This document shows positions 1 through 64,000 of a stretch of DNA of 64,000 bases, one piece after another. A model generated the notes under the pieces. It had not been told where the DNA came from and searched no databases. It was given only the letters and a program-made list of their open reading frames with translations. Location: the NCBI GenBank assembly GCA_965226495.1, contig OZ245365.1, forward strand, positions 5,344,001 through 5,408,000, in the 5' to 3' direction. The number at the start of each line of letters is the position of its first letter. Positions within the stretch are counted from its first letter, which is position 1. The stretch is from Candidatus Marinacidobacterales bacterium. Its GTDB lineage: Bacteria; Acidobacteriota; Vicinamibacteria; Marinacidobacterales; DATDRI01. The position numbers and the translations under genes were made by a program.

Positions 1-495
1 GACGATTTGACTAAGCGCATCGCGTCGCAGAAAAACATCGCTGTCGATCAATGCCGTGATTTCGGCATTGTGAAGCCTCATTCCTGCCGCTATTGCGCTC
101 CTTTTTCCTTCGTTCTCCGGTAGGTGGACGCCCTTGTGGCCGAAGGCCTTGGTTGCCTGATCCATCCAGTAGCCGGTGTCATCACCGCTCCCGTCATTGA
201 CGAGGATCACCGTCAGCTTCTCTTTCGGATAATCCTGAGCAGCAAGAGACCGCGCCGTTGAGTATATTCCCCTCGATTCATTCCTAGCGGGAATAATCAC
301 GGCTACATGAGGCTGATAAGACATCAGGGGAAGAAGTTCAGGATTATACAATGCAAAGAAAACATAGCGCGCTATGATTAGAGCTCCCACCAATGCCGCA
401 TATGCGGAGAACACAGGATGGTAGTTGAATACATTTGATACGCGAATCAGGATTATGACGGAGGCCAACCCAGCAAAAAGAATCCAGAAAGCCAT
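1..495 (-). CDS. Membrane GT2 glycosyltransferase (hyaluronan synthase/NodC-like), 3' part runs off the window edge
   Basis: Not in the ORF track. Manual translation from ATG at 495 gives MAFWILFAGLASVIIL (2 TM), then VAVIIPARNE, QDYPKEKL, VNDGSGDDT, ENEGKRSAIAAG and IDSD; the frame is open to base 1. AT-richer than the rest of the window. The start may lie further upstream. Confidence 0.85.
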   Translation of the reverse strand, partial: MAFWILFAGLASVIILIRVSNVFNYHPVFSAYAALVGALIIARYVFFALYNPELLPLMSYQPHVAVIIPARNESRGIYSTARSLAAQDYPKEKLTVILVNDGSGDDTGYWMDQATKAFGHKGVHLPENEGKRSAIAAGMRLHNAEITALIDSDVFLRRDALSQIV

Positions 496-576
496 TTGAG
501 ATGGGTGTTTTATTCGGAGAAGCTTGGAAAGCCCCCCGAAACATGTTGGGGCATCTAACCAGAATGGGCTCCCCCT

Positions 577-801
577 ATTTCTGCGTACCGCCGAGGCATC
601 GAGCTTGGAGTCGATCACGCGGTCGCTCACGACAACCTTGGTGTTCTGCTCGACAAGTTTGGAGAGCCAAAAGAAGCAGAGCGTGAATTAAACAGGGCGT
701 TTAGCCGCGACCCAAGTCTCAGGTCACGCCTCAAGGGGAGGGTTCCAATAGCTAGGTGTGTCATGCATTCCATCCTGCGCTCTAGCAAGGTCTCGTTGTG
801 A
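577..801 (+). pseudogene. C-terminal remnant of a TPR-repeat protein
   Basis: Manual translation ISAYRRGIELGVDHAVAHDNLGVLLDKFGEPKEAERELNRAFSRDP fits the TPR consensus; no start codon. Confidence 0.6.
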
Positions 802-822
802 CGGAGCGATATCCACTCGACT

Positions 823-1134
823 GTGCCAGTGGGAACGGCGGCAGTGCTCTTGCTCGGCGCTCTGGCACTGTGGCCCTACGGCTATCACACTTTTCTTCGA
901 TGGGTCGTGTGCATGACTGCGTTGATGGTGGCTTTCCGTGCGCACGACAGCGAGCGTTTTGGGACGGTTTGGACTCTTGGCCTTCTTGCTCTCCTTTTCA
1001 ACCCTCTAATTCCAATACACCTAACCCGTGTTCGAATCGCGGTTTACTTGGACGCGATCCGAAGATGGGCTCGGCGGTTCTTTTGCCAGCACGCCTCGTT
1101 ATGGTCGCTGCAGGCCGGCCGATCCTTCCCGTAG
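823..1134 (+). pseudogene. DUF6804-like small membrane protein, probably 3'-truncated at ~1030
   Basis: LWPYGYHTFLRWVV and LLFNPLIPIHLTR motifs; after IHLTR the frame runs into the antisense of pal. Confidence 0.6.
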
Positions 1135-1598
1135 CTGATCGTGCGGAGTCGGTTGGCCGGCACACCAAGTGAGACGAGGTAGTCCATCGCGGACTTGGCT
1201 CTACGTTCCCCGAGCGCCAAGTTGTACTCCACCGTCCCGCGTTCATCGCAGTGTCCTTCGACCTCGATGACCGCGGTGTTGTAGCTCAGCTTCAACCAGT
1301 CGGCGCTTTTGGCCATGGCATCCCTCGCCTCGGGCTGCAGATCCGACCGGTCATAGTCGAAATGGGCGTCGGACAGGTTCTTTTGGAGCTCGATGGCCGT
1401 CGCCTCAACAAAGAGATCCTCCGCCGTCGGTTGCTTCCGCGGTGGTGGTGGCGGTGGTGGCGGCGGCGGTGGTGGTGGCTCCTCCTTTGGTGGAGGCGGT
1501 GGCGGCGGGGGTGGATTCTTTCCGCAACCCACAAGATCGGTCGCTAGGACGACGACAAATACGAACAGTCCTAGCGAGGCTATCCATCGTTTCTTCAC
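1044..1598 (-). CDS. pal: Peptidoglycan-associated lipoprotein (OmpA-C domain) with a polyproline linker
   Basis: Lipobox LVGC; HFDYDRS, EGHCDERGTVEYNLALGERRA, ISYGK, KNRRA; AGGAGG RBS. Confidence 0.92.
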   Translation of the reverse strand: MKKRWIASLGLFVFVVVLATDLVGCGKNPPPPPPPPPKEEPPPPPPPPPPPPPRKQPTAEDLFVEATAIELQKNLSDAHFDYDRSDLQPEARDAMAKSADWLKLSYNTAVIEVEGHCDERGTVEYNLALGERRAKSAMDYLVSLGVPANRLRTISYGKDRPACSDHNEACWQKNRRAHLRIASK

Positions 1599-1775
1599 GA
1601 AGTCACCTCCTACGCGTTATGATAGGTAGAATTGAGATGGTTCCTCATGACACCACAGTCGGTTCGCGTGCTGGGGCTCTAGCCCAGGGCTGTTTTCCAT
1701 ATGGAGTCACGAAACTGGTAGAGTACCCGAAATCGGCGGTTAGTTTAAACGCCAGAGCGTGAATTTGTCAAGGTC

Positions 1776-2069
1776 ATGGCAAAAAAACAGCCAAAAGAAA
1801 TCAAGAAGAAGATACTAACCAAGGAAGTCCTTGCCTTCGTGGTGGTCGTTTTGGCGGTCACCGGGTACCTGCTTTGTCAGGGGGCCACCAAACCTTCCGC
1901 TACCGCAGAAGGGCCTACCGCCGCACCGGCGGCGCCGAATCAAACCCTCGCCGCCGGGAACGCCCTTCCGGTGGTTCGTCTCATCTCGCTCAACGGGAAT
2001 AGCCTTCTGCGCTCGAAGTGGACCGAGAAGAGCATCCGATACACGGGTGGCCAATGGGTTACGGTCTGA
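1776..2069 (+). CDS. Small hypothetical single-pass membrane protein
   Basis: Lys-rich N-terminus, hydrophobic segment, Ala/Pro linker; no family recognised. Confidence 0.5.
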   Translation: MAKKQPKEIKKKILTKEVLAFVVVVLAVTGYLLCQGATKPSATAEGPTAAPAAPNQTLAAGNALPVVRLISLNGNSLLRSKWTEKSIRYTGGQWVTV

Positions 2070-2115
2070 CGATTGACTGAAGACAGGGATTTGCGAAACG
2101 AACCCAATTCTCTAG

Positions 2116-2337
2116 CTACGAGCTTGTGTGCTTCCGCCGCCACCTGATAGCCTTGGCAACCGTCTTGTCCGTCACGCCCAGACTTTTGGCAATGCGGGAG
2201 AAGCTAAGACCTAGCTGGCGCAGCCGCTCAGCTTGGGCGGCGACCCTCTGGTACGCTGGGGGGTCTACGGTCTCGAGAAGGAAGGCCTCGAACGGGGTCT
2301 CACCTGCGGTTCGAATTCTTTGCGACCGCCTCCACCA
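2116..2337 (-). pseudogene. Start-less helix-turn-helix reading frame beginning at the att-like repeat
   Basis: WWRRSQRIRTAGETPFEAFLLETVDPPAYQRVAAQAERLRQLGLSFSRIAKSLGVTDKTVAKAIRW; no start codon between the upstream in-frame stop and the HTH segment. Confidence 0.55.
2308..2337 (+). repeat. att-like direct repeat, copy 1 (tRNA/tmRNA 3'-end-like)
   Basis: GGTTCGAATTCTTTGCGACCGC followed by CTCCACCA; the 22-mer is identical at 3196-3217. Confidence 0.85.
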
Positions 2338-2428
2338 ATTTTCCCGACTCCGTCGCGAAAATTGGCCGCCGTAACTACATCAACTGTTTGAGCGAAGGCG
2401 GGCTACCCTGCGGGCCCAACATCGGAAA

Positions 2429-2725
2429 TCAACTCGCCCTTAGAACAGGCTTGGGTAGTTTCTCGACCCGCCTAGCCGCGAGGTAAAGGTCAACTGCCTT
2501 CTGAGCGTTTAGCCAAAACTCGGGCGTTGTTCTGAACGTCGCACCGAGCTTGAGAGCCATCTCCGCAGTCACGGAGGTCCGACCGTTCACAAGCCTATTA
2601 ACGACTTTGACATCGCAACCGAGATGGTCGGCCAGTCGTTTTTGTGTCATACCGAGCGGAACCAGGAATTCTTCTTTGAGAATCTCCCCGGGGCTCGTGG
2701 GTTTGCGCCTTCTTCTTTCATTCAT
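2429..2725 (-). CDS. higA: HigA family antitoxin
   Basis: PTSPGEILKEEFLVPLG, HTH, TAEMALKLG, PEFWLNAQ. Confidence 0.93.
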   Translation of the reverse strand: MNERRRRKPTSPGEILKEEFLVPLGMTQKRLADHLGCDVKVVNRLVNGRTSVTAEMALKLGATFRTTPEFWLNAQKAVDLYLAARRVEKLPKPVLRAS

Positions 2726-2735
2726 GACAGTTCTC

Positions 2736-3026
2736 TTAATGGTAATCTCGAATATCGACCTCTCCGGGACCAGCGCCCGTCCAGCGGAACACGACTCGCC
2801 ACTGATCGTTGATCCTGATGCTGTGAAAGCCCTTGAGGTCTCCCCTCAAAGCCTCCAGCCGGTTTCCGGGCGGGGAGGCAAGATCACTCAGCTTCTCAGA
2901 ATAATCCAGCATATCGAGCTTCCTGATAGCCATTTTCGCGACACGGGCCCACCCTACCCGCTTGTTGATTCGACCCTCCCGGAAGAACCTTTCGACGTTC
3001 CGACTGGCGAAACTCTGTATCGCCAC
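2736..3026 (-). CDS. higB: HigB (RelE-fold) toxin
   Basis: IQSF, LASPPGNRLEALRGDLKGFHSIRINDQWRVVFRW, C-terminal DYH; toxin lies upstream of the antitoxin. Confidence 0.93.
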   Translation of the reverse strand: MAIQSFASRNVERFFREGRINKRVGWARVAKMAIRKLDMLDYSEKLSDLASPPGNRLEALRGDLKGFHSIRINDQWRVVFRWTGAGPGEVDIRDYH

Positions 3027-3061
3027 GGCGTTATTATACCACAGTTAGGTATACCCAGCAA
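3027..3061 (-). promoter_or_regulatory. sigma70-type promoter of higBA, likely leaderless
   Basis: TTGCTG-N17-TATAAT with extended TG, 6 nt before the GTG start; a GGTATACC palindrome in the spacer may be the operator. Confidence 0.7.
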
Positions 3062-3195
3062 AGGTAAGGTGGGCTTAACTAGGTGGCGACATCTCCAGGT
3101 GGACTTTGTAACGGCAACTCCGGAAATTAGGACCCCGCCTCCTGTCCAACATCCCGCTGCCGGGGGAGAGGTCGCCGTGGGGAAGGTATCTTCCT

Positions 3196-3224
3196 GGTTC
3201 GAATTCTTTGCGACCGCGTCACCA
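3196..3224 (+). repeat. att-like direct repeat, copy 2
   Basis: GGTTCGAATTCTTTGCGACCGC followed by GTCACCA. Confidence 0.85.
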
Positions 3225-3227
3225 CGA

Positions 3228-3335
3228 CAGGTGTACATCCTACGAAGTCTCATCGATCCGGACCGCCACTACGTCGGCTTGACCGCCGACGTGCATCAAC
3301 GCTTGGCTTGGCACAATGTCGGTCAATCGGCGCAC
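3228..3335 (+). pseudogene. N-terminal fragment of a GIY-YIG nuclease
   Basis: VYILRSLIDPDRHYVGLTADVHQRLAWHNVGQSAH. Confidence 0.8.
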
Positions 3336-3600
3336 ATGCCGAAGGAGGAGCAGATACTTTTCCAAATGATCCAGCAGGCTCAAGGTTCGATGGCAGAGGG
3401 TCCCAACTCAGTGATGGAAGGCGAGCACGAGGATACGGCCACGGCACTGCGTCGGTTGCGGTCGTTGACAGACGACTACACCTTACCGGAGGAAGCCTGT
3501 CAACACCTGGCGAGCGCTGTGGCATCACCTCGCGGCGCTCGGTCTCTTCACCGTCACATTCATTTGGAGAACAACATTTTTTCCCCGGTGCGCTCGCAAG
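3333..3600 (+). pseudogene. C-terminal fragment of an iron-sulfur cluster repair di-iron protein (YtfE/RIC family)
   Basis: HMPKEEQILF, VMEGEHED, LRSLTDDYTLPEEAC, HIHLENNIF; NTWRALW is recovered in the +1 frame. Confidence 0.85.
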
Positions 3601-3684
3601 TTAGTACCGAACTTGCGCTTCGCATCGAGGAACGCGAAAGGACTCGTAGATCTCGCGGCATGCCGGTAGCAGCTGCCCTCGATC

Positions 3685-4239
3685 TCAGCTCTGAGGCGTG
3701 GGCTTCGATTCGCCAGCGTCCTCTTCCGTCGTGAGAAACTCGGCGGTTTCCTCCGCCGAGACAGCGACAGGGCCAGTCACCAGGACGGGAGAAGCGTCGA
3801 TCTCCTGGGCGTGCATCATCTCCGCGACCCTCTGAAGCGTTGAGAGGATGAGCGTCTGCTCCCAGTCCGCGAGCTTCCGGAGTTCCGTGACGAAGCGCTC
3901 TTGAAGCAAGGGAGGGGCCTGCTTGATGGCCTCTCGACCCGCGGCAGTCAGCTCGTTCACGACGCGGCGCTTGTCCGGTGTTCTCCGCTGCCTCTCGATG
4001 AGCTTTCTCTTTTCGAGTCGTTCCAGAATTTCGGATAGGGTCGCCTGTCCCAGCGAGACACTCTCGGCAAGTTGACCCGTCGTTTGTGACCCACGCAACC
4101 CCAAGGAATGCAACACCACGAGCTGGGGTCCCGTTAGACCGTAGCGCTGGGCGAGGTATTTCGAATGCAGGTCCACGGCCCGGATGATCCGTCGCAGAGC
4201 AGCGAGGATCTCACCGTGTGTATCGAAGTCGTTCTTCAT
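3685..4239 (-). CDS. MarR family regulator, EctR-like
   Basis: LAALRRIIRAVDLHSKYL, GLTGPQL, DKRRV, LQERF, WEQTLILSTLQRVAEMM, DASPVL; start reassigned to ATG 4239. Confidence 0.88.
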   Translation of the reverse strand: MKNDFDTHGEILAALRRIIRAVDLHSKYLAQRYGLTGPQLVVLHSLGLRGSQTTGQLAESVSLGQATLSEILERLEKRKLIERQRRTPDKRRVVNELTAAGREAIKQAPPLLQERFVTELRKLADWEQTLILSTLQRVAEMMHAQEIDASPVLVTGPVAVSAEETAEFLTTEEDAGESKPTPQS

Positions 4240-4291
4240 GATCACTGCCGAGCTCGACCTTCCAACGCCACGCCAGTGGTACCTTCCGGGC

Positions 4292-5797
4292 TCATAATCG
4301 GCTACTCTCATCGGCCCATCGGCGTACGTGGCCCGCAAGCAAGTGCGGGTTCGAGAACTGGCGCACGAAGATGTCGAGGTAGACCTGTTCCTCGCTGTTG
4401 CGGGCCGGAGCGGCGGGCTCCACGTCAGCGATGAATCCGCGCAAGATCGCGCCCATTCTCTCGACGATGCCGGTGCCCTCGTCGAACTGGGCCTTCCGGC
4501 GCCAGAGAATATCGGCGGGCAGGAGGTCCTCACAAGCCTTTCTCAGAATCCACTTCTCTGTTGCCTTCGGAGATGGCGCTGGGTAGAGCTTGAGCTCGGC
4601 GGGAATGCGGAAGGCCAGGTCGATCATGGAAAGATCTAGAAAGGGGACACGGCCCTCGACACAATGCGCCATGGTCATCCGATCCACCCGCTGCAGATTG
4701 ATGTTGTGCATGGAGCCGACGGAACGACGCAGCTCGTCCTGTAGTGTCTTCGCCCGGTTAGTGTAGTCCTTGTAGTACGCATAACCTGCAAAAAGCTCAT
4801 CTGCTCCCTCACCGGTTAGGATCACTTTGACGTAGTCCGACGCCAGGCGTGCAGTGAAGTAGCAGGGAATGGCGGAGCGTACCAGGTCCAGATCGAACGA
4901 CTCCAGGTGATAGAGGATCTCCGGGAGCTTGGCGCGGACCTCATTCTCGTTCAGGACGTACTCGTGGTGAACGGTATCGAGAATACGAGAGAGATACCGC
5001 GCCGCTTCGAGATCATCGCTTCCCGCGAAGCCGACGCTGAACGTGTGGAGCTCGGAGACGTGCTGGCGAGCGATCGCAGTTACGATGCCGCTGTCGAGAC
5101 CCCCGGAAAGGAACGCGCCGACGGGAACATCACTCATCAGACGCTTTTGGACGGCGTCTTCGATGGTGGCTCTCACCGCTAAGGCCAAGGCGTCTGGGTC
5201 GGCCTGACTTTGCGGGTTCGGTTCATGCTCTGGGAGCTCGTAGTAAGGTTGGAAGCCCGTCTCTGAGTGAAACCACGTGCCCGCCGGAAACTCCTGTGCC
5301 CGAGAAACTCTCGAAGGAAAGGCCTTGAGCTCGGAAGCAAACAGCAGTCGGCCATCGTCCTTTGCTACATAGAGAGGCTTGATGCCCACTGGATCGCGCG
5401 CCGCGTACAAGTGCTTGCCGTCAGCAATGACAAAGGCGAACATCCCATCAAGGCTTGTCGGTAGAGTGACCCCCTCCGCGTCGTACAGGTGAAGGGCAGC
5501 TTCGGTGTCGCTTCCGGTGTGGAAGCAGTAGCGCCCGGCTAAACTGCGCCGAATCTCCGGCAAGTTGTAGATCTCGCCATTGCCGACGATAGCTCTCCCA
5601 GTGTCCGATCGGATCGGTTGATCACCCCCCGCGGGATCCATGATGGAAAGGCGACGGTGCCCCAAGGTGCCGTGCTCGTTCGCGAATTTGCCGGCCGCAT
5701 CCGGGCCCCGGTGAGCGAGGCTCGCCATCATGCGATCGACGAGCTTCGCATCTTCTGCCGTCGCGGGGGTTCCCCATACTCCAGCGATGCCACACAT
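4292..5797 (-). CDS. asnB: Asparagine synthase-type glutamine amidotransferase
   Basis: N-terminal MCGI (Ntn Cys), HRGPD, NGEIYN, LSGGLDS, TGEGADE, RVPFLD. Confidence 0.9.
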   Translation of the reverse strand: MCGIAGVWGTPATAEDAKLVDRMMASLAHRGPDAAGKFANEHGTLGHRRLSIMDPAGGDQPIRSDTGRAIVGNGEIYNLPEIRRSLAGRYCFHTGSDTEAALHLYDAEGVTLPTSLDGMFAFVIADGKHLYAARDPVGIKPLYVAKDDGRLLFASELKAFPSRVSRAQEFPAGTWFHSETGFQPYYELPEHEPNPQSQADPDALALAVRATIEDAVQKRLMSDVPVGAFLSGGLDSGIVTAIARQHVSELHTFSVGFAGSDDLEAARYLSRILDTVHHEYVLNENEVRAKLPEILYHLESFDLDLVRSAIPCYFTARLASDYVKVILTGEGADELFAGYAYYKDYTNRAKTLQDELRRSVGSMHNINLQRVDRMTMAHCVEGRVPFLDLSMIDLAFRIPAELKLYPAPSPKATEKWILRKACEDLLPADILWRRKAQFDEGTGIVERMGAILRGFIADVEPAAPARNSEEQVYLDIFVRQFSNPHLLAGHVRRWADESSRL

Positions 5798-7356
5798 TAC
5801 CGCACGAGTCCTTGTTGTCGGAGAAACTCGCTGGCTACGGACTCAAGGCGGCGCTTGTTCTCGTCCACCTCGGCATTCAGTCGGCGCATCGTGGTGTCGT
5901 CGATACGACCACCCAAATCTGCCAGCTCCCGACGGAGCTCGGGCCAGCGTTCGAGGACCTCGCGTCGCGCCACTGGTGCAGCTTGGTACGGCGGAAAGTA
6001 CGAAGCATCGTCCATCAAAGTCTGGAGCTCGTAGGCATCAATCCGCCCGTCGGTGGCGAAGGCCGCGATGGCGTCGACTTGCTTTCCGGCGAGAGCGGCG
6101 TACATCAACGCCGGGTCGAAATCGCGCACCTCGGCGAACTCGAAACCGTACTGGCGGCTCAAACCTGGGTAGCCGTCCGCTCGCTCGGCAAACTCGGAGG
6201 TGAATCCCGCACGCAGGCGTGGCGCGTCTCGAGCGAGATCGGAAATGGTAGCCCATTTGCGCCGCTGAGCATCGTCGCGCCGTACCGCGATCGTGTAGCT
6301 ATTGTTGAAACCCAGTGGTTCCAGCCACTCCAAATCGAAGCGCTCACGATACTCTTTGGTAACAATAGCCCACACATCGTCAGAGGATTCCGGCATCTCC
6401 AGATTCAAGACAGCCGCGAGCGCCGTGCCTGAATACTCCACGTAGAGATCGAGCTCACCCGATACGAGCGCCTCGTGGCAGATCATCGTCCCGCCGAGGT
6501 TCGGGTATCGATCCACTCCAAGGTCGGTGCGCGCTTCCACGAGCTGCGCGATAATTTCCGCCAAGAGGAGCTGCTCCGTGAAATTCTTGCTCCCGATACG
6601 GACCACGCCCTTCCGGGGCGCTGCCGTAGGTGGGCCTGCCGAGTCACCGAGACCGAGGGAAAGCGCTGCGAGCAGGACCAGCAGCAGTGGTGAGCATGCG
6701 GCGACAGGTTTGAGACGCGCTTTCCAAGCGCCTCGTTCCCCCCGCCGGGGGGCTCGAAATCCCCAAGCGGCCGCTCCCAAGCTGAAGTCCACCGCGAGTG
6801 CAAGGATGGCCGCCGGAATGGCACCGAGAAGGATGAGATCGTAGCGCGCGAGTGCCAAGCCGCGGTTGATGAACTGTCCCAGTCCACCAGCCCCGATGAA
6901 GGCCGAAAGCGTCGCGATGCCGACACCCACCACCGCGGCGGTCCGTATCCCAGCAACGATGATCGGCGCCGCCAACGGAAGTTCTACAATGACGAGACGT
7001 TGGCGCGAGCTCATCCCCACACCGTCGGCGGCCTCGGCGATCGACGGCGAGATGTTCTCGAAGCCCGCGAGCGTGTTGCGCACGATCGGCAACAATGCGT
7101 AGAGGGATAGGGCCGTGACGGCCGGGAAAGCCCCGATCTGCCGGAACAGGACGAGAAGAAGCGCCAGCATGGCGAGACTCGGAATCGTCTGAAAAATGCT
7201 GACGGTGCTCACCACCACGCCCCGCAGAGCACGGTGCCGTGCGGCGAGAATACCCAGGGGGATCCCCACGACGATAGCGAACAAAGTCGATGCGCCGGTG
7301 AGCACCAGGTGCTCGCCTGTCCTCAGCCATAGCTCAGCCCAGCGTGAGGCGTCCAT
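5797..7356 (-). CDS. Osmoprotectant (glycine betaine/choline-type) ABC transporter, fused permease and substrate-binding protein
   Basis: QTIPSLA, EAADGVGM, GAGGLG permease, followed by GSKNFTEQ, YVEYSGT, GFNNSY, FPPY binding domain. Confidence 0.92.
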   Translation of the reverse strand: MDASRWAELWLRTGEHLVLTGASTLFAIVVGIPLGILAARHRALRGVVVSTVSIFQTIPSLAMLALLLVLFRQIGAFPAVTALSLYALLPIVRNTLAGFENISPSIAEAADGVGMSSRQRLVIVELPLAAPIIVAGIRTAAVVGVGIATLSAFIGAGGLGQFINRGLALARYDLILLGAIPAAILALAVDFSLGAAAWGFRAPRRGERGAWKARLKPVAACSPLLLVLLAALSLGLGDSAGPPTAAPRKGVVRIGSKNFTEQLLLAEIIAQLVEARTDLGVDRYPNLGGTMICHEALVSGELDLYVEYSGTALAAVLNLEMPESSDDVWAIVTKEYRERFDLEWLEPLGFNNSYTIAVRRDDAQRRKWATISDLARDAPRLRAGFTSEFAERADGYPGLSRQYGFEFAEVRDFDPALMYAALAGKQVDAIAAFATDGRIDAYELQTLMDDASYFPPYQAAPVARREVLERWPELRRELADLGGRIDDTTMRRLNAEVDENKRRLESVASEFLRQQGLVR

Positions 7357-8117
7357 CAGGTGAGCACGTTGGCGATCACGTGCTGCTGCTCTCGGATTCG
7401 TCCGACGAGTTGCTCGACGTACGCGGTCGCGGGCCGTCGAAGAACCTCCTGCGGAGCGCCCACTTGTTCGAGCCGGCCCTCGTGCAGGACGGCGATACGA
7501 TCCCCAAGCCTGATGGCCTCGAAGACGTCATGGGTTACGAACAAGATCGTCTTGTGAAACCTTTTCTTGAGCGCCAGCAACTCTTGTTGAAGCTCGTCTC
7601 GGGTCACGGCGTCGAGGGCACCAAAGGGCTCGTCCATAAGCAGCTGCGCCGGATCGGCAGCGAGGGCGCGCGCAACACCGACTCTCTGCTGTTGACCTCC
7701 GGAGAGCTCCTCCGGAAAGCGCTCTCCGTAGACGGAAGGCGCAAGTCCCACGAGCTCCAGCATTTCATGCGCTCGATGTCGCTGGTCGGTCGAGTGGAAT
7801 CCCAGAAGCCTTGGAACGATGCCGACGTTTTGCTCCACTGTCAGGTGCGGAAAAAGGCCGATACCCTGGAAGACATACCCGAGGGAGCGGCGCAGAGCGA
7901 TGGGGTCCATTGTGGCCGTGTTGTGGTTGTTGACGACGACGGTGCCACTCGTTGGCTGGACGAGGCCATTCACCATCTTGAGGAGCGTGGTCTTTCCGGA
8001 CCCCGAAGACCCTAACAGCACGAGCGTTTCACCATCCGAAACCTCGAGGCTGAGAGCGTGGACGGCGAAGCTGCCCCCACCGTCGAAGGATTTGGAGACG
8101 TTCCGAAACGCGATCAC
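7356..8117 (-). CDS. Osmoprotectant ABC transporter ATPase (OpuCA/ProV-like, no CBS domains)
   Basis: GSSGSGKTT, LSGGQQQR, LLMDEPFGALD, VTHD. Confidence 0.93.
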   Translation of the reverse strand: MIAFRNVSKSFDGGGSFAVHALSLEVSDGETLVLLGSSGSGKTTLLKMVNGLVQPTSGTVVVNNHNTATMDPIALRRSLGYVFQGIGLFPHLTVEQNVGIVPRLLGFHSTDQRHRAHEMLELVGLAPSVYGERFPEELSGGQQQRVGVARALAADPAQLLMDEPFGALDAVTRDELQQELLALKKRFHKTILFVTHDVFEAIRLGDRIAVLHEGRLEQVGAPQEVLRRPATAYVEQLVGRIREQQHVIANVLT

Positions 8118-18311: not shown

Positions 18312-18917
18312 TCAAGGCGACCAACCGTGAACACCTAACCCTTCCAAGACCAGCTGAACGGAAAGCGCCGCCAGTATCATCCCCATGACCCGGACCAAGA
18401 TGGAGGCTCCGTTCTTCCCAATCACTTTCACGATGGGGCCGGCTAGCAACATGAGCACGTAGGCAACAGCGAGGATGGCGGCGAGGACTAGGGCCGTTCC
18501 CAGCTGAATCGAAACGGTGTGGATGTCGTTGTCGGTGAGGATGATGACCGCCAGGATCGACCCCGGGTTTGCAATCGACGGAACCGCCAGCGGAAAGACC
18601 GCGATGTCATGACCTGGCTCTGGGGCAAAGGTAGAGTCGCTTCCGAAAATCATCTGAAGCCCGAAAATGAAGAGGATAATGCCACCCGCAACTTGAAGCG
18701 ATAGCAGATCGAGTTCCATTCCCGCCAAGACGAGCTGGCCGATCACGAGAGAAACGAAGAGGATGACAGCAGAATAGAGTATGGCCCGCGCGGCGGTCCG
18801 ACGACGCTTGTCGGGGGAGAGACCCACCGTCAATGCGGCGAAAATCAACATGGTTGTAATGGGGTCGATGGTCGCCCACAGCATGAGCGCGTCACGAATA
18901 AGTTTCTCGACAAGCAC
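18312..18917 (-). CDS. MarC family membrane protein
   Basis: TIDP, QVAGGIILF, IAVFPLAVPSIANPG, RVMGMILAALSVQ. Confidence 0.9.
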   Translation of the reverse strand: MLVEKLIRDALMLWATIDPITTMLIFAALTVGLSPDKRRRTAARAILYSAVILFVSLVIGQLVLAGMELDLLSLQVAGGIILFIFGLQMIFGSDSTFAPEPGHDIAVFPLAVPSIANPGSILAVIILTDNDIHTVSIQLGTALVLAAILAVAYVLMLLAGPIVKVIGKNGASILVRVMGMILAALSVQLVLEGLGVHGWSP

Positions 18918-18926
18918 GCGGCGCGC

Positions 18927-19415
18927 CTACTTTCGCTCTTGATAAACCAGACCCCGGCTCAAAAAAGAAATGCCCTGTGTGCCCGCGGTCGCAAGCATGA
19001 CCGCCTCGACCACCGGTTCATAAACCTCCTCGCTCGCTTCCCATCGAACGATGAAGTTCGCACCGGAGCCCCCTCTCGTATCGCGGTCGCCGATGAAGTA
19101 GTCAGCAGGCGCCATGGGCGTGAGTGACCGAGGCTCACTCACGTAGCTTTCTACGAGGGACCCGTCCGAGTCGTAGTAGCTCACGTCAACCAACGAGATG
19201 GCGTGCTCGGGATCTGTATTCCGTATGCTTAGGGAGATCGCGAGTGGAAGATGCTTCGTCTCGGTCCAATACACGTGTGAGTACACCGGCACATAAACTG
19301 TCTGACCGTCGGTGATCTCGATGTCGTCCGGAGGAGAGTGCTGCGCTTCGGGCTCGCTGAGGTCTTCCGCCCACTTGGGCGGCGGGGCCTGACAAGCCGC
19401 GAGCGAGCTATCCCG
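18927..19415 (-). pseudogene. DUF3124-like lipoprotein lacking its start and signal peptide
   Basis: GQTVYVPVYSH, LSIRNTD, GGSGANFIVRW, ISFLSRG. The frame extends up to a LAAC lipobox but meets a stop at 19416-19418 with no start codon. Confidence 0.75.
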
Positions 19416-19473
19416 CTACATCCGGACCGGGATTTGCAGTATGATGAGGAAGCCCCCCCGGGAGAAAAGCACG

Positions 19474-20676
19474 ATGTCCCGCCAGCTCTTCACAATTGCG
19501 GCACTATTGATCGCTAGCCTCGTCGCGAGTCCTCTGGTTTGGGCAAGCGAGAAAGAGTCGAACCTGGTCCAGGCCCATGCGGCCCCTCCCGAGGCGAGTC
19601 TCCTCGATGTCGGAATCCTGGTTTTTGATACGGGGCTTCCCGACAACGCCAAAGACCTCCGCAAGCTGGAAGCAATGGGGATCTTCGAGGAGGTCAGAAG
19701 GTCGGAGGCCATCTATATCCCCGTCCACCTGAAGCGAACGCTGCAGAAAGCGGGTTTTTGGGGCACGGTGCGGCTCGTACCGAGCGCCAGTAACCTGGAC
19801 GTTACCGTGTCGGGCTCTATCTCGTCGTCGAGCAGCGGCGAGCTGCAGCTCAAGATTCTTGCCGTGGACTCGCGTGGCGAAGTCTGGCTCGACAAACGAT
19901 ACAAGGGGAAGGTGGACGCCAGCGTCTATCTCCGAAAAGAAAACACCGACGAGCCTTTTCAACAGCTCTACAACCAGATCGCGAACGACTTACTGAAGAA
20001 ACGCAAGAAATTCGATGAGGAAACCGTTCAAGCGATCCATACGACTTCACAGCTCCGGTTCGCATCGGATCTGGCGCCAGTCGCATTTTCGGACTATCTC
20101 GAGACGAACAAGAAGAATCGCCACTCAGTGGTACGACTGCCCGCCCGGGACGATCCGATGATGGCTCGCGTCGAGCTGCTTCGCCAACGCGATCGCATGT
20201 TCATCGACGTGGTGGATTCTTACTACGCCGATTTCTACGGGCAGATGCAGGAGCCCTATAGCGGCTGGCGATCCCAGAGTTACTGGGAGGTTCAAGCGCT
20301 AAAGAACTCGGCGACGGGCTCGTCGAGCGGGTCGACCGGTATCCTTTCGACCCGTGACGTCCTGCCATGGGAGGGAGCGGGCGCCGTCTGCGGCACCCCT
20401 GGGGTCTTCGGCGAGTTTGAACCGAGGAGACGGTCTGAGCAAGCGCAGAGAAAAGCGGAAGCAAAGAAGAAATCACACATCGAAGAACTGAGGGAGCTCG
20501 GAGCGTCGCTGGCCTCCGACATGTCGCCACGACTCGTCGAGGTGGAAGGAAAAGTCCTCGAGCTGACTGGCTCGGTGGAGACCCAATACGCGAGCTGGCG
20601 CGAGCTCTTACGGAAGATCTTCGCTGCCGAGAGTGAACTGCCCGTCCTCTCGAACGTCGAAACGACCGATTCCTAA
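19474..20676 (+). CDS. Secreted hypothetical protein
   Basis: Signal peptide, long ORF with host-like composition; no function recognised. Confidence 0.8.
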   Translation: MSRQLFTIAALLIASLVASPLVWASEKESNLVQAHAAPPEASLLDVGILVFDTGLPDNAKDLRKLEAMGIFEEVRRSEAIYIPVHLKRTLQKAGFWGTVRLVPSASNLDVTVSGSISSSSSGELQLKILAVDSRGEVWLDKRYKGKVDASVYLRKENTDEPFQQLYNQIANDLLKKRKKFDEETVQAIHTTSQLRFASDLAPVAFSDYLETNKKNRHSVVRLPARDDPMMARVELLRQRDRMFIDVVDSYYADFYGQMQEPYSGWRSQSYWEVQALKNSATGSSSGSTGILSTRDVLPWEGAGAVCGTPGVFGEFEPRRRSEQAQRKAEAKKKSHIEELRELGASLASDMSPRLVEVEGKVLELTGSVETQYASWRELLRKIFAAESELPVLSNVETTDS

Positions 20677-20754
20677 CTCAACTTCCTGTTCTGGAAGATC
20701 GGCCCTACCCGAGCTATAGTGTGGTCGCGAAAGAAATGGGTAGAGGAGGTTCTC

Positions 20755-21321
20755 ATGAAGGCTGACGCGCTCGTACGATTATCGTTCTCGGGTTTTCTGC
20801 TGGTTGGGGCGGTATCGGGCTTTAGCACGGTGGCCTCCGCCGAAGAGATCTATACAGCGTTGTTGGTGGAGTCACGCGGGCTGCGCGAGGACAAAACGGC
20901 CCAACTCACGCTGACCATCGAGCAATTTAGCACTGAAGAGGACACCGCTCGGCTCCAGCAAATCTTCGACGAGAAAGGCTCCGATGGGCTCATCGAGGCG
21001 CTACACCAGATGGACCGAGGCGTTGCACAGATCAAGGGTGGACCGACGACTCGCGTCAATCACGTGCGCGTGCACGAGGGAGAAACCGGCAACCAGGTCA
21101 TCATCGTCACCGACCGGCCGCTCTACTTTCCGGGCGATCGGCCCGATATGCAGTCCATAGGCGCACTCGGTATCGTCCAGCTCCAGACCAACAAGCGGGG
21201 AATGGGACGCGGTATGATCGCTGCGATCATCCACGTTGGCGTCAAAAAAGATGGGTCGCTGGAGATTCAGACTCACAACACTGCGACCATCTCACTCGAG
21301 GATGTCCAGCGGCTGAAGTAA
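20755..21321 (+). CDS. Secreted hypothetical protein
   Basis: GAGGAGG RBS, signal peptide ending ASA, IIVTDRP motif. Confidence 0.8.
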   Translation: MKADALVRLSFSGFLLVGAVSGFSTVASAEEIYTALLVESRGLREDKTAQLTLTIEQFSTEEDTARLQQIFDEKGSDGLIEALHQMDRGVAQIKGGPTTRVNHVRVHEGETGNQVIIVTDRPLYFPGDRPDMQSIGALGIVQLQTNKRGMGRGMIAAIIHVGVKKDGSLEIQTHNTATISLEDVQRLK

Positions 21322-21464
21322 AACCTGCACCCGAAGTCTCAATTCCATCGCCCGTAGTCACCCCTACCTTGCCTTTCCCTCGGGTTCGGGTTAAGAACCA
21401 GCTGATGCGTACGGGAGTTGTGAAGTGACCAAGAAAGCGAACCGAGCGCGGTAGGAGAATAGAC

Positions 21465-22988
21465 ATGTCGAAATCGTCATCTTTCGGAATCACACTCATT
21501 TTGTCGTGGGGAATGTTAGCTTGCGGGCAAGCCCAAGACGCCCCGACGGGCGAATCGAGCGAACAGACCTTGGCCACCACGGAGAGCGCTACTTCTGCGC
21601 CGGCCGACGAAGAACAGCTCCTCCGCCGAGCTAGCGCGTCCTACAAAGATCTCGGTCTCGATCGCGTCGAGATGGGTGACCTCGATGAAATGATCGCGCG
21701 ACGGGTAATCCGCGCTCTCGTCACGTACAGCGAGACTTTTTACTTCCTCGACGGCCCGAACCAGAGAGGCGTGTCCTACGAGTCCTTCAAGATGTTCGAG
21801 GACGAGCTCAACAAAGAGCTCGACACCGGGAACTTGAAGGTCTACGTAGTGCTGGTCCCAGTGTCGAGAGATCAGCTTCTGCCCGCCTTGGCCGAGGGTC
21901 TGGGAGACATCGCCGCCGCCGGCTTGACGATCACACCCGAGCGGCAACGGCAAGTCGATTTTTCGGATCCTTTCATGACAGATGTCAATGAAATCGTCGT
22001 GACCGGTCCCAGCGCCCCTCCGCTGGAGTCCCTCGACGATCTCGCGGGCCAGCAGATCTATGTCCGGCAATCGAGCAGCTACTATGACAGCCTGCAAGGG
22101 CTCAATCGCACGTTCGAGGACGCGGGCAAGCCACTCATGATCCTCAAGGCGGCCGAAGAGTACCTAGAGGACGAAGACCTATTGGAAATGGTGGATGCCA
22201 GCCTCATTCCGATCATCGTGGTCGACGAGTACAAAGCCGAGTTCTGGGATCAGATCTTCGAGAACATTACCCTTCACCCCACCCTTGCGGTGCGTGACCG
22301 TGGCGCCATCGCATGGGCGTTTCGCAAGAATAGCCCCCAGCTTGCCGAGGTCGTGAATCGCTTTGTCGCCCGAAACAAGAAGGGGACGTTGATGGGTAAT
22401 ATTCTCTTGAAGCGTTACCTCAAAGACACGAAATATGTAACCAACGCGCTCGCCGGCGAAGACCGAGTGCGATTCGACAAAACGGTGGACCTCTTCGAGA
22501 AACACTCCGACCAATACGGTTTCGACTACCTGATGATGGTGGCGCAGGGCTATCAAGAATCGCGGCTGGACCAGAGCCTCGTCAGCCATCGAGGCGCGGT
22601 TGGCATTATGCAGTTACTGCCGAGTACGGCGGCTGACAAATCGGTGGGGATTCCAGACATTCATAACGCCGACAACAACGTCCAGGCGGGAATCAAGTAT
22701 ATGCGCTGGATTCGCGAAACCTACTTCAACGACGATGCGATCGATGAGAGAAACAAGACACTGCTCTCATTTGCGTCTTACAACGCAGGCCCCAACCGTA
22801 TCCGACGGATTCGGGCGAAGGCTTCCGAGCGGGGGCTCGATCCCAACGAATGGTTCCGAAACGTTGAAGTCGTCGCCGCCGAGGAGATAGGACGCGAGAC
22901 GGTTCAGTACGTGAGCAACATTTATAAGTATTACGCTGCATACCGGCTTGTCATGGATGAGCTCGACCGGAAACAGCGTAAGACGTGA
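21465..22988 (+). CDS. mltF: MltF-like lytic transglycosylase (family-3 SBP plus SLT domain), lipoprotein
   Basis: LAC lipobox; GDIAAAGLTITPER; YQESRLDQ, GAVGIMQ, ASYNAGP, ETVQYV. Confidence 0.88.
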   Translation: MSKSSSFGITLILSWGMLACGQAQDAPTGESSEQTLATTESATSAPADEEQLLRRASASYKDLGLDRVEMGDLDEMIARRVIRALVTYSETFYFLDGPNQRGVSYESFKMFEDELNKELDTGNLKVYVVLVPVSRDQLLPALAEGLGDIAAAGLTITPERQRQVDFSDPFMTDVNEIVVTGPSAPPLESLDDLAGQQIYVRQSSSYYDSLQGLNRTFEDAGKPLMILKAAEEYLEDEDLLEMVDASLIPIIVVDEYKAEFWDQIFENITLHPTLAVRDRGAIAWAFRKNSPQLAEVVNRFVARNKKGTLMGNILLKRYLKDTKYVTNALAGEDRVRFDKTVDLFEKHSDQYGFDYLMMVAQGYQESRLDQSLVSHRGAVGIMQLLPSTAADKSVGIPDIHNADNNVQAGIKYMRWIRETYFNDDAIDERNKTLLSFASYNAGPNRIRRIRAKASERGLDPNEWFRNVEVVAAEEIGRETVQYVSNIYKYYAAYRLVMDELDRKQRKT

Positions 22989-22998
22989 GACGTTCGAC

Positions 22999-23370
22999 TT
23001 ACTCCGACCGTATGGACTTGGCGTCGCCGAGTAAATCTAGCGTTCGCGCGTACCGAACGACGCGATCGAGTTGCGTGAGCTCACCCCGAAGCGCTTGGCG
23101 ACCGGTATCTGTAAGCGCGAAGTATCGCCGCCGCAATTTCTCCCTGCCCGACGTCGCCTTCCGCCGCGATCCCATGACTAGACCTTCTCTTTCCAGACGC
23201 TGGATGGCGACATAAAGAGTACCCGAGCCGAGGCGGATGCGACCGTCGGTGCGCCGCTCGACGTCGAGCTTGATGCCATAGCCGTGCCTGGCCTCCTCGG
23301 CCAAAGCCAGCAAGATGTGGAACTCGACAGGTGTGAGTTTCCCACCAGACGGCGCAGATATATCGACCAT
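22999..23370 (-). CDS. PadR family transcriptional regulator
   Basis: FHILLAL, RHGYGI, GSGTLY, RRRYFALTDTG. Confidence 0.9.
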   Translation of the reverse strand: MVDISAPSGGKLTPVEFHILLALAEEARHGYGIKLDVERRTDGRIRLGSGTLYVAIQRLEREGLVMGSRRKATSGREKLRRRYFALTDTGRQALRGELTQLDRVVRYARTLDLLGDAKSIRSE

Positions 23371-23407
23371 CGACATAACGATAGTCGACACTAGGTCGGA
23401 TTGTCAA
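23371..23407 (-). promoter_or_regulatory. Probable leaderless sigma70 promoter of the PadR gene
   Basis: TTGACA-N18-TATCGT, 7 nt before ATG 23370; near-palindrome TATATCGAccaTCGACATA over the start. Confidence 0.55.
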
Positions 23408-23454
23408 ATGAAGGACTCGGCAAACGCGCTATTATCCTTCCGGGAGAAGCTAAC

Positions 23455-25266
23455 TTGGAGACATTCGCGGATATCCGCAATCTAGCCATCATCGCCCATG
23501 TGGACCATGGGAAGACCACCCTGGTGGACGCCATGCTGCATCAAAGTGGCGTCTTTCGGGCCAATCAAGAAATCCAGGAACGGGTCCTCGACTCCAACGA
23601 ACTCGAGCGGGAGCGCGGCATCACCATTCTGGCCAAGAACACGGCCGTCTCCTTTCACGGCACGAAGATCAATATCGTCGACACACCCGGACACGCCGAC
23701 TTTGGGGGAGAGGTAGAGAGGGCCCTCAGTATGGTCGACGGAGCGATGCTTCTCGTCGACGCCAGCGAGGGCCCGCTGCCGCAGACTCGCTACGTCTTAG
23801 GAAAGGCGCTGACCGCCAAGCTGCCTCTGATCCTGGTGGTGAACAAGATCGATCGACAAGACGCCCGTATCCAGGAAGTCGTGAACGAGGTATTCGATTT
23901 GTTCATAGACCTCGATGCCAACGAAGCCCAGCTGGAGTTCCCGATCCTCTATACGAATGCCCGCGCCGGTTTGGCTCGCACCGAACCCGACGAAAAGGAC
24001 TCCGACCTTGGTCCGCTCTTCGAGGCGATTCTCGAGCACTTGCCGGCGCCCTCGGGTGATGCCACATCACCACTACAGCTCATGGTCTCGAACCTCGATT
24101 ACAGCGACTACCTCGGGCGGCTGGCCATTGGCCGCATCACGCAGGGGACGCTGCGGGTCGGAGACGATGTGACCATCGCGAAGGGAGAGGATGTTTACAA
24201 ACCGACGAGGATCGTAAAGATGTTCCAGTTCACCGGACTCGAACGCGTTCCGTGCGAGGAGGCGCGTTTCGGAGACATCATCTGCCTTGCTGGCGTCGAG
24301 GGCATTGCGATCGGTGATACCGTCACTGAGCTGGAACGCCCGCTACCGCTGCCGCGCCTGAGAATCGATGAGCCCACGTTGTCGATGGTCTTCTCCATCA
24401 ACTCGTCGCCGTTCGTAGGTCGGGAAGGCGAGTCGGTGACCTCGCGAAAGCTAGGGGAACGACTCGATAGGGAGCTTCTCTCGAACGTGTCGCTTCAAGT
24501 CGAAGAGACCGACGTACCGGACTCCTTCAAGGTCTTCGGTCGCGGTGAGCTTCAACTCGCCATATTGGTGGAGACGATGCGCCGAGAAGGTTTCGAGCTT
24601 TCGCTCTCCAATCCCGAGGTCATCACAAAGGAAGTCGGCGGTGTCAAGAAAGAACCCTTCGAGATCTTGCTGGTCGACGTGGCCGAGGCCTTCCAGGGAG
24701 TGGTCGTCGAAAAGCTGGGAATTCGAAAGGGAGTGCTCACCCACATGGTGAACCACGGCTCGGGACGCGTTCGGTTGGAATTTCGCGTGCCCTCCCGAGG
24801 GCTCATCGGGATCCGGAGCGAGCTTCTTGCCGATACGCGAGGCACCGCGGTCATGAACACGCTCTTCGACGCGTACGACGATTGGCAGGGGAATCTGCCG
24901 ACGCGACTAACGGGTGCTTTGGTCGCGGACCGAAGGGGAAAGGCCACTGCTTACGCACTTCACAATCTCGAAGATCGCGGTGAGCTATTCATTGGTCCGG
25001 GTATCGAGGTCTATGAAGGTATGGTGGTGGGTGAGAATGCTCGGCCGGCAGACCTGGACGTCAACATTACGAAAGAGAAGAAGCTCACCAACATACGGCA
25101 GTCCACGTCCGACATTGCGGTCCGTCTCACCCCCCACCGACAGCTCAACCTCGAGCAAGCCATCGAGTTCATCCAGACCGATGAGCTCGTGGAAGCGACA
25201 CCGCGCTCTGTTCGATTAAGGAAAAAAATCCTCGCCGCCAACCAGCGACCCAAGCGCCGACCCTAA
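23455..25266 (+). CDS. typA: Translational GTPase TypA/BipA
   Basis: [53 protein letters not shown]. Confidence 0.97.
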
Positions 25267-25277
25267 AGAGGACTGGT

Positions 25278-25607
25278 TTACTTCGCCGGTAGGGATTTGG
25301 CGTAGTCCACTCCCTGGGCGACCCAGCGACGGAGCGCGGCCTCGGTCCGGTAACCGGCGGGACCGATGTACACCATGCTTTTGAGAGCCTTGCCCGTGAA
25401 ATCCATTTCGCGAGCGTAGGGCTTATCGAGTGCCTTGCTTACTCCGTCTTTCCCTAACCGCAACACAAGGTCCTTCTTGATCACGCCACAGCACATATTT
25501 CCATTGTGCAGAAAAGCGAGACCTCCGAACATCTTCTTCTCGGTAATACCCTGTCGTCTCTTGAGAACCGACCGGATGCGGTCGGCGAGCTTGTCATCGT
25601 AGGCCAT
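25278..25607 (-). CDS. TfoX/Sxy N-terminal family protein
   Basis: MAYDDKLADRIR, EKKMFGGLAFL, SLPAK. Confidence 0.88.
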   Translation of the reverse strand: MAYDDKLADRIRSVLKRRQGITEKKMFGGLAFLHNGNMCCGVIKKDLVLRLGKDGVSKALDKPYAREMDFTGKALKSMVYIGPAGYRTEAALRRWVAQGVDYAKSLPAK

Positions 25608-25639
25608 GATCGGCTCCCTGAGTGGATGCAATCGGAAGT

Positions 25640-25719
25640 GACGGGTGCCAAACAACCGCGAGCGGAAAAGTCATTAGTAAATAGGCTAGTGCTCCCAGTA
25701 GAAATGTCTTCCTTTTCAT
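25640..25719 (-). pseudogene. 5' stub of a membrane protein coupled to the SRPBCC gene
   Basis: ATGA overlap with the SRPBCC stop; MKRKTFLLGALAYLLMTFPLAVVWH, then abrupt loss. Confidence 0.5.
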
Positions 25720-26189
25720 TGAATGACTCGCTCCGATTCTGGTCCGTTCAGTAACTTCGCAAGACGGTCGAAGGTACCCTGCCAACCGAGGTCGTGGCGG
25801 GCTCGCGTCTCCTCGTTGGGGAAGCGGTCGTGAGTGACGACAACCTCGGTCTCATCGTCGTGCTCGATGAACTCCACCGTGACCAGGGTCTCTATCCCCG
25901 CGTGCGGATCGGGCTCCGCCCACGTCCAGGTAAAGATGAGCCTCGCGGGAGAAGAGACCTCCTCGAACGTTCCGAGAACATAATCCACGCTCCCATCGGG
26001 AAGATGAAAACCGAAGCGGTAGGCTCCGCCCGCCCGTAGATCCAATTCGATCACATCGGTGGCAATCTCTTCGCTCGGAGAAAACCAGCGCGCCAGCTCC
26101 GTCGGGTCGGTGAAGGCCCGAAAGATTCTTTCCCTCGACACGCCATAACGACGTTTGGCAACTACCTTCACTGTCGAGCCTTCGGTCAT
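25716..26189 (-). CDS. SRPBCC/AHA1-like domain protein
   Basis: FRAFTDP..LARWF, DLRAGG, LIFTW, H..GW. Confidence 0.9.
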   Translation of the reverse strand: MTEGSTVKVVAKRRYGVSRERIFRAFTDPTELARWFSPSEEIATDVIELDLRAGGAYRFGFHLPDGSVDYVLGTFEEVSSPARLIFTWTWAEPDPHAGIETLVTVEFIEHDDETEVVVTHDRFPNEETRARHDLGWQGTFDRLAKLLNGPESERVIQ

Positions 26190-26524
26190 CGTGCGCCCCC
26201 GTCTCTCAGTAGATCACCTAGCCTCTCGAGAGTCCCTTCCCAGAATTCCCGATGCCGGGATATCCAATGCTGGGCTTCGTCGAGACGCTTCGGCATCAAA
26301 CGAAAACGATGCGTTCGACCTTCGACTTTCCTGGACAAGAGACCGGCACGCTCGAGCACCCGGAGGTGTTTCGATGCCGTGGGCTGGGTAATGTCGAACG
26401 GCTCCCCCAGCTCGCCTGCGGTGCACGCGCCTCGCCGGGCCAGCATTGCCAACATGGCTCGCCGGGTTCCATCTCCCAGTGCGTGGAACGTGCGGTCGAG
26501 CACATGATCGTAATGTATAGCCAT
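26186..26524 (-). CDS. ArsR/SmtB family regulator
   Basis: FHALGDGTRR, SKHLRVLERAGL. Confidence 0.92.
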   Translation of the reverse strand: MAIHYDHVLDRTFHALGDGTRRAMLAMLARRGACTAGELGEPFDITQPTASKHLRVLERAGLLSRKVEGRTHRFRLMPKRLDEAQHWISRHREFWEGTLERLGDLLRDGGAR

Positions 26525-26559
26525 ATGACTATACTATGATTAGGGAGCAATCCTGTCAA
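26516..26559 (-). promoter_or_regulatory. Leaderless promoter and palindromic operator of the ArsR-SRPBCC operon
   Basis: TTGACA-N17-TAGTAT-N6-ATG; TATAGCCATATGACTATA (one mismatch from a perfect palindrome) at 26516-26533 spans the start codon. Confidence 0.8.
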
Positions 26560-26786
26560 GAGACAAGCAGACCCCGTACTTTCTACGCGTCGAAACCCGT
26601 ACTCTTACGGATTTTCAGCAGCGATCATTCTGTTAGAAAGACAGGCTGGCGGAGCGTGAAATCAGTCCTTGCAAAGACTGACGTTTCGCAAGCTTCGCCC
26701 AGATCACGATGAACCCAAAGTCCGTTTCATGCGCAAGTGGGAGCAAACATGTGCTGGTTGATCGCCCAGGGTAAGATAGCGTCCCC

Positions 26787-27866
26787 ATGCAGATTCAGGA
26801 GTGGCTGAACGGCAACCTCTCGGGGCTCCTCCCGGTCGCGGTCGAGATCACGGTCGTCCTGGTGGCCCTGTTCGTCATCCGGCACTTGCTGGAAAAGCGC
26901 TACTCTCATGTCCCGGATCGTCATTTTCGATTCCAGCTCATCATGGTGGCATTCAGTCTGCTGGGCCTCCTAGTCATCATCATGTCACTGCCCATCGGGG
27001 ACGTCGCACGGGGCCAACTCCTGAGTCTTTTGGGAATTGTCCTCAGTGCCACGATCGCGCTCTCCTCGACGACCTTCGTCGGAAACGCCATGGCGGGCAT
27101 GATGTTGCGGGCCGTCCGGAGCTTTCGCGCCGGGGACTTCATTCGCGTGGGAGATCATTTCGGACGGGTCTCCGAGCGAGAGCTCTTCCACGTCGAGATC
27201 CAGACCGAGGACCGGGACCTCACAACCCTGCCCAACCTTTATCTCGTCACGAACCCGGTGACCGTCGTGCGCTCCTCGGGTACCATCGTCTCGACGACCC
27301 TGTCACTGGGATATGACGTCCCACACCCGAAGATCGAGGGGTGTCTGTTGAAGGCGGCAGAACGAGCCGAGCTTCAAGAACCCTTCGTGCACGTGAACGA
27401 TCTGGGTGATTTTTCGGTCACCTACCGCATTGCGGGCCTCCTTCCAAAAGTGAAGGAGCTTCTGTCTGCGCGTTCTCGACTCCGAACGATGGTTCTAGAA
27501 GAGCTCCACGCGGCGGGGATCGAGATCGTTTCCCCCACCTTCATGAATACGCGGGCAATCCGGGAAGGACATTCGTTCATTCCACCCCCTGAGGCTCGTC
27601 CGGTGAAGCAGGCATCCCGGAAGCCGGCACCCGAGTCCATTGCGTTTGACAAAGCGGATAAAGCCGAAAGTCTCGCCAACTTGCAGTCTCGCGTCGAGAG
27701 CCTCGAGAAAAAACTCAAAGAGCTCGAGGAGGAGGCGTCTCAAGCAGAGAAAGGCCCTGAACGGGATAGGGTCAAGGCCGAGATCGACCGCCTCGGGGAA
27801 CGAAAGGCGTGGCTAAAAGAAATGCTCGAGGCCAAGATGAAATCCTCGAAAGAGGAGACAGAATAG
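26787..27866 (+). CDS. MscS family mechanosensitive channel with coiled-coil tail
   Basis: 3 TM, FRAGDFIRVG, TLPN, LGYDV, GIEIVSP. Confidence 0.9.
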   Translation: MQIQEWLNGNLSGLLPVAVEITVVLVALFVIRHLLEKRYSHVPDRHFRFQLIMVAFSLLGLLVIIMSLPIGDVARGQLLSLLGIVLSATIALSSTTFVGNAMAGMMLRAVRSFRAGDFIRVGDHFGRVSERELFHVEIQTEDRDLTTLPNLYLVTNPVTVVRSSGTIVSTTLSLGYDVPHPKIEGCLLKAAERAELQEPFVHVNDLGDFSVTYRIAGLLPKVKELLSARSRLRTMVLEELHAAGIEIVSPTFMNTRAIREGHSFIPPPEARPVKQASRKPAPESIAFDKADKAESLANLQSRVESLEKKLKELEEEASQAEKGPERDRVKAEIDRLGERKAWLKEMLEAKMKSSKEETE

Positions 27867-27917
27867 TAAAACCATTCCATTCCATTACGATCCCAAACTA
27901 TTAAAGGAGACCAACGA

Positions 27918-28736
27918 ATGAAGAAGTTGATGAAGTTTTTCATTGTACTTGTAACGATCCTCGCTGCGGTGACGGCTACGCTCTCCGTGGCTCAAGCTAC
28001 CGAAGCTCCGGTTCTGGAAAGAATCGTCAAGAGCGGAACCATGCGAGTAGGTCTATCCGGCGACCAACCGCCCTATAATGCAACCAGCCGGGGCGGCGAG
28101 CTCATCGGCTTAGAAGTCGATCTCGCCAACCTCTTGGCCGGTGCGTTCGGCGTGAAGGTCGAGTTCGTGAAGAAGCCGTTTCCAGAGCTCATGGCCGCAC
28201 TCAAGGCTTCTGAGGTCGACATCGTGATGTCGGGCATGGCGATCACTCCGGAACGGAGCATCGATGCGGCGTTCGTCGGTCCCTACTTGCTCTCGGGAAA
28301 ATCAATCCTGACCAACTCGAACACCCTCGCCGCGATCAAAGAGGCCGGTCAGATCAACCGCGCCAACCTGAAGCTGGCGGCCCTCGAAAATTCGACCAGC
28401 CAGCGTTTCGTAGAGATGAATCTCCCCGAGGCCACCTTCGTCCCCATCAAGGACTACGAAAGTGGAGTCAACATGGTGATCAGTGACGAAGTCGATGCCC
28501 TCGTTGCGGACATGCCGATCTGCCTCCTTTCGGTCATGCGTTATCCCGGCAAAGGTCTCGCCACACTCAATGAACCCCTGAACGTTGAGCCGATTGGCAT
28601 CGCACTGCCCGCGAACGACCCGCAACTGAAAGGCCTTCTCGAGAACTATATTACTGCCTTCGAAGGTACTGGAATTCTCCAGGGACTCAGGAAGAAGTGG
28701 CTCGAGGATAGCTCTTGGATAGCGGCCCTGCCGTAA
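27918..28736 (+). CDS. Family-3 (amino acid-type) substrate-binding protein, orphan
   Basis: Signal peptide, DQPPYN, GLEVDLA, SGMAITPERS, EPIGIA. Confidence 0.9.
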   Translation: MKKLMKFFIVLVTILAAVTATLSVAQATEAPVLERIVKSGTMRVGLSGDQPPYNATSRGGELIGLEVDLANLLAGAFGVKVEFVKKPFPELMAALKASEVDIVMSGMAITPERSIDAAFVGPYLLSGKSILTNSNTLAAIKEAGQINRANLKLAALENSTSQRFVEMNLPEATFVPIKDYESGVNMVISDEVDALVADMPICLLSVMRYPGKGLATLNEPLNVEPIGIALPANDPQLKGLLENYITAFEGTGILQGLRKKWLEDSSWIAALP

Positions 28737-28796
28737 ATGAATTTCCTAACGAGGGTGCACGACCAGCTCGTTGAATGAACCAGTAGGAGGTAGACC

Positions 28797-30764
28797 TTGG
28801 AGATGGCCGGCGCCGACGAAGAAACCAACCGACAAAGCTTTGGTGTCCACAGCCTAACTTGGCGGCTCGTCGCTTGGATTCTCGGGAGCGTCGGTCTCGT
28901 CTTCCTTGGGACCCTGCTATACTCCGATGCACTCTCACGTGACTTGATCGTCGCTGCCGCGGGAAGCGAAGCGGCCAACGTCACACGCGCGTACGTCAAG
29001 GACATCCAAAACGGGCTCCAATCGATCGAGGGCCGAACGGAGCTTCTCGCCGAAGTGGTCGGCACGGTGTCTCCACCGCAAGAGGAACTGGGCGAGATTC
29101 TTCGAACGTTTGTTTCCGGCAGCGAGGCCATTTACGGGTCCACCGTTGCCTTTACGCCTGGTGGTTTCCGGCAGGACGTGCAGCATTTCGCACCGTACTA
29201 TTACCAGGACGGCGAAGAAATAGCCTACAAGGATCTCGCCGATGACTCCTACCGTTATTGGGAGTGGGATTGGTACACCTCGGTCGCTTCGTCGAAGCAA
29301 CCCCGGTGGTCCGAACCCTACGTCGATGAGGGCGGGGGTAACGCGCGAATGGTGACCTACTCCGTGCCGTTCTTTCTGGGCGGTGATGAGACCCAAGAGC
29401 TCAGAGGCGTATTGACCGCCGATGTTTCCCTCGAATGGCTCCACCAGCGTATGAAAACTCTTCGCGTCGGCGAGACAGGCTATGGCGCCATCCTTTCCCA
29501 GCGTGGCTACGTGATATCCCACCCCGATGAAACGCTGCTGCGCCACCAAACCGTCGCCGAGTTGGAAGAGCGGGATCCGGCGCCCGAGGTCGTTGCGATC
29601 GTGGAGCGGATGATGAGAGGTGAGTCCGGCTTCGAGCCCATTCATGACCGCCATCTCGGCAAGCCGGCGCGTATGACCTACGCACCTATTGGACACGCCG
29701 GTTGGTCGCTGGCGGTGGTCTACCCGGAAGACGAGCTCATGGCGGACGTCAACTTCGTCAATCGGAGACAATCGGTTCTATTGATAGTAGGCCTGCTGGC
29801 TCTCGTCGCGGTCGTGATCGCGCTTTCTAGGCGTATGACCAAACCGATCAGAGCGCTCGCCGGAAGCGCTGGTCGTATCGCCACCGGCGATTTGGACCTC
29901 GAGCTGCCGACCTCGCAATCGGAGGATGAGATCGGGGCCTTGACGCGTGCCTTCGGCAACATGCGCGATTCGCTCAAGACCTACATCCGCAACCTGAAAG
30001 AGACCACCGCGGCCAAGGAACGTCTCGAAAGCGAGCTCAAGCTCGCACGGAAGATCCAGATGGATATGCTCCCCAAGGGCAAGCTCGGCGGCGATCAGGA
30101 GGGTTTCGAGCTCGCGGCGACGCTGATTTCGGCACGGGACGTCGGCGGTGACCTCTACTACCACTTTCAGGATGACGGCCGTGTCGCTTTTCTGGTGGGG
30201 GACGTTTCTGGAAAAGGCGTGCCCGCGGCTCTGTTCATGGCACGCACGAAAACGCTCTTCGAAACAATCGCGCGGAGTGCCGGTGAGGTCGGTGAGGCCC
30301 TCGCGATCGTCAACCAGAGCCTCTGCCGCGAGAACGAGGCGGGAATGTTCGTGACGGTGTTCGCCGGTGTTTTTGATCCCTCTACGGGAAAGCTACGGTG
30401 CGCAGCAGGAGGGCATGACCCCCCGGCGCTATTACCGGGGGATGGCACGGCGCCGCGTTTTCTCGATCTCGAGGGCGGTCCATTGCTGGGACTTTTGGAG
30501 GTGGCGGAGTTTCCGACTCACGAAGTCGAGCTTTCTTCGCAGGATTCCATCGTGATCTCCACCGATGGTGTCTCGGAAGCAAGAAACGCGGGGGGGGATT
30601 TCTTTGGCGAAGAGAGACTCCTCGCTACTCTCACTAACATGGGCGGCGCCAGCGCGTCCGAGATCTCCGAGAAACTGCTCATAGCGGTCCGCGACTATGC
30701 CGGCAACGCACCCCAGTCGGACGACATCACGATCATGACGCTGCGCTACGCCCCCGTCGGTTGA
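28797..30764 (+). CDS. SpoIIE/PP2C phosphatase with Cache sensor and HAMP domain
   Basis: TM, Cache (WDWY, WSEPYVD), TM, HAMP; VGGDLY, GDVSGKG, TDGVSEA, SDDIT. Confidence 0.92.
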   Translation: MEMAGADEETNRQSFGVHSLTWRLVAWILGSVGLVFLGTLLYSDALSRDLIVAAAGSEAANVTRAYVKDIQNGLQSIEGRTELLAEVVGTVSPPQEELGEILRTFVSGSEAIYGSTVAFTPGGFRQDVQHFAPYYYQDGEEIAYKDLADDSYRYWEWDWYTSVASSKQPRWSEPYVDEGGGNARMVTYSVPFFLGGDETQELRGVLTADVSLEWLHQRMKTLRVGETGYGAILSQRGYVISHPDETLLRHQTVAELEERDPAPEVVAIVERMMRGESGFEPIHDRHLGKPARMTYAPIGHAGWSLAVVYPEDELMADVNFVNRRQSVLLIVGLLALVAVVIALSRRMTKPIRALAGSAGRIATGDLDLELPTSQSEDEIGALTRAFGNMRDSLKTYIRNLKETTAAKERLESELKLARKIQMDMLPKGKLGGDQEGFELAATLISARDVGGDLYYHFQDDGRVAFLVGDVSGKGVPAALFMARTKTLFETIARSAGEVGEALAIVNQSLCRENEAGMFVTVFAGVFDPSTGKLRCAAGGHDPPALLPGDGTAPRFLDLEGGPLLGLLEVAEFPTHEVELSSQDSIVISTDGVSEARNAGGDFFGEERLLATLTNMGGASASEISEKLLIAVRDYAGNAPQSDDITIMTLRYAPVG

Positions 30765-30768
30765 AGCT

Positions 30769-31176
30769 GTGAAGCACCTCTTCGAGCTGACCCAACCCAG
30801 CGAACTGGCGTCGGTTCTGGACGCGCTTACGTCCGCGGTCTCGGAAGGGACGGAAAGCAAGGACCTCGCCGGTGAGATGCGACTCATCGCGGAAGAGGCC
30901 CTAACCAATGTCCTGAAATACGCCTATAGGGAGAGCGAGCCGCGGGGTGCAAGGGTCGTTTTGTCGGTGGATACTAAAGAAGTTGGTCTCGAGATCCGGG
31001 ACCAAGGGCGGCCCTTCGACCCCCTCGCGCAGCCACCGCCCGAGTTGGACGCACCCATCGAGGAGCGCGAGGAGGGTGGCCTCGGGATTCACTTGATCAA
31101 ATCGCTGGCGGACAGCGCGGCCTACGCCCGAGAGGGTGAAACGAACGTCCTACGAATCACGAAACGTCGGTTATAA
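30769..31176 (+). CDS. Anti-sigma factor/Ser kinase (RsbW-like)
   Basis: EEALTNVLKYAY, IRDQGRPFDP, GGLGIHLI. Confidence 0.9.
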   Translation: MKHLFELTQPSELASVLDALTSAVSEGTESKDLAGEMRLIAEEALTNVLKYAYRESEPRGARVVLSVDTKEVGLEIRDQGRPFDPLAQPPPELDAPIEEREEGGLGIHLIKSLADSAAYAREGETNVLRITKRRL

Positions 31177-31205
31177 TAATCGCGGAGAGAGGAGTCGAGA
31201 CGCCA

Positions 31206-31580
31206 ATGTCGCTGAACATACGCACCGAGGACACAAGGTCCTTTACAAAAACGATCTATCTAAAGGGAAGTCTGGACACCGAAACCGTTTCGACTTTCGA
31301 CCAAGAGCTCGATGCAGTGCTGGGGTCGCCCCTCAAGGTGCTGGTACTCGACCTGAGCGAGCTCGACTACCTCAGCAGCACTGGCATTCGCTCCCTGTTC
31401 CGAGCCCAGAAGTCGATGAAGGCCCGAGCGGGAGAGGCCCTTATCGTAAACCCCCAGCCCTCGGTTCAGAAGGTGTTCGACATCGTGAAGGCCGTCGACC
31501 TAAAGGCCGTCTTCTCGAGTGTCCAAGAGCTGGATAAGTACCTCGACGCGATCCAGCACAAAATGAAGGAAGAAGAATAG
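31206..31580 (+). CDS. STAS anti-sigma factor antagonist
   Basis: LKGSLD, LDLSELDYLSSTGIR. Confidence 0.9.
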   Translation: MSLNIRTEDTRSFTKTIYLKGSLDTETVSTFDQELDAVLGSPLKVLVLDLSELDYLSSTGIRSLFRAQKSMKARAGEALIVNPQPSVQKVFDIVKAVDLKAVFSSVQELDKYLDAIQHKMKEEE

Positions 31581-31599
31581 GCTGTTCGTCGATCAAGAC

Positions 31600-32949
31600 T
31601 TACTGATTGACGTAACCTAGAGACTTCAGGGTTTCCTCCAGCTCGTCGTCTACTTCCACCTGAATAGCCTCGGGATTTTCTCTTACTTCACGTTCCTTGA
31701 ACTTCTGGAGCGCCGCCACCAACCTCGCCCCCGGAACGTCTCGATGGCGATGATACACGTTCCGCTTCTCGCCAGGATCGGACCGATGATCAAAGAGCTC
31801 CCGCTTCCCGTCCGGCTGCTCGATCAGCTTCCAATAGCGGTGCATCGCAGCCCAGAGCTCGGGTTGCGGCTCGCCGCCACCGACTCGATGTGCGAACAGT
31901 ATGCGACGCCGGAGCGCTTCGGCCAGCTCTTCGGAGCCGTCGTCGTTTTTCAACAAGGGGACTAGTGAAATTCCCTCTTCGTCACCCACCAGCTTGCCAC
32001 CTGCGAGGTCCATCAAGGTTGGCAATACGTCGATAAGGCTCACATTCGTCGCCGCAATGCGCCTCGGCTCAACTCCCAATGCCGGCGCGTGGAACATCAT
32101 CACGACGCGATTGAGCTCTACGAAGAGTCTCCCCCAGTGTTCCAAGCCTCCGTGATCACGGAACTCTTCTCCATGGTCAGACAGGACGACGGTAACCGTC
32201 TCTTTACCCAAGCCCAAGGTCTCATGGATCTTCCGAATGTGCGCGTCGACGTATCCTAACTCACTAAGATACCTCGCCCGACGATCCTCGAGCTTCCCCT
32301 CTTGCTTTTCGTAATACGGCTCGCGCGCATGATAGGGGACGTGGACATCATTCAAATGAAGATACAGAAAGAACGCTTTCGAAGCTAAAATTTCCTCTTT
32401 CCACGCTTCCACGCGTTCGAGGACGACGCCCGCCGAAGACTTTCTGATCTGTTCGAAACGATCGAAGCCGCGACTAAAACCGATCTCGTCACCGATGTTG
32501 ACGTTGGTCGCGATTCCGAAGGTGCCATAGCCCATTGACTGAAATAGTTCCGGGAGCAGTGCGCGATCGGACGGCAAGCGGTTGAGCGGAATGATCTCCT
32601 TTCCCCCTTGTTCCCGCCGCCTCGTCCGTACGTGGTGCATCATGAAACCCTCGACGACCCCATGCTGCGGAGGGTAGAGAGATGTGAAGAGCGACGAGGT
32701 ACTGGGGGCTGTCCAGGATGACGTCGAAAAGGCGCGTTCGAAGACCACCGACTCGTTGGCCAACCCCGCCAAGAAGGGCGCCATCTCCTTTTCGTAGCCA
32801 TAGAAGCCCAAATAGTCCGGGCGGAGGGTGTCGAGGAGAATCACCACCACGTTCGGTCGCTGCGGTGGCTCGCCCGGCGCGCAACTACATGTTGCAAGCA
32901 TCGCGAACAGCAGCATCCGAACGATCCGGTTCGAGGCGTCTGGTTCCAT
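31600..32949 (-). CDS. Sulfatase-like/alkaline phosphatase superfamily protein (probable lipoprotein)
   Basis: [42 protein letters not shown]. Confidence 0.88.
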
Positions 32950-33028
32950 GCGGTTAACCCTTTCGCCCGACATGCTAGCACCGGCCGGGAACTTTTCCGA
33001 GCGCCCGACCGTTAACAGTTCTAGCACT

Positions 33029-35479
33029 ATGAAACTAAGATACGTCTTGCGTAAACTCGCTATAACCCCTTTATTTACAGCCGTCTCGGTGCTGACGCTC
33101 GCACTCGGCATCGGCGCCAATACGGCCATTTTCAGTGTCGTCAACGGGGTCTTGCTGAAGCCCCTCCCCTTCGACGATCCGGAGGCCCTGGTCGGTGCCT
33201 GGCACACCGCACCCGGCCTCGGCTTCGATGAGGTCAATCAGTCACCCGCAACGTATTTCACCTATCGGGAAGAGAGCCGAACGTTTGAAGACATCGGCAT
33301 GTGGGACAACAGCCAGGTCTCGGTCACCGGGCTCGAGGAGCCCGAAGAGGTCGAAGCGGTGCGGGTAAGCGACGGTACCTTTCCCATCCTTCGCGTCCAC
33401 GCGGAGATAGGGCGAGTCTTCAGCCGGGAGGACGACTCCCCCGACGCACCGGAGACGGTCATCCTCGGCCATGGGTACTGGCAAGCGCGCTTCGGCGGAG
33501 ATCGGGACGTTCTCGGCAAGACGCTTCGAGTCGACGGAAAGCCCAGAGAAATCATCGGGGTCATGCCGGCCAACCTGCGGTTTCTGCGTTTCGACCCAGC
33601 GGTTTACTTGCCCTTCCAGTGGGACCGCGCCGAAGTCTTCATGGGGAACTTTAGTTACCAGGCGCTCGCACGCCTAAAACCCGGCGCCACCGTCGAGCAA
33701 GCGAATGCCGATGTGGATCGCATGATCCCGATGGCGGTGGAGAAGTTCCCGAAAGGGATCACACTCGCCAATCTACGCGAGGCCCGAGTCGGCCCGCTGA
33801 TCCGTCCCCTCAAAGAGGATGTGGTCGGAGACATCGGTAACGTGCTCTGGGTACTGCTGGGAACGGTGGGGGTGGTCCTTCTTGTCGCGTGTGCCAACGT
33901 CGCGAACCTCTTTCTCGTTCGGGCAGAAGGCCGGCAGCAAGAGCTGGCCGTTCGGACAGCCTTGGGGGCGGACCGGCGCCAACTCGCAAAAGAGTTGCTG
34001 CTCGAGAGCATCGCGCTAGGCATCCTGGGTGGACTGGCGGGATTGGTGTTCGCCTATGGCGGGATCCGACTCCTGGTCGCCATGGGCGCGGATAGCCTAC
34101 CGAGACTCGATGAGATCGCGATCGACCCCCTGGTTCTATTGTTTACCCTCGGGATCTCGCTCTTGGCGGGGTTGCTTCTCGGACTCCTCCCCGTCTTCAA
34201 GTTCCGCAGCCTCAACCTCGTGTCGGCCCTGAAAGAAGGAGGTCGCGGAGGAAGCGAAGGGAAGGAGCGTCACCGAGCGAGGAGCGTTTTGGTTGTCTCG
34301 CAGATTGCGCTTGCGTTGATTCTACTGATTGCTTCAGGTCTCATGATCCGAAGTTTTCAAGCCTTGAAGCGCGTGCACCCCGGATTCGAGCAACCGGAGG
34401 AGGTTTTGACACTCCGCCTCTTCATTCCCGAAGCCGAGGTCGAGGACAAAGTCAAAGTGGCACGGACTCACCAGCAGATCCTGGAACGAATCAAGGCCAT
34501 CCCTGGCGTCGACTCGGTGGGTCTTTCTTCCTCGATCACGATGGATGGTTGGGACAGCAACGACGCGGTTTACGTAGAGGGTTTCCTTCCCGCGTCGGAA
34601 GATCAGCTCCCGCCTATTCGTCGTTTCAAGTGGGTCTCCGAGAATTACTTCGAGACCATGGGGAATCCCGTGTTAGCAGGGCGCTCCATCACTTGGGCCG
34701 ACATCTACAGTTATGTACCGGTCGTCGTGGTAACGGAGAACTTCGCCCGCGAGTATTGGGAAGAGCCGGCGAAGGCGATCGGAAAGCGTATAAGGCAGAA
34801 CAAGGATAACCCCTGGCGAGAGATCATCGGCGTTGTTGGCAACGTGCACGACGACGGAGTCAGCGAAGAAGCGACGGCGGTGATCTACTGGCCAATGATC
34901 GTCAAAGACTTTTGGGACGAGGAGCTCGTCACGCGCCGAGCGATGGCCTACGCGATCCGAACCGATCGCACCGCGTCACCGAGCCTCCTCAAGGAGGTAC
35001 GGCAAGCGGTCTGGTCGGTGAACCCCAACCTTCCGCTCGCCAACGTCGCCACGCTCACTGAGATCCACCAGGAATCGATGGCCCGGACATCTTTTACGCT
35101 GATCCTGCTCGGCATCGCGGCCGGTCTCGCTCTTCTCCTAGGCGCGGTCGGGATCTACGGCGTCATCTCCTACGTGGTCTCACAACGCACGCAGGAGATC
35201 GGCGTTCGGATCGCGCTCGGCGCGAGCAACGTGGACGTGATCCGTTTGGTCCTTCGTCAAGGCCTACTTCTGACCGGAACCGGGTTGTTGCTGGGACTCG
35301 CCGTCTCGGTGGGTCTCACCCGACTCATGGCGGCGCTGCTCTTCGGCGTGAGCCCCGCGGACCCATTGACCTATAGTACGGTTTCCGCGGGCCTCGCGGG
35401 CGTCGCGCTTCTGGCCAGCTACTTGCCGGCGCGACGCGCCGCCGGCCTAGACCCAACCGAGGCCCTAAGATGGGAATGA
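33029..35479 (+). CDS. ADOP-type duplicated MacB/FtsX-like ABC permease
   Basis: [54 protein letters not shown]. Confidence 0.93.
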
Positions 35480-35498
35480 CACGTGAGTAGTTAAGAGG

Positions 35499-37645
35499 TC
35501 AATCGACCCATCCCAGCACATTGCGGGCAACCGACCAACGAGGCTCCGTTTCCTCGGCGTCTTTCCCCAGGACCCAATAATCGAAGAGCTCCCGGAGGGT
35601 CCCATCTTTCGTTTTGAGCTCGATCCACGTATCGAGAAACGCTGCCATCTCCTGGTCACCTCCCGCCACCACGTAGACCAGGGGCAGCTTGAGCGGATCG
35701 GGCTGCGGCACCACCACAGAGTACTCCGGATACAGAAGGCTCCATGCCGACCCGCGCTCGGCCGTCATGACCCCGGCATCCACCTCATCGCCTAGCTCGT
35801 CGAAGAACTCGGAGATCGTATCGATCGTCCTCACCTTGGCGTCTGGTAAGAGTCTTCGAATCCTCACGGTGATCTCTTGAAACGGCATGGTCGCGATCGT
35901 AACCGCGCCTAGCTTCCTAGCGGACTGCCAATCGCGAAATTCCGCGCGACGATGATCTTTGACTATGAAAGCCAGGGTCTCATCCATATAAGCCTGAGAC
36001 AGCGTCATGAGACGCGCCCGTTTCGTTGTCACCGCGAATCCCGACATGATGACGTCCCACCGGCTTCCATCTAGCTCTTCGAACAACTTGGTCCGATCGA
36101 CCGGAACGAACTCGAGCTCGACACCGAGCTCTCCGGCCAACTGGTGAGCCATATCCACATCGAATCCGACGAGATCTCCCGCGCCGTTAAAGAAGGCATA
36201 GGGTAGGCTGTCCAAGAAGAATCCCACCCTCAAGAATCCTCTCTCTTCGATCAGTTCCAAACGACTGAGACGATCGGAGAGCGGGAGCGGTTCCGGCGGG
36301 GCGTCACGGTATACCCGCACCGACGCCGGGGTTCGGACGAGGTGCATCCCTGCAATGATCTGATCCTGGTCGTATTGCTGATGGAGCGAGTGGCTGAACA
36401 TGAAACGGGCCCCGCCTATGGTCACGATCGTCAAAGCCAGGCTGACACCCAGATAGCGGAAGACCCTTCGCACGTTGAACGTCAGCACTCCGAGAACGGC
36501 GCAAACTCCGACCCACGCTACGGTCACGGTGTGCATCGCAGCAACGAGAGTGCCGAACCGAGACTGGACGATGTCCGTCGTCACGTAGAGCTCGAACAAG
36601 TCCGCCGGTATCTCGAAGAGATCCAGAAGAAACGGGATGGCCGCGTGGGTGCTTCCGAATAGAGTCACGAGGCCGGTCAATGCCAGCTTCGGATACTCTG
36701 ATACTGCGACGACCGACTCGGAGAACCATCCCGCGAAAAGGACGAAACTCAGCGTCAACAGCTTGCCGATGTGAGGAAAGTTGAAAGAAGAAGAAACGAT
36801 GACGTCGGTGACGTCGTCCGACTCATGAGATACCAGCTTGTGCCGGTGCAGAAGCTCCTTACTTTTGTCCATGAGAATGGGCAAGACGACAAACAGACTG
36901 CCGGTCATGAACGCGGTAATGAGCGCATCCTTCGTTTGAACGATCACTTCGCCATGCTTGATGGGAGTCACAATAGAAATCAACCCCGGAAGTAACCAGA
37001 GCGTGATCAGCAGTGCCACCGCCACATAGATGATGAGATAGACCTGAATGCGTCCAAACTCGTGGACCGTCATCGTACCCGCGGCGTTAGAGGCGATGGC
37101 GAAGATGCCGAATGGTGTCAATTGGACGACGAGGTGGTTAGCTCGGGAAATCGTCCTCTGGATGGTGTGAAGTGTGTCGAGGAGTCCCTCCTGCTTTTCC
37201 ACGCCGATCAATGCCGCTCCTAGGAGCACGCTGAACAAGACCACCGCAGGAACGACGGCATTTGCCAAAGAATGAAACGGGTTGGCAGGAATATAGAGCT
37301 CGAGAAAATTAAAGGGCTCGCTACGCTCCAGCAAGCTCGCGCTGAAAAACGACGCAGTCTCCCAAAGGAGGGAAGGCTAGCGGCATGAGGAACACCATCG
37401 CCAGCCCCAATATCCAGCGCGACCAGCACCGCACCGACTCTTCGGACCATGAGGACAGCGTGCTTGTAGTCCAGACTTCCGATTCCCACGATCAAAGAAA
37501 CCGTGACATAGGGGAGCACCGTCATATGGAGAAGCTCTATGAATGCCTCGGCGGGATAGTGCATGAACACCATGGACTCGCCGAAGAAGACACCAAGGGT
37601 GATGCCAGAAGCGAGTCCAACGTAGATCTTGGTCGAGAAGCTCAT
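35499..37645 (-). pseudogene. DAACS symporter fused to a C-terminal family-3 SBP, two frameshifts near 37365-37415
   Basis: The N-part (37645) and C-part (37334) join via ILGLAMVFLMPLAFPP and WETASFFS in shifted frames; the SBP has PYAF and GFDVDMA. Confidence 0.8.
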
Positions 37646-37697
37646 GAGAAGCGTTCGCGCGCCGGGAGCTTACACCTCTTGGTGCACTCGCCGCCAC

Positions 37698-39707
37698 TTA
37701 CGGACACGCGTAAGGCTCCCTTGTCAACGCATCCCAGATCTCACCCAACGACGTGTTCACGCACCACGCGCGCTCATGGAGGGCGCTCCATACGCCGCCC
37801 GCCTTCGCCCGCGCCTTGATAGTCATTCGGGATCCGCGAAGCGTGATCTCTTCTGCGTTCTCAGCGAGACGAGCGCTTGCGGCCGCTTCCCCTCCCGATA
37901 CACGAGGATCGACCCCGTCAATCGTATAGAAGATCCGCCCCCTCGGATTGGGATTGTGTAGTCGCGTAGAAGGCGCCGACAGAAACCCCGGACGAGTGGT
38001 ATCGAATTCGGGTGGATCGAGACGCGGATAATAGCCTTCCTGGCGAAGCACCTTTATGAGGCGCTCGACGCTCCCGGTCATCATCGTTTCGACCCTCTCC
38101 ACCTCCGTGTAAAAAGTGTTCTCCCGAGTTCGCGTGGTCGCACCTAGCCCCTTACGTGCATCTCCCCAGCGAGCCGACTCCGCTACCACCGCATCCTCGA
38201 TGAAATCGCTGAGAGCCCGCCACCTCGCTATCGAATTCTCCTCGGTAAGGGCGCCACCATGGAAACAGTGCTTGAAGACTCGATCGGCGAAGATCGTCAT
38301 GAACTCGGGACTCTTCCGAAGCGCGTGCCAGATTCCTACCATAGCCTGGTCCTGACGATCCTCCGACGAGCGAAAAGGCTCCTGAAGGTTCCAGGCGGAG
38401 CCAGAGTCGCGGCGAGCCCCATCGGGGCGACGCATACTAACCCAGCTCACTTCCGCATCCCACACAAAGAATCGAAATGGAGAGGCCGGGTGATTGCGAT
38501 TGCCCCCGTACCAGTTGTTCCTGGGCCAGTCGCCGAAGCCGGCCATGAACGCTAGAACCATGTAGTCGGCGAACCATTCGATATCGAGATACTCTTGCAC
38601 CTCACCATAGTTGTCGGGGTCGCGAAGGTCCTTATCCTTGAGCGAGCCCCGAAGATAGTCCCACCGCCCGGGGTGACCTTGGAACGGCCCGCGGTGGTTG
38701 ACCGCAAACCAATCTTCCTTTGCCCCTCCAAAGGTGGCCGACGTAAACCAGGCGTCTGGCCGCTCGCAGGCGTTATAGAGCCCCCAGTAGAGGCCGTTGA
38801 TGTATAGATGAACGAAGGTTCCGTGCGGCCCCGAGCCGGACATTGCGATCTGTGAATCCCGAGCCCATTGGTCTCGGACATACGTGGTTCGGTTTGGCAA
38901 GAAATTCATGGCAAACGAACGGATCGTCCCTGATCGCAAGACGATTCGGTCCAAAGTGTCGGTCGCCGAGTCACCGTTGAAGACGGCGTTGTCCTGGAAG
39001 AATGTCGTTTTCAGCTTCGCCGGGCCAAACTCTTTCTTGAACTTGAGCTTCAAGGAACGCTTCACCCCGGCGGCCGCGTGGGACTCCAAGGCGCAATTCT
39101 CTTGGAAGCTCCGTCCCGGGTGGTTCGGGTAAATGAACTCCGCAGACGCTTTTCGCGTGCGCCCGTCGTCGCGACTGGCGAAGTAGATCCCATCTACTCC
39201 GAACATGGCCGTCCGGTCGACGGCCAAAGACAACGTCGGGATCGACTTCAGCCCTCGAATGAGCGTTGCCCTCTGACTCGGATCGTCGACGATGTCGGGA
39301 TCCATTTCATAATCGAGCTCGACCGTCGTGTCCCTCCCCGCCGGAAGCAAGGGGGTCGGATAGCCTGCGACCTGCTTCGGCTGCCGAATCACGTCGTCTA
39401 GAAAGATGTAGGTTTGAGTATCTACGTTGCTCGGAAGTTTGCCTTGGGCGTAGGCGATGGCTCGTAACACAGTCGTCTCGGAAATGTCGACCGAAACGGG
39501 GTTTCGACCGCCCCTTCCATGGTCGGGTCCGGGGAGACTGCCGTCTGTGGTGTAACGGAGGAGAGAGCCTTCCGTTTCGGATTGGATAACCACCGTGAAT
39601 CCCACGGAGTAAAACCCTCGCTTGTAGTTGAACCTTGTGTCGGCCACCTGCTCCATCGAGCTGGCGATCCCGGAGGCCAGGAAAAGCGATGCGGCGAGCC
39701 AGATCAT
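37698..39707 (-). CDS. Secreted CotH-like kinase with flanking Fn3-associated domains (paralog 1)
   Basis: Signal peptide; RYTTDGSLP; HLYINGLYWGLYNACERPD, DWPRNNW, FFVWDAE; FYTIDGVDPR. Confidence 0.85.
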   Translation of the reverse strand: MIWLAASLFLASGIASSMEQVADTRFNYKRGFYSVGFTVVIQSETEGSLLRYTTDGSLPGPDHGRGGRNPVSVDISETTVLRAIAYAQGKLPSNVDTQTYIFLDDVIRQPKQVAGYPTPLLPAGRDTTVELDYEMDPDIVDDPSQRATLIRGLKSIPTLSLAVDRTAMFGVDGIYFASRDDGRTRKASAEFIYPNHPGRSFQENCALESHAAAGVKRSLKLKFKKEFGPAKLKTTFFQDNAVFNGDSATDTLDRIVLRSGTIRSFAMNFLPNRTTYVRDQWARDSQIAMSGSGPHGTFVHLYINGLYWGLYNACERPDAWFTSATFGGAKEDWFAVNHRGPFQGHPGRWDYLRGSLKDKDLRDPDNYGEVQEYLDIEWFADYMVLAFMAGFGDWPRNNWYGGNRNHPASPFRFFVWDAEVSWVSMRRPDGARRDSGSAWNLQEPFRSSEDRQDQAMVGIWHALRKSPEFMTIFADRVFKHCFHGGALTEENSIARWRALSDFIEDAVVAESARWGDARKGLGATTRTRENTFYTEVERVETMMTGSVERLIKVLRQEGYYPRLDPPEFDTTRPGFLSAPSTRLHNPNPRGRIFYTIDGVDPRVSGGEAAASARLAENAEEITLRGSRMTIKARAKAGGVWSALHERAWCVNTSLGEIWDALTREPYACP

Positions 39708-39794
39708 CGGCCTGATTATAGGCTGACTCGTGCGGTTGAAGCGGCGGCTTGCCCGTTAGAAGCGGCTAGACTAACATCGCTCGACTCGAAGGCT

Positions 39795-41135
39795 ATGCTG
39801 CGGACAGAGGCTTCTCTCAAAGACCTAGGGCTATACCGCCTTATTCCCGCGAGCCTGACGATCTTGACCATCAGTTTGTCGGGCTGCAGCCCCCCTTCGC
39901 AGGACAGTATGTACTCGCTTATGGACGGCCTCCAGGAAGCCAGCAAGCATTTCGAGGGCGGTCGTTATCCAGATTTCGTCGGCGAACCGAGCGCCTCCGG
40001 CCCGGTGGAGATCGCCGGGAGAGAGATGGAGGCGTTAACACCCCCGTTTCCATCCACGACGAGTTTCGAGATCGTAGTGCCTCGCGCAGGCTTCCTCGAG
40101 TTCTCACCGGCTCTGATCATGGCGCAACGCGTTCGACGCGCCCGAGTCGAGTATCGAATCATTCTGGAGGGGCTGGAGGGGCCTGATGGCGACGAAACTA
40201 CCAGTGTCTACCGGGAGACATTTCGAGCCAACGAAGCCAATCAGTGGCACGATCGCCGGGTCGATTTATCGCCCTGGGAAGGCCAGACCATCGTCTTGAC
40301 GTTTTCGACGCAGACGATCCCCCCGCGCGAGAACGCCTTGTGGGCCGAGCGCATCCAGACTGCGTGGGGAGATCCGATCCTTGCCGAACGTCCATGGAAC
40401 TTGTTGGCGAATAGCATCGAACGGCTCCCCTCCGAATCCGTCAATTGGTTGGGAGAACAATTCGACGACTCCGGCCTCGGACCGGACGAGCAAGTCATGA
40501 CGGCGCGCTTCTTCATCAACCTCCTGGTGGGCGGTCTGTTGGCGCTGGCAATCCGTGAGCTCTACAGACGCTACTCTTCGACGGTTATCAACCGGGAGTC
40601 TTTTGCAGACATGCTCCCGCTCTTCACACTGAGCACGATTGTCGTCATCTCGGTCGTACAATATTCTCCCGCGCTTGCCTTAGGACTTATCGGCGCCTTG
40701 TCCATTGTTAGGTTTCGAACCTCGATCGCGAGTCCCGAAGAGCTCGTTTATCTCCTGGTGTGTGTTGGCCTCGGCGTAGCATTGGGAGGAAACCACATGC
40801 TGCTAGGAATCACGACAGTGAGTGTGATAGCGCCCTTCGTCATATGGTTGAGAGGGTCGGGTGAAGCTAGGACTCCTGACCGCTTGGTTCTCACCGTGAC
40901 CGGAGATGCGAGTCGTTTCTTCTCGAGCGACGGCCCGAGCGTCGTCGACATCGTTCAGCGCATGACTAAAGTCATGACCGTGGACAGGCTCGACTATCAG
41001 GCGAAAGAAGTGTTCTTTCGAGCGCAGATTGTGGTCGAGAACCGTGACCGCGCCATAGAGCTGCTGACAACGCTTCGGGGAAGGGTTCGCCAATGCGAAA
41101 TTTCGACGCACGATACGAGCACGTCTGGGCATTAA
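39795..41135 (+). CDS. Lipoprotein extracytoplasmic domain fused to a DUF4956 membrane domain
   Basis: LSGC lipobox; WHDRRVDLSPWEGQ...AWGDP; ALGLIGALSIVRFRT...PEELVYL. Confidence 0.8.
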   Translation: MLRTEASLKDLGLYRLIPASLTILTISLSGCSPPSQDSMYSLMDGLQEASKHFEGGRYPDFVGEPSASGPVEIAGREMEALTPPFPSTTSFEIVVPRAGFLEFSPALIMAQRVRRARVEYRIILEGLEGPDGDETTSVYRETFRANEANQWHDRRVDLSPWEGQTIVLTFSTQTIPPRENALWAERIQTAWGDPILAERPWNLLANSIERLPSESVNWLGEQFDDSGLGPDEQVMTARFFINLLVGGLLALAIRELYRRYSSTVINRESFADMLPLFTLSTIVVISVVQYSPALALGLIGALSIVRFRTSIASPEELVYLLVCVGLGVALGGNHMLLGITTVSVIAPFVIWLRGSGEARTPDRLVLTVTGDASRFFSSDGPSVVDIVQRMTKVMTVDRLDYQAKEVFFRAQIVVENRDRAIELLTTLRGRVRQCEISTHDTSTSGH

Positions 41136-41271
41136 ATGGATCAGTGCGCGCTCAATCGTCGATCACGGCCGCGGGGCCCCACCGACATTACTGCATCACA
41201 GCTCGCGGGGACCCCACCCCCACGAGCTACAACTGGGCTGATGGCTCCGGCTCTCGATTCGCGTCTCGCTT

Positions 41272-41327
41272 CCCGCCTACGCTCTTCGAGCTTCGGCGAG
41301 GTCCCGCCGCAGCCTTGGCAAAGGCGG
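41272..41327. repeat. REP-like extragenic palindromic element
   Basis: CCCGCCTACGCTCTTCGAGCTTCGGCGAGG...CCGCCGCAGCCTTGGCAAAGGCGG forms nested short hairpins between co-oriented genes. Confidence 0.5.
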
Positions 41328-41386
41328 ACGCTCGCGCTGCGCTCGGGCTGAGGGCTCTGCCGCCGACCGAAGCTGGGTGAGTCCGT

Positions 41387-43513
41387 ATGGACCTTGTTCG
41401 CTCCGTCTGCGTCCTGTTGATCTCTACGGGGTTCCTCGCCGCCGAACCTCCGCAGGCGCTCAATCAGGTCAAGGACACTCGCTTCAACTACAAACGCGGG
41501 TTCTATTCTTCAGGCATCACCGTGCTCATCTCCTCCAATACCGACGGAGCACGCATCCGCTACACACTCGACGGAAGTGCCCCGACGCCTACCCACGGAG
41601 GGGGAGACCGAAACCCCCTGACCGTGGACATAGACCGAACCACGACCTTGAGAGTTATCGCTTACAAGGAGGGAATGCTTTCCAGCAATGTAGACACTCA
41701 AACCTACCTCTTCCTAAAGGATGTCCTCGAGCAGCCGGCACGAGTTCCCGGCTACCCGAACCCCAAGCTGCCAAGCGGTATCCGTGAGATGGTGACGCTC
41801 GAATACGAAATGGACCCACGAGTCGTGCGCGATCGGCACGACCGGTTTGCCATGCGGCGCGGACTCGAATCCATCCCCACTCTCTCGATCGTCATGGACA
41901 AAGACGACCTGTTTCGACGGGTCACTCTACCTGGCAGCGACCGTACTGATGTTCTTGGAAGTGGGATCTATTGGGGAGGGAGCATGGAGGGAGGCCGTTT
42001 CGGAAGTCGGGAGGGGAGCACGCGGCCCGCATCCGTCGAGCTCTTGTACCCTCATCGACCTGCAAAGAACACCCAGGTAGATGCTGCCATCGAGGGACAC
42101 AGTTGGCGCCTCGTCAAACGGGCGTTCCGGCTCGTGTTCAAGAAGGAGTACGGTACGGGAAAATTCGAATCTTCCATCTTCCAAGACGCCCCACTGAATG
42201 GCGAGACCGCGGCCGGCGTTTACGATCGGATCGTGCTCCGTTCAGGGAAGAACCGTTCCTGGGCCACGAGCTGGTATCCCAACCGCACCGCCTATACGCG
42301 CGATCAATGGGCCAGGGATACTCAGATCGCGATGTCAGGGCTAGGCTCGCACGGCACGTTCGTGCATCTGTACCTCAACGGACTCTATTGGGGTGTCTAC
42401 AACGCGTGCGAAAGGCCCGACGCTTGGTTCTTGGCTGCACATCTGGGTGGATCGATGCAGGACTGGTTCGCGGTGAACGAAGATGGGCCTTTTCATGGAG
42501 ACCCGGCGCGGTGGAATTACCTGAGGCGCGAGCTCAAAGACAAGAATATGCGAGAACCTTCCCATTATGAAGAGCTCCAGAGGTACCTGGACATAGCAAA
42601 GTTCGCGGACTACATGATCCTCTGCTGGTACATGCACGATTGGGATTGGCCAGACTACAACTGGTTCGCGGGAAGCCGTATCAATCCCCCTTCTCCCATA
42701 ATGTTTTTCGTATGGGATGCTGAGCTCAGTTGGGAGACCGGCCCGGACGCGGCAGCTTGGGTGCATCCCCGTTTTCGAGCCGACCAAGATAGCGACGAAG
42801 CCAACATGGTAGGCATATGGCATTCGCTCAGAAAGAACAGTGACTTCATGATTCTATTTGCGGATCGCGTATATCGTCATTGTTTTAACGAGGGAGCTCT
42901 GACCCAGGTCAACGTCACGGAGCGTTGGCGGTTTCTCAATCGGTTCGTCGAGGACGCTCTTCTTGCTGAGTCGGCTCGTTGGGGTGACGCACGAGAAGAA
43001 GTGGGTGCGACGAGGCGAACTCGAGAGAATACGTTCTATCCAGAGGTGGAACGAGTCGCGGAGCGGATGCGTAGAAACGTCGAGAAGCTCATTGAGGCCT
43101 TACGTGAAGAGGGCTATTACCCTGCCCTCGATCCCCCGGAGCTAAAGGTTTCGACGGCCCTGACCGGTGGGAAGGTCGTTGAGTTGGGTAATCCCAATAG
43201 GCGCAACAGGCCTAACAGGCCCAACCGCGACAATGGAACCATCTATTACACGTTGACCGGCGAAGATCCTCGCTCTCCCGGCGGCGACCTTTCGCCGAAC
43301 GCCTTTCGCGGAGCTGCCGGGAAGAAAATTACGCTGGGGCTATCTGCGACTTTGAAGGCTCGTGTCAAGACCAACGGGCCCGAAGGCGAATGGAGTGCCC
43401 TTGCGGAAGCGATGCCCGGCTTCCTGGCTACGGTCAGAGCGAACCCGTCTTTTCTCTCGGGCCCTCCGCAGTTACATCGCTCGGCGATAGCGTCACATCC
43501 ATTGCGCCATTAG
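41387..43513 (+). CDS. Secreted CotH-like kinase with flanking Fn3-associated domains (paralog 2)
   Basis: DTRFNYKRGFYS shared with paralog 1; HLYLNGLYWGVYNACERPD, DWPDYNW, FFVWDAE. Confidence 0.85.
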   Translation: MDLVRSVCVLLISTGFLAAEPPQALNQVKDTRFNYKRGFYSSGITVLISSNTDGARIRYTLDGSAPTPTHGGGDRNPLTVDIDRTTTLRVIAYKEGMLSSNVDTQTYLFLKDVLEQPARVPGYPNPKLPSGIREMVTLEYEMDPRVVRDRHDRFAMRRGLESIPTLSIVMDKDDLFRRVTLPGSDRTDVLGSGIYWGGSMEGGRFGSREGSTRPASVELLYPHRPAKNTQVDAAIEGHSWRLVKRAFRLVFKKEYGTGKFESSIFQDAPLNGETAAGVYDRIVLRSGKNRSWATSWYPNRTAYTRDQWARDTQIAMSGLGSHGTFVHLYLNGLYWGVYNACERPDAWFLAAHLGGSMQDWFAVNEDGPFHGDPARWNYLRRELKDKNMREPSHYEELQRYLDIAKFADYMILCWYMHDWDWPDYNWFAGSRINPPSPIMFFVWDAELSWETGPDAAAWVHPRFRADQDSDEANMVGIWHSLRKNSDFMILFADRVYRHCFNEGALTQVNVTERWRFLNRFVEDALLAESARWGDAREEVGATRRTRENTFYPEVERVAERMRRNVEKLIEALREEGYYPALDPPELKVSTALTGGKVVELGNPNRRNRPNRPNRDNGTIYYTLTGEDPRSPGGDLSPNAFRGAAGKKITLGLSATLKARVKTNGPEGEWSALAEAMPGFLATVRANPSFLSGPPQLHRSAIASHPLRH

Positions 43514-43553
43514 TTTGGCTGGAGTATCATCTCGGCCACAGAAGGAAGACGAC

Positions 43554-44240
43554 GTGCTGGCGAACCTGACCGATTGGTATAACAACCTGAGCCCGGAAAC
43601 GAACATGGTCGTTCGTTGTACGATCAGTATGCTCCTCGGTGGCGTAATCGGCATCTACGTCCGGGAGCTCTACAAGCGTTGCAGTACCTCCCTTTCGAAT
43701 CGGGAGAGCTTCGCGAACATTTTTCCGGTACTCACTGCGGTCACCGTGGTGATCATTTTCGTGGTCAAGTCATCGCTAGCGCTGTCTCTGGGGCTGGTCG
43801 GAGCACTCTCCATCGTTCGGTTCCGAACCGCCATCAAGACCCCAGAGGAGCTCGTCTACTTGTTTTTCTGTATCGGAGTCGGCCTCGCTCTCGGAGCAGA
43901 ACATCGGCTACTAGCCTTCGTGGCGGTCTTCGTCGTTTCGGTCTTTATCTTGAGCCGCCGCTTTCTTACCAAGAGGGCCCGTCAGCACAATCTGCTTCTT
44001 ACCGTCACCGGTGATGCGGATCGCTTCTTCGAGAAGTCCGGAGGCAACGTGGTGGACATCCTCAAAGAAACCACAAAGAGCCTCACCATTCAGCGTTTCG
44101 ACCTCGAGGAGGGGCAGGTTCAATTCCGCGCTAACGTCTCTCTGCAGAGTCCGGATGAAACCACCGCCCTCATGTTCGCCCTCCAGACAAAACTTCCACA
44201 GCTGCAAGTTTCCTACGTGAATCTAGATTCGCTGCTCTAG
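43554..44240 (+). CDS. DUF4956 membrane protein (stand-alone)
   Basis: KSSLALSLGLVGALSIVRFRTAIKTPEELVYLF. Confidence 0.88.
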   Translation: MLANLTDWYNNLSPETNMVVRCTISMLLGGVIGIYVRELYKRCSTSLSNRESFANIFPVLTAVTVVIIFVVKSSLALSLGLVGALSIVRFRTAIKTPEELVYLFFCIGVGLALGAEHRLLAFVAVFVVSVFILSRRFLTKRARQHNLLLTVTGDADRFFEKSGGNVVDILKETTKSLTIQRFDLEEGQVQFRANVSLQSPDETTALMFALQTKLPQLQVSYVNLDSLL

Positions 44241-44250
44241 TGTTCTGCGC

Positions 44251-45465
44251 TTAGGGCTGGTCGAGGAGTGCCAGGAGTGTCCTGCGGCGGGACAGGAGGC
44301 GTTCTTGGAAAACGAGCATCCTTTTCGTCCGGTCGGTACGCGCGGCTAACTGCACTTCCTCAGGAAGCCCGCTGTCGATCTTCTCCACCGTCTCCCTGAC
44401 GTTTCGCAAGGTAGCGATTAGCTTCTCTTCCGTCAGAAGGCCTTCTAAGAGACTACGGAGGACGCGTTTGTATCAAGAATATAGCTGCTTGTCTTCACGA
44501 ATGACGAAATCGAGATCCATTTCGCAAGCGTAGAGCAAGGGGTCGCGAAGCACCAACCCTGCCCGAATCGGCATCTCTTGAACGTCATCGTAATCCCAAG
44601 CCACCAAATCGAGCCGTCCCCACTGAGCATCTTTAGCTCGCTCTTCGAAGAGGTAGAGCTCGTTGCGAGAGTCTCCGTTCTCGGACAGGCTGTTGAACGC
44701 CAGCCAGCGAAGGTAGCGGTCAAGGTTCATTTTGCGATCTAGCTCGTCCTCCAAGGCCTTGCCGTTCTCTTTCCTCGTCGCGCGCCGTATCGAGTGCACA
44801 AGGCTCAACGGATCGGACTGAGGGATTGAGTATTTGACGGAGTACTTCACTCTTGCTCTCCGACCGTTTGGCCGTATCACGGAGACTACGTTAGATGAGC
44901 TCCGGCGGATGGCGTCCTCGGGTCGCTCGACCAATAAGTAGAGTCCTTGCGGTTTTCCATTGATAAAGATGCTCACGTACTGAAAATAGCTTGGAAAAAG
45001 GCCCAGCTTCGCAAGAAGACGATAGCCGGTGACCATCTCGAAACGATGCGGATCGAAGAGCATGTTCAGCAGAAGGAATTTGCGGAGCTTGACCTCAGTG
45101 AATCTCTGCGTTTCGAACAGGGTGACTAGAAAGCTCTTGCGTTCCGACCACCTGGTCGTCGCCCCGCGAACGCGCAGCATCGCCGGCATGGCCGGCCCGC
45201 TGGCAAACGAGATATCCACTTGCGCCTGGAATCTGAGGCGTTTCCGGAAATCCAGGACGACGCTTTCCGGCATGCCCAGGTCGACTCTGAGACCTGGCCG
45301 ATCGATTCGCCGCTCGGTAAAAATGCGCCGGGCCTTCCCTTGCTCGGGCAGTGTGTCGAAGCCAGTTCCTTGTTCCGTATCGGGGAGGCTAAGCGCAACG
45401 AAGATCCCGATCGCCACCAGGACCAACGGGAGAAGGAGCCAAGGGAAGAGGGAGCGCAAACGCAT
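44251..45465 (-). pseudogene. Membrane-anchored CotH-like kinase (paralog 3) with a premature in-frame TGA
   Basis: N-terminal TM; RVRGATT..RKSF, GLYLLVE, NGDSRNE, VAWDYD. TGA at 44473-44475 (LYS*YKRVLRSLL); the frame stays open to TAA at 44251. Confidence 0.8.
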
Positions 45466-45502
45466 CCGTTTCGTTGGGCCCTAAGACGGGGTGAAACCAG
45501 CG

Positions 45503-46969
45503 TTACTCAGTCGCCGAGGAGCCATCCAATAAGCCGAGTTGCAGACAGCCTTGCACGTATTTGGACGATTTCGTGACATAAGGCTCGATGGGATGCAGCA
45601 ATGCTCTCAGCGCTTCACTGTTGGCGGTCGGAATCTTGGCCTCCAGGATCACAAGCTCTGACCCCTTGGTGCCGAACGCCTTTCGTGGACGGTTCAACCC
45701 CCTCTGAGAGTAGCTGACGATATCCTCATCCAACGTGATGCGCGCCGGGCTTCCCGATGCGCGAAAATACTCGCGCCGATACCGTGTCATCAGGACCGCC
45801 TCTGGACGGGCCAGCAGCATTTCTGCTGCAGGCACTGGCAAAACCCTCTGCAGCTCGGCCAAGATTTCACGATAGGTCATATCTCCCAACGGCTGATGTG
45901 CACGGAGCTCAACACGTTCTTTGTGAATCATGGAGTCGACGCGCCTCTTGATTTCGAAAAAAAATCGCCCGCGGCGGTCATCGTCATCGTACCAGCGAAG
46001 CCTGACTTTCGCCCTTCGCGGCACACCATCCAAGTTCTCTTGACAGCCGCTCAGTCGAACGTCGTCGTAATAGATAGTGCTGACCACCGAACTAGGTCCG
46101 TTGTGTATGATACGCTGACAGTTAACCTCGAGTATCGAGCGCACTTTCGCTACATCGGCGTTAGGGAGGGCAAACTTCACTTCTCGACGCGACAGATCGA
46201 CTCCTGATGATTCTCGCGGCTCCTCGACCACTTCCAGTTTCGCCGACGACGCGGCGGTCACCTTACCGGCCCGCTCAGAAATCGCCTTCCCACCGCCCGC
46301 CTGAACGTCGTCGATAGCGACAGAGGATACCTTGAGTTGAGGGAGCACCCCTCGGAGCTCCTCCAAAACGTCAGTCGTTTCCTCAGTTGCTTCTAGAGTC
46401 AACATGGCGCGGAGCTCCACTCGGTCGCCATCCTGGTCGAGCCGCTGAAACGTAACTGGCTTGATCTTGCTCAAGCGCTCCAGACCGGACAAGCCATCAC
46501 TAGGGAAAAAGTGCTCCGCGTCGCCGGCAATTTTCAGGATCAGCGTCCTCTCATAGGCTGGATGATTCGCGACCTGGCGGAAGATGACGAACGTGGCCAC
46601 AATCACCGCGGCGACGAGGGCGAGAGTAAGCTGACCTGCACCTAGCGCCAAGCCCATCGAGACGCAGAACAACAGGTAAACAATCTCCTCCGGGCTCTTG
46701 ATAGGTCCCCGGAACCGGACAATCGTGAGTGCTCCAATTAGACCCAGCGAAAGAGCAAGCGATGCCTGAACGACCGCGATGACGACGATGGTCGTCATCG
46801 TGAAGAGCGGAAACATTCTTGCGAACTCCTCCCGGTCGGACGCAGTGGTTCCGAAGTGTTTGTAGAGCGCTCCAATGAAAAGCGCCAAGAGCCCTCCCAA
46901 GGTAAGGTTGAGTCCAAAAAACAAGAGGGCTCGAACGTCTTCTGGAGCCAAACCTAGGGAAATGTTCAT
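45503..46969 (-). CDS. DUF4956 membrane domain fused to a VTC (polyphosphate polymerase, CYTH/TTM-like) domain
   Basis: SLALSLGLIGALTIVRFRGPIKSPEE, then RREVKF, STIYYD, KVRLRWY, FFEIK, YRREYF, RITLD, ILEAK, SKY. Confidence 0.88.
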   Translation of the reverse strand: MNISLGLAPEDVRALLFFGLNLTLGGLLALFIGALYKHFGTTASDREEFARMFPLFTMTTIVVIAVVQASLALSLGLIGALTIVRFRGPIKSPEEIVYLLFCVSMGLALGAGQLTLALVAAVIVATFVIFRQVANHPAYERTLILKIAGDAEHFFPSDGLSGLERLSKIKPVTFQRLDQDGDRVELRAMLTLEATEETTDVLEELRGVLPQLKVSSVAIDDVQAGGGKAISERAGKVTAASSAKLEVVEEPRESSGVDLSRREVKFALPNADVAKVRSILEVNCQRIIHNGPSSVVSTIYYDDVRLSGCQENLDGVPRRAKVRLRWYDDDDRRGRFFFEIKRRVDSMIHKERVELRAHQPLGDMTYREILAELQRVLPVPAAEMLLARPEAVLMTRYRREYFRASGSPARITLDEDIVSYSQRGLNRPRKAFGTKGSELVILEAKIPTANSEALRALLHPIEPYVTKSSKYVQGCLQLGLLDGSSATE

Positions 46970-47002
46970 TGGGTGCTCATTTCCATTCGAGAGCGGCTCG
47001 AA

Positions 47003-47674
47003 TCAACTCGCCACCCGTACTCCGGAGCGAAGCGTCACGATCCCGGTGGCTGCTAGCCACAACGCCCATAGGTGAAAGATGGGCAAGTAGAAATGCAGGT
47101 CATCGGGGAAACCCATGGTCACCGCCATTGCACCGACCCCAATGACCGCTGGAATGACGCCGAGCCACACCGGCAGTATTTTCCACTTCAATAGACCGGC
47201 TGCCGTGACCAGCAACCCAAAGCCCGAGAAGACACGCCCAAATCGAACGAGACAGGTGATGTATTCCGTGTCGGTTCGCAGCGAGTCGATGTAGCTGCGA
47301 ATCTCCGCCCCCGACTTTCCGACCATCTCGAGAGCGCCCCAAGCACCGAAATGATAGTAGAACGCCGCACCTGCCGCACCCACCATCAGCCCCGCCACCG
47401 TGACCGCCACGCCGGGCCAAATCAAAATCCGCGCTTCCGCGTCGGTGAGTAACGCCCCTAAAGCAACCAACGCCATAACGGATACAACAATACCGAAGAA
47501 ATGAATCCGGTACATCCATATCCAGAACCTTAGGTTCTCAGCGACCGCGGAGAAATCTCCGACTTGGAAGAACGTCCCGATGCGGGTTGGGAGGAAAATC
47601 CATCCGAGCCACAGAAGCAAACCAGCGGCTAGGAATGCTGACCCTGTTACCTGCGTGCTGAAGTCGCGTTTCAT
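47003..47674 (-). CDS. Hypothetical multi-pass membrane protein
   Basis: About six hydrophobic segments; GGGAGA RBS. Confidence 0.75.
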   Translation of the reverse strand: MKRDFSTQVTGSAFLAAGLLLWLGWIFLPTRIGTFFQVGDFSAVAENLRFWIWMYRIHFFGIVVSVMALVALGALLTDAEARILIWPGVAVTVAGLMVGAAGAAFYYHFGAWGALEMVGKSGAEIRSYIDSLRTDTEYITCLVRFGRVFSGFGLLVTAAGLLKWKILPVWLGVIPAVIGVGAMAVTMGFPDDLHFYLPIFHLWALWLAATGIVTLRSGVRVAS

Positions 47675-47838
47675 CAAGATCTCGTTCTCCCAGAAGCGGC
47701 GGTTACCGAGATTGTCGTAGTACCACCACGTAGCTTCCTTCGAGGGCCGATGCGCGATCGGAGGGAAACCTCACGGCGCGCACCGAGCGTGAAGGCCACA
47801 ACCGAAGGGCAACCACAGCGGAAGGGCCTCGAGAAAAA

Positions 47839-48243
47839 TCACTTCGCTTCACTGATCTCGAGTAGGTGCCCGTCGGGGTCTCGGAAGAAACATCGCACTT
47901 CGGCGCCCCAGTCGTGCGGCGGCGTCAAGAACTCGGCTCCGCGTGATTTCAAGATTTCGTGAGCTTCCCGGCAATCCGGTACGCGTATCGTCATGGCGTG
48001 GCTCACACTCGCGAGGTCGCTTGAGGGCTCGAACGTCACCCCCGGCTTGTCCTCACTCGGCGCTCCTCCCGTCACCAGAAGGAGCCAGCTTCCCTGAAAT
48101 TGCAGGACGCACGACGTCCCTCCGTACTCCCGGTAAACGGTGGCACCCAGGACGTCACGATAGAAAACCTTCGCCCGCTCAAAGTCACCTACCACCAAAA
48201 TGTGGGTGAGCTCCATTCCCTCTTTCGGAAAGCGACCATCCAT
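47839..48243 (-). CDS. VOC/glyoxalase family protein
   Basis: FYRDVLG, RCFFRDPDGHLLEI. Confidence 0.9.
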   Translation of the reverse strand: MDGRFPKEGMELTHILVVGDFERAKVFYRDVLGATVYREYGGTSCVLQFQGSWLLLVTGGAPSEDKPGVTFEPSSDLASVSHAMTIRVPDCREAHEILKSRGAEFLTPPHDWGAEVRCFFRDPDGHLLEISEAK

Positions 48244-48284
48244 CCCAATATCCTTTTCTAACACGAAGCTCTTGTTCCTTTATT

Positions 48285-48359
48285 CCCTCGTCCCCCGAGG
48301 GGGGACTGCGGGCGTCAATCTTGCTATCAATCCATGAGGTCAGACGCCGGGTGAGGGGG
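48285..48359. repeat. REP-like palindromic element (CCCTC...GGGTGAGGG type)
   Basis: CCCTCGTCCCCCGAGGGGGGAC...GGCGTC/GACGCC stem...GGGTGAGGGG; resembles 55156-55187. Confidence 0.4.
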
Positions 48360-48362
48360 CCT

Positions 48363-48986
48363 CTAATCTTCAGAAGTGTACGTGAAGTCCTTGGCAAATC
48401 CACAGCGACCGCTCACCTCCCACTGGAGCGGAGCATCGTTCATCCGAAAGATCTCGGCCACGATCTCTTGTCCCGGTTCATCGGCTCCCGGAATCCCACA
48501 GAAGACCGGCGTGTCGACGACAGCCGGCTTGGCGGTCCGCGCCTTCACGAAATCCCCCACATCCATCCGCTCACTTCCGGACGTGTGGTCCAGCGCGATA
48601 CGAGCCGATCGCACCGCGTAGACATCGTCTATTGCGTGTGCAAAATTACGGAGCGTCCCGCCGCCACTTCGACCCAGGAAGATGTCGGTCAGAGCTTCTT
48701 TGTGCTCGGTGCCGGCCCCTTCGTCTATGTAGAGAACGACACGCCATGGCGGCCACTTCGTACCCGCCGGCGAAGGCTCATCTCTGCGATAGGTGCCAGC
48801 CATCACGACTGAAAGCCCGGAGAGGTCCAGCGTGTCAGAGCGCCCGTCACTGATGCACCAAGAAAGGGCGAAGTCGCAGGTGTCATACGACGCGCGCCGG
48901 AGGTTCCGATGGGCTCGGCACGGGCACACCGCCTCGCAATTGCATACTTCATAGTAAGTCCCCGAAAGATGCCACGGCTTTCCCAT
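48363..48986 (-). CDS. DUF1326 family protein
   Basis: W.LSG.YYEVCNCEAVCPC, LSGLSV, LYIDEGA, IFLGRSGG. Confidence 0.85.
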   Translation of the reverse strand: MGKPWHLSGTYYEVCNCEAVCPCRAHRNLRRASYDTCDFALSWCISDGRSDTLDLSGLSVVMAGTYRRDEPSPAGTKWPPWRVVLYIDEGAGTEHKEALTDIFLGRSGGGTLRNFAHAIDDVYAVRSARIALDHTSGSERMDVGDFVKARTAKPAVVDTPVFCGIPGADEPGQEIVAEIFRMNDAPLQWEVSGRCGFAKDFTYTSED

Positions 48987-49007
48987 GTCACACGCTCCGC
49001 TGCATTA

Positions 49008-49757
49008 TCATTTCATATCCAGGCCGGAGTAAAGTGCCGGAAACCAGGCCACCGCAACCGCCAAGGCTAAACAACCCCAGCCGACCGCGCGAGGAAACGC
49101 CTCGTTGGTCGTCCACGTCTTTTCGATCGCGATCACCACGCTCAGAATCAACATTGCGCCAATGTTCATGACGCCGAACACAAACATGAGAACCATTAGC
49201 GCCCAGCAACACCCCAAACAGTAGGCTCCGTGGTGTGCGCCGACGCGAAAGTGGCGGAGCGTCCCACGCCACGACGCATATTCCAGAAGCAGAGAAAACG
49301 GAGCGCGGCACTTTGCAAGGCACCTGTACTTGATCGAGCTCGGCTGGTAGACGCCGCAAGTGGCGAAGGTCGTCGCGGCGACTAACTTGGCGACTGCGAC
49401 GTTATTGAGCACAACGAGCTCAACCAGTGACCAAGCCAACATGAAGGCCACCCCTCCGCTCGCCCCCCAGACGACGAGATAGCCGGTCGCGAAAGACGTC
49501 AGACCGAACCATTTTTGCGAATGAATCATCTTCGTGTACCTGGAAGCGAGCGGGGCCACGGACGGTAACATCATCGCCGCCATCATCAACGACCACATGG
49601 CAATGAAAGAAGGAAGAGACGTGCCCATGGCTCCAGGCATCTCCTCCATCGAGCGTGCTTGGCGCACGGTAACGGCCCACGCGGTGGCCGCCACTGTGAA
49701 TACCACCCCCGATGTGGGTGTCAGCCAGCTTCGGTCTGCAGGTCCGTTGTTCCCCAT
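49008..49757 (-). CDS. DUF2182 predicted metal-binding membrane protein
   Basis: MWSLMMAAMMLPS, KYRCLAKCRAP, YCLGCCWALM, IEK. Confidence 0.88.
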   Translation of the reverse strand: MGNNGPADRSWLTPTSGVVFTVAATAWAVTVRQARSMEEMPGAMGTSLPSFIAMWSLMMAAMMLPSVAPLASRYTKMIHSQKWFGLTSFATGYLVVWGASGGVAFMLAWSLVELVVLNNVAVAKLVAATTFATCGVYQPSSIKYRCLAKCRAPFSLLLEYASWRGTLRHFRVGAHHGAYCLGCCWALMVLMFVFGVMNIGAMLILSVVIAIEKTWTTNEAFPRAVGWGCLALAVAVAWFPALYSGLDMK

Positions 49758-50144
49758 CACTCGAACGCCTAGGGAACGGATGTCGAAGTGACCGTTGTCA
49801 TCCGCCACTCGCCATCCACTTTCTCGAAAGTCGAGGTGAAGGGCGAAATGAATTGGCGGTGACGGCCGCCGCCCGTTTCGTGATGCGGTCCGGCGAGCTC
49901 CTTGGCTCTTCTGCCGGCGGACACCCAATTGAGAGGACGAACATGGCGATTGTGGTGTCTTCGATCAACATGACGGTTACCCGGGCCGGAAGCCTTATCG
50001 TAGCCCACCGGCCGGGTGTCTGAAAACGTCGGTCCCCCACTGCGCCGTTTTTGGTCTAGAATAGAGCCCCCGTGGCAAGATGAACAGCCTGCGGTGGCTG
50101 TCAGTGCGTCGCCAAACGCCGCGTCCTAGGAGTCATTAGAGACA

Positions 50145-52013
50145 TTGAGCTCGACCAAAACCAAGAAAGAAGTCATCCGCGACGAGGCCCTGGAGCTCGA
50201 CCATCTCTATCAGACGGCCCCGGTAGGGCTTTGTCTGCTGGACCGGAACCTCCGCTACCTCCGGATCAACGAGTTGCTGGCCGAGATCCACGGCAAACCG
50301 GTCTCCGAGCACATCGGCCGATCCGTCCAAGAGGTCCTTCCGGCGCTGGCGCAAACCATCGTGCCGATGCACCAGAGGGTTCTCGAGACCGGGCAGCCCC
50401 TGCTCAATATCGATGTCCATGGGACGACTCCGGCGGAACCGGATGTGGAGAAGGACTGGCTGGCAAACCATTACCCGCTTTTGTCCGAGGACGGAAGTGT
50501 CGTTGGAATCAGCGTGGTGGTGCAAGACATAACCGAGCGGAAACGCGCCGAGCAGAGAGTGCGAGACAGCGAGGAGCTCCTCCGCGTCATGGCGGACGCG
50601 TTGCCGGCGCTCGTCGCCTACGTCGACTCCGAGCAGCGCTACCGATTCACAAACGCCGCCTACGAGGACTGGTTCGGCGTCTCCCGCAAGGAGTCTCGAG
50701 GACGTTTCATTAAGGACGTCCTCGGACAGAGCATGTACGAGAAGGTGCAGCCCCACGTGGAAACCGCGCTATCGGGCCAGAATGCAACCTTCGAAGTGGA
50801 GGTCCCTCACCCCGGCGGAGATCCCGGTGTCCTCGAGGCCACTCTCGTGCCGGACGCCCCGGATGGCGGCCGAGTGCACGGTTTCTACGTCTTGGCTCAC
50901 AACATCACGGCCCGTAAACGCACGGAAGTCGCACTCGCCAAAAGCGAGGAGCGACTGCGCCAACTCCTCGAGTCGACCAACGTCATTCCGTGGGAGGCAG
51001 AATGCAAGACTTGGCAGTTCACCTACGTGGGACCCCAAGCCGTCAGGATCCTCGGGTACCCGACCGACCGATGGTATGAACCCGACTTTTGGGCCGAGCA
51101 TATCCACCCCGAAGATCGGCGGAGTGCCCTCGAGTTCTGCGAAACTTCTTCGCAACTGTCCAGGGAGTACGAGTTCGAATATCGCATGATCTCATCGACG
51201 GGTTCGGTCGTTTGGCTCCACGACCTGGTAAGCGTGGAAAGCGAAAATGGCATTCCGGTAACACTCCGCGGCTTCATGGTCGACATCACCGAGCGCAAAC
51301 AGGCCGAAGAAGCGCTTCGCGAGAGCACCGCCGCACTTCGGCATAGCCACGCGCAGATCCAGCACCTCGCTGGCAAACTGATTGCCGCCCAAGAGGAGGA
51401 ACGGAAGCGCGTCGCTCGCGAGCTCCATGACGATGTAAATCAAAAACTGGCCGCCCTCGCCATCACCCTTAGTAAAATGAAAAAGGGCCTCGACCCATCA
51501 GATGGCGTTCACGATCAGGTGACGGAGCTTCAGAGACGAACCACCGAGTTGACCGACGACGTGCGACGACTATCTCACCGGCTCCATCCGGCGACCATGG
51601 AGCACGTTGGTTTGGTGGCGGCTTTGAAGTCTTATTGCGCGCAATTCAGCAGTAATGCAGGAATCCCGATTCAGATGAATCTTCCGGATGATTTGCAGCC
51701 GGTGTCTCCGGATGTCGCTCTATGTCTGTATCGGGTGACGCAAGAGTCACTTCAAAATATCAGCAAACACTCTGGAGCTCGGGAAGCGTGCGTTACGCTC
51801 ACGGAAGCGGATGGCGATCTCCGTTTACGCGTCTCCGACACGGGGGTCGGCTTCGACGTGCAGGGTGAAACGGCCAGAAAGGGCCTAGGGTTAGTCAGTA
51901 TGGAAGAGCGGGTGCGTCTAGTGGGAGGTACCTTGCTCTTGACGTCTCGCCCAGGAACGGGGACCGAGCTCGAGGCGAAAGTGCCAGCGCTCCCGGCGGA
52001 GGAGCTCGCGTGA
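50145..52013 (+). CDS. Cytoplasmic triple-PAS sensor histidine kinase (HisKA_3 type)
   Basis: Three PAS domains each ending [DN]IT.RK; ERKRVARELHDD, QESLQN, SDTGVGF, GLGLVSM. Confidence 0.93.
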   Translation: MSSTKTKKEVIRDEALELDHLYQTAPVGLCLLDRNLRYLRINELLAEIHGKPVSEHIGRSVQEVLPALAQTIVPMHQRVLETGQPLLNIDVHGTTPAEPDVEKDWLANHYPLLSEDGSVVGISVVVQDITERKRAEQRVRDSEELLRVMADALPALVAYVDSEQRYRFTNAAYEDWFGVSRKESRGRFIKDVLGQSMYEKVQPHVETALSGQNATFEVEVPHPGGDPGVLEATLVPDAPDGGRVHGFYVLAHNITARKRTEVALAKSEERLRQLLESTNVIPWEAECKTWQFTYVGPQAVRILGYPTDRWYEPDFWAEHIHPEDRRSALEFCETSSQLSREYEFEYRMISSTGSVVWLHDLVSVESENGIPVTLRGFMVDITERKQAEEALRESTAALRHSHAQIQHLAGKLIAAQEEERKRVARELHDDVNQKLAALAITLSKMKKGLDPSDGVHDQVTELQRRTTELTDDVRRLSHRLHPATMEHVGLVAALKSYCAQFSSNAGIPIQMNLPDDLQPVSPDVALCLYRVTQESLQNISKHSGAREACVTLTEADGDLRLRVSDTGVGFDVQGETARKGLGLVSMEERVRLVGGTLLLTSRPGTGTELEAKVPALPAEELA

Positions 52014-52711
52014 CGCGCCCTCGAGTGCTACTGGCGGATGACCACGCTATCGTCACCGAGGGCCTGAAGAGAGCATCCTGGACCCGGAGTTCGAGCTCGT
52101 AGGAACGGTGGAAGACGGCCGCGCCATGCTGCTCGCCGCCGAAGAGCTTCAACCGGACGTTATTGTCGCCGACATCACGATGCCCTCCTTGAACGGGCTC
52201 GATGCCGTTCGGCAGCTGAAAAAGAAGAACGCCAGAGCAAAAGTCGTCTTCTTGACCATGCATTCGGACGCCGACCTCGCGACGGAAGCGTTTCGGGCCG
52301 GAGCGTCTGGCTACCTTCTCAAGCAGTCGGCGTTCGTTTGCCATGCATTCGGACGCCGACCTCGTGCTGAAGGGTCGGGTTTATTTGACCGGTGAGGAGC
52401 TCATCACCGCCATCCACACCGTGCTGAAGGGTCGGGTTTATTTGACCCCGCTCATTCAGCAGGAGGTATTGGAAGCCTTCATGAAGGCCGGGGGCGAGCC
52501 CGAAAGGGCCTCGGTGGAGTTGACGGCACGCCAGCGAGAAGTCCTCCAGCTGGTCGCCGAAGGCCACACGATGAAGGAGATCGCTTCCGCCCTGAGCGTG
52601 TCGACGCGTACCGTGGAGTCGCACAAGTACGATCTAATGGAAAAACTGGGTCTCCAAACAACCGCGGAGCTGATCCAGTATGCCATCAAACGTGGGATCG
52701 TTTCCCTGTAA
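52010..52711 (+). pseudogene. NarL/FixJ family response regulator, disrupted
   Basis: RVLLADDH, DITMP, GYLLKQ, LTARQREVLQL..EG..KEIA; frameshift near 52070 and a ~58-bp insertion at ~52333-52390. Confidence 0.88.
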
Positions 52712-52763
52712 CCTCTTCTAAACCCGAACTTCCGCCGTTTCTCCGTAAAAATTCGTGGCGGAA

Positions 52764-52781
52764 ATCCGTAGTTTTACGGGT
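52764..52781. promoter_or_regulatory. Palindromic regulator box 1
   Basis: ATCCGTAGTTTTACGGGT upstream of the DUF4136 gene. Confidence 0.7.
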
Positions 52782-53007
52782 AGATTCGGCCCCCGCCGCC
52801 AGGGCAAACTTACAGCTCGCAGGGGGGGATATCAGAGCAGTGCAGCCCTCATGACTTTCCCATTGACGACCCGGCCCCGAGGGGCAGGCCGCCCCCCTGC
52901 ATCCTTTCTTTTTCTTAGAGATACTTCCCCTAACTCTACTAGGTTTGATTCACCGCCTTGTTGGGTGTACTTTTGTCACCCCTGAAAGCGATGCGGAAGG
53001 AGAGATT

Positions 53008-53532
53008 ATGAAAGGTTTGCGAACAGCACTTTGTCTCATCGTGATTCTGGTCGCAGCGACCGGATTCGCCCAAAAGATCACGACCGATTGGGACCACGGC
53101 GCGGATTTCACGAAGTTCAAGACCTACGCCTATGCGAAGGGAACCCCGGTCGAGGATCCGCTCATGGACCAGCGGGTGGTCGAAGCGATTGAAGCCGCCC
53201 TCGAAAAAGAGGGGATCAAGAAAGTCGACTCGAACCCCGACATGTATGTGACGTACCATGCGTCCGCCAAAGAGAACAAGCAGTACGTAACAGATAACTT
53301 TGGATACGGCTATGGTGCCCGTTGGGGCGGGGGCATGGGCACATCCACGACGCGCGCTTATACCTACGAGAAGGGCACGATCGTCATCGACCTCTGGGGC
53401 GCAGACGGGAAACAGCTGCTTTTCCGAGGTTCCGGAACGGATACTATCAGCGACAAACCGGACAAGAACATCAAGAAAATCCACAAGGTCGTCGAGAAAA
53501 TTTTCGCCAAGTACCCACCGAAGTCGAGCTAA
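53008..53532 (+). CDS. DUF4136 secreted protein
   Basis: Signal peptide; DFTKFKTYAY, YEKGTIVIDL, IFAKYPP. Confidence 0.88.
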   Translation: MKGLRTALCLIVILVAATGFAQKITTDWDHGADFTKFKTYAYAKGTPVEDPLMDQRVVEAIEAALEKEGIKKVDSNPDMYVTYHASAKENKQYVTDNFGYGYGARWGGGMGTSTTRAYTYEKGTIVIDLWGADGKQLLFRGSGTDTISDKPDKNIKKIHKVVEKIFAKYPPKSS

Positions 53533-53558
53533 CCGCGCTTCTTGATGGCCCGGTACGG

Positions 53559-53603
53559 CCCGAGATAGGGGCGCCCAACTAGGCGCCCCTATCTCGGGAT
53601 TTT
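53559..53603 (+). terminator. 17-bp perfect hairpin, probable terminator
   Basis: CCCGAGATAGGGGCGCC-caacta-GGCGCCCCTATCTCGGG-ATTTT. Confidence 0.7.
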
Positions 53604-53637
53604 ACGCGCCTTTTTCTCCGCAATTTTTCCTCGAAAA

Positions 53638-53655
53638 ATCCGTATTTCTCCGGAT
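53638..53655. promoter_or_regulatory. Palindromic regulator box 2
   Basis: ATCCGTATTTCTCCGGAT upstream of the receiver-only regulator. Confidence 0.6.
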
Positions 53656-53807
53656 GACGCGATACCCCCACGAATTGATAGCCTCTCCCGGTACGCGAGG
53701 GGTGGAAGCGCTTAAAGACTTACCCTCGTTCCCCTCCTGTTCAGAGGCGGGCAACGCTCCCGAGGGCGGGCGGTGCCCGCCCCCCCCGCGTCTTTGCCGA
53801 GGATACT

Positions 53808-54212
53808 GTGGAGCGCCTGCAAGTTCTGATCGCCGACGACAATGACATTTTGCTCGACGAAGTGCGTGCCATGCTCGAGCCCCAGTTCGATGTCGTCGCG
53901 CAGGTCGGAGATGGCGAGGCCCTGCTGGAGGCCGCGAGACGCCTCACACCGGACGTTCTCGTGGTGGACATTTCGATGCCCAACGTGAGCGGAATCGAGG
54001 CGGCGCGAAGGCTGCGGCAGGATGGCAGCGGCGCCAGAATTATCTTTCTGACGGCTCACCAGGATCCGGCACTCGTCGAGATCGCTTTCGAGGCCGGTGG
54101 CATAGGCTACGTCCTCAAAACATCTGCCGGTGAAGATCTGTTGCCCGCCATCGATGAGGCTCTCCGTGGACGCCGGTACGTTTCTCCGCTCCTCCGCGTC
54201 GAAACGACTTGA
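53808..54212 (+). CDS. Receiver-only response regulator (NarL-type receiver, no HTH)
   Basis: VLIADDN, VDISMP, FLTAH, YVLK; stops after YVSP. Confidence 0.88.
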   Translation: MERLQVLIADDNDILLDEVRAMLEPQFDVVAQVGDGEALLEAARRLTPDVLVVDISMPNVSGIEAARRLRQDGSGARIIFLTAHQDPALVEIAFEAGGIGYVLKTSAGEDLLPAIDEALRGRRYVSPLLRVETT

Positions 54213-54251
54213 GCTCTCTTCGGAGGGTCACCGGAATTTTTCCGTTAGAAT

Positions 54252-54269
54252 ATCCGTAGTTTTACGGAT
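54252..54269. promoter_or_regulatory. Palindromic regulator box 3
   Basis: ATCCGTAGTTTTACGGAT. Confidence 0.7.
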
Positions 54270-54378
54270 AGCCGGGGGCCTCGTCCTTGGGTAACATACT
54301 TGCTTGAGCTTCGTTCAAGGAAAGTTGCGGACCGCTAGCGCGATCCAGCATAGATCAAATCGAAAGGTGGAAAGCTCA

Positions 54379-54438
54379 ATGATTCGCTCGGGTGTTGAAG
54401 AGATCTTCGAGAAATACCCGCCAACGGCAGCAAAGTAA
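54379..54438 (+). pseudogene. C-terminal remnant of a second DUF4136 paralog
   Basis: IRSGVEEIFEKYPPTAAK* versus IHKVVEKIFAKYPPKSS* in 53008-53532. Confidence 0.6.
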
Positions 54439-54507
54439 CCAACCGTATTGCTGGCGAACAAGAAAAGCCCCCGCACAACAACTAGGCTAACAAGGAGGAT
54501 TGCTCGA

Positions 54508-55137
54508 ATGCTTCGAAATCTGTTCATCACACTGCCTGTACTATTTGCGCTCGGTTCTTCATCGGCTTGGGCACAGCCAAAGGTGGAGATCGCACCGTTC
54601 ATCGGATATCGATTCGCGGGCGGCGTGACACTGGAGGCCATCAACACCGATTTGAATCTCGATAGCAATGTGAGTTGGGGTCTCACCGTCGACGTCAACG
54701 TGACCGAAACCGTGGCGGTAGAGTTTCTCTACAGCCATCAGAAGTCCCTGCTCAAAGCCAAAGGTGGAATTTTCGGCCCGAGCACGGCTTTGGACGACGT
54801 CAACACCGATTACTACCACGGTGGTGTGCTATTCCATTTCAACGAGTACGACGAGCCAGTCCGTCCCTTTGTGGCGTTCTCACTCGGCGCCACTAACTTC
54901 AATCCCGATGTCGAGGGCCTGGATAGCACGACCAAGTTCTCCTTCGGATTCGGCGCCGGCGTGAAGTTCATGGCTAGTGACCACTTTGGGGCGCGCGTCG
55001 AGTTCCGAGGCTACTCCACGAACACCGATCTCACGCAAACCGGCTGGGTTTGCGGTTACATCACGTGCGGTCTGGTGACCGGCTCCCAGTATATCTTTCA
55101 GGGAGATCTGACAGGCGGAGTGATCATCGCCTTCTAA
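54508..55137 (+). CDS. Outer-membrane beta-barrel protein (OmpW/OmpA-like)
   Basis: AAGGAGG RBS, signal peptide, alternating beta-strands, terminal Phe. Confidence 0.88.
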   Translation: MLRNLFITLPVLFALGSSSAWAQPKVEIAPFIGYRFAGGVTLEAINTDLNLDSNVSWGLTVDVNVTETVAVEFLYSHQKSLLKAKGGIFGPSTALDDVNTDYYHGGVLFHFNEYDEPVRPFVAFSLGATNFNPDVEGLDSTTKFSFGFGAGVKFMASDHFGARVEFRGYSTNTDLTQTGWVCGYITCGLVTGSQYIFQGDLTGGVIIAF

Positions 55138-55155
55138 AAGCTCTTCTTCCTTCAT

Positions 55156-55187
55156 CCCTCTCCCTCTGGGAGAGGGTAGGGTGAGGG
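55156..55187. repeat. REP-like palindromic element
   Basis: CCCTCTCCCTCTGGGAGAGGGTAGGGTGAGGG. Confidence 0.6.
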
Positions 55188-55206
55188 CAAAGCAAGCACA
55201 CGCAAG

Positions 55207-55240
55207 AAAAGGGCGGCCGATCGTCGGCCGCCCTTTTTTT
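55207..55240. terminator. Bidirectional intrinsic terminator
   Basis: AAAA-GGGCGGCCGA-tcg-TCGGCCGCCC-TTTTTTT between convergent genes. Confidence 0.88.
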
Positions 55241-55257
55241 GTCATCAGAATCAGCTC

Positions 55258-56640
55258 TCAGAAAGACACCTGAAGCCTTCCTTGGAAAACCCACACCGGA
55301 TCCGCGGACTTGAGCTTGGCCCGGATCACGTTGAAGGCCAACCGGGTGGAGTAGGTGGGATACCAGTTCAAGGCGGCGGTTAGATCGTTGAGCTCACCTC
55401 CGGAGATGACCTTGTCGGTCATATCGACACGAGAGAAACGAAATGCGACCTCGAAAGCGCCGCGCCCACCCGAGCCGTCGCGCAACTCGTGCTTGGGATG
55501 AGGTCGCCCGAACCTACCCTCACCCGCGAGGTAGGGGCGTTTTTCGCCAGTGAGGAAATAGCTCCCCATGACGTAAAAGGCATAAAAGAAGAGATCCCCC
55601 TGGTCTTCGGTCTCGACGGAGGCCGGCACGAACTCGCCCTGAAACGACAAGCGGCCTCTTTGCACGGCATTTTCCACGACGGCAATGTTCACATGGTTGG
55701 CCGGAAACTCACCCGTATCCACAAAGTTTGGAGCTAAGTTGGACTCGGGCTGATAGGAGAACTCGATCGTCGGGTCGACGTTTCGCCGCCATAAATCGAT
55801 TCCAAGGTGTACCAGCGTCTTCCCACCTTTGGGATGGAAGGCGCCGGCGAAACGACCCGACGTACCGGCGTTGTCCGTATTCTTAAGATCTTCGCTTTCC
55901 GGCTGGAGGATTCCAATCGCCCATCGCACCTTTTTTCGTGGCGCGTCACCATAGAACAGCACGCCGGTGTTGCGGGCGGGGAGGAAGGCGCTGGTGAGGC
56001 TTCTCTCCATGAACGTCGTATTGTCGGCGGCGGTGTATCCTTCCAATCCGAGAGGTGCTCGAAAACGACCCCCGATGATCTGAAGAGTCGGGATCGGCAG
56101 CTCTCGGAGTCCAAAGTAGGCATCTTGAAGATTGGGCGGGTTGGAAGCGGTAAAGTCCCAGCGGAAACGGAAGTGGAAGTGCTTTCCGAACGTCCCCTCC
56201 GCGTCGAGGCGAGCGCGACGCCACTCGACTCCGTCTTCGATGGGAACGCCGAGAGCCTCCTCTGCGGACTCGGTGTTGGCGTATCCAGCGGTGTCATTTT
56301 GGATGTCAAAACCGAACTTCATCCTTAGATTGTTCCAGGTGGAATCTAGGTAAAGACCGTCGGCCCAGTAAAGAAAATCGTGCCATGCGGGCTTTTTCTT
56401 TTCGTCCTCGCCATCATCCTCGCTCTCCCCTGGCTCGTCGGAGTCTTCTTGCCCCTTCTCTTCCTTCTCGGACTGGTCGCGCGCCGACGCTTCCTGACCC
56501 TCCTGGTTCTGCCAAGGATTCTGGCTAGGCGATGCAGTGACCGGCAGAATCAGCGCTAGAACCAGGGCCACGATCGGCCTCGTGAAAGGCAGCAGAACTG
56601 TGGGCGGGCTACTCGCTTTAGACGTCGGCGCATCGTACAT
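55258..56640 (-). CDS. OprO/OprP family phosphate-selective porin
   Basis: EWRRARL, FMERS, FQGEF, SYFLTGE, GAFEVAFRFS, ALNWY, terminal F. Confidence 0.88.
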   Translation of the reverse strand: MYDAPTSKASSPPTVLLPFTRPIVALVLALILPVTASPSQNPWQNQEGQEASARDQSEKEEKGQEDSDEPGESEDDGEDEKKKPAWHDFLYWADGLYLDSTWNNLRMKFGFDIQNDTAGYANTESAEEALGVPIEDGVEWRRARLDAEGTFGKHFHFRFRWDFTASNPPNLQDAYFGLRELPIPTLQIIGGRFRAPLGLEGYTAADNTTFMERSLTSAFLPARNTGVLFYGDAPRKKVRWAIGILQPESEDLKNTDNAGTSGRFAGAFHPKGGKTLVHLGIDLWRRNVDPTIEFSYQPESNLAPNFVDTGEFPANHVNIAVVENAVQRGRLSFQGEFVPASVETEDQGDLFFYAFYVMGSYFLTGEKRPYLAGEGRFGRPHPKHELRDGSGGRGAFEVAFRFSRVDMTDKVISGGELNDLTAALNWYPTYSTRLAFNVIRAKLKSADPVWVFQGRLQVSF

Positions 56641-56749
56641 ATAGATCTCGAGACATCCGGGGCAGTGAATCCGGCACTAATTCAGGCTCCACTGACAACA
56701 CCACTAGCCGGCCTGGTAAGCCGGAGAGGTAATATAGCAAAAGAACAAC

Positions 56750-57412
56750 ATGAGATCTCGCGGCAGTACCGCTCGGGTATCGAATGTCGAGCCCTTCGGC
56801 CTAGAAGTACGAAACCTACCTAAGCCGGTATCGGGCAAGGACCTATTCGGGAACGAGCACCCTGTAGAGATGGAGGTCGGAGCCGGGAAGGGAGCCTTCC
56901 TCACCGAGGAAGCAAAGAATCGGCCCGCCGTGAACTTCATCGGCATCGAGCGTGCCACACGATACTGGCGCCTCGCCAGCGATCAAGTCCGTCGTCACGG
57001 CCGCTCGAACGTGCGGTTGATTCTCGTCGACGCCTACTACTTTCTCGACGCGTTCGTCCCCGACGACTTTTTGAGTGCCATCTACGTCCACTTTCCCGAC
57101 CCCTGGCCGAAGAAGCGTCATCAAAAGCGCCGTTTGATCCAACCGAAGTTCCTGCAAGCGGTGGCACGGGTTCTGACGCCCGGAGGCAGATTCCAAGCGG
57201 TGACCGATCACAAAGACTATTTCGATCACATGGTGGGCGCGGTCGGTTCTTCTTCCCTCCTGCAGAGCGAGTACCGGCCACCCTCAACCGCGGCAGCGGG
57301 GGAGCTGGTTGGCTCTAACTTCGAGAAAAAGTATCGCCTGGAGGGAAGAACTTCTTACGCGCTCGCGGCGGTGAGGGTAAACCAGCTCTCACGAATTCGG
57401 AAGCCAGGCTAG
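56750..57412 (+). CDS. trmB: tRNA (guanine-N7)-methyltransferase
   Basis: EMEVGAGKG, NFIGIE, FPDPWPKKRH, TDH..Y, NFEKKY. Confidence 0.93.
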   Translation: MRSRGSTARVSNVEPFGLEVRNLPKPVSGKDLFGNEHPVEMEVGAGKGAFLTEEAKNRPAVNFIGIERATRYWRLASDQVRRHGRSNVRLILVDAYYFLDAFVPDDFLSAIYVHFPDPWPKKRHQKRRLIQPKFLQAVARVLTPGGRFQAVTDHKDYFDHMVGAVGSSSLLQSEYRPPSTAAAGELVGSNFEKKYRLEGRTSYALAAVRVNQLSRIRKPG

Positions 57413-57469
57413 GACCGTTCCAACTCGATTGGCAACGGCCCGTCGCAGATCTCCGAGGTTGGACCGACC

Positions 57470-58420
57470 CTAGGCAGCCGCTTTCGACGAGATGCGACCC
57501 GTTTCCAAGATGTGCTTCGGAACCGATTTGAGATCCCAAATCAAGCCCAGCTTGGACAACACAACAAGTCCGTAGTAGGTCAGATCGACCTCGTACCAGT
57601 AGAATCCCTGGCGGGTTGCGGTTGGAAAATGGTGATGGTTGTTGTGCCAACCTTCTCCCATGGTCAGTAAGGCCAATATCAAATTGTTCTTGCTGGTATC
57701 GGTGGTCTCGTATCTCTGCCGTCCAAAAACGTGAGACAGAGAATTGATGGTGTAGGTGGCGTGCGCGAGTACAACCGTCGAGATAAAGAAACCCCAGACA
57801 AGCATCTGCATGCCATTGGTTCCGAGTTGAGGACTAACCTTGGCCAGGAGGGCGCCCAAGAAAAAAGTCGCCGTTCCAAGCAAGATGGGAACCAATACAT
57901 CGAACCGATCCAGAAACCTTAACTCTGGAAATTTCGCTAGGTCGGGGACCAAACGTATTTTGGTCGTGTCATTGCCGCGCGCGAAGACCCAACCGATGTG
58001 GCTATACCAGAAACCGTGCTTCGTCGGAGAGTGAACATCCTCGTCCTGATCGGAAAATAGGTGGTGTGTACGGTGGTGGGACGCCCACCACATGGGTCCC
58101 TTCTGAGTCGCGGAGCTGCCAAGTAAAGCGAACGCGAATTGGAACCAGCGAGACGTCTTGTAGGTCCGATGAGACAAGTAGCGGTGGTAGAAGCCAGTGA
58201 CGGCGAACATTCGCAGCCAGAACAACGCGAGGGCAACGCCTACAGCGACCGGGCTCCAGCCGACCCAGATGACGCCGAATACCATCAGATGAACGCCGAT
58301 GAAAGGCAGGGTCTTCCGCCATTGAATGCGCCTCCCCTCAGCCGGAAATTCACGAACACTCGAACGCTCTTTGTCTACGCTCGCTTCTTGCATTCCGAAC
58401 GTTACTCCTCTCCCCGCCAT
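57470..58420 (-). CDS. Acyl-CoA/acyl-lipid (delta-9 type) fatty acid desaturase
   Basis: His boxes HRYLSH, HRTHH, GEGWHNNHH. Confidence 0.92.
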   Translation of the reverse strand: MAGRGVTFGMQEASVDKERSSVREFPAEGRRIQWRKTLPFIGVHLMVFGVIWVGWSPVAVGVALALFWLRMFAVTGFYHRYLSHRTYKTSRWFQFAFALLGSSATQKGPMWWASHHRTHHLFSDQDEDVHSPTKHGFWYSHIGWVFARGNDTTKIRLVPDLAKFPELRFLDRFDVLVPILLGTATFFLGALLAKVSPQLGTNGMQMLVWGFFISTVVLAHATYTINSLSHVFGRQRYETTDTSKNNLILALLTMGEGWHNNHHHFPTATRQGFYWYEVDLTYYGLVVLSKLGLIWDLKSVPKHILETGRISSKAAA

Positions 58421-58503
58421 AAAGCTCCACCACTGGAGCTCGCCCTCACTGGAAGGGTCCCCGGCGCGTTCCTACACGTAATGGGACTCCCTGGGATCGA
58501 ACA

Positions 58504-59106
58504 CTAGGCTAGTTTCGCAGATTTGTCGACAAAACTCGTGAGCCACGGACTCCGCTCACGACCGGGTATTAGTTTAACACGAAGTTCTTGGGGACGCCTA
58601 GTGTCGCGCAAACCTTTAGTCAAGAGTACTTTAGCGCATCGAGGCCGGAAAAAACGCCTCAGAAAACCCAACTGACCGATGTGAAAGGAGTCGTGCTCAA
58701 TTAGAAACGTAATGGCCGCCAAGGTCGTATTGCCCGCCTCGATGGGAAAGGGGCGCTCCAACTCCTTCTCCAAGTCCGCATCGCCAAGAGTCACCAGATG
58801 GGAGGAAAGTCTCTCCGATATGACTTTCCATGCCGAACCTATTTCGTCCACAGTGGGAAATTCTTGTATGTCGTCGATTCCGCGCGCCCCCTCGAGCGCC
58901 TTGAACGGGCTGCTGCTTTCATGACCCACGGTGTTCCCGAGATAGTGCCGCGCTTCGACCAAATGGCAGGCGATGAAGGCGATGTGGTTGGTGCTCTCGT
59001 TGGGCCGAGAGGTTGCAACGCTGTCGTCCACACCGTCGAGAGCATTTAGAAAGAGTCGCGTGTTCAGATCGAGCGTTCTTACCAGCGGTACCAAAGCATT
59101 GTTCAC
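58504..59106 (-). CDS. DinB/YfiT family protein; probable +1 frameshift near the C-terminus (natural stop ~58620)
   Basis: HIAFIACHL, HDSFHIGQL; removing one base at TTTTTTCCGGC gives RRFFGLDALKYS*. Confidence 0.8.
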   Translation of the reverse strand: MNNALVPLVRTLDLNTRLFLNALDGVDDSVATSRPNESTNHIAFIACHLVEARHYLGNTVGHESSSPFKALEGARGIDDIQEFPTVDEIGSAWKVISERLSSHLVTLGDADLEKELERPFPIEAGNTTLAAITFLIEHDSFHIGQLGFLRRFFRPRCAKVLLTKGLRDTRRPQELRVKLIPGRERSPWLTSFVDKSAKLA

Positions 59107-60113
59107 GCCTTCCTCCCGTGCCCCTCCGACAACCCTGACAACTCCTGTAGGGCGCGAGCCACATAGACCCGCGCCATTTTCTTGCGGTAGTCGTGTGTCA
59201 GATCGGTATTGTCGAGCGGGCGGGCCGGTCGGTAAGCCGCAGCCGCAGCCTCCTGAATGAGCTCAGCCGACAGCTTCTTGCCGACGAGCATCTGCTCGGC
59301 CTTGGTGGCCGCGACGGGCGCCGACTCCACAGCCGTCAGGACGATGCGGGCTTTCTCCACCGTCCCGTCGGAGGCGGTCTTGAGTGCGGCCGCCACTCCC
59401 ACAATAGGGAAATCAATGCTTCCCCGACGTCTCAATTTCAAGTAGGTGGCGCGGGTTCCATCGACCGGGGGAACATGTATTTGGGTCAGAACTTCGTCCG
59501 GCCGTTTCGCTATGTAATCGATACCGTCCTGTTTGTACAGGTTCTCTACCGGGATCCGGCGCTCACCTTCCGGCCCCACCAAAGTCACCTCGGCCTCGAG
59601 AGCAATGAAGACCGGAGCGGTATCCGAAGAGGCGATGGCCCAGCATCGCTTGCTGCCGGGTGCCACCCAGCAAATGTCTCCGTCTTTCTTCATGCAGAAA
59701 TGGATGGCTTCGCGCCACTCGAAGTTCTGGTTGTAATAGTTGCAACGGGTGTCGATACAAAGATTGCCACCGACGGTGCCCATGTTTCGCAGGATCGGCG
59801 AGCTGACCAGGCCGGCAGAACGAGCCACTGCCGGGTACGCCGAAAGAAGCATGTCCGATTCGGAGAGCTCCGTGAGCGTCAATAGCCCCCCGATCTCGAT
59901 TCCCTTTTTGGGGCTTCCCTCTAGTTCGCGCAGCCCTTCGACTCCTCGAAGGCCGACCAAGACCCTCGGTTCGAACTGTCGTCGCTTCATGTTGGGGTAC
60001 AGATCGGTGCCGCCGGCAACCGGCATCGCTTCCGGACCGTGGTCTTTAAGCATACGCGCCGCTTCCCGCGCCTCGCTGGGAGCGAGGTATCGAAACGGCG
60101 GAAGTCGCATCAT
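59103..60113 (-). CDS. hcrB: FAD subunit of a xanthine dehydrogenase-family enzyme with a [4Fe-4S] insert (HcrB-like)
   Basis: AGGTDL, RNMGTVGGNL, CIDTRCNYYNQ...CMKKDGDIC...KRC; start reassigned to 60113 (ATGA overlap). Confidence 0.75.
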   Translation of the reverse strand: MMRLPPFRYLAPSEAREAARMLKDHGPEAMPVAGGTDLYPNMKRRQFEPRVLVGLRGVEGLRELEGSPKKGIEIGGLLTLTELSESDMLLSAYPAVARSAGLVSSPILRNMGTVGGNLCIDTRCNYYNQNFEWREAIHFCMKKDGDICWVAPGSKRCWAIASSDTAPVFIALEAEVTLVGPEGERRIPVENLYKQDGIDYIAKRPDEVLTQIHVPPVDGTRATYLKLRRRGSIDFPIVGVAAALKTASDGTVEKARIVLTAVESAPVAATKAEQMLVGKKLSAELIQEAAAAAYRPARPLDNTDLTHDYRKKMARVYVARALQELSGLSEGHGRKA

Positions 60114-62542
60114 CCCGGCTGTTCCTCCCCCGTGTTGGATGTCGGCAAAGGCGGCACCTCGAGAGGTTCGGGAAAACCAAAAGGTGGAACTTCTGGTGAG
60201 CGGTAACGCCCATCCATGGCCAAGAGGATTTTGGCAGGTGTTACCGGTACCTCGTCGACTCGAACCCCTACCGCATCGTAGACGGCGTTGACGAGCGCGG
60301 GGATGACCGGGAGTAGTGGGCCTTGCCCGCACTCTTTGGCACCGTACGGCCCTTGCGGGTCGAGGGTTTCTACGAGAATGGACTCCACCGGCGGCATTTC
60401 CAAGAAGGTCGGGCTCTTGTACTCGAGCAGCGAGGGGAACTTGTGAACCCCCAACCGGAAGATCTGCTCCTCCATCAAGGCCTCGCCGAGGCCCATGTAA
60501 ACACTCCCTTCGATCTGCCCGATAGCGAGAAGTGGATTGATGGCCTTTCCGACGTCGTGCGCGATCCATATTTTGTCGATGGTGACCCAACCGGTCTCCT
60601 CATCTACTTGGAGCTCGACGACACAGGCGGAATAGCTGTAGGTCGGACTCGGACCGACCCCCGCCCCTTTGTAGCGCGCCGGGGAACGTGGTGGTTTGTA
60701 GCTTCCCGTCGAGCCCAAGGTCCCATGCTCGGCCTCGGTCAGCACCACCGCCTCAGCGAAGGTCACTCCTTTCTCCGGATCCTCGGCGTCGAAGACGCGA
60801 CGGTGAGCCATCCGAAGCCTTTCGGGCGGAACATCGAGCTTCTTAGACACCATGTCGAGTATGAGTGGTTTGAGCCGTCGGGCCGCTTGGATCGCGGCAT
60901 TGCCGGTCATTAGGGTGACGCGGCTGGAGTAGCTCCCGAGATCCACCGGGGTCAGGTCGGTATCCGCCGTCACTACGCGAACGTCCGAGACCTCGACCCC
61001 GAGCTCTTCAGCAACCACATAGGCCAGCACCGAGTCCGATCCCTGGCCAATATCGGTAGAGCCACAAAAAGCGGTGACGCCTCCCCCGCGGTCTAACTGT
61101 AGCTGAACTCCACTGTGCGGGAGGTTGTTCCAGTAAATAGGGAGTCCCGCGCCGCTGATGTAACTTGAGGCGGCAATCCCAACTCCCCTTCCCTTGCCGA
61201 GCTTTCCGTGCTTTGCGGTAAAGCCGGAGCGCTCGTCAACGCGATCCAGACATTCCTTCAAACCGACGGTGCTTAGACGAAGCTGATTCGCGGTTATCGA
61301 GAAAGGCTCCACGAGATGCCGGCGGCGGAGCTCTAGTGGATTGATGCCGAGATCCACCGCGATCTTGTCCAAGTGACATTCCAGTGCGAATCGTGGTTGC
61401 GGCGTGCCGTGTCCGCGCTTGGGCCCGCAGGGGGGCTTGTTGGTAAAGACCCGCACGCCTTCGAATTTGTAAGACCCCACCCGGTAGGTCACCGTCTGTA
61501 GCGCTCCCGTGTAGTAGAGACTCGCCACGCCATAGCTTCCGTATGCACCTCCATCCAAAAAAGAACGGAAGTGCATCGCAGTAATTTCTCCATCACGCTT
61601 CACGCCGGTCTTGATCCACATCTTCACCGGATGCCGTCCGCGGTGGCAATAAAACACTTCTTCACGCGTGAGCGTGACTTTGACCGGGCGGCGCGTCTTC
61701 ATTGAGAGCTTTCCGACCACGATCTCGTGATTGAACGGATCGCTCTTGCCCCCGAAGCCGCCCCCGTTCGGACACGCGATCACACGAACGTGCGAGGCCG
61801 GCATTTCCAACACCTTCGCCATGGCACGATGCACGTAGTGTGGCGTTTGGGTCGACGACCACAGGGTCAGTTTGTTGTCGGGACCGTACGCAGCGACCGC
61901 TGAATGCTGCTCCATGGGGAGATGCGTGTTTCCCTCAAAGAAGAATGTGTCTTCACGAACATGGTCGGCCTCCCGAAATCCCTCCTCGACATCACCGAAC
62001 TCGAGCGCTACCGCCTTGTGGATGTTGCCTTTTGCTCCATAGTCATGGATGCGCTCTTTTTCTTCTCCTAGCGCTTCCTCGATCGACATGATCGGTCGGA
62101 GGACTTCGTACTGCACATCGATGAGTCCCAATGCTTTCTCCGCGGTTTCCTCGTCGATGGCGGCGACCGCGGCTACCGGATCTCCCACGAACCGGACTTT
62201 GTCGAGGCACAAGGCATGCTCGTCCTGCGACACGGGCAGGATCCCGAAAGGAATAGGAAGGTCGGAACCGACTAGCGTTGCGACAACGCCGGAAAGCTGT
62301 TCCGCCTTACTCGTGTCGACACTTAAAATGCGCGCGTGCGGATGAGGACTCCTCCTGAGCTTGCAGTAGAGCATTCGCGGAAACGCCAGATCGTCGGCGA
62401 ACACGGTCTCCCCGCTGACCTTCGCCATGGCATCGACCTTAGGAAGGGGCTTCCCGATAATGCTGAGCTGTTCTTCAACTGAACGGACCTCTGGCCTAGA
62501 CGCTTTTTTATGCTTGGGCTTGACGCCGACCTTAGTGGGCAC
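60110..62542 (-). CDS. hcrA: Molybdopterin subunit of a xanthine dehydrogenase-family enzyme (HcrA-like)
   Basis: RSPHPHARI, GGGFGGK, KRGHGTPQ, DIGQG, SYSSR, GQIEG, GAKECGQG. Confidence 0.75.
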   Translation of the reverse strand: MPTKVGVKPKHKKASRPEVRSVEEQLSIIGKPLPKVDAMAKVSGETVFADDLAFPRMLYCKLRRSPHPHARILSVDTSKAEQLSGVVATLVGSDLPIPFGILPVSQDEHALCLDKVRFVGDPVAAVAAIDEETAEKALGLIDVQYEVLRPIMSIEEALGEEKERIHDYGAKGNIHKAVALEFGDVEEGFREADHVREDTFFFEGNTHLPMEQHSAVAAYGPDNKLTLWSSTQTPHYVHRAMAKVLEMPASHVRVIACPNGGGFGGKSDPFNHEIVVGKLSMKTRRPVKVTLTREEVFYCHRGRHPVKMWIKTGVKRDGEITAMHFRSFLDGGAYGSYGVASLYYTGALQTVTYRVGSYKFEGVRVFTNKPPCGPKRGHGTPQPRFALECHLDKIAVDLGINPLELRRRHLVEPFSITANQLRLSTVGLKECLDRVDERSGFTAKHGKLGKGRGVGIAASSYISGAGLPIYWNNLPHSGVQLQLDRGGGVTAFCGSTDIGQGSDSVLAYVVAEELGVEVSDVRVVTADTDLTPVDLGSYSSRVTLMTGNAAIQAARRLKPLILDMVSKKLDVPPERLRMAHRRVFDAEDPEKGVTFAEAVVLTEAEHGTLGSTGSYKPPRSPARYKGAGVGPSPTYSYSACVVELQVDEETGWVTIDKIWIAHDVGKAINPLLAIGQIEGSVYMGLGEALMEEQIFRLGVHKFPSLLEYKSPTFLEMPPVESILVETLDPQGPYGAKECGQGPLLPVIPALVNAVYDAVGVRVDEVPVTPAKILLAMDGRYRSPEVPPFGFPEPLEVPPLPTSNTGEEQPG

Positions 62543-62555
62543 GATTTTCCTTACC

Positions 62556-63032
62556 CTACTTGTTGAGACGACTGGCGGCGAGCTCTACCGCCTGAAGGAT
62601 CTGGATGTAGCCCGTGCACCGACAGAGATTCCCGGCCAGTGCTTGTTGAATGTCGGGACGGGTCGGGCTGGGGTTGCGATCCAACAGAGACTTCGCCGCC
62701 AGGAGGATTCCGGGAGTACAGTAACCGCATTGGGCTGCGCCGACTTCGGCGAAAGCAATTTGGAGTGGGTGGTGCGTGCCATGCTCGGTCATGCCTTCAA
62801 CGGTCACGACCTCACGACCCTCGAGCTCGATCGGCAGTGCCAAGCAGGACAGGACGGGTGCCCCGTCTACGAGCACCGTACATGTGCCGCATTCACCCAG
62901 TTCGCATCCGTGTTTTGTCCCGGTGAGCCGCAGCTCTTCTCGCAAAACCTCGAGGAGGGTTTTGTGGACGGGGGCCGCCACCTCCACCGGCTCGCCGTTG
63001 ACACGCAGATGGAGTAACACCTTCTCTGACAT
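62556..63032 (-). CDS. hcrC: 2x[2Fe-2S] subunit (HcrC-like)
   Basis: GTKHGCELGECGTCTV, QCGYCTPG, NLCRCTGY. Confidence 0.78.
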   Translation of the reverse strand: MSEKVLLHLRVNGEPVEVAAPVHKTLLEVLREELRLTGTKHGCELGECGTCTVLVDGAPVLSCLALPIELEGREVVTVEGMTEHGTHHPLQIAFAEVGAAQCGYCTPGILLAAKSLLDRNPSPTRPDIQQALAGNLCRCTGYIQILQAVELAASRLNK

Positions 63033-63124
63033 CGAGTTACTGTACCACCTAACCGAACGAGCTCGCCACGTGAGCGGAACCACGGACGACGACAGTCTTC
63101 ACCCGGGAAGTCGGGAGCTTTCCT

Positions 63125-64000
63125 TTACGTGTAGCGGGCGTCCCGATGCTCGGGCAGGAAGAAGCTTGGAAGGAGCTCATCGACTCTCAGAAGTGCCTCG
63201 CGGGTGAGCACGATTCGATCTCCTTCCCAATCAAGGTAGCCCTTCTGTCTCAGATCTTCGAAGGCAGGCTGAAACTCGTTCTTGACGTCTCGTTGAAACT
63301 TCTCCTGGAAATATCCAATGTCTAGGCTTCCCAGTTTCATCTGCAGAATAAGCTCTCGTATCAGCCGTTCGGTCTCACTGATCGGCAACGCTCTCTTGAG
63401 AGGTAAATTTCCTCCTCCCACTGCCGTAACGTAATCCTCGAGCCGGTCCAGGTTCTGAAAATGAACCCCTGCTACATAGGAAAAAGACGAGACACCGAGC
63501 CCCACCATGTCCGCGCCGTGCCATAAGCTATCGCGGTAGGCGAATCTACTCGGGTTCGGACCTTTCGTAACCGTGTACCCACTCGAGACCCGGTAGCCGG
63601 CTCTCTCCAGCTCGGCAAAAGCCTTTCCAACCCAGGCCCGTTTCTGCTTCCAACCGGCCACCGGAATCGGTTGCCCCTCGGCTCGGATTTCTTGAGAGTA
63701 AACGGTATTGTAGGGAAGCTCCATCTGGTAGATGGTCACACTGTCGGGAGAAAGATCGATGGTCTTGCGGATGCAAGACTCCCAGTTCTTCTCCGTCTCC
63801 CCAACCATCCCCGCGATGAGGTCGATGTTGACGTTGGGGAAATCAGCTTTCTCAATCCACTCGTAAGCTCGATAGATCTCATCGCTTTCATGGGCCCGGC
63901 CGTTCTCTCGCAAAATAGCATCGTCGAAGTTCTCGGCGCCTAGGCTCATACGAGTCACACCGTTTTCCTTCAGAGCCTCGACCTTGCTGCGGTTCAAGGT
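63125..64000 (-). CDS. HemN-like radical SAM protein, 5' part outside the window
   Basis: TRMSLG, NIDLIAG, GLGVSSF, HemN_C-like tail; the CxxxCxxC motif is not within the window. Confidence 0.85.
   Translation of the reverse strand, partial: TLNRSKVEALKENGVTRMSLGAENFDDAILRENGRAHESDEIYRAYEWIEKADFPNVNIDLIAGMVGETEKNWESCIRKTIDLSPDSVTIYQMELPYNTVYSQEIRAEGQPIPVAGWKQKRAWVGKAFAELERAGYRVSSGYTVTKGPNPSRFAYRDSLWHGADMVGLGVSSFSYVAGVHFQNLDRLEDYVTAVGGGNLPLKRALPISETERLIRELILQMKLGSLDIGYFQEKFQRDVKNEFQPAFEDLRQKGYLDWEGDRIVLTREALLRVDELLPSFFLPEHRDARYT

Follow-up and report, generated by a model that had tools for sequence, protein, structure and literature searches.

How bacteria provide a phosphoryl donor to the kinases that they export, and by which route polyphosphate (polyP) reaches the bacterial surface, are questions for which we found no established answer in the literature. 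Both are raised by a locus at positions 37698-46969 of the window (i.e., the whole 64,000-nucleotide stretch of DNA that was analyzed), in which CotH, DUF4956, and VTC genes lie side by side, an arrangement that we call a module. The locus is filled by six open reading frames (ORFs), here labeled A to F, and Pfam searches bore out the sequence-only reading that they belong to just two classes, namely CotH (three genes) and DUF4956 (three genes: one stand-alone, one lipoprotein-fused, and one VTC-fused). CotH (PF08757) was matched in A (E-value 5e-20), C (3e-14), and protein E (9e-29), and DUF4956 (PF16316) in B (4e-9, 36.7 bits), D (1e-15, 58 bits), and F (3e-11, 43.9 bits), all above the cut-off of 30.6 bits. 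In addition, F contains VTC (PF09359; E-value 4.5e-24, 85.7 bits against a cut-off of 23). Since the only VTC match of the genome, all three of its DUF4956 matches, and 3 of its 7 CotH matches sit in this cluster (the other four being orphan CotH genes elsewhere), the clustering is not due to chance.

The strands define three transcription units, A(-), B-C-D(+), and F-E(-), and a single six-gene operon was rejected because the strands differ. Promoter and terminator scans stayed at chance level (5 against 3.0 expected by chance and 8 against 9.8, respectively). Between B and C, outside the module, lies a strandless stretch of dispersed palindromic repeats (41136..41386) with 47 other blastn matches across the genome. 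Flanking the cluster are a membrane protein without assignment and, on the opposite side, a dicarboxylate-symporter/binding-protein fusion, and the ORFs and Pfam matches revealed no pel genes in these flanks and no adaptor gene within the cluster. No CotB/CotG-type substrates were seen near the cluster, Pfam matched no SPX domain in any of the six proteins, NCBIfam had no name for any of them, and Rfam returned nothing in 30000-54000. None of the RNA runs listed covers the region, from which nothing follows about expression.

The catalytic residues expected of kinases can be read from the CotH proteins. CotH-A (37698..39707, minus strand, 669 aa) consists of a probable signal peptide, an FN3-like domain, the CotH domain, and a further FN3-like domain; CotH-C (41387..43513, plus strand, 708 aa) has a signal peptide and the same domain order, and the two are 52% identical. 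CotH-A carries the catalytic motifs DWPRNNW (with D393) and VWDAE. In CotH-C, which matches 5jd9, D420, W421, N425, and D444 are invariant in 15 homologues. CotH-E (44473..45465, minus strand, 330 aa) is a membrane-anchored member of a second subfamily that matches 5jd9 with an E-value of 1.3e-8, and its D265 and D291 align with the catalytic aspartates (D228 and D251 in B. subtilis CotH). Indeed, all three proteins exceed the PF08757 cut-off and keep both catalytic aspartates.

Not all of this gene content is conserved. Two genomes of the same genus (G001 and G002) contain B-C-D-E-F and no counterpart of CotH-A beside the cluster; CotH-A is a local extra copy outside the conserved cluster, and CotH-C is the conserved CotH of the cluster. 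CotH-E is cut by an in-frame TGA (44473-44475), after which the frame stays open for 73 further codons up to a TAA (44251-44253); it is without its last 74 residues and has left a relic 3' coding tail (44251-44472). Both same-genus genomes have a full-length orthologue (402 and 418 aa) that carries Arg where CotH-E has the TGA. The TGA is covered by contigs of four out of four runs, with no other letter in the pieces listed, and because these contigs agree, it is a real nonsense allele and not an assembly error. Sequencing error and recoding were rejected on the agreement of the runs and the Arg of the orthologues. The cluster had been described as expanded; its three CotH and three DUF4956 genes stand, and part of that expansion is local duplication (CotH-A) and decay (CotH-E).

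Export of the cluster proteins is predicted from N-terminal hydrophobic segments and, in B, a lipobox read from the sequence, and the segment of CotH-A, which falls below the hydropathy cut-off, was judged by eye. Among module-linked CotH proteins, 72 of 79 have such a segment, versus 1 of 63 VTC proteins, and so the claim that CotH proteins are exported holds for most module-linked members, with CotH-A below the hydropathy cut-off. Carbohydrate-binding or secretion domains are also seen on exported kinases. Orphan CotH genes, of which a genome may hold up to 10, are nearly confined to genomes that have the module, and some of their products are fused to the NPCBM-like domain that is also found in B.

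A candidate source of polyP is provided by F (45503..46969, minus strand, 488 aa), which joins a DUF4956 membrane region (residues 19-129), an ACT domain (143-221), and a VTC domain (261-481), a DUF4956-VTC architecture shared by 18 of 31 homologues according to precomputed Pfam assignments. A single-sequence PDB search gave no match for the VTC domain and profiles were needed, with which it matched Vtc4 at an E-value of 1.6e-15. The full-length model of F, built from 12 close sequences (pLDDT 54, membrane part <50), was used for the VTC fold only, and the top Foldseek rows for this low-confidence model were VTC/Vtc4 chains. In our alignments, K265, R323, R325, K341, R399, K469, S468, Y397, and E443 of F correspond to K200, R264, R266, K281, R361, K458, S457, Y359, and E426 of Vtc4, so that all nine active-site residues listed for Vtc4 in 10.1101/2023.01.27.525886 are present, including the counterpart of catalytic K458. 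Across 68 bacterial VTC sequences, eight of these residues are invariant and Y397 is conserved in at least 90%. The nine residues support the assignment of a polyP-polymerase-type domain, and from its sequence it looks like an active Vtc4-type polymerase. An acidic patch is described as the mark of TTM phosphatases (PMC4641920); at these positions F has the basic R261 and K445, as in Vtc4 (R196 and K428), and E263 in place of Vtc4 T198; of 63 bacterial VTC proteins, 55 have the pattern R-x-E-x-K. Given this one retained glutamate, the domain may be hydrolytic. The host genome carries PPK1 as well, and a second, membrane-tethered polymerase in addition to it suggests a vectorial role for F.

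The membrane domain itself is best seen in the stand-alone protein D (43554..44240, plus strand, 228 aa), modeled with a pLDDT of 92 as five helices plus a cytoplasmic ACT domain, the latter with a fold match (Z 10.3, rmsd 2.1, 78 aligned). Conserved residues of D are R42, R50, K72, R89-F90-R91, K95, and E99, with the RFR motif invariant; in the model, conserved basic residues lie at both membrane faces and the third helix is rich in Ser, Ala, and Gly. B (39795..41135, plus strand, 446 aa) is a lipoprotein (lipobox LSGC, Cys31) in which a periplasmic NPCBM-like beta domain precedes the DUF4956 membrane domain and ACT; the NPCBM-like assignment is a lead from the Atlas (0.93-0.94; 22% of one cluster carries NPCBM). 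DUF4956 also occurs in fusion with periplasmic domains of binding type. Fold searches with the D model, which ACT dominated and which barely probed the membrane part, returned ACT-like matches alone and nothing that resembles a solved nucleotide carrier. MgtC (PF02308) matched F with an E-value of 0.002 and 18.9 bits, below its cut-off of 31.4, and neither B nor D at an E-value of 0.01. The DUF4956 profile found no Vtc chain at E-values up to 10, and among 79 DUF4956 loci from many phyla, 77 have at most one DUF4956 gene and 2 have more. An obligatory DUF4956 heteromer was rejected on the latter count, and the proposal of a hetero-oligomer resembling that of yeast VTC is weakened by both results.

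We also analyzed how far the three families travel together. The trio is widespread across many phyla, and VTC and CotH are both present in 43 of 53 well-flanked loci (3 have VTC without CotH). In 41 related genomes, 30 of 31 VTC matches adjoin a DUF4956 match (compared by eye), CotH occurs in all 19 VTC-positive genomes, and 21 have neither VTC nor CotH; related genomes are not independent samples in these counts. Among 51 Bacteroidota genomes, 14 of the 16 with CotH have DUF4956, 2 have CotH without DUF4956, and 33 have neither. Collectively, these surveys uphold the conserved co-occurrence that had been stated for other bacteria. B. subtilis, in which CotH is an enzyme of the spore coat, was the sole control genome with CotH and no VTC or DUF4956, and all three families occur in Bacteroides thetaiotaomicron and Corynebacterium glutamicum. 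Many carriers of the module are marine. VTC is dispensable to DUF4956 loci, as its match is absent from 7 of 16 DUF4956-positive Bacteroidota genomes and from all eight of family f3; PPK1 was present in 8 of 8 VTC-less DUF4956 genomes tested, unlinked and also common in controls (7/14). The 79 loci further include exported metallophosphoesterases (14 loci), an exported CYTH protein (3 loci), a phosphate porin (L061), phytase-like propellers, and glycan-synthesis genes (26 loci). In 8 Bacteroidota loci, DUF4956 adjoins an HlyD-type adaptor by position (confirmed by Pfam in 4 of 6 tested), in some cases with a putative outer-membrane channel.

Partners on either side of the membrane can be exchanged. 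PPK1, a polyP synthase unrelated to VTC, is fused to DUF4956 in the same order as VTC in 2 clusters from 2 sources (P0302 is one such fusion), and these fusions group with a VTC-less DUF4956 clade (SH-aLRT 98) in a quick tree of 126 columns with long branches. In P0011, a periplasmic domain, DUF4956, and VTC form a single chain. In two phyla, an exported dikinase takes the place of CotH. This ATP-grasp enzyme, whose histidine in QTPLSH is invariant, comes after DUF4956-VTC in L069, L096, L146, and L149, and lies directly next to DUF4956 in the two Bacteroidota genomes with DUF4956 and no CotH. It does not adjoin DUF4956 in six loci with upstream sequence (L144, L150, L151, L152, L159, and L160), and one query did not find it in this genome or 40 relatives. 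A third partner may be the N-terminal domain of an Omp85-barrel protein, with invariant GxGQS, RSLDK, DxDRHxGQW, and PEDRDQAF motifs; its Atlas neighbors (CotH 0.77, HipA 0.76) are a lead toward a kinase-like fold, and neither HMM nor hhalign gave it a significant match to the CotH profiles. Our direct observations comprise the domain content, the catalytic residues, the fusions, the linkage, and the partner swaps, and the PPK1 fusions and the dikinase swap fit a role in donor supply.

As the exported kinases would be without ATP in the periplasm, we propose a supply of polyP across the inner membrane. Tentatively, and with slightly less than an even chance of being right, DUF4956 would form a conduit through the inner membrane and, together with a polyP synthase on the cytoplasmic side, feed exported phosphotransferases. 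The synthase, here the Vtc4-type VTC domain of F and elsewhere a separate VTC protein or PPK1, would make polyP from cytoplasmic ATP beside a DUF4956 oligomer with a basic opening toward the cytoplasm, and the polymer would move through this oligomer into the periplasm. There, polyP would be the phosphoryl source for CotH-A, CotH-C, and the four orphan CotH proteins, which could use it directly or to recharge a bound nucleotide, and would modify envelope glycans or proteins. Polymerase activity, the oligomer and its pore, the direction of transport, the use of the donor, and the substrates are what we infer. The retained VTC active site, the fusions of DUF4956 to VTC and PPK1, the conserved co-occurrence, and the swap of CotH for a dikinase speak for such a conduit, as do the basic residues at both faces of the modeled DUF4956, its small-residue third helix, and the phosphate-handling neighbors outside the cytoplasm (metallophosphoesterases, CYTH, and porin). 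Against it stand the glutamate E263 of VTC, DUF4956 genomes without VTC, the imperfect linkage of CotH and dikinase, and a preprint on a Streptococcus homologue, which suggests that polyP stays cytoplasmic. In addition, since the dikinase still has a nucleotide-binding domain of the PEP-synthase type and Bacillus CotH uses ATP, several ATP-binding folds would each have to accept polyP.

The same polymerase and fusions would also serve if polyP were exported as an end product (i.e., a surface polyanion, a part of the matrix, or a chelator of cations) and the CotH fold bound it, trimmed it, or attached it to the surface instead of drawing on it as a general donor; HlyD-type adaptors and the putative outer-membrane channel would carry the product past the periplasm, and the phosphate porin in L061 agrees with this. 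We consider this explanation rather unlikely, however, since CotH keeps both catalytic aspartates, an unrelated dikinase can replace it, and our cluster contains no adaptor gene. The exported kinases are troublesome for a poreless, MgtC-like regulatory scaffold that links periplasmic CotH or dikinase, acting as sensor or modifier, to cytoplasmic VTC or PPK1, with polyP or triphosphatase activity kept inside: they would be left without a phosphoryl donor, and the near confinement of orphan CotH genes to module genomes is easier to reconcile with a common supply than with a one-to-one sensor. Such a scaffold, which we regard as unlikely, would account for the weak, below-cut-off MgtC match, the membrane-plus-ACT architecture, the retained E263, and the periplasmic binding-type domains fused to DUF4956.

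Every partner enzyme has an ATP-binding fold and many DUF4956 loci lack VTC, as would be expected if DUF4956 exported ATP or another nucleotide and VTC or PPK1 were accessories that buffer or regenerate nucleotide at the membrane. Yet both enzymes fused on the cytoplasmic side are polyP synthases of unrelated folds, and nothing like a solved nucleotide carrier emerged from fold searches that barely probed the membrane part, which makes this explanation quite improbable. The PPK1 reaction is reversible, and the flow might even be inward, with environmental polyP harvested, imported by DUF4956, and turned into ATP or phosphate by VTC or PPK1 running in reverse. The exported metallophosphoesterases, phytase-like propellers, CYTH proteins, and phosphate porin nearby would suit such a scavenger, as would the marine origin of many carriers, but exported kinases that keep their catalytic residues and bear carbohydrate-binding or secretion domains, and the link to glycan-synthesis genes and pel loci would go unexplained, and we give inward flow little credence.

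If the polyP conduit is real, about 6,800 DUF4956 sequence clusters gain a function, the yeast VTC machine has a bacterial counterpart that relies on a different membrane domain, and CotH genes in bacteria that do not sporulate become explicable, including those beside pel biofilm loci. A broader version, which we hold to be possible and somewhat less probable than the conduit as such, is that DUF4956 is a polyP channel unrelated to that of yeast, is fed by either of the two unrelated synthases, VTC and PPK1, and drives a general extracytoplasmic phosphorylation without ATP in many bacterial phyla and some archaea, into which at least three folds plug (CotH, ATP-grasp dikinases, and probably the Omp85-fused kinase-like domain). 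The natural single-chain fusions (F, P0011, and P0302) make the conduit testable with one protein.

The components can be compared with known systems. Like the MgtC/SapB family, DUF4956 is a small membrane domain followed by ACT; it differs in falling below that family's cut-off, in its invariant RFR motif, and in being fused or linked to polyP synthases. The cluster CotH proteins share the kinase domain and both catalytic aspartates with the Bacillus spore-coat kinase (PDB 5jd9, 5jda), the only CotH for which ATP-dependent protein Ser/Thr kinase activity is shown (PMC7821199); in contrast, they have export signals and FN3-like domains, and B. subtilis is without VTC and DUF4956. F resembles the eukaryotic VTC complex (Vtc4/Vtc3/Vtc1; PDB 3g3q, 7ytj, 8i6v) in its Vtc4-type tunnel domain, the nine active-site residues, and the tethering of this domain to a small multi-pass membrane domain. 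Unlike that complex, it has no SPX, its membrane domain is N-terminal, is modeled as five helices plus ACT (Vtc1-type subunits have three helices), and gave no profile match to Vtc membrane subunits, an acidic-patch glutamate is kept, and the coupling would be to exported kinases and not to a vacuole.

The closest precedent is the Gram-positive pelDEADAFG locus, among whose accessory genes the trio is printed, with function unassigned, as cotH/polyphosphate polymerase/DUF4956(/DUF4832) (10.1101/768473 and 10.1101/2024.04.20.589940); NELoc-2 of Clostridium perfringens is a further case (PMC2879425). These loci share with our cluster the three families side by side, a secreted CotH with an FN3 domain, and a DUF4956 that is described there as an MgtC-like membrane domain plus ACT. 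Our cluster differs in its diderm host, the absence of flanking pel genes, the fusion of VTC to DUF4956, the three DUF4956 paralogues, and the lipoprotein fusion. In 10.1101/2024.04.20.589940, the trio was not found outside pel loci; in our surveys, it is widespread outside them.

The window is part of a 6.34 Mb single-contig genome, and six ORFs (A to F) fill positions 37698-46969. Pfam assigned A (37698-39707, minus strand), C (41387-43513, plus), and E (44473-45465, minus) to CotH, and B (39795-41135, plus), D (43554-44240, plus), and F (45503-46969, minus) to DUF4956, with a VTC domain in the C-terminal half of F. This bears out the inventory of the sequence-only reading (three CotH, three DUF4956, one with VTC). 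All three DUF4956 matches of the genome, its sole VTC match, and three of its seven CotH matches fall in the cluster. As A, B-C-D, and F-E form three separate transcription units, a single six-gene operon was rejected. A and C share 52% identity, and no copy of A was found beside the cluster in two same-genus genomes, both of which have B-C-D-E-F there. The usual set across the host's order comprises a stand-alone DUF4956, one FN3-CotH, a periplasmic-domain-DUF4956 fusion, and a separate VTC. A quick tree placed stand-alone and fused DUF4956 in separate groups (SH-aLRT 95 and 85), with the VTC-fused form nested within the latter. F has a close homologue in a Vicinamibacteria bacterium, so an Acidobacterium is the most likely host; Acidobacteria are diderms and are not known to sporulate. 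The intergenic stretch 41136-41386 is a patchwork of dispersed palindromic repeats; blastn gave 47 more hits elsewhere in the genome, and Rfam none.

Kinase E has an in-frame TGA after 330 codons, and the frame stays open for 73 further codons; the catalytic aspartates are kept and 74 C-terminal residues are missing. At the TGA position both same-genus orthologues encode Arg, and neither is truncated. Next to the cluster, at 35499-37645 (minus), a membrane domain of the dicarboxylate-symporter family is joined to a periplasmic binding domain in an ORF that looks split by a frameshift at 37364. This split is probably an assembly error because the extra base is absent in three of four runs. In contrast, contigs of all four runs (four studies by code, although possibly one campaign, and one possibly the source) span the TGA of E without a listed difference, and therefore E is a real nonsense allele. 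A, C, and E retain the aspartates equivalent to D228 and D251 of B. subtilis. Four orphan CotH genes (positions 545569, 865870, 2848843, and 6270867 of host contig G000:C1) carry PA14, lamin-tail, or NPCBM-like domains, and the one at 6270867 is also interrupted by a stop.

Among 41 genomes of the host's order, VTC occurred in 19, CotH in 20, and DUF4956 in 29. CotH was present in all 19 VTC genomes and 21 genomes had neither; the only CotH genome without a VTC match is a 560-contig genome. DUF4956 adjoins 30 of the 31 VTC matches in this order. In 51 Bacteroidota genomes (DUF4956 in 16, CotH in 16, VTC in 9), DUF4956 and CotH occurred together in 14 and were both absent from 33, and all nine VTC genomes had both. 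We found VTC and CotH together in 52 of the best 79 DUF4956 loci of the genome collection, which were picked by likeness to D and include related genomes that are non-independent samples; they span Bacteroidota, Chloroflexota, Planctomycetota, Verrucomicrobiota, Pelagibacteraceae, a Woesearchaeote, and others. The claimed co-occurrence of the three families in other bacteria is upheld by the 53 loci flanked by 4 kb or more on each side: VTC and CotH occur together in 43, CotH alone in 6, VTC alone in 3, and VTC plus a dikinase in 1. More than one DUF4956 gene was seen in only 2 of the 79 loci. Glycan-related families occurred in 26 and exported metallophosphoesterases in 14. An N-terminal hydrophobic segment was found in 72 of 79 CotH ORFs that lie close to DUF4956 genes of other phyla, compared with 1 of 63 VTC proteins. 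A sample of 28 such CotH ORFs, six of which lack a Pfam CotH match and were assigned by our own CotH profile, carries lamin-tail, PKD, FN3, beta-helix, EF-hand, or type IX sorting domains.

Several loci show further neighbors. A CYTH protein with a signal peptide and a C-terminal membrane anchor, likely a periplasmic tri- or polyphosphatase, lies between DUF4956 and CotH at L095:8654-9529, L134:8597-9469, and L105:7240-8271. CotH, VTC, and DUF4956 adjoin genes for a phosphate-selective porin and for Omp85 at L061:6985-10838, and CotH is fused to an arylsulfotransferase domain at L043:5590-9048. An HlyD-type adaptor adjoins DUF4956 in L161-L165 and L169-L171, the former also having a putative 410-aa outer-membrane channel and no VTC.

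The partner on the outside can be exchanged. An exported dikinase follows DUF4956-VTC in L069, L096, L146, and L149. Its ATP-grasp domain is of the PEP-synthase type (2ols, E 2.5e-18) and comes after a motif with an invariant histidine, QTPLSH; some members have EF-hands. Examples beside DUF4956 in Planctomycetota and Bacteroidota are L096:4312-6771, L069:9434-11863, L166:7275-9167, and L167:7120-8994. This family directly adjoins DUF4956 in both Bacteroidota genomes that have DUF4956 without CotH; the two Planctomycetota genomes carry CotH elsewhere too, and six other dikinase loci with upstream sequence have no DUF4956. In one family of the host's order (f3), DUF4956 without ACT and VTC shares an operon with genes for Omp85, a phytase-like propeller, and a metallophosphoesterase (L055:7151-9811 for Omp85, and L056-L060). 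The Omp85 gene was present in all six fetched loci, the protein has at least 1006 homologues, and the kinase-like motifs of its N-terminal domain offer a possible lead.

The partner on the inside is exchanged as well. A search for longer homologues of VTC-less DUF4956 returned six proteins, two of them DUF4956 fused to full-length PPK1 (two clusters, three full-length-sized sequences: P0302, P0303, and P0305). The strongest single argument for polyphosphate (polyP) as the substance handled by DUF4956 is that two unrelated polyP synthases, VTC and PPK1, occur fused behind this one membrane domain. PPK1 is also encoded in the host genome. In profile alignments with yeast Vtc4, F residues K265, R323, R325, K341, Y397, R399, E443, S468, and K469 align with K200, R264, R266, K281, Y359, R361, E426, S457, and K458, which are listed as required for polyP synthesis, K458 setting active Vtc4 apart from Vtc2 and Vtc3 (10.1101/2023.01.27.525886). 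Eight of the nine are invariant among 68 bacterial VTC sequences. TTM phosphatases have an acidic patch at positions that are basic in Vtc4 (PMC4641920). F shares basic R261 and K445 with Vtc4 but keeps acidic E263 where Vtc4 has T198; its VTC domain is therefore likely a polymerase, with a hydrolase as the less probable alternative.

The model of D (pLDDT 92) has five helices and an ACT domain. We infer an N-out, C-in topology from the exported domains ahead of helix 1, as in B and proteins related to it, and from ACT and VTC, which come after helix 5. R89, F90, R91, E99, and four small residues do not vary among 128 homologues, and R42, R50, and K95 (inner side) and K72 (outer turn) are basic in 77-99%. 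A polyanion conduit could have such a pattern, and basic residues line the yeast VTC channel (PMC9911596); no relation between DUF4956 and the Vtc membrane subunits was detected. The periplasmic domain of B is NPCBM-like (an Atlas lead), and domains of this type recur across the genome (16 ORFs, two orphan CotH genes among them). In Chloroflexota (L078, L102, L107, L110, L119, and L120), DUF4956 proteins have another exported domain, a beta-sandwich that is 3-keto-disaccharide-hydrolase-like in two homologues from databases; here a periplasmic domain was gained independently.

The two swaps, outside and inside, point to a mechanism in which DUF4956 would be the constant element between a polyP synthase inside and an exported phosphotransferase outside. 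In the simplest reading, the synthase on the inner side would make polyP, coupled to its export, and the exported polyP would serve the exported phosphotransferases as a phosphoryl source; we hold this tentatively, somewhat short of an even chance. The main difficulty is that all partner enzymes have ATP-binding folds and the one characterized CotH uses ATP. Export of polyP as an end product, suggested by the HlyD adaptors adjoining DUF4956 in Bacteroidota, seems unlikely. We rate lower the idea that DUF4956 is a pore-less regulatory scaffold. ATP export by DUF4956 is more doubtful again, and inward scavenging is the least probable.

The cluster is genuine, an unremarkable example of a widespread module that is already noted in print. 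One study describes the trio as accessory to Gram-positive pel loci (10.1101/768473), and a table of a C. perfringens locus also includes it (PMC2879425). A 2024 preprint on pel loci models each trio protein and suggests cytoplasmic polyP, and its available part gives no trio occurrence outside pel (10.1101/2024.04.20.589940). Two other DUF4956 papers mention the family in expression tables only, and the available part of a review of VTC evolution covers eukaryotes only. A full-text literature search, with most subscription papers outside its reach, turned up neither a functional study nor a proposal of export. What is distinctive here is the natural DUF4956-VTC fusion together with the retained paralogues; with this fusion the hypothesis can be tested directly.
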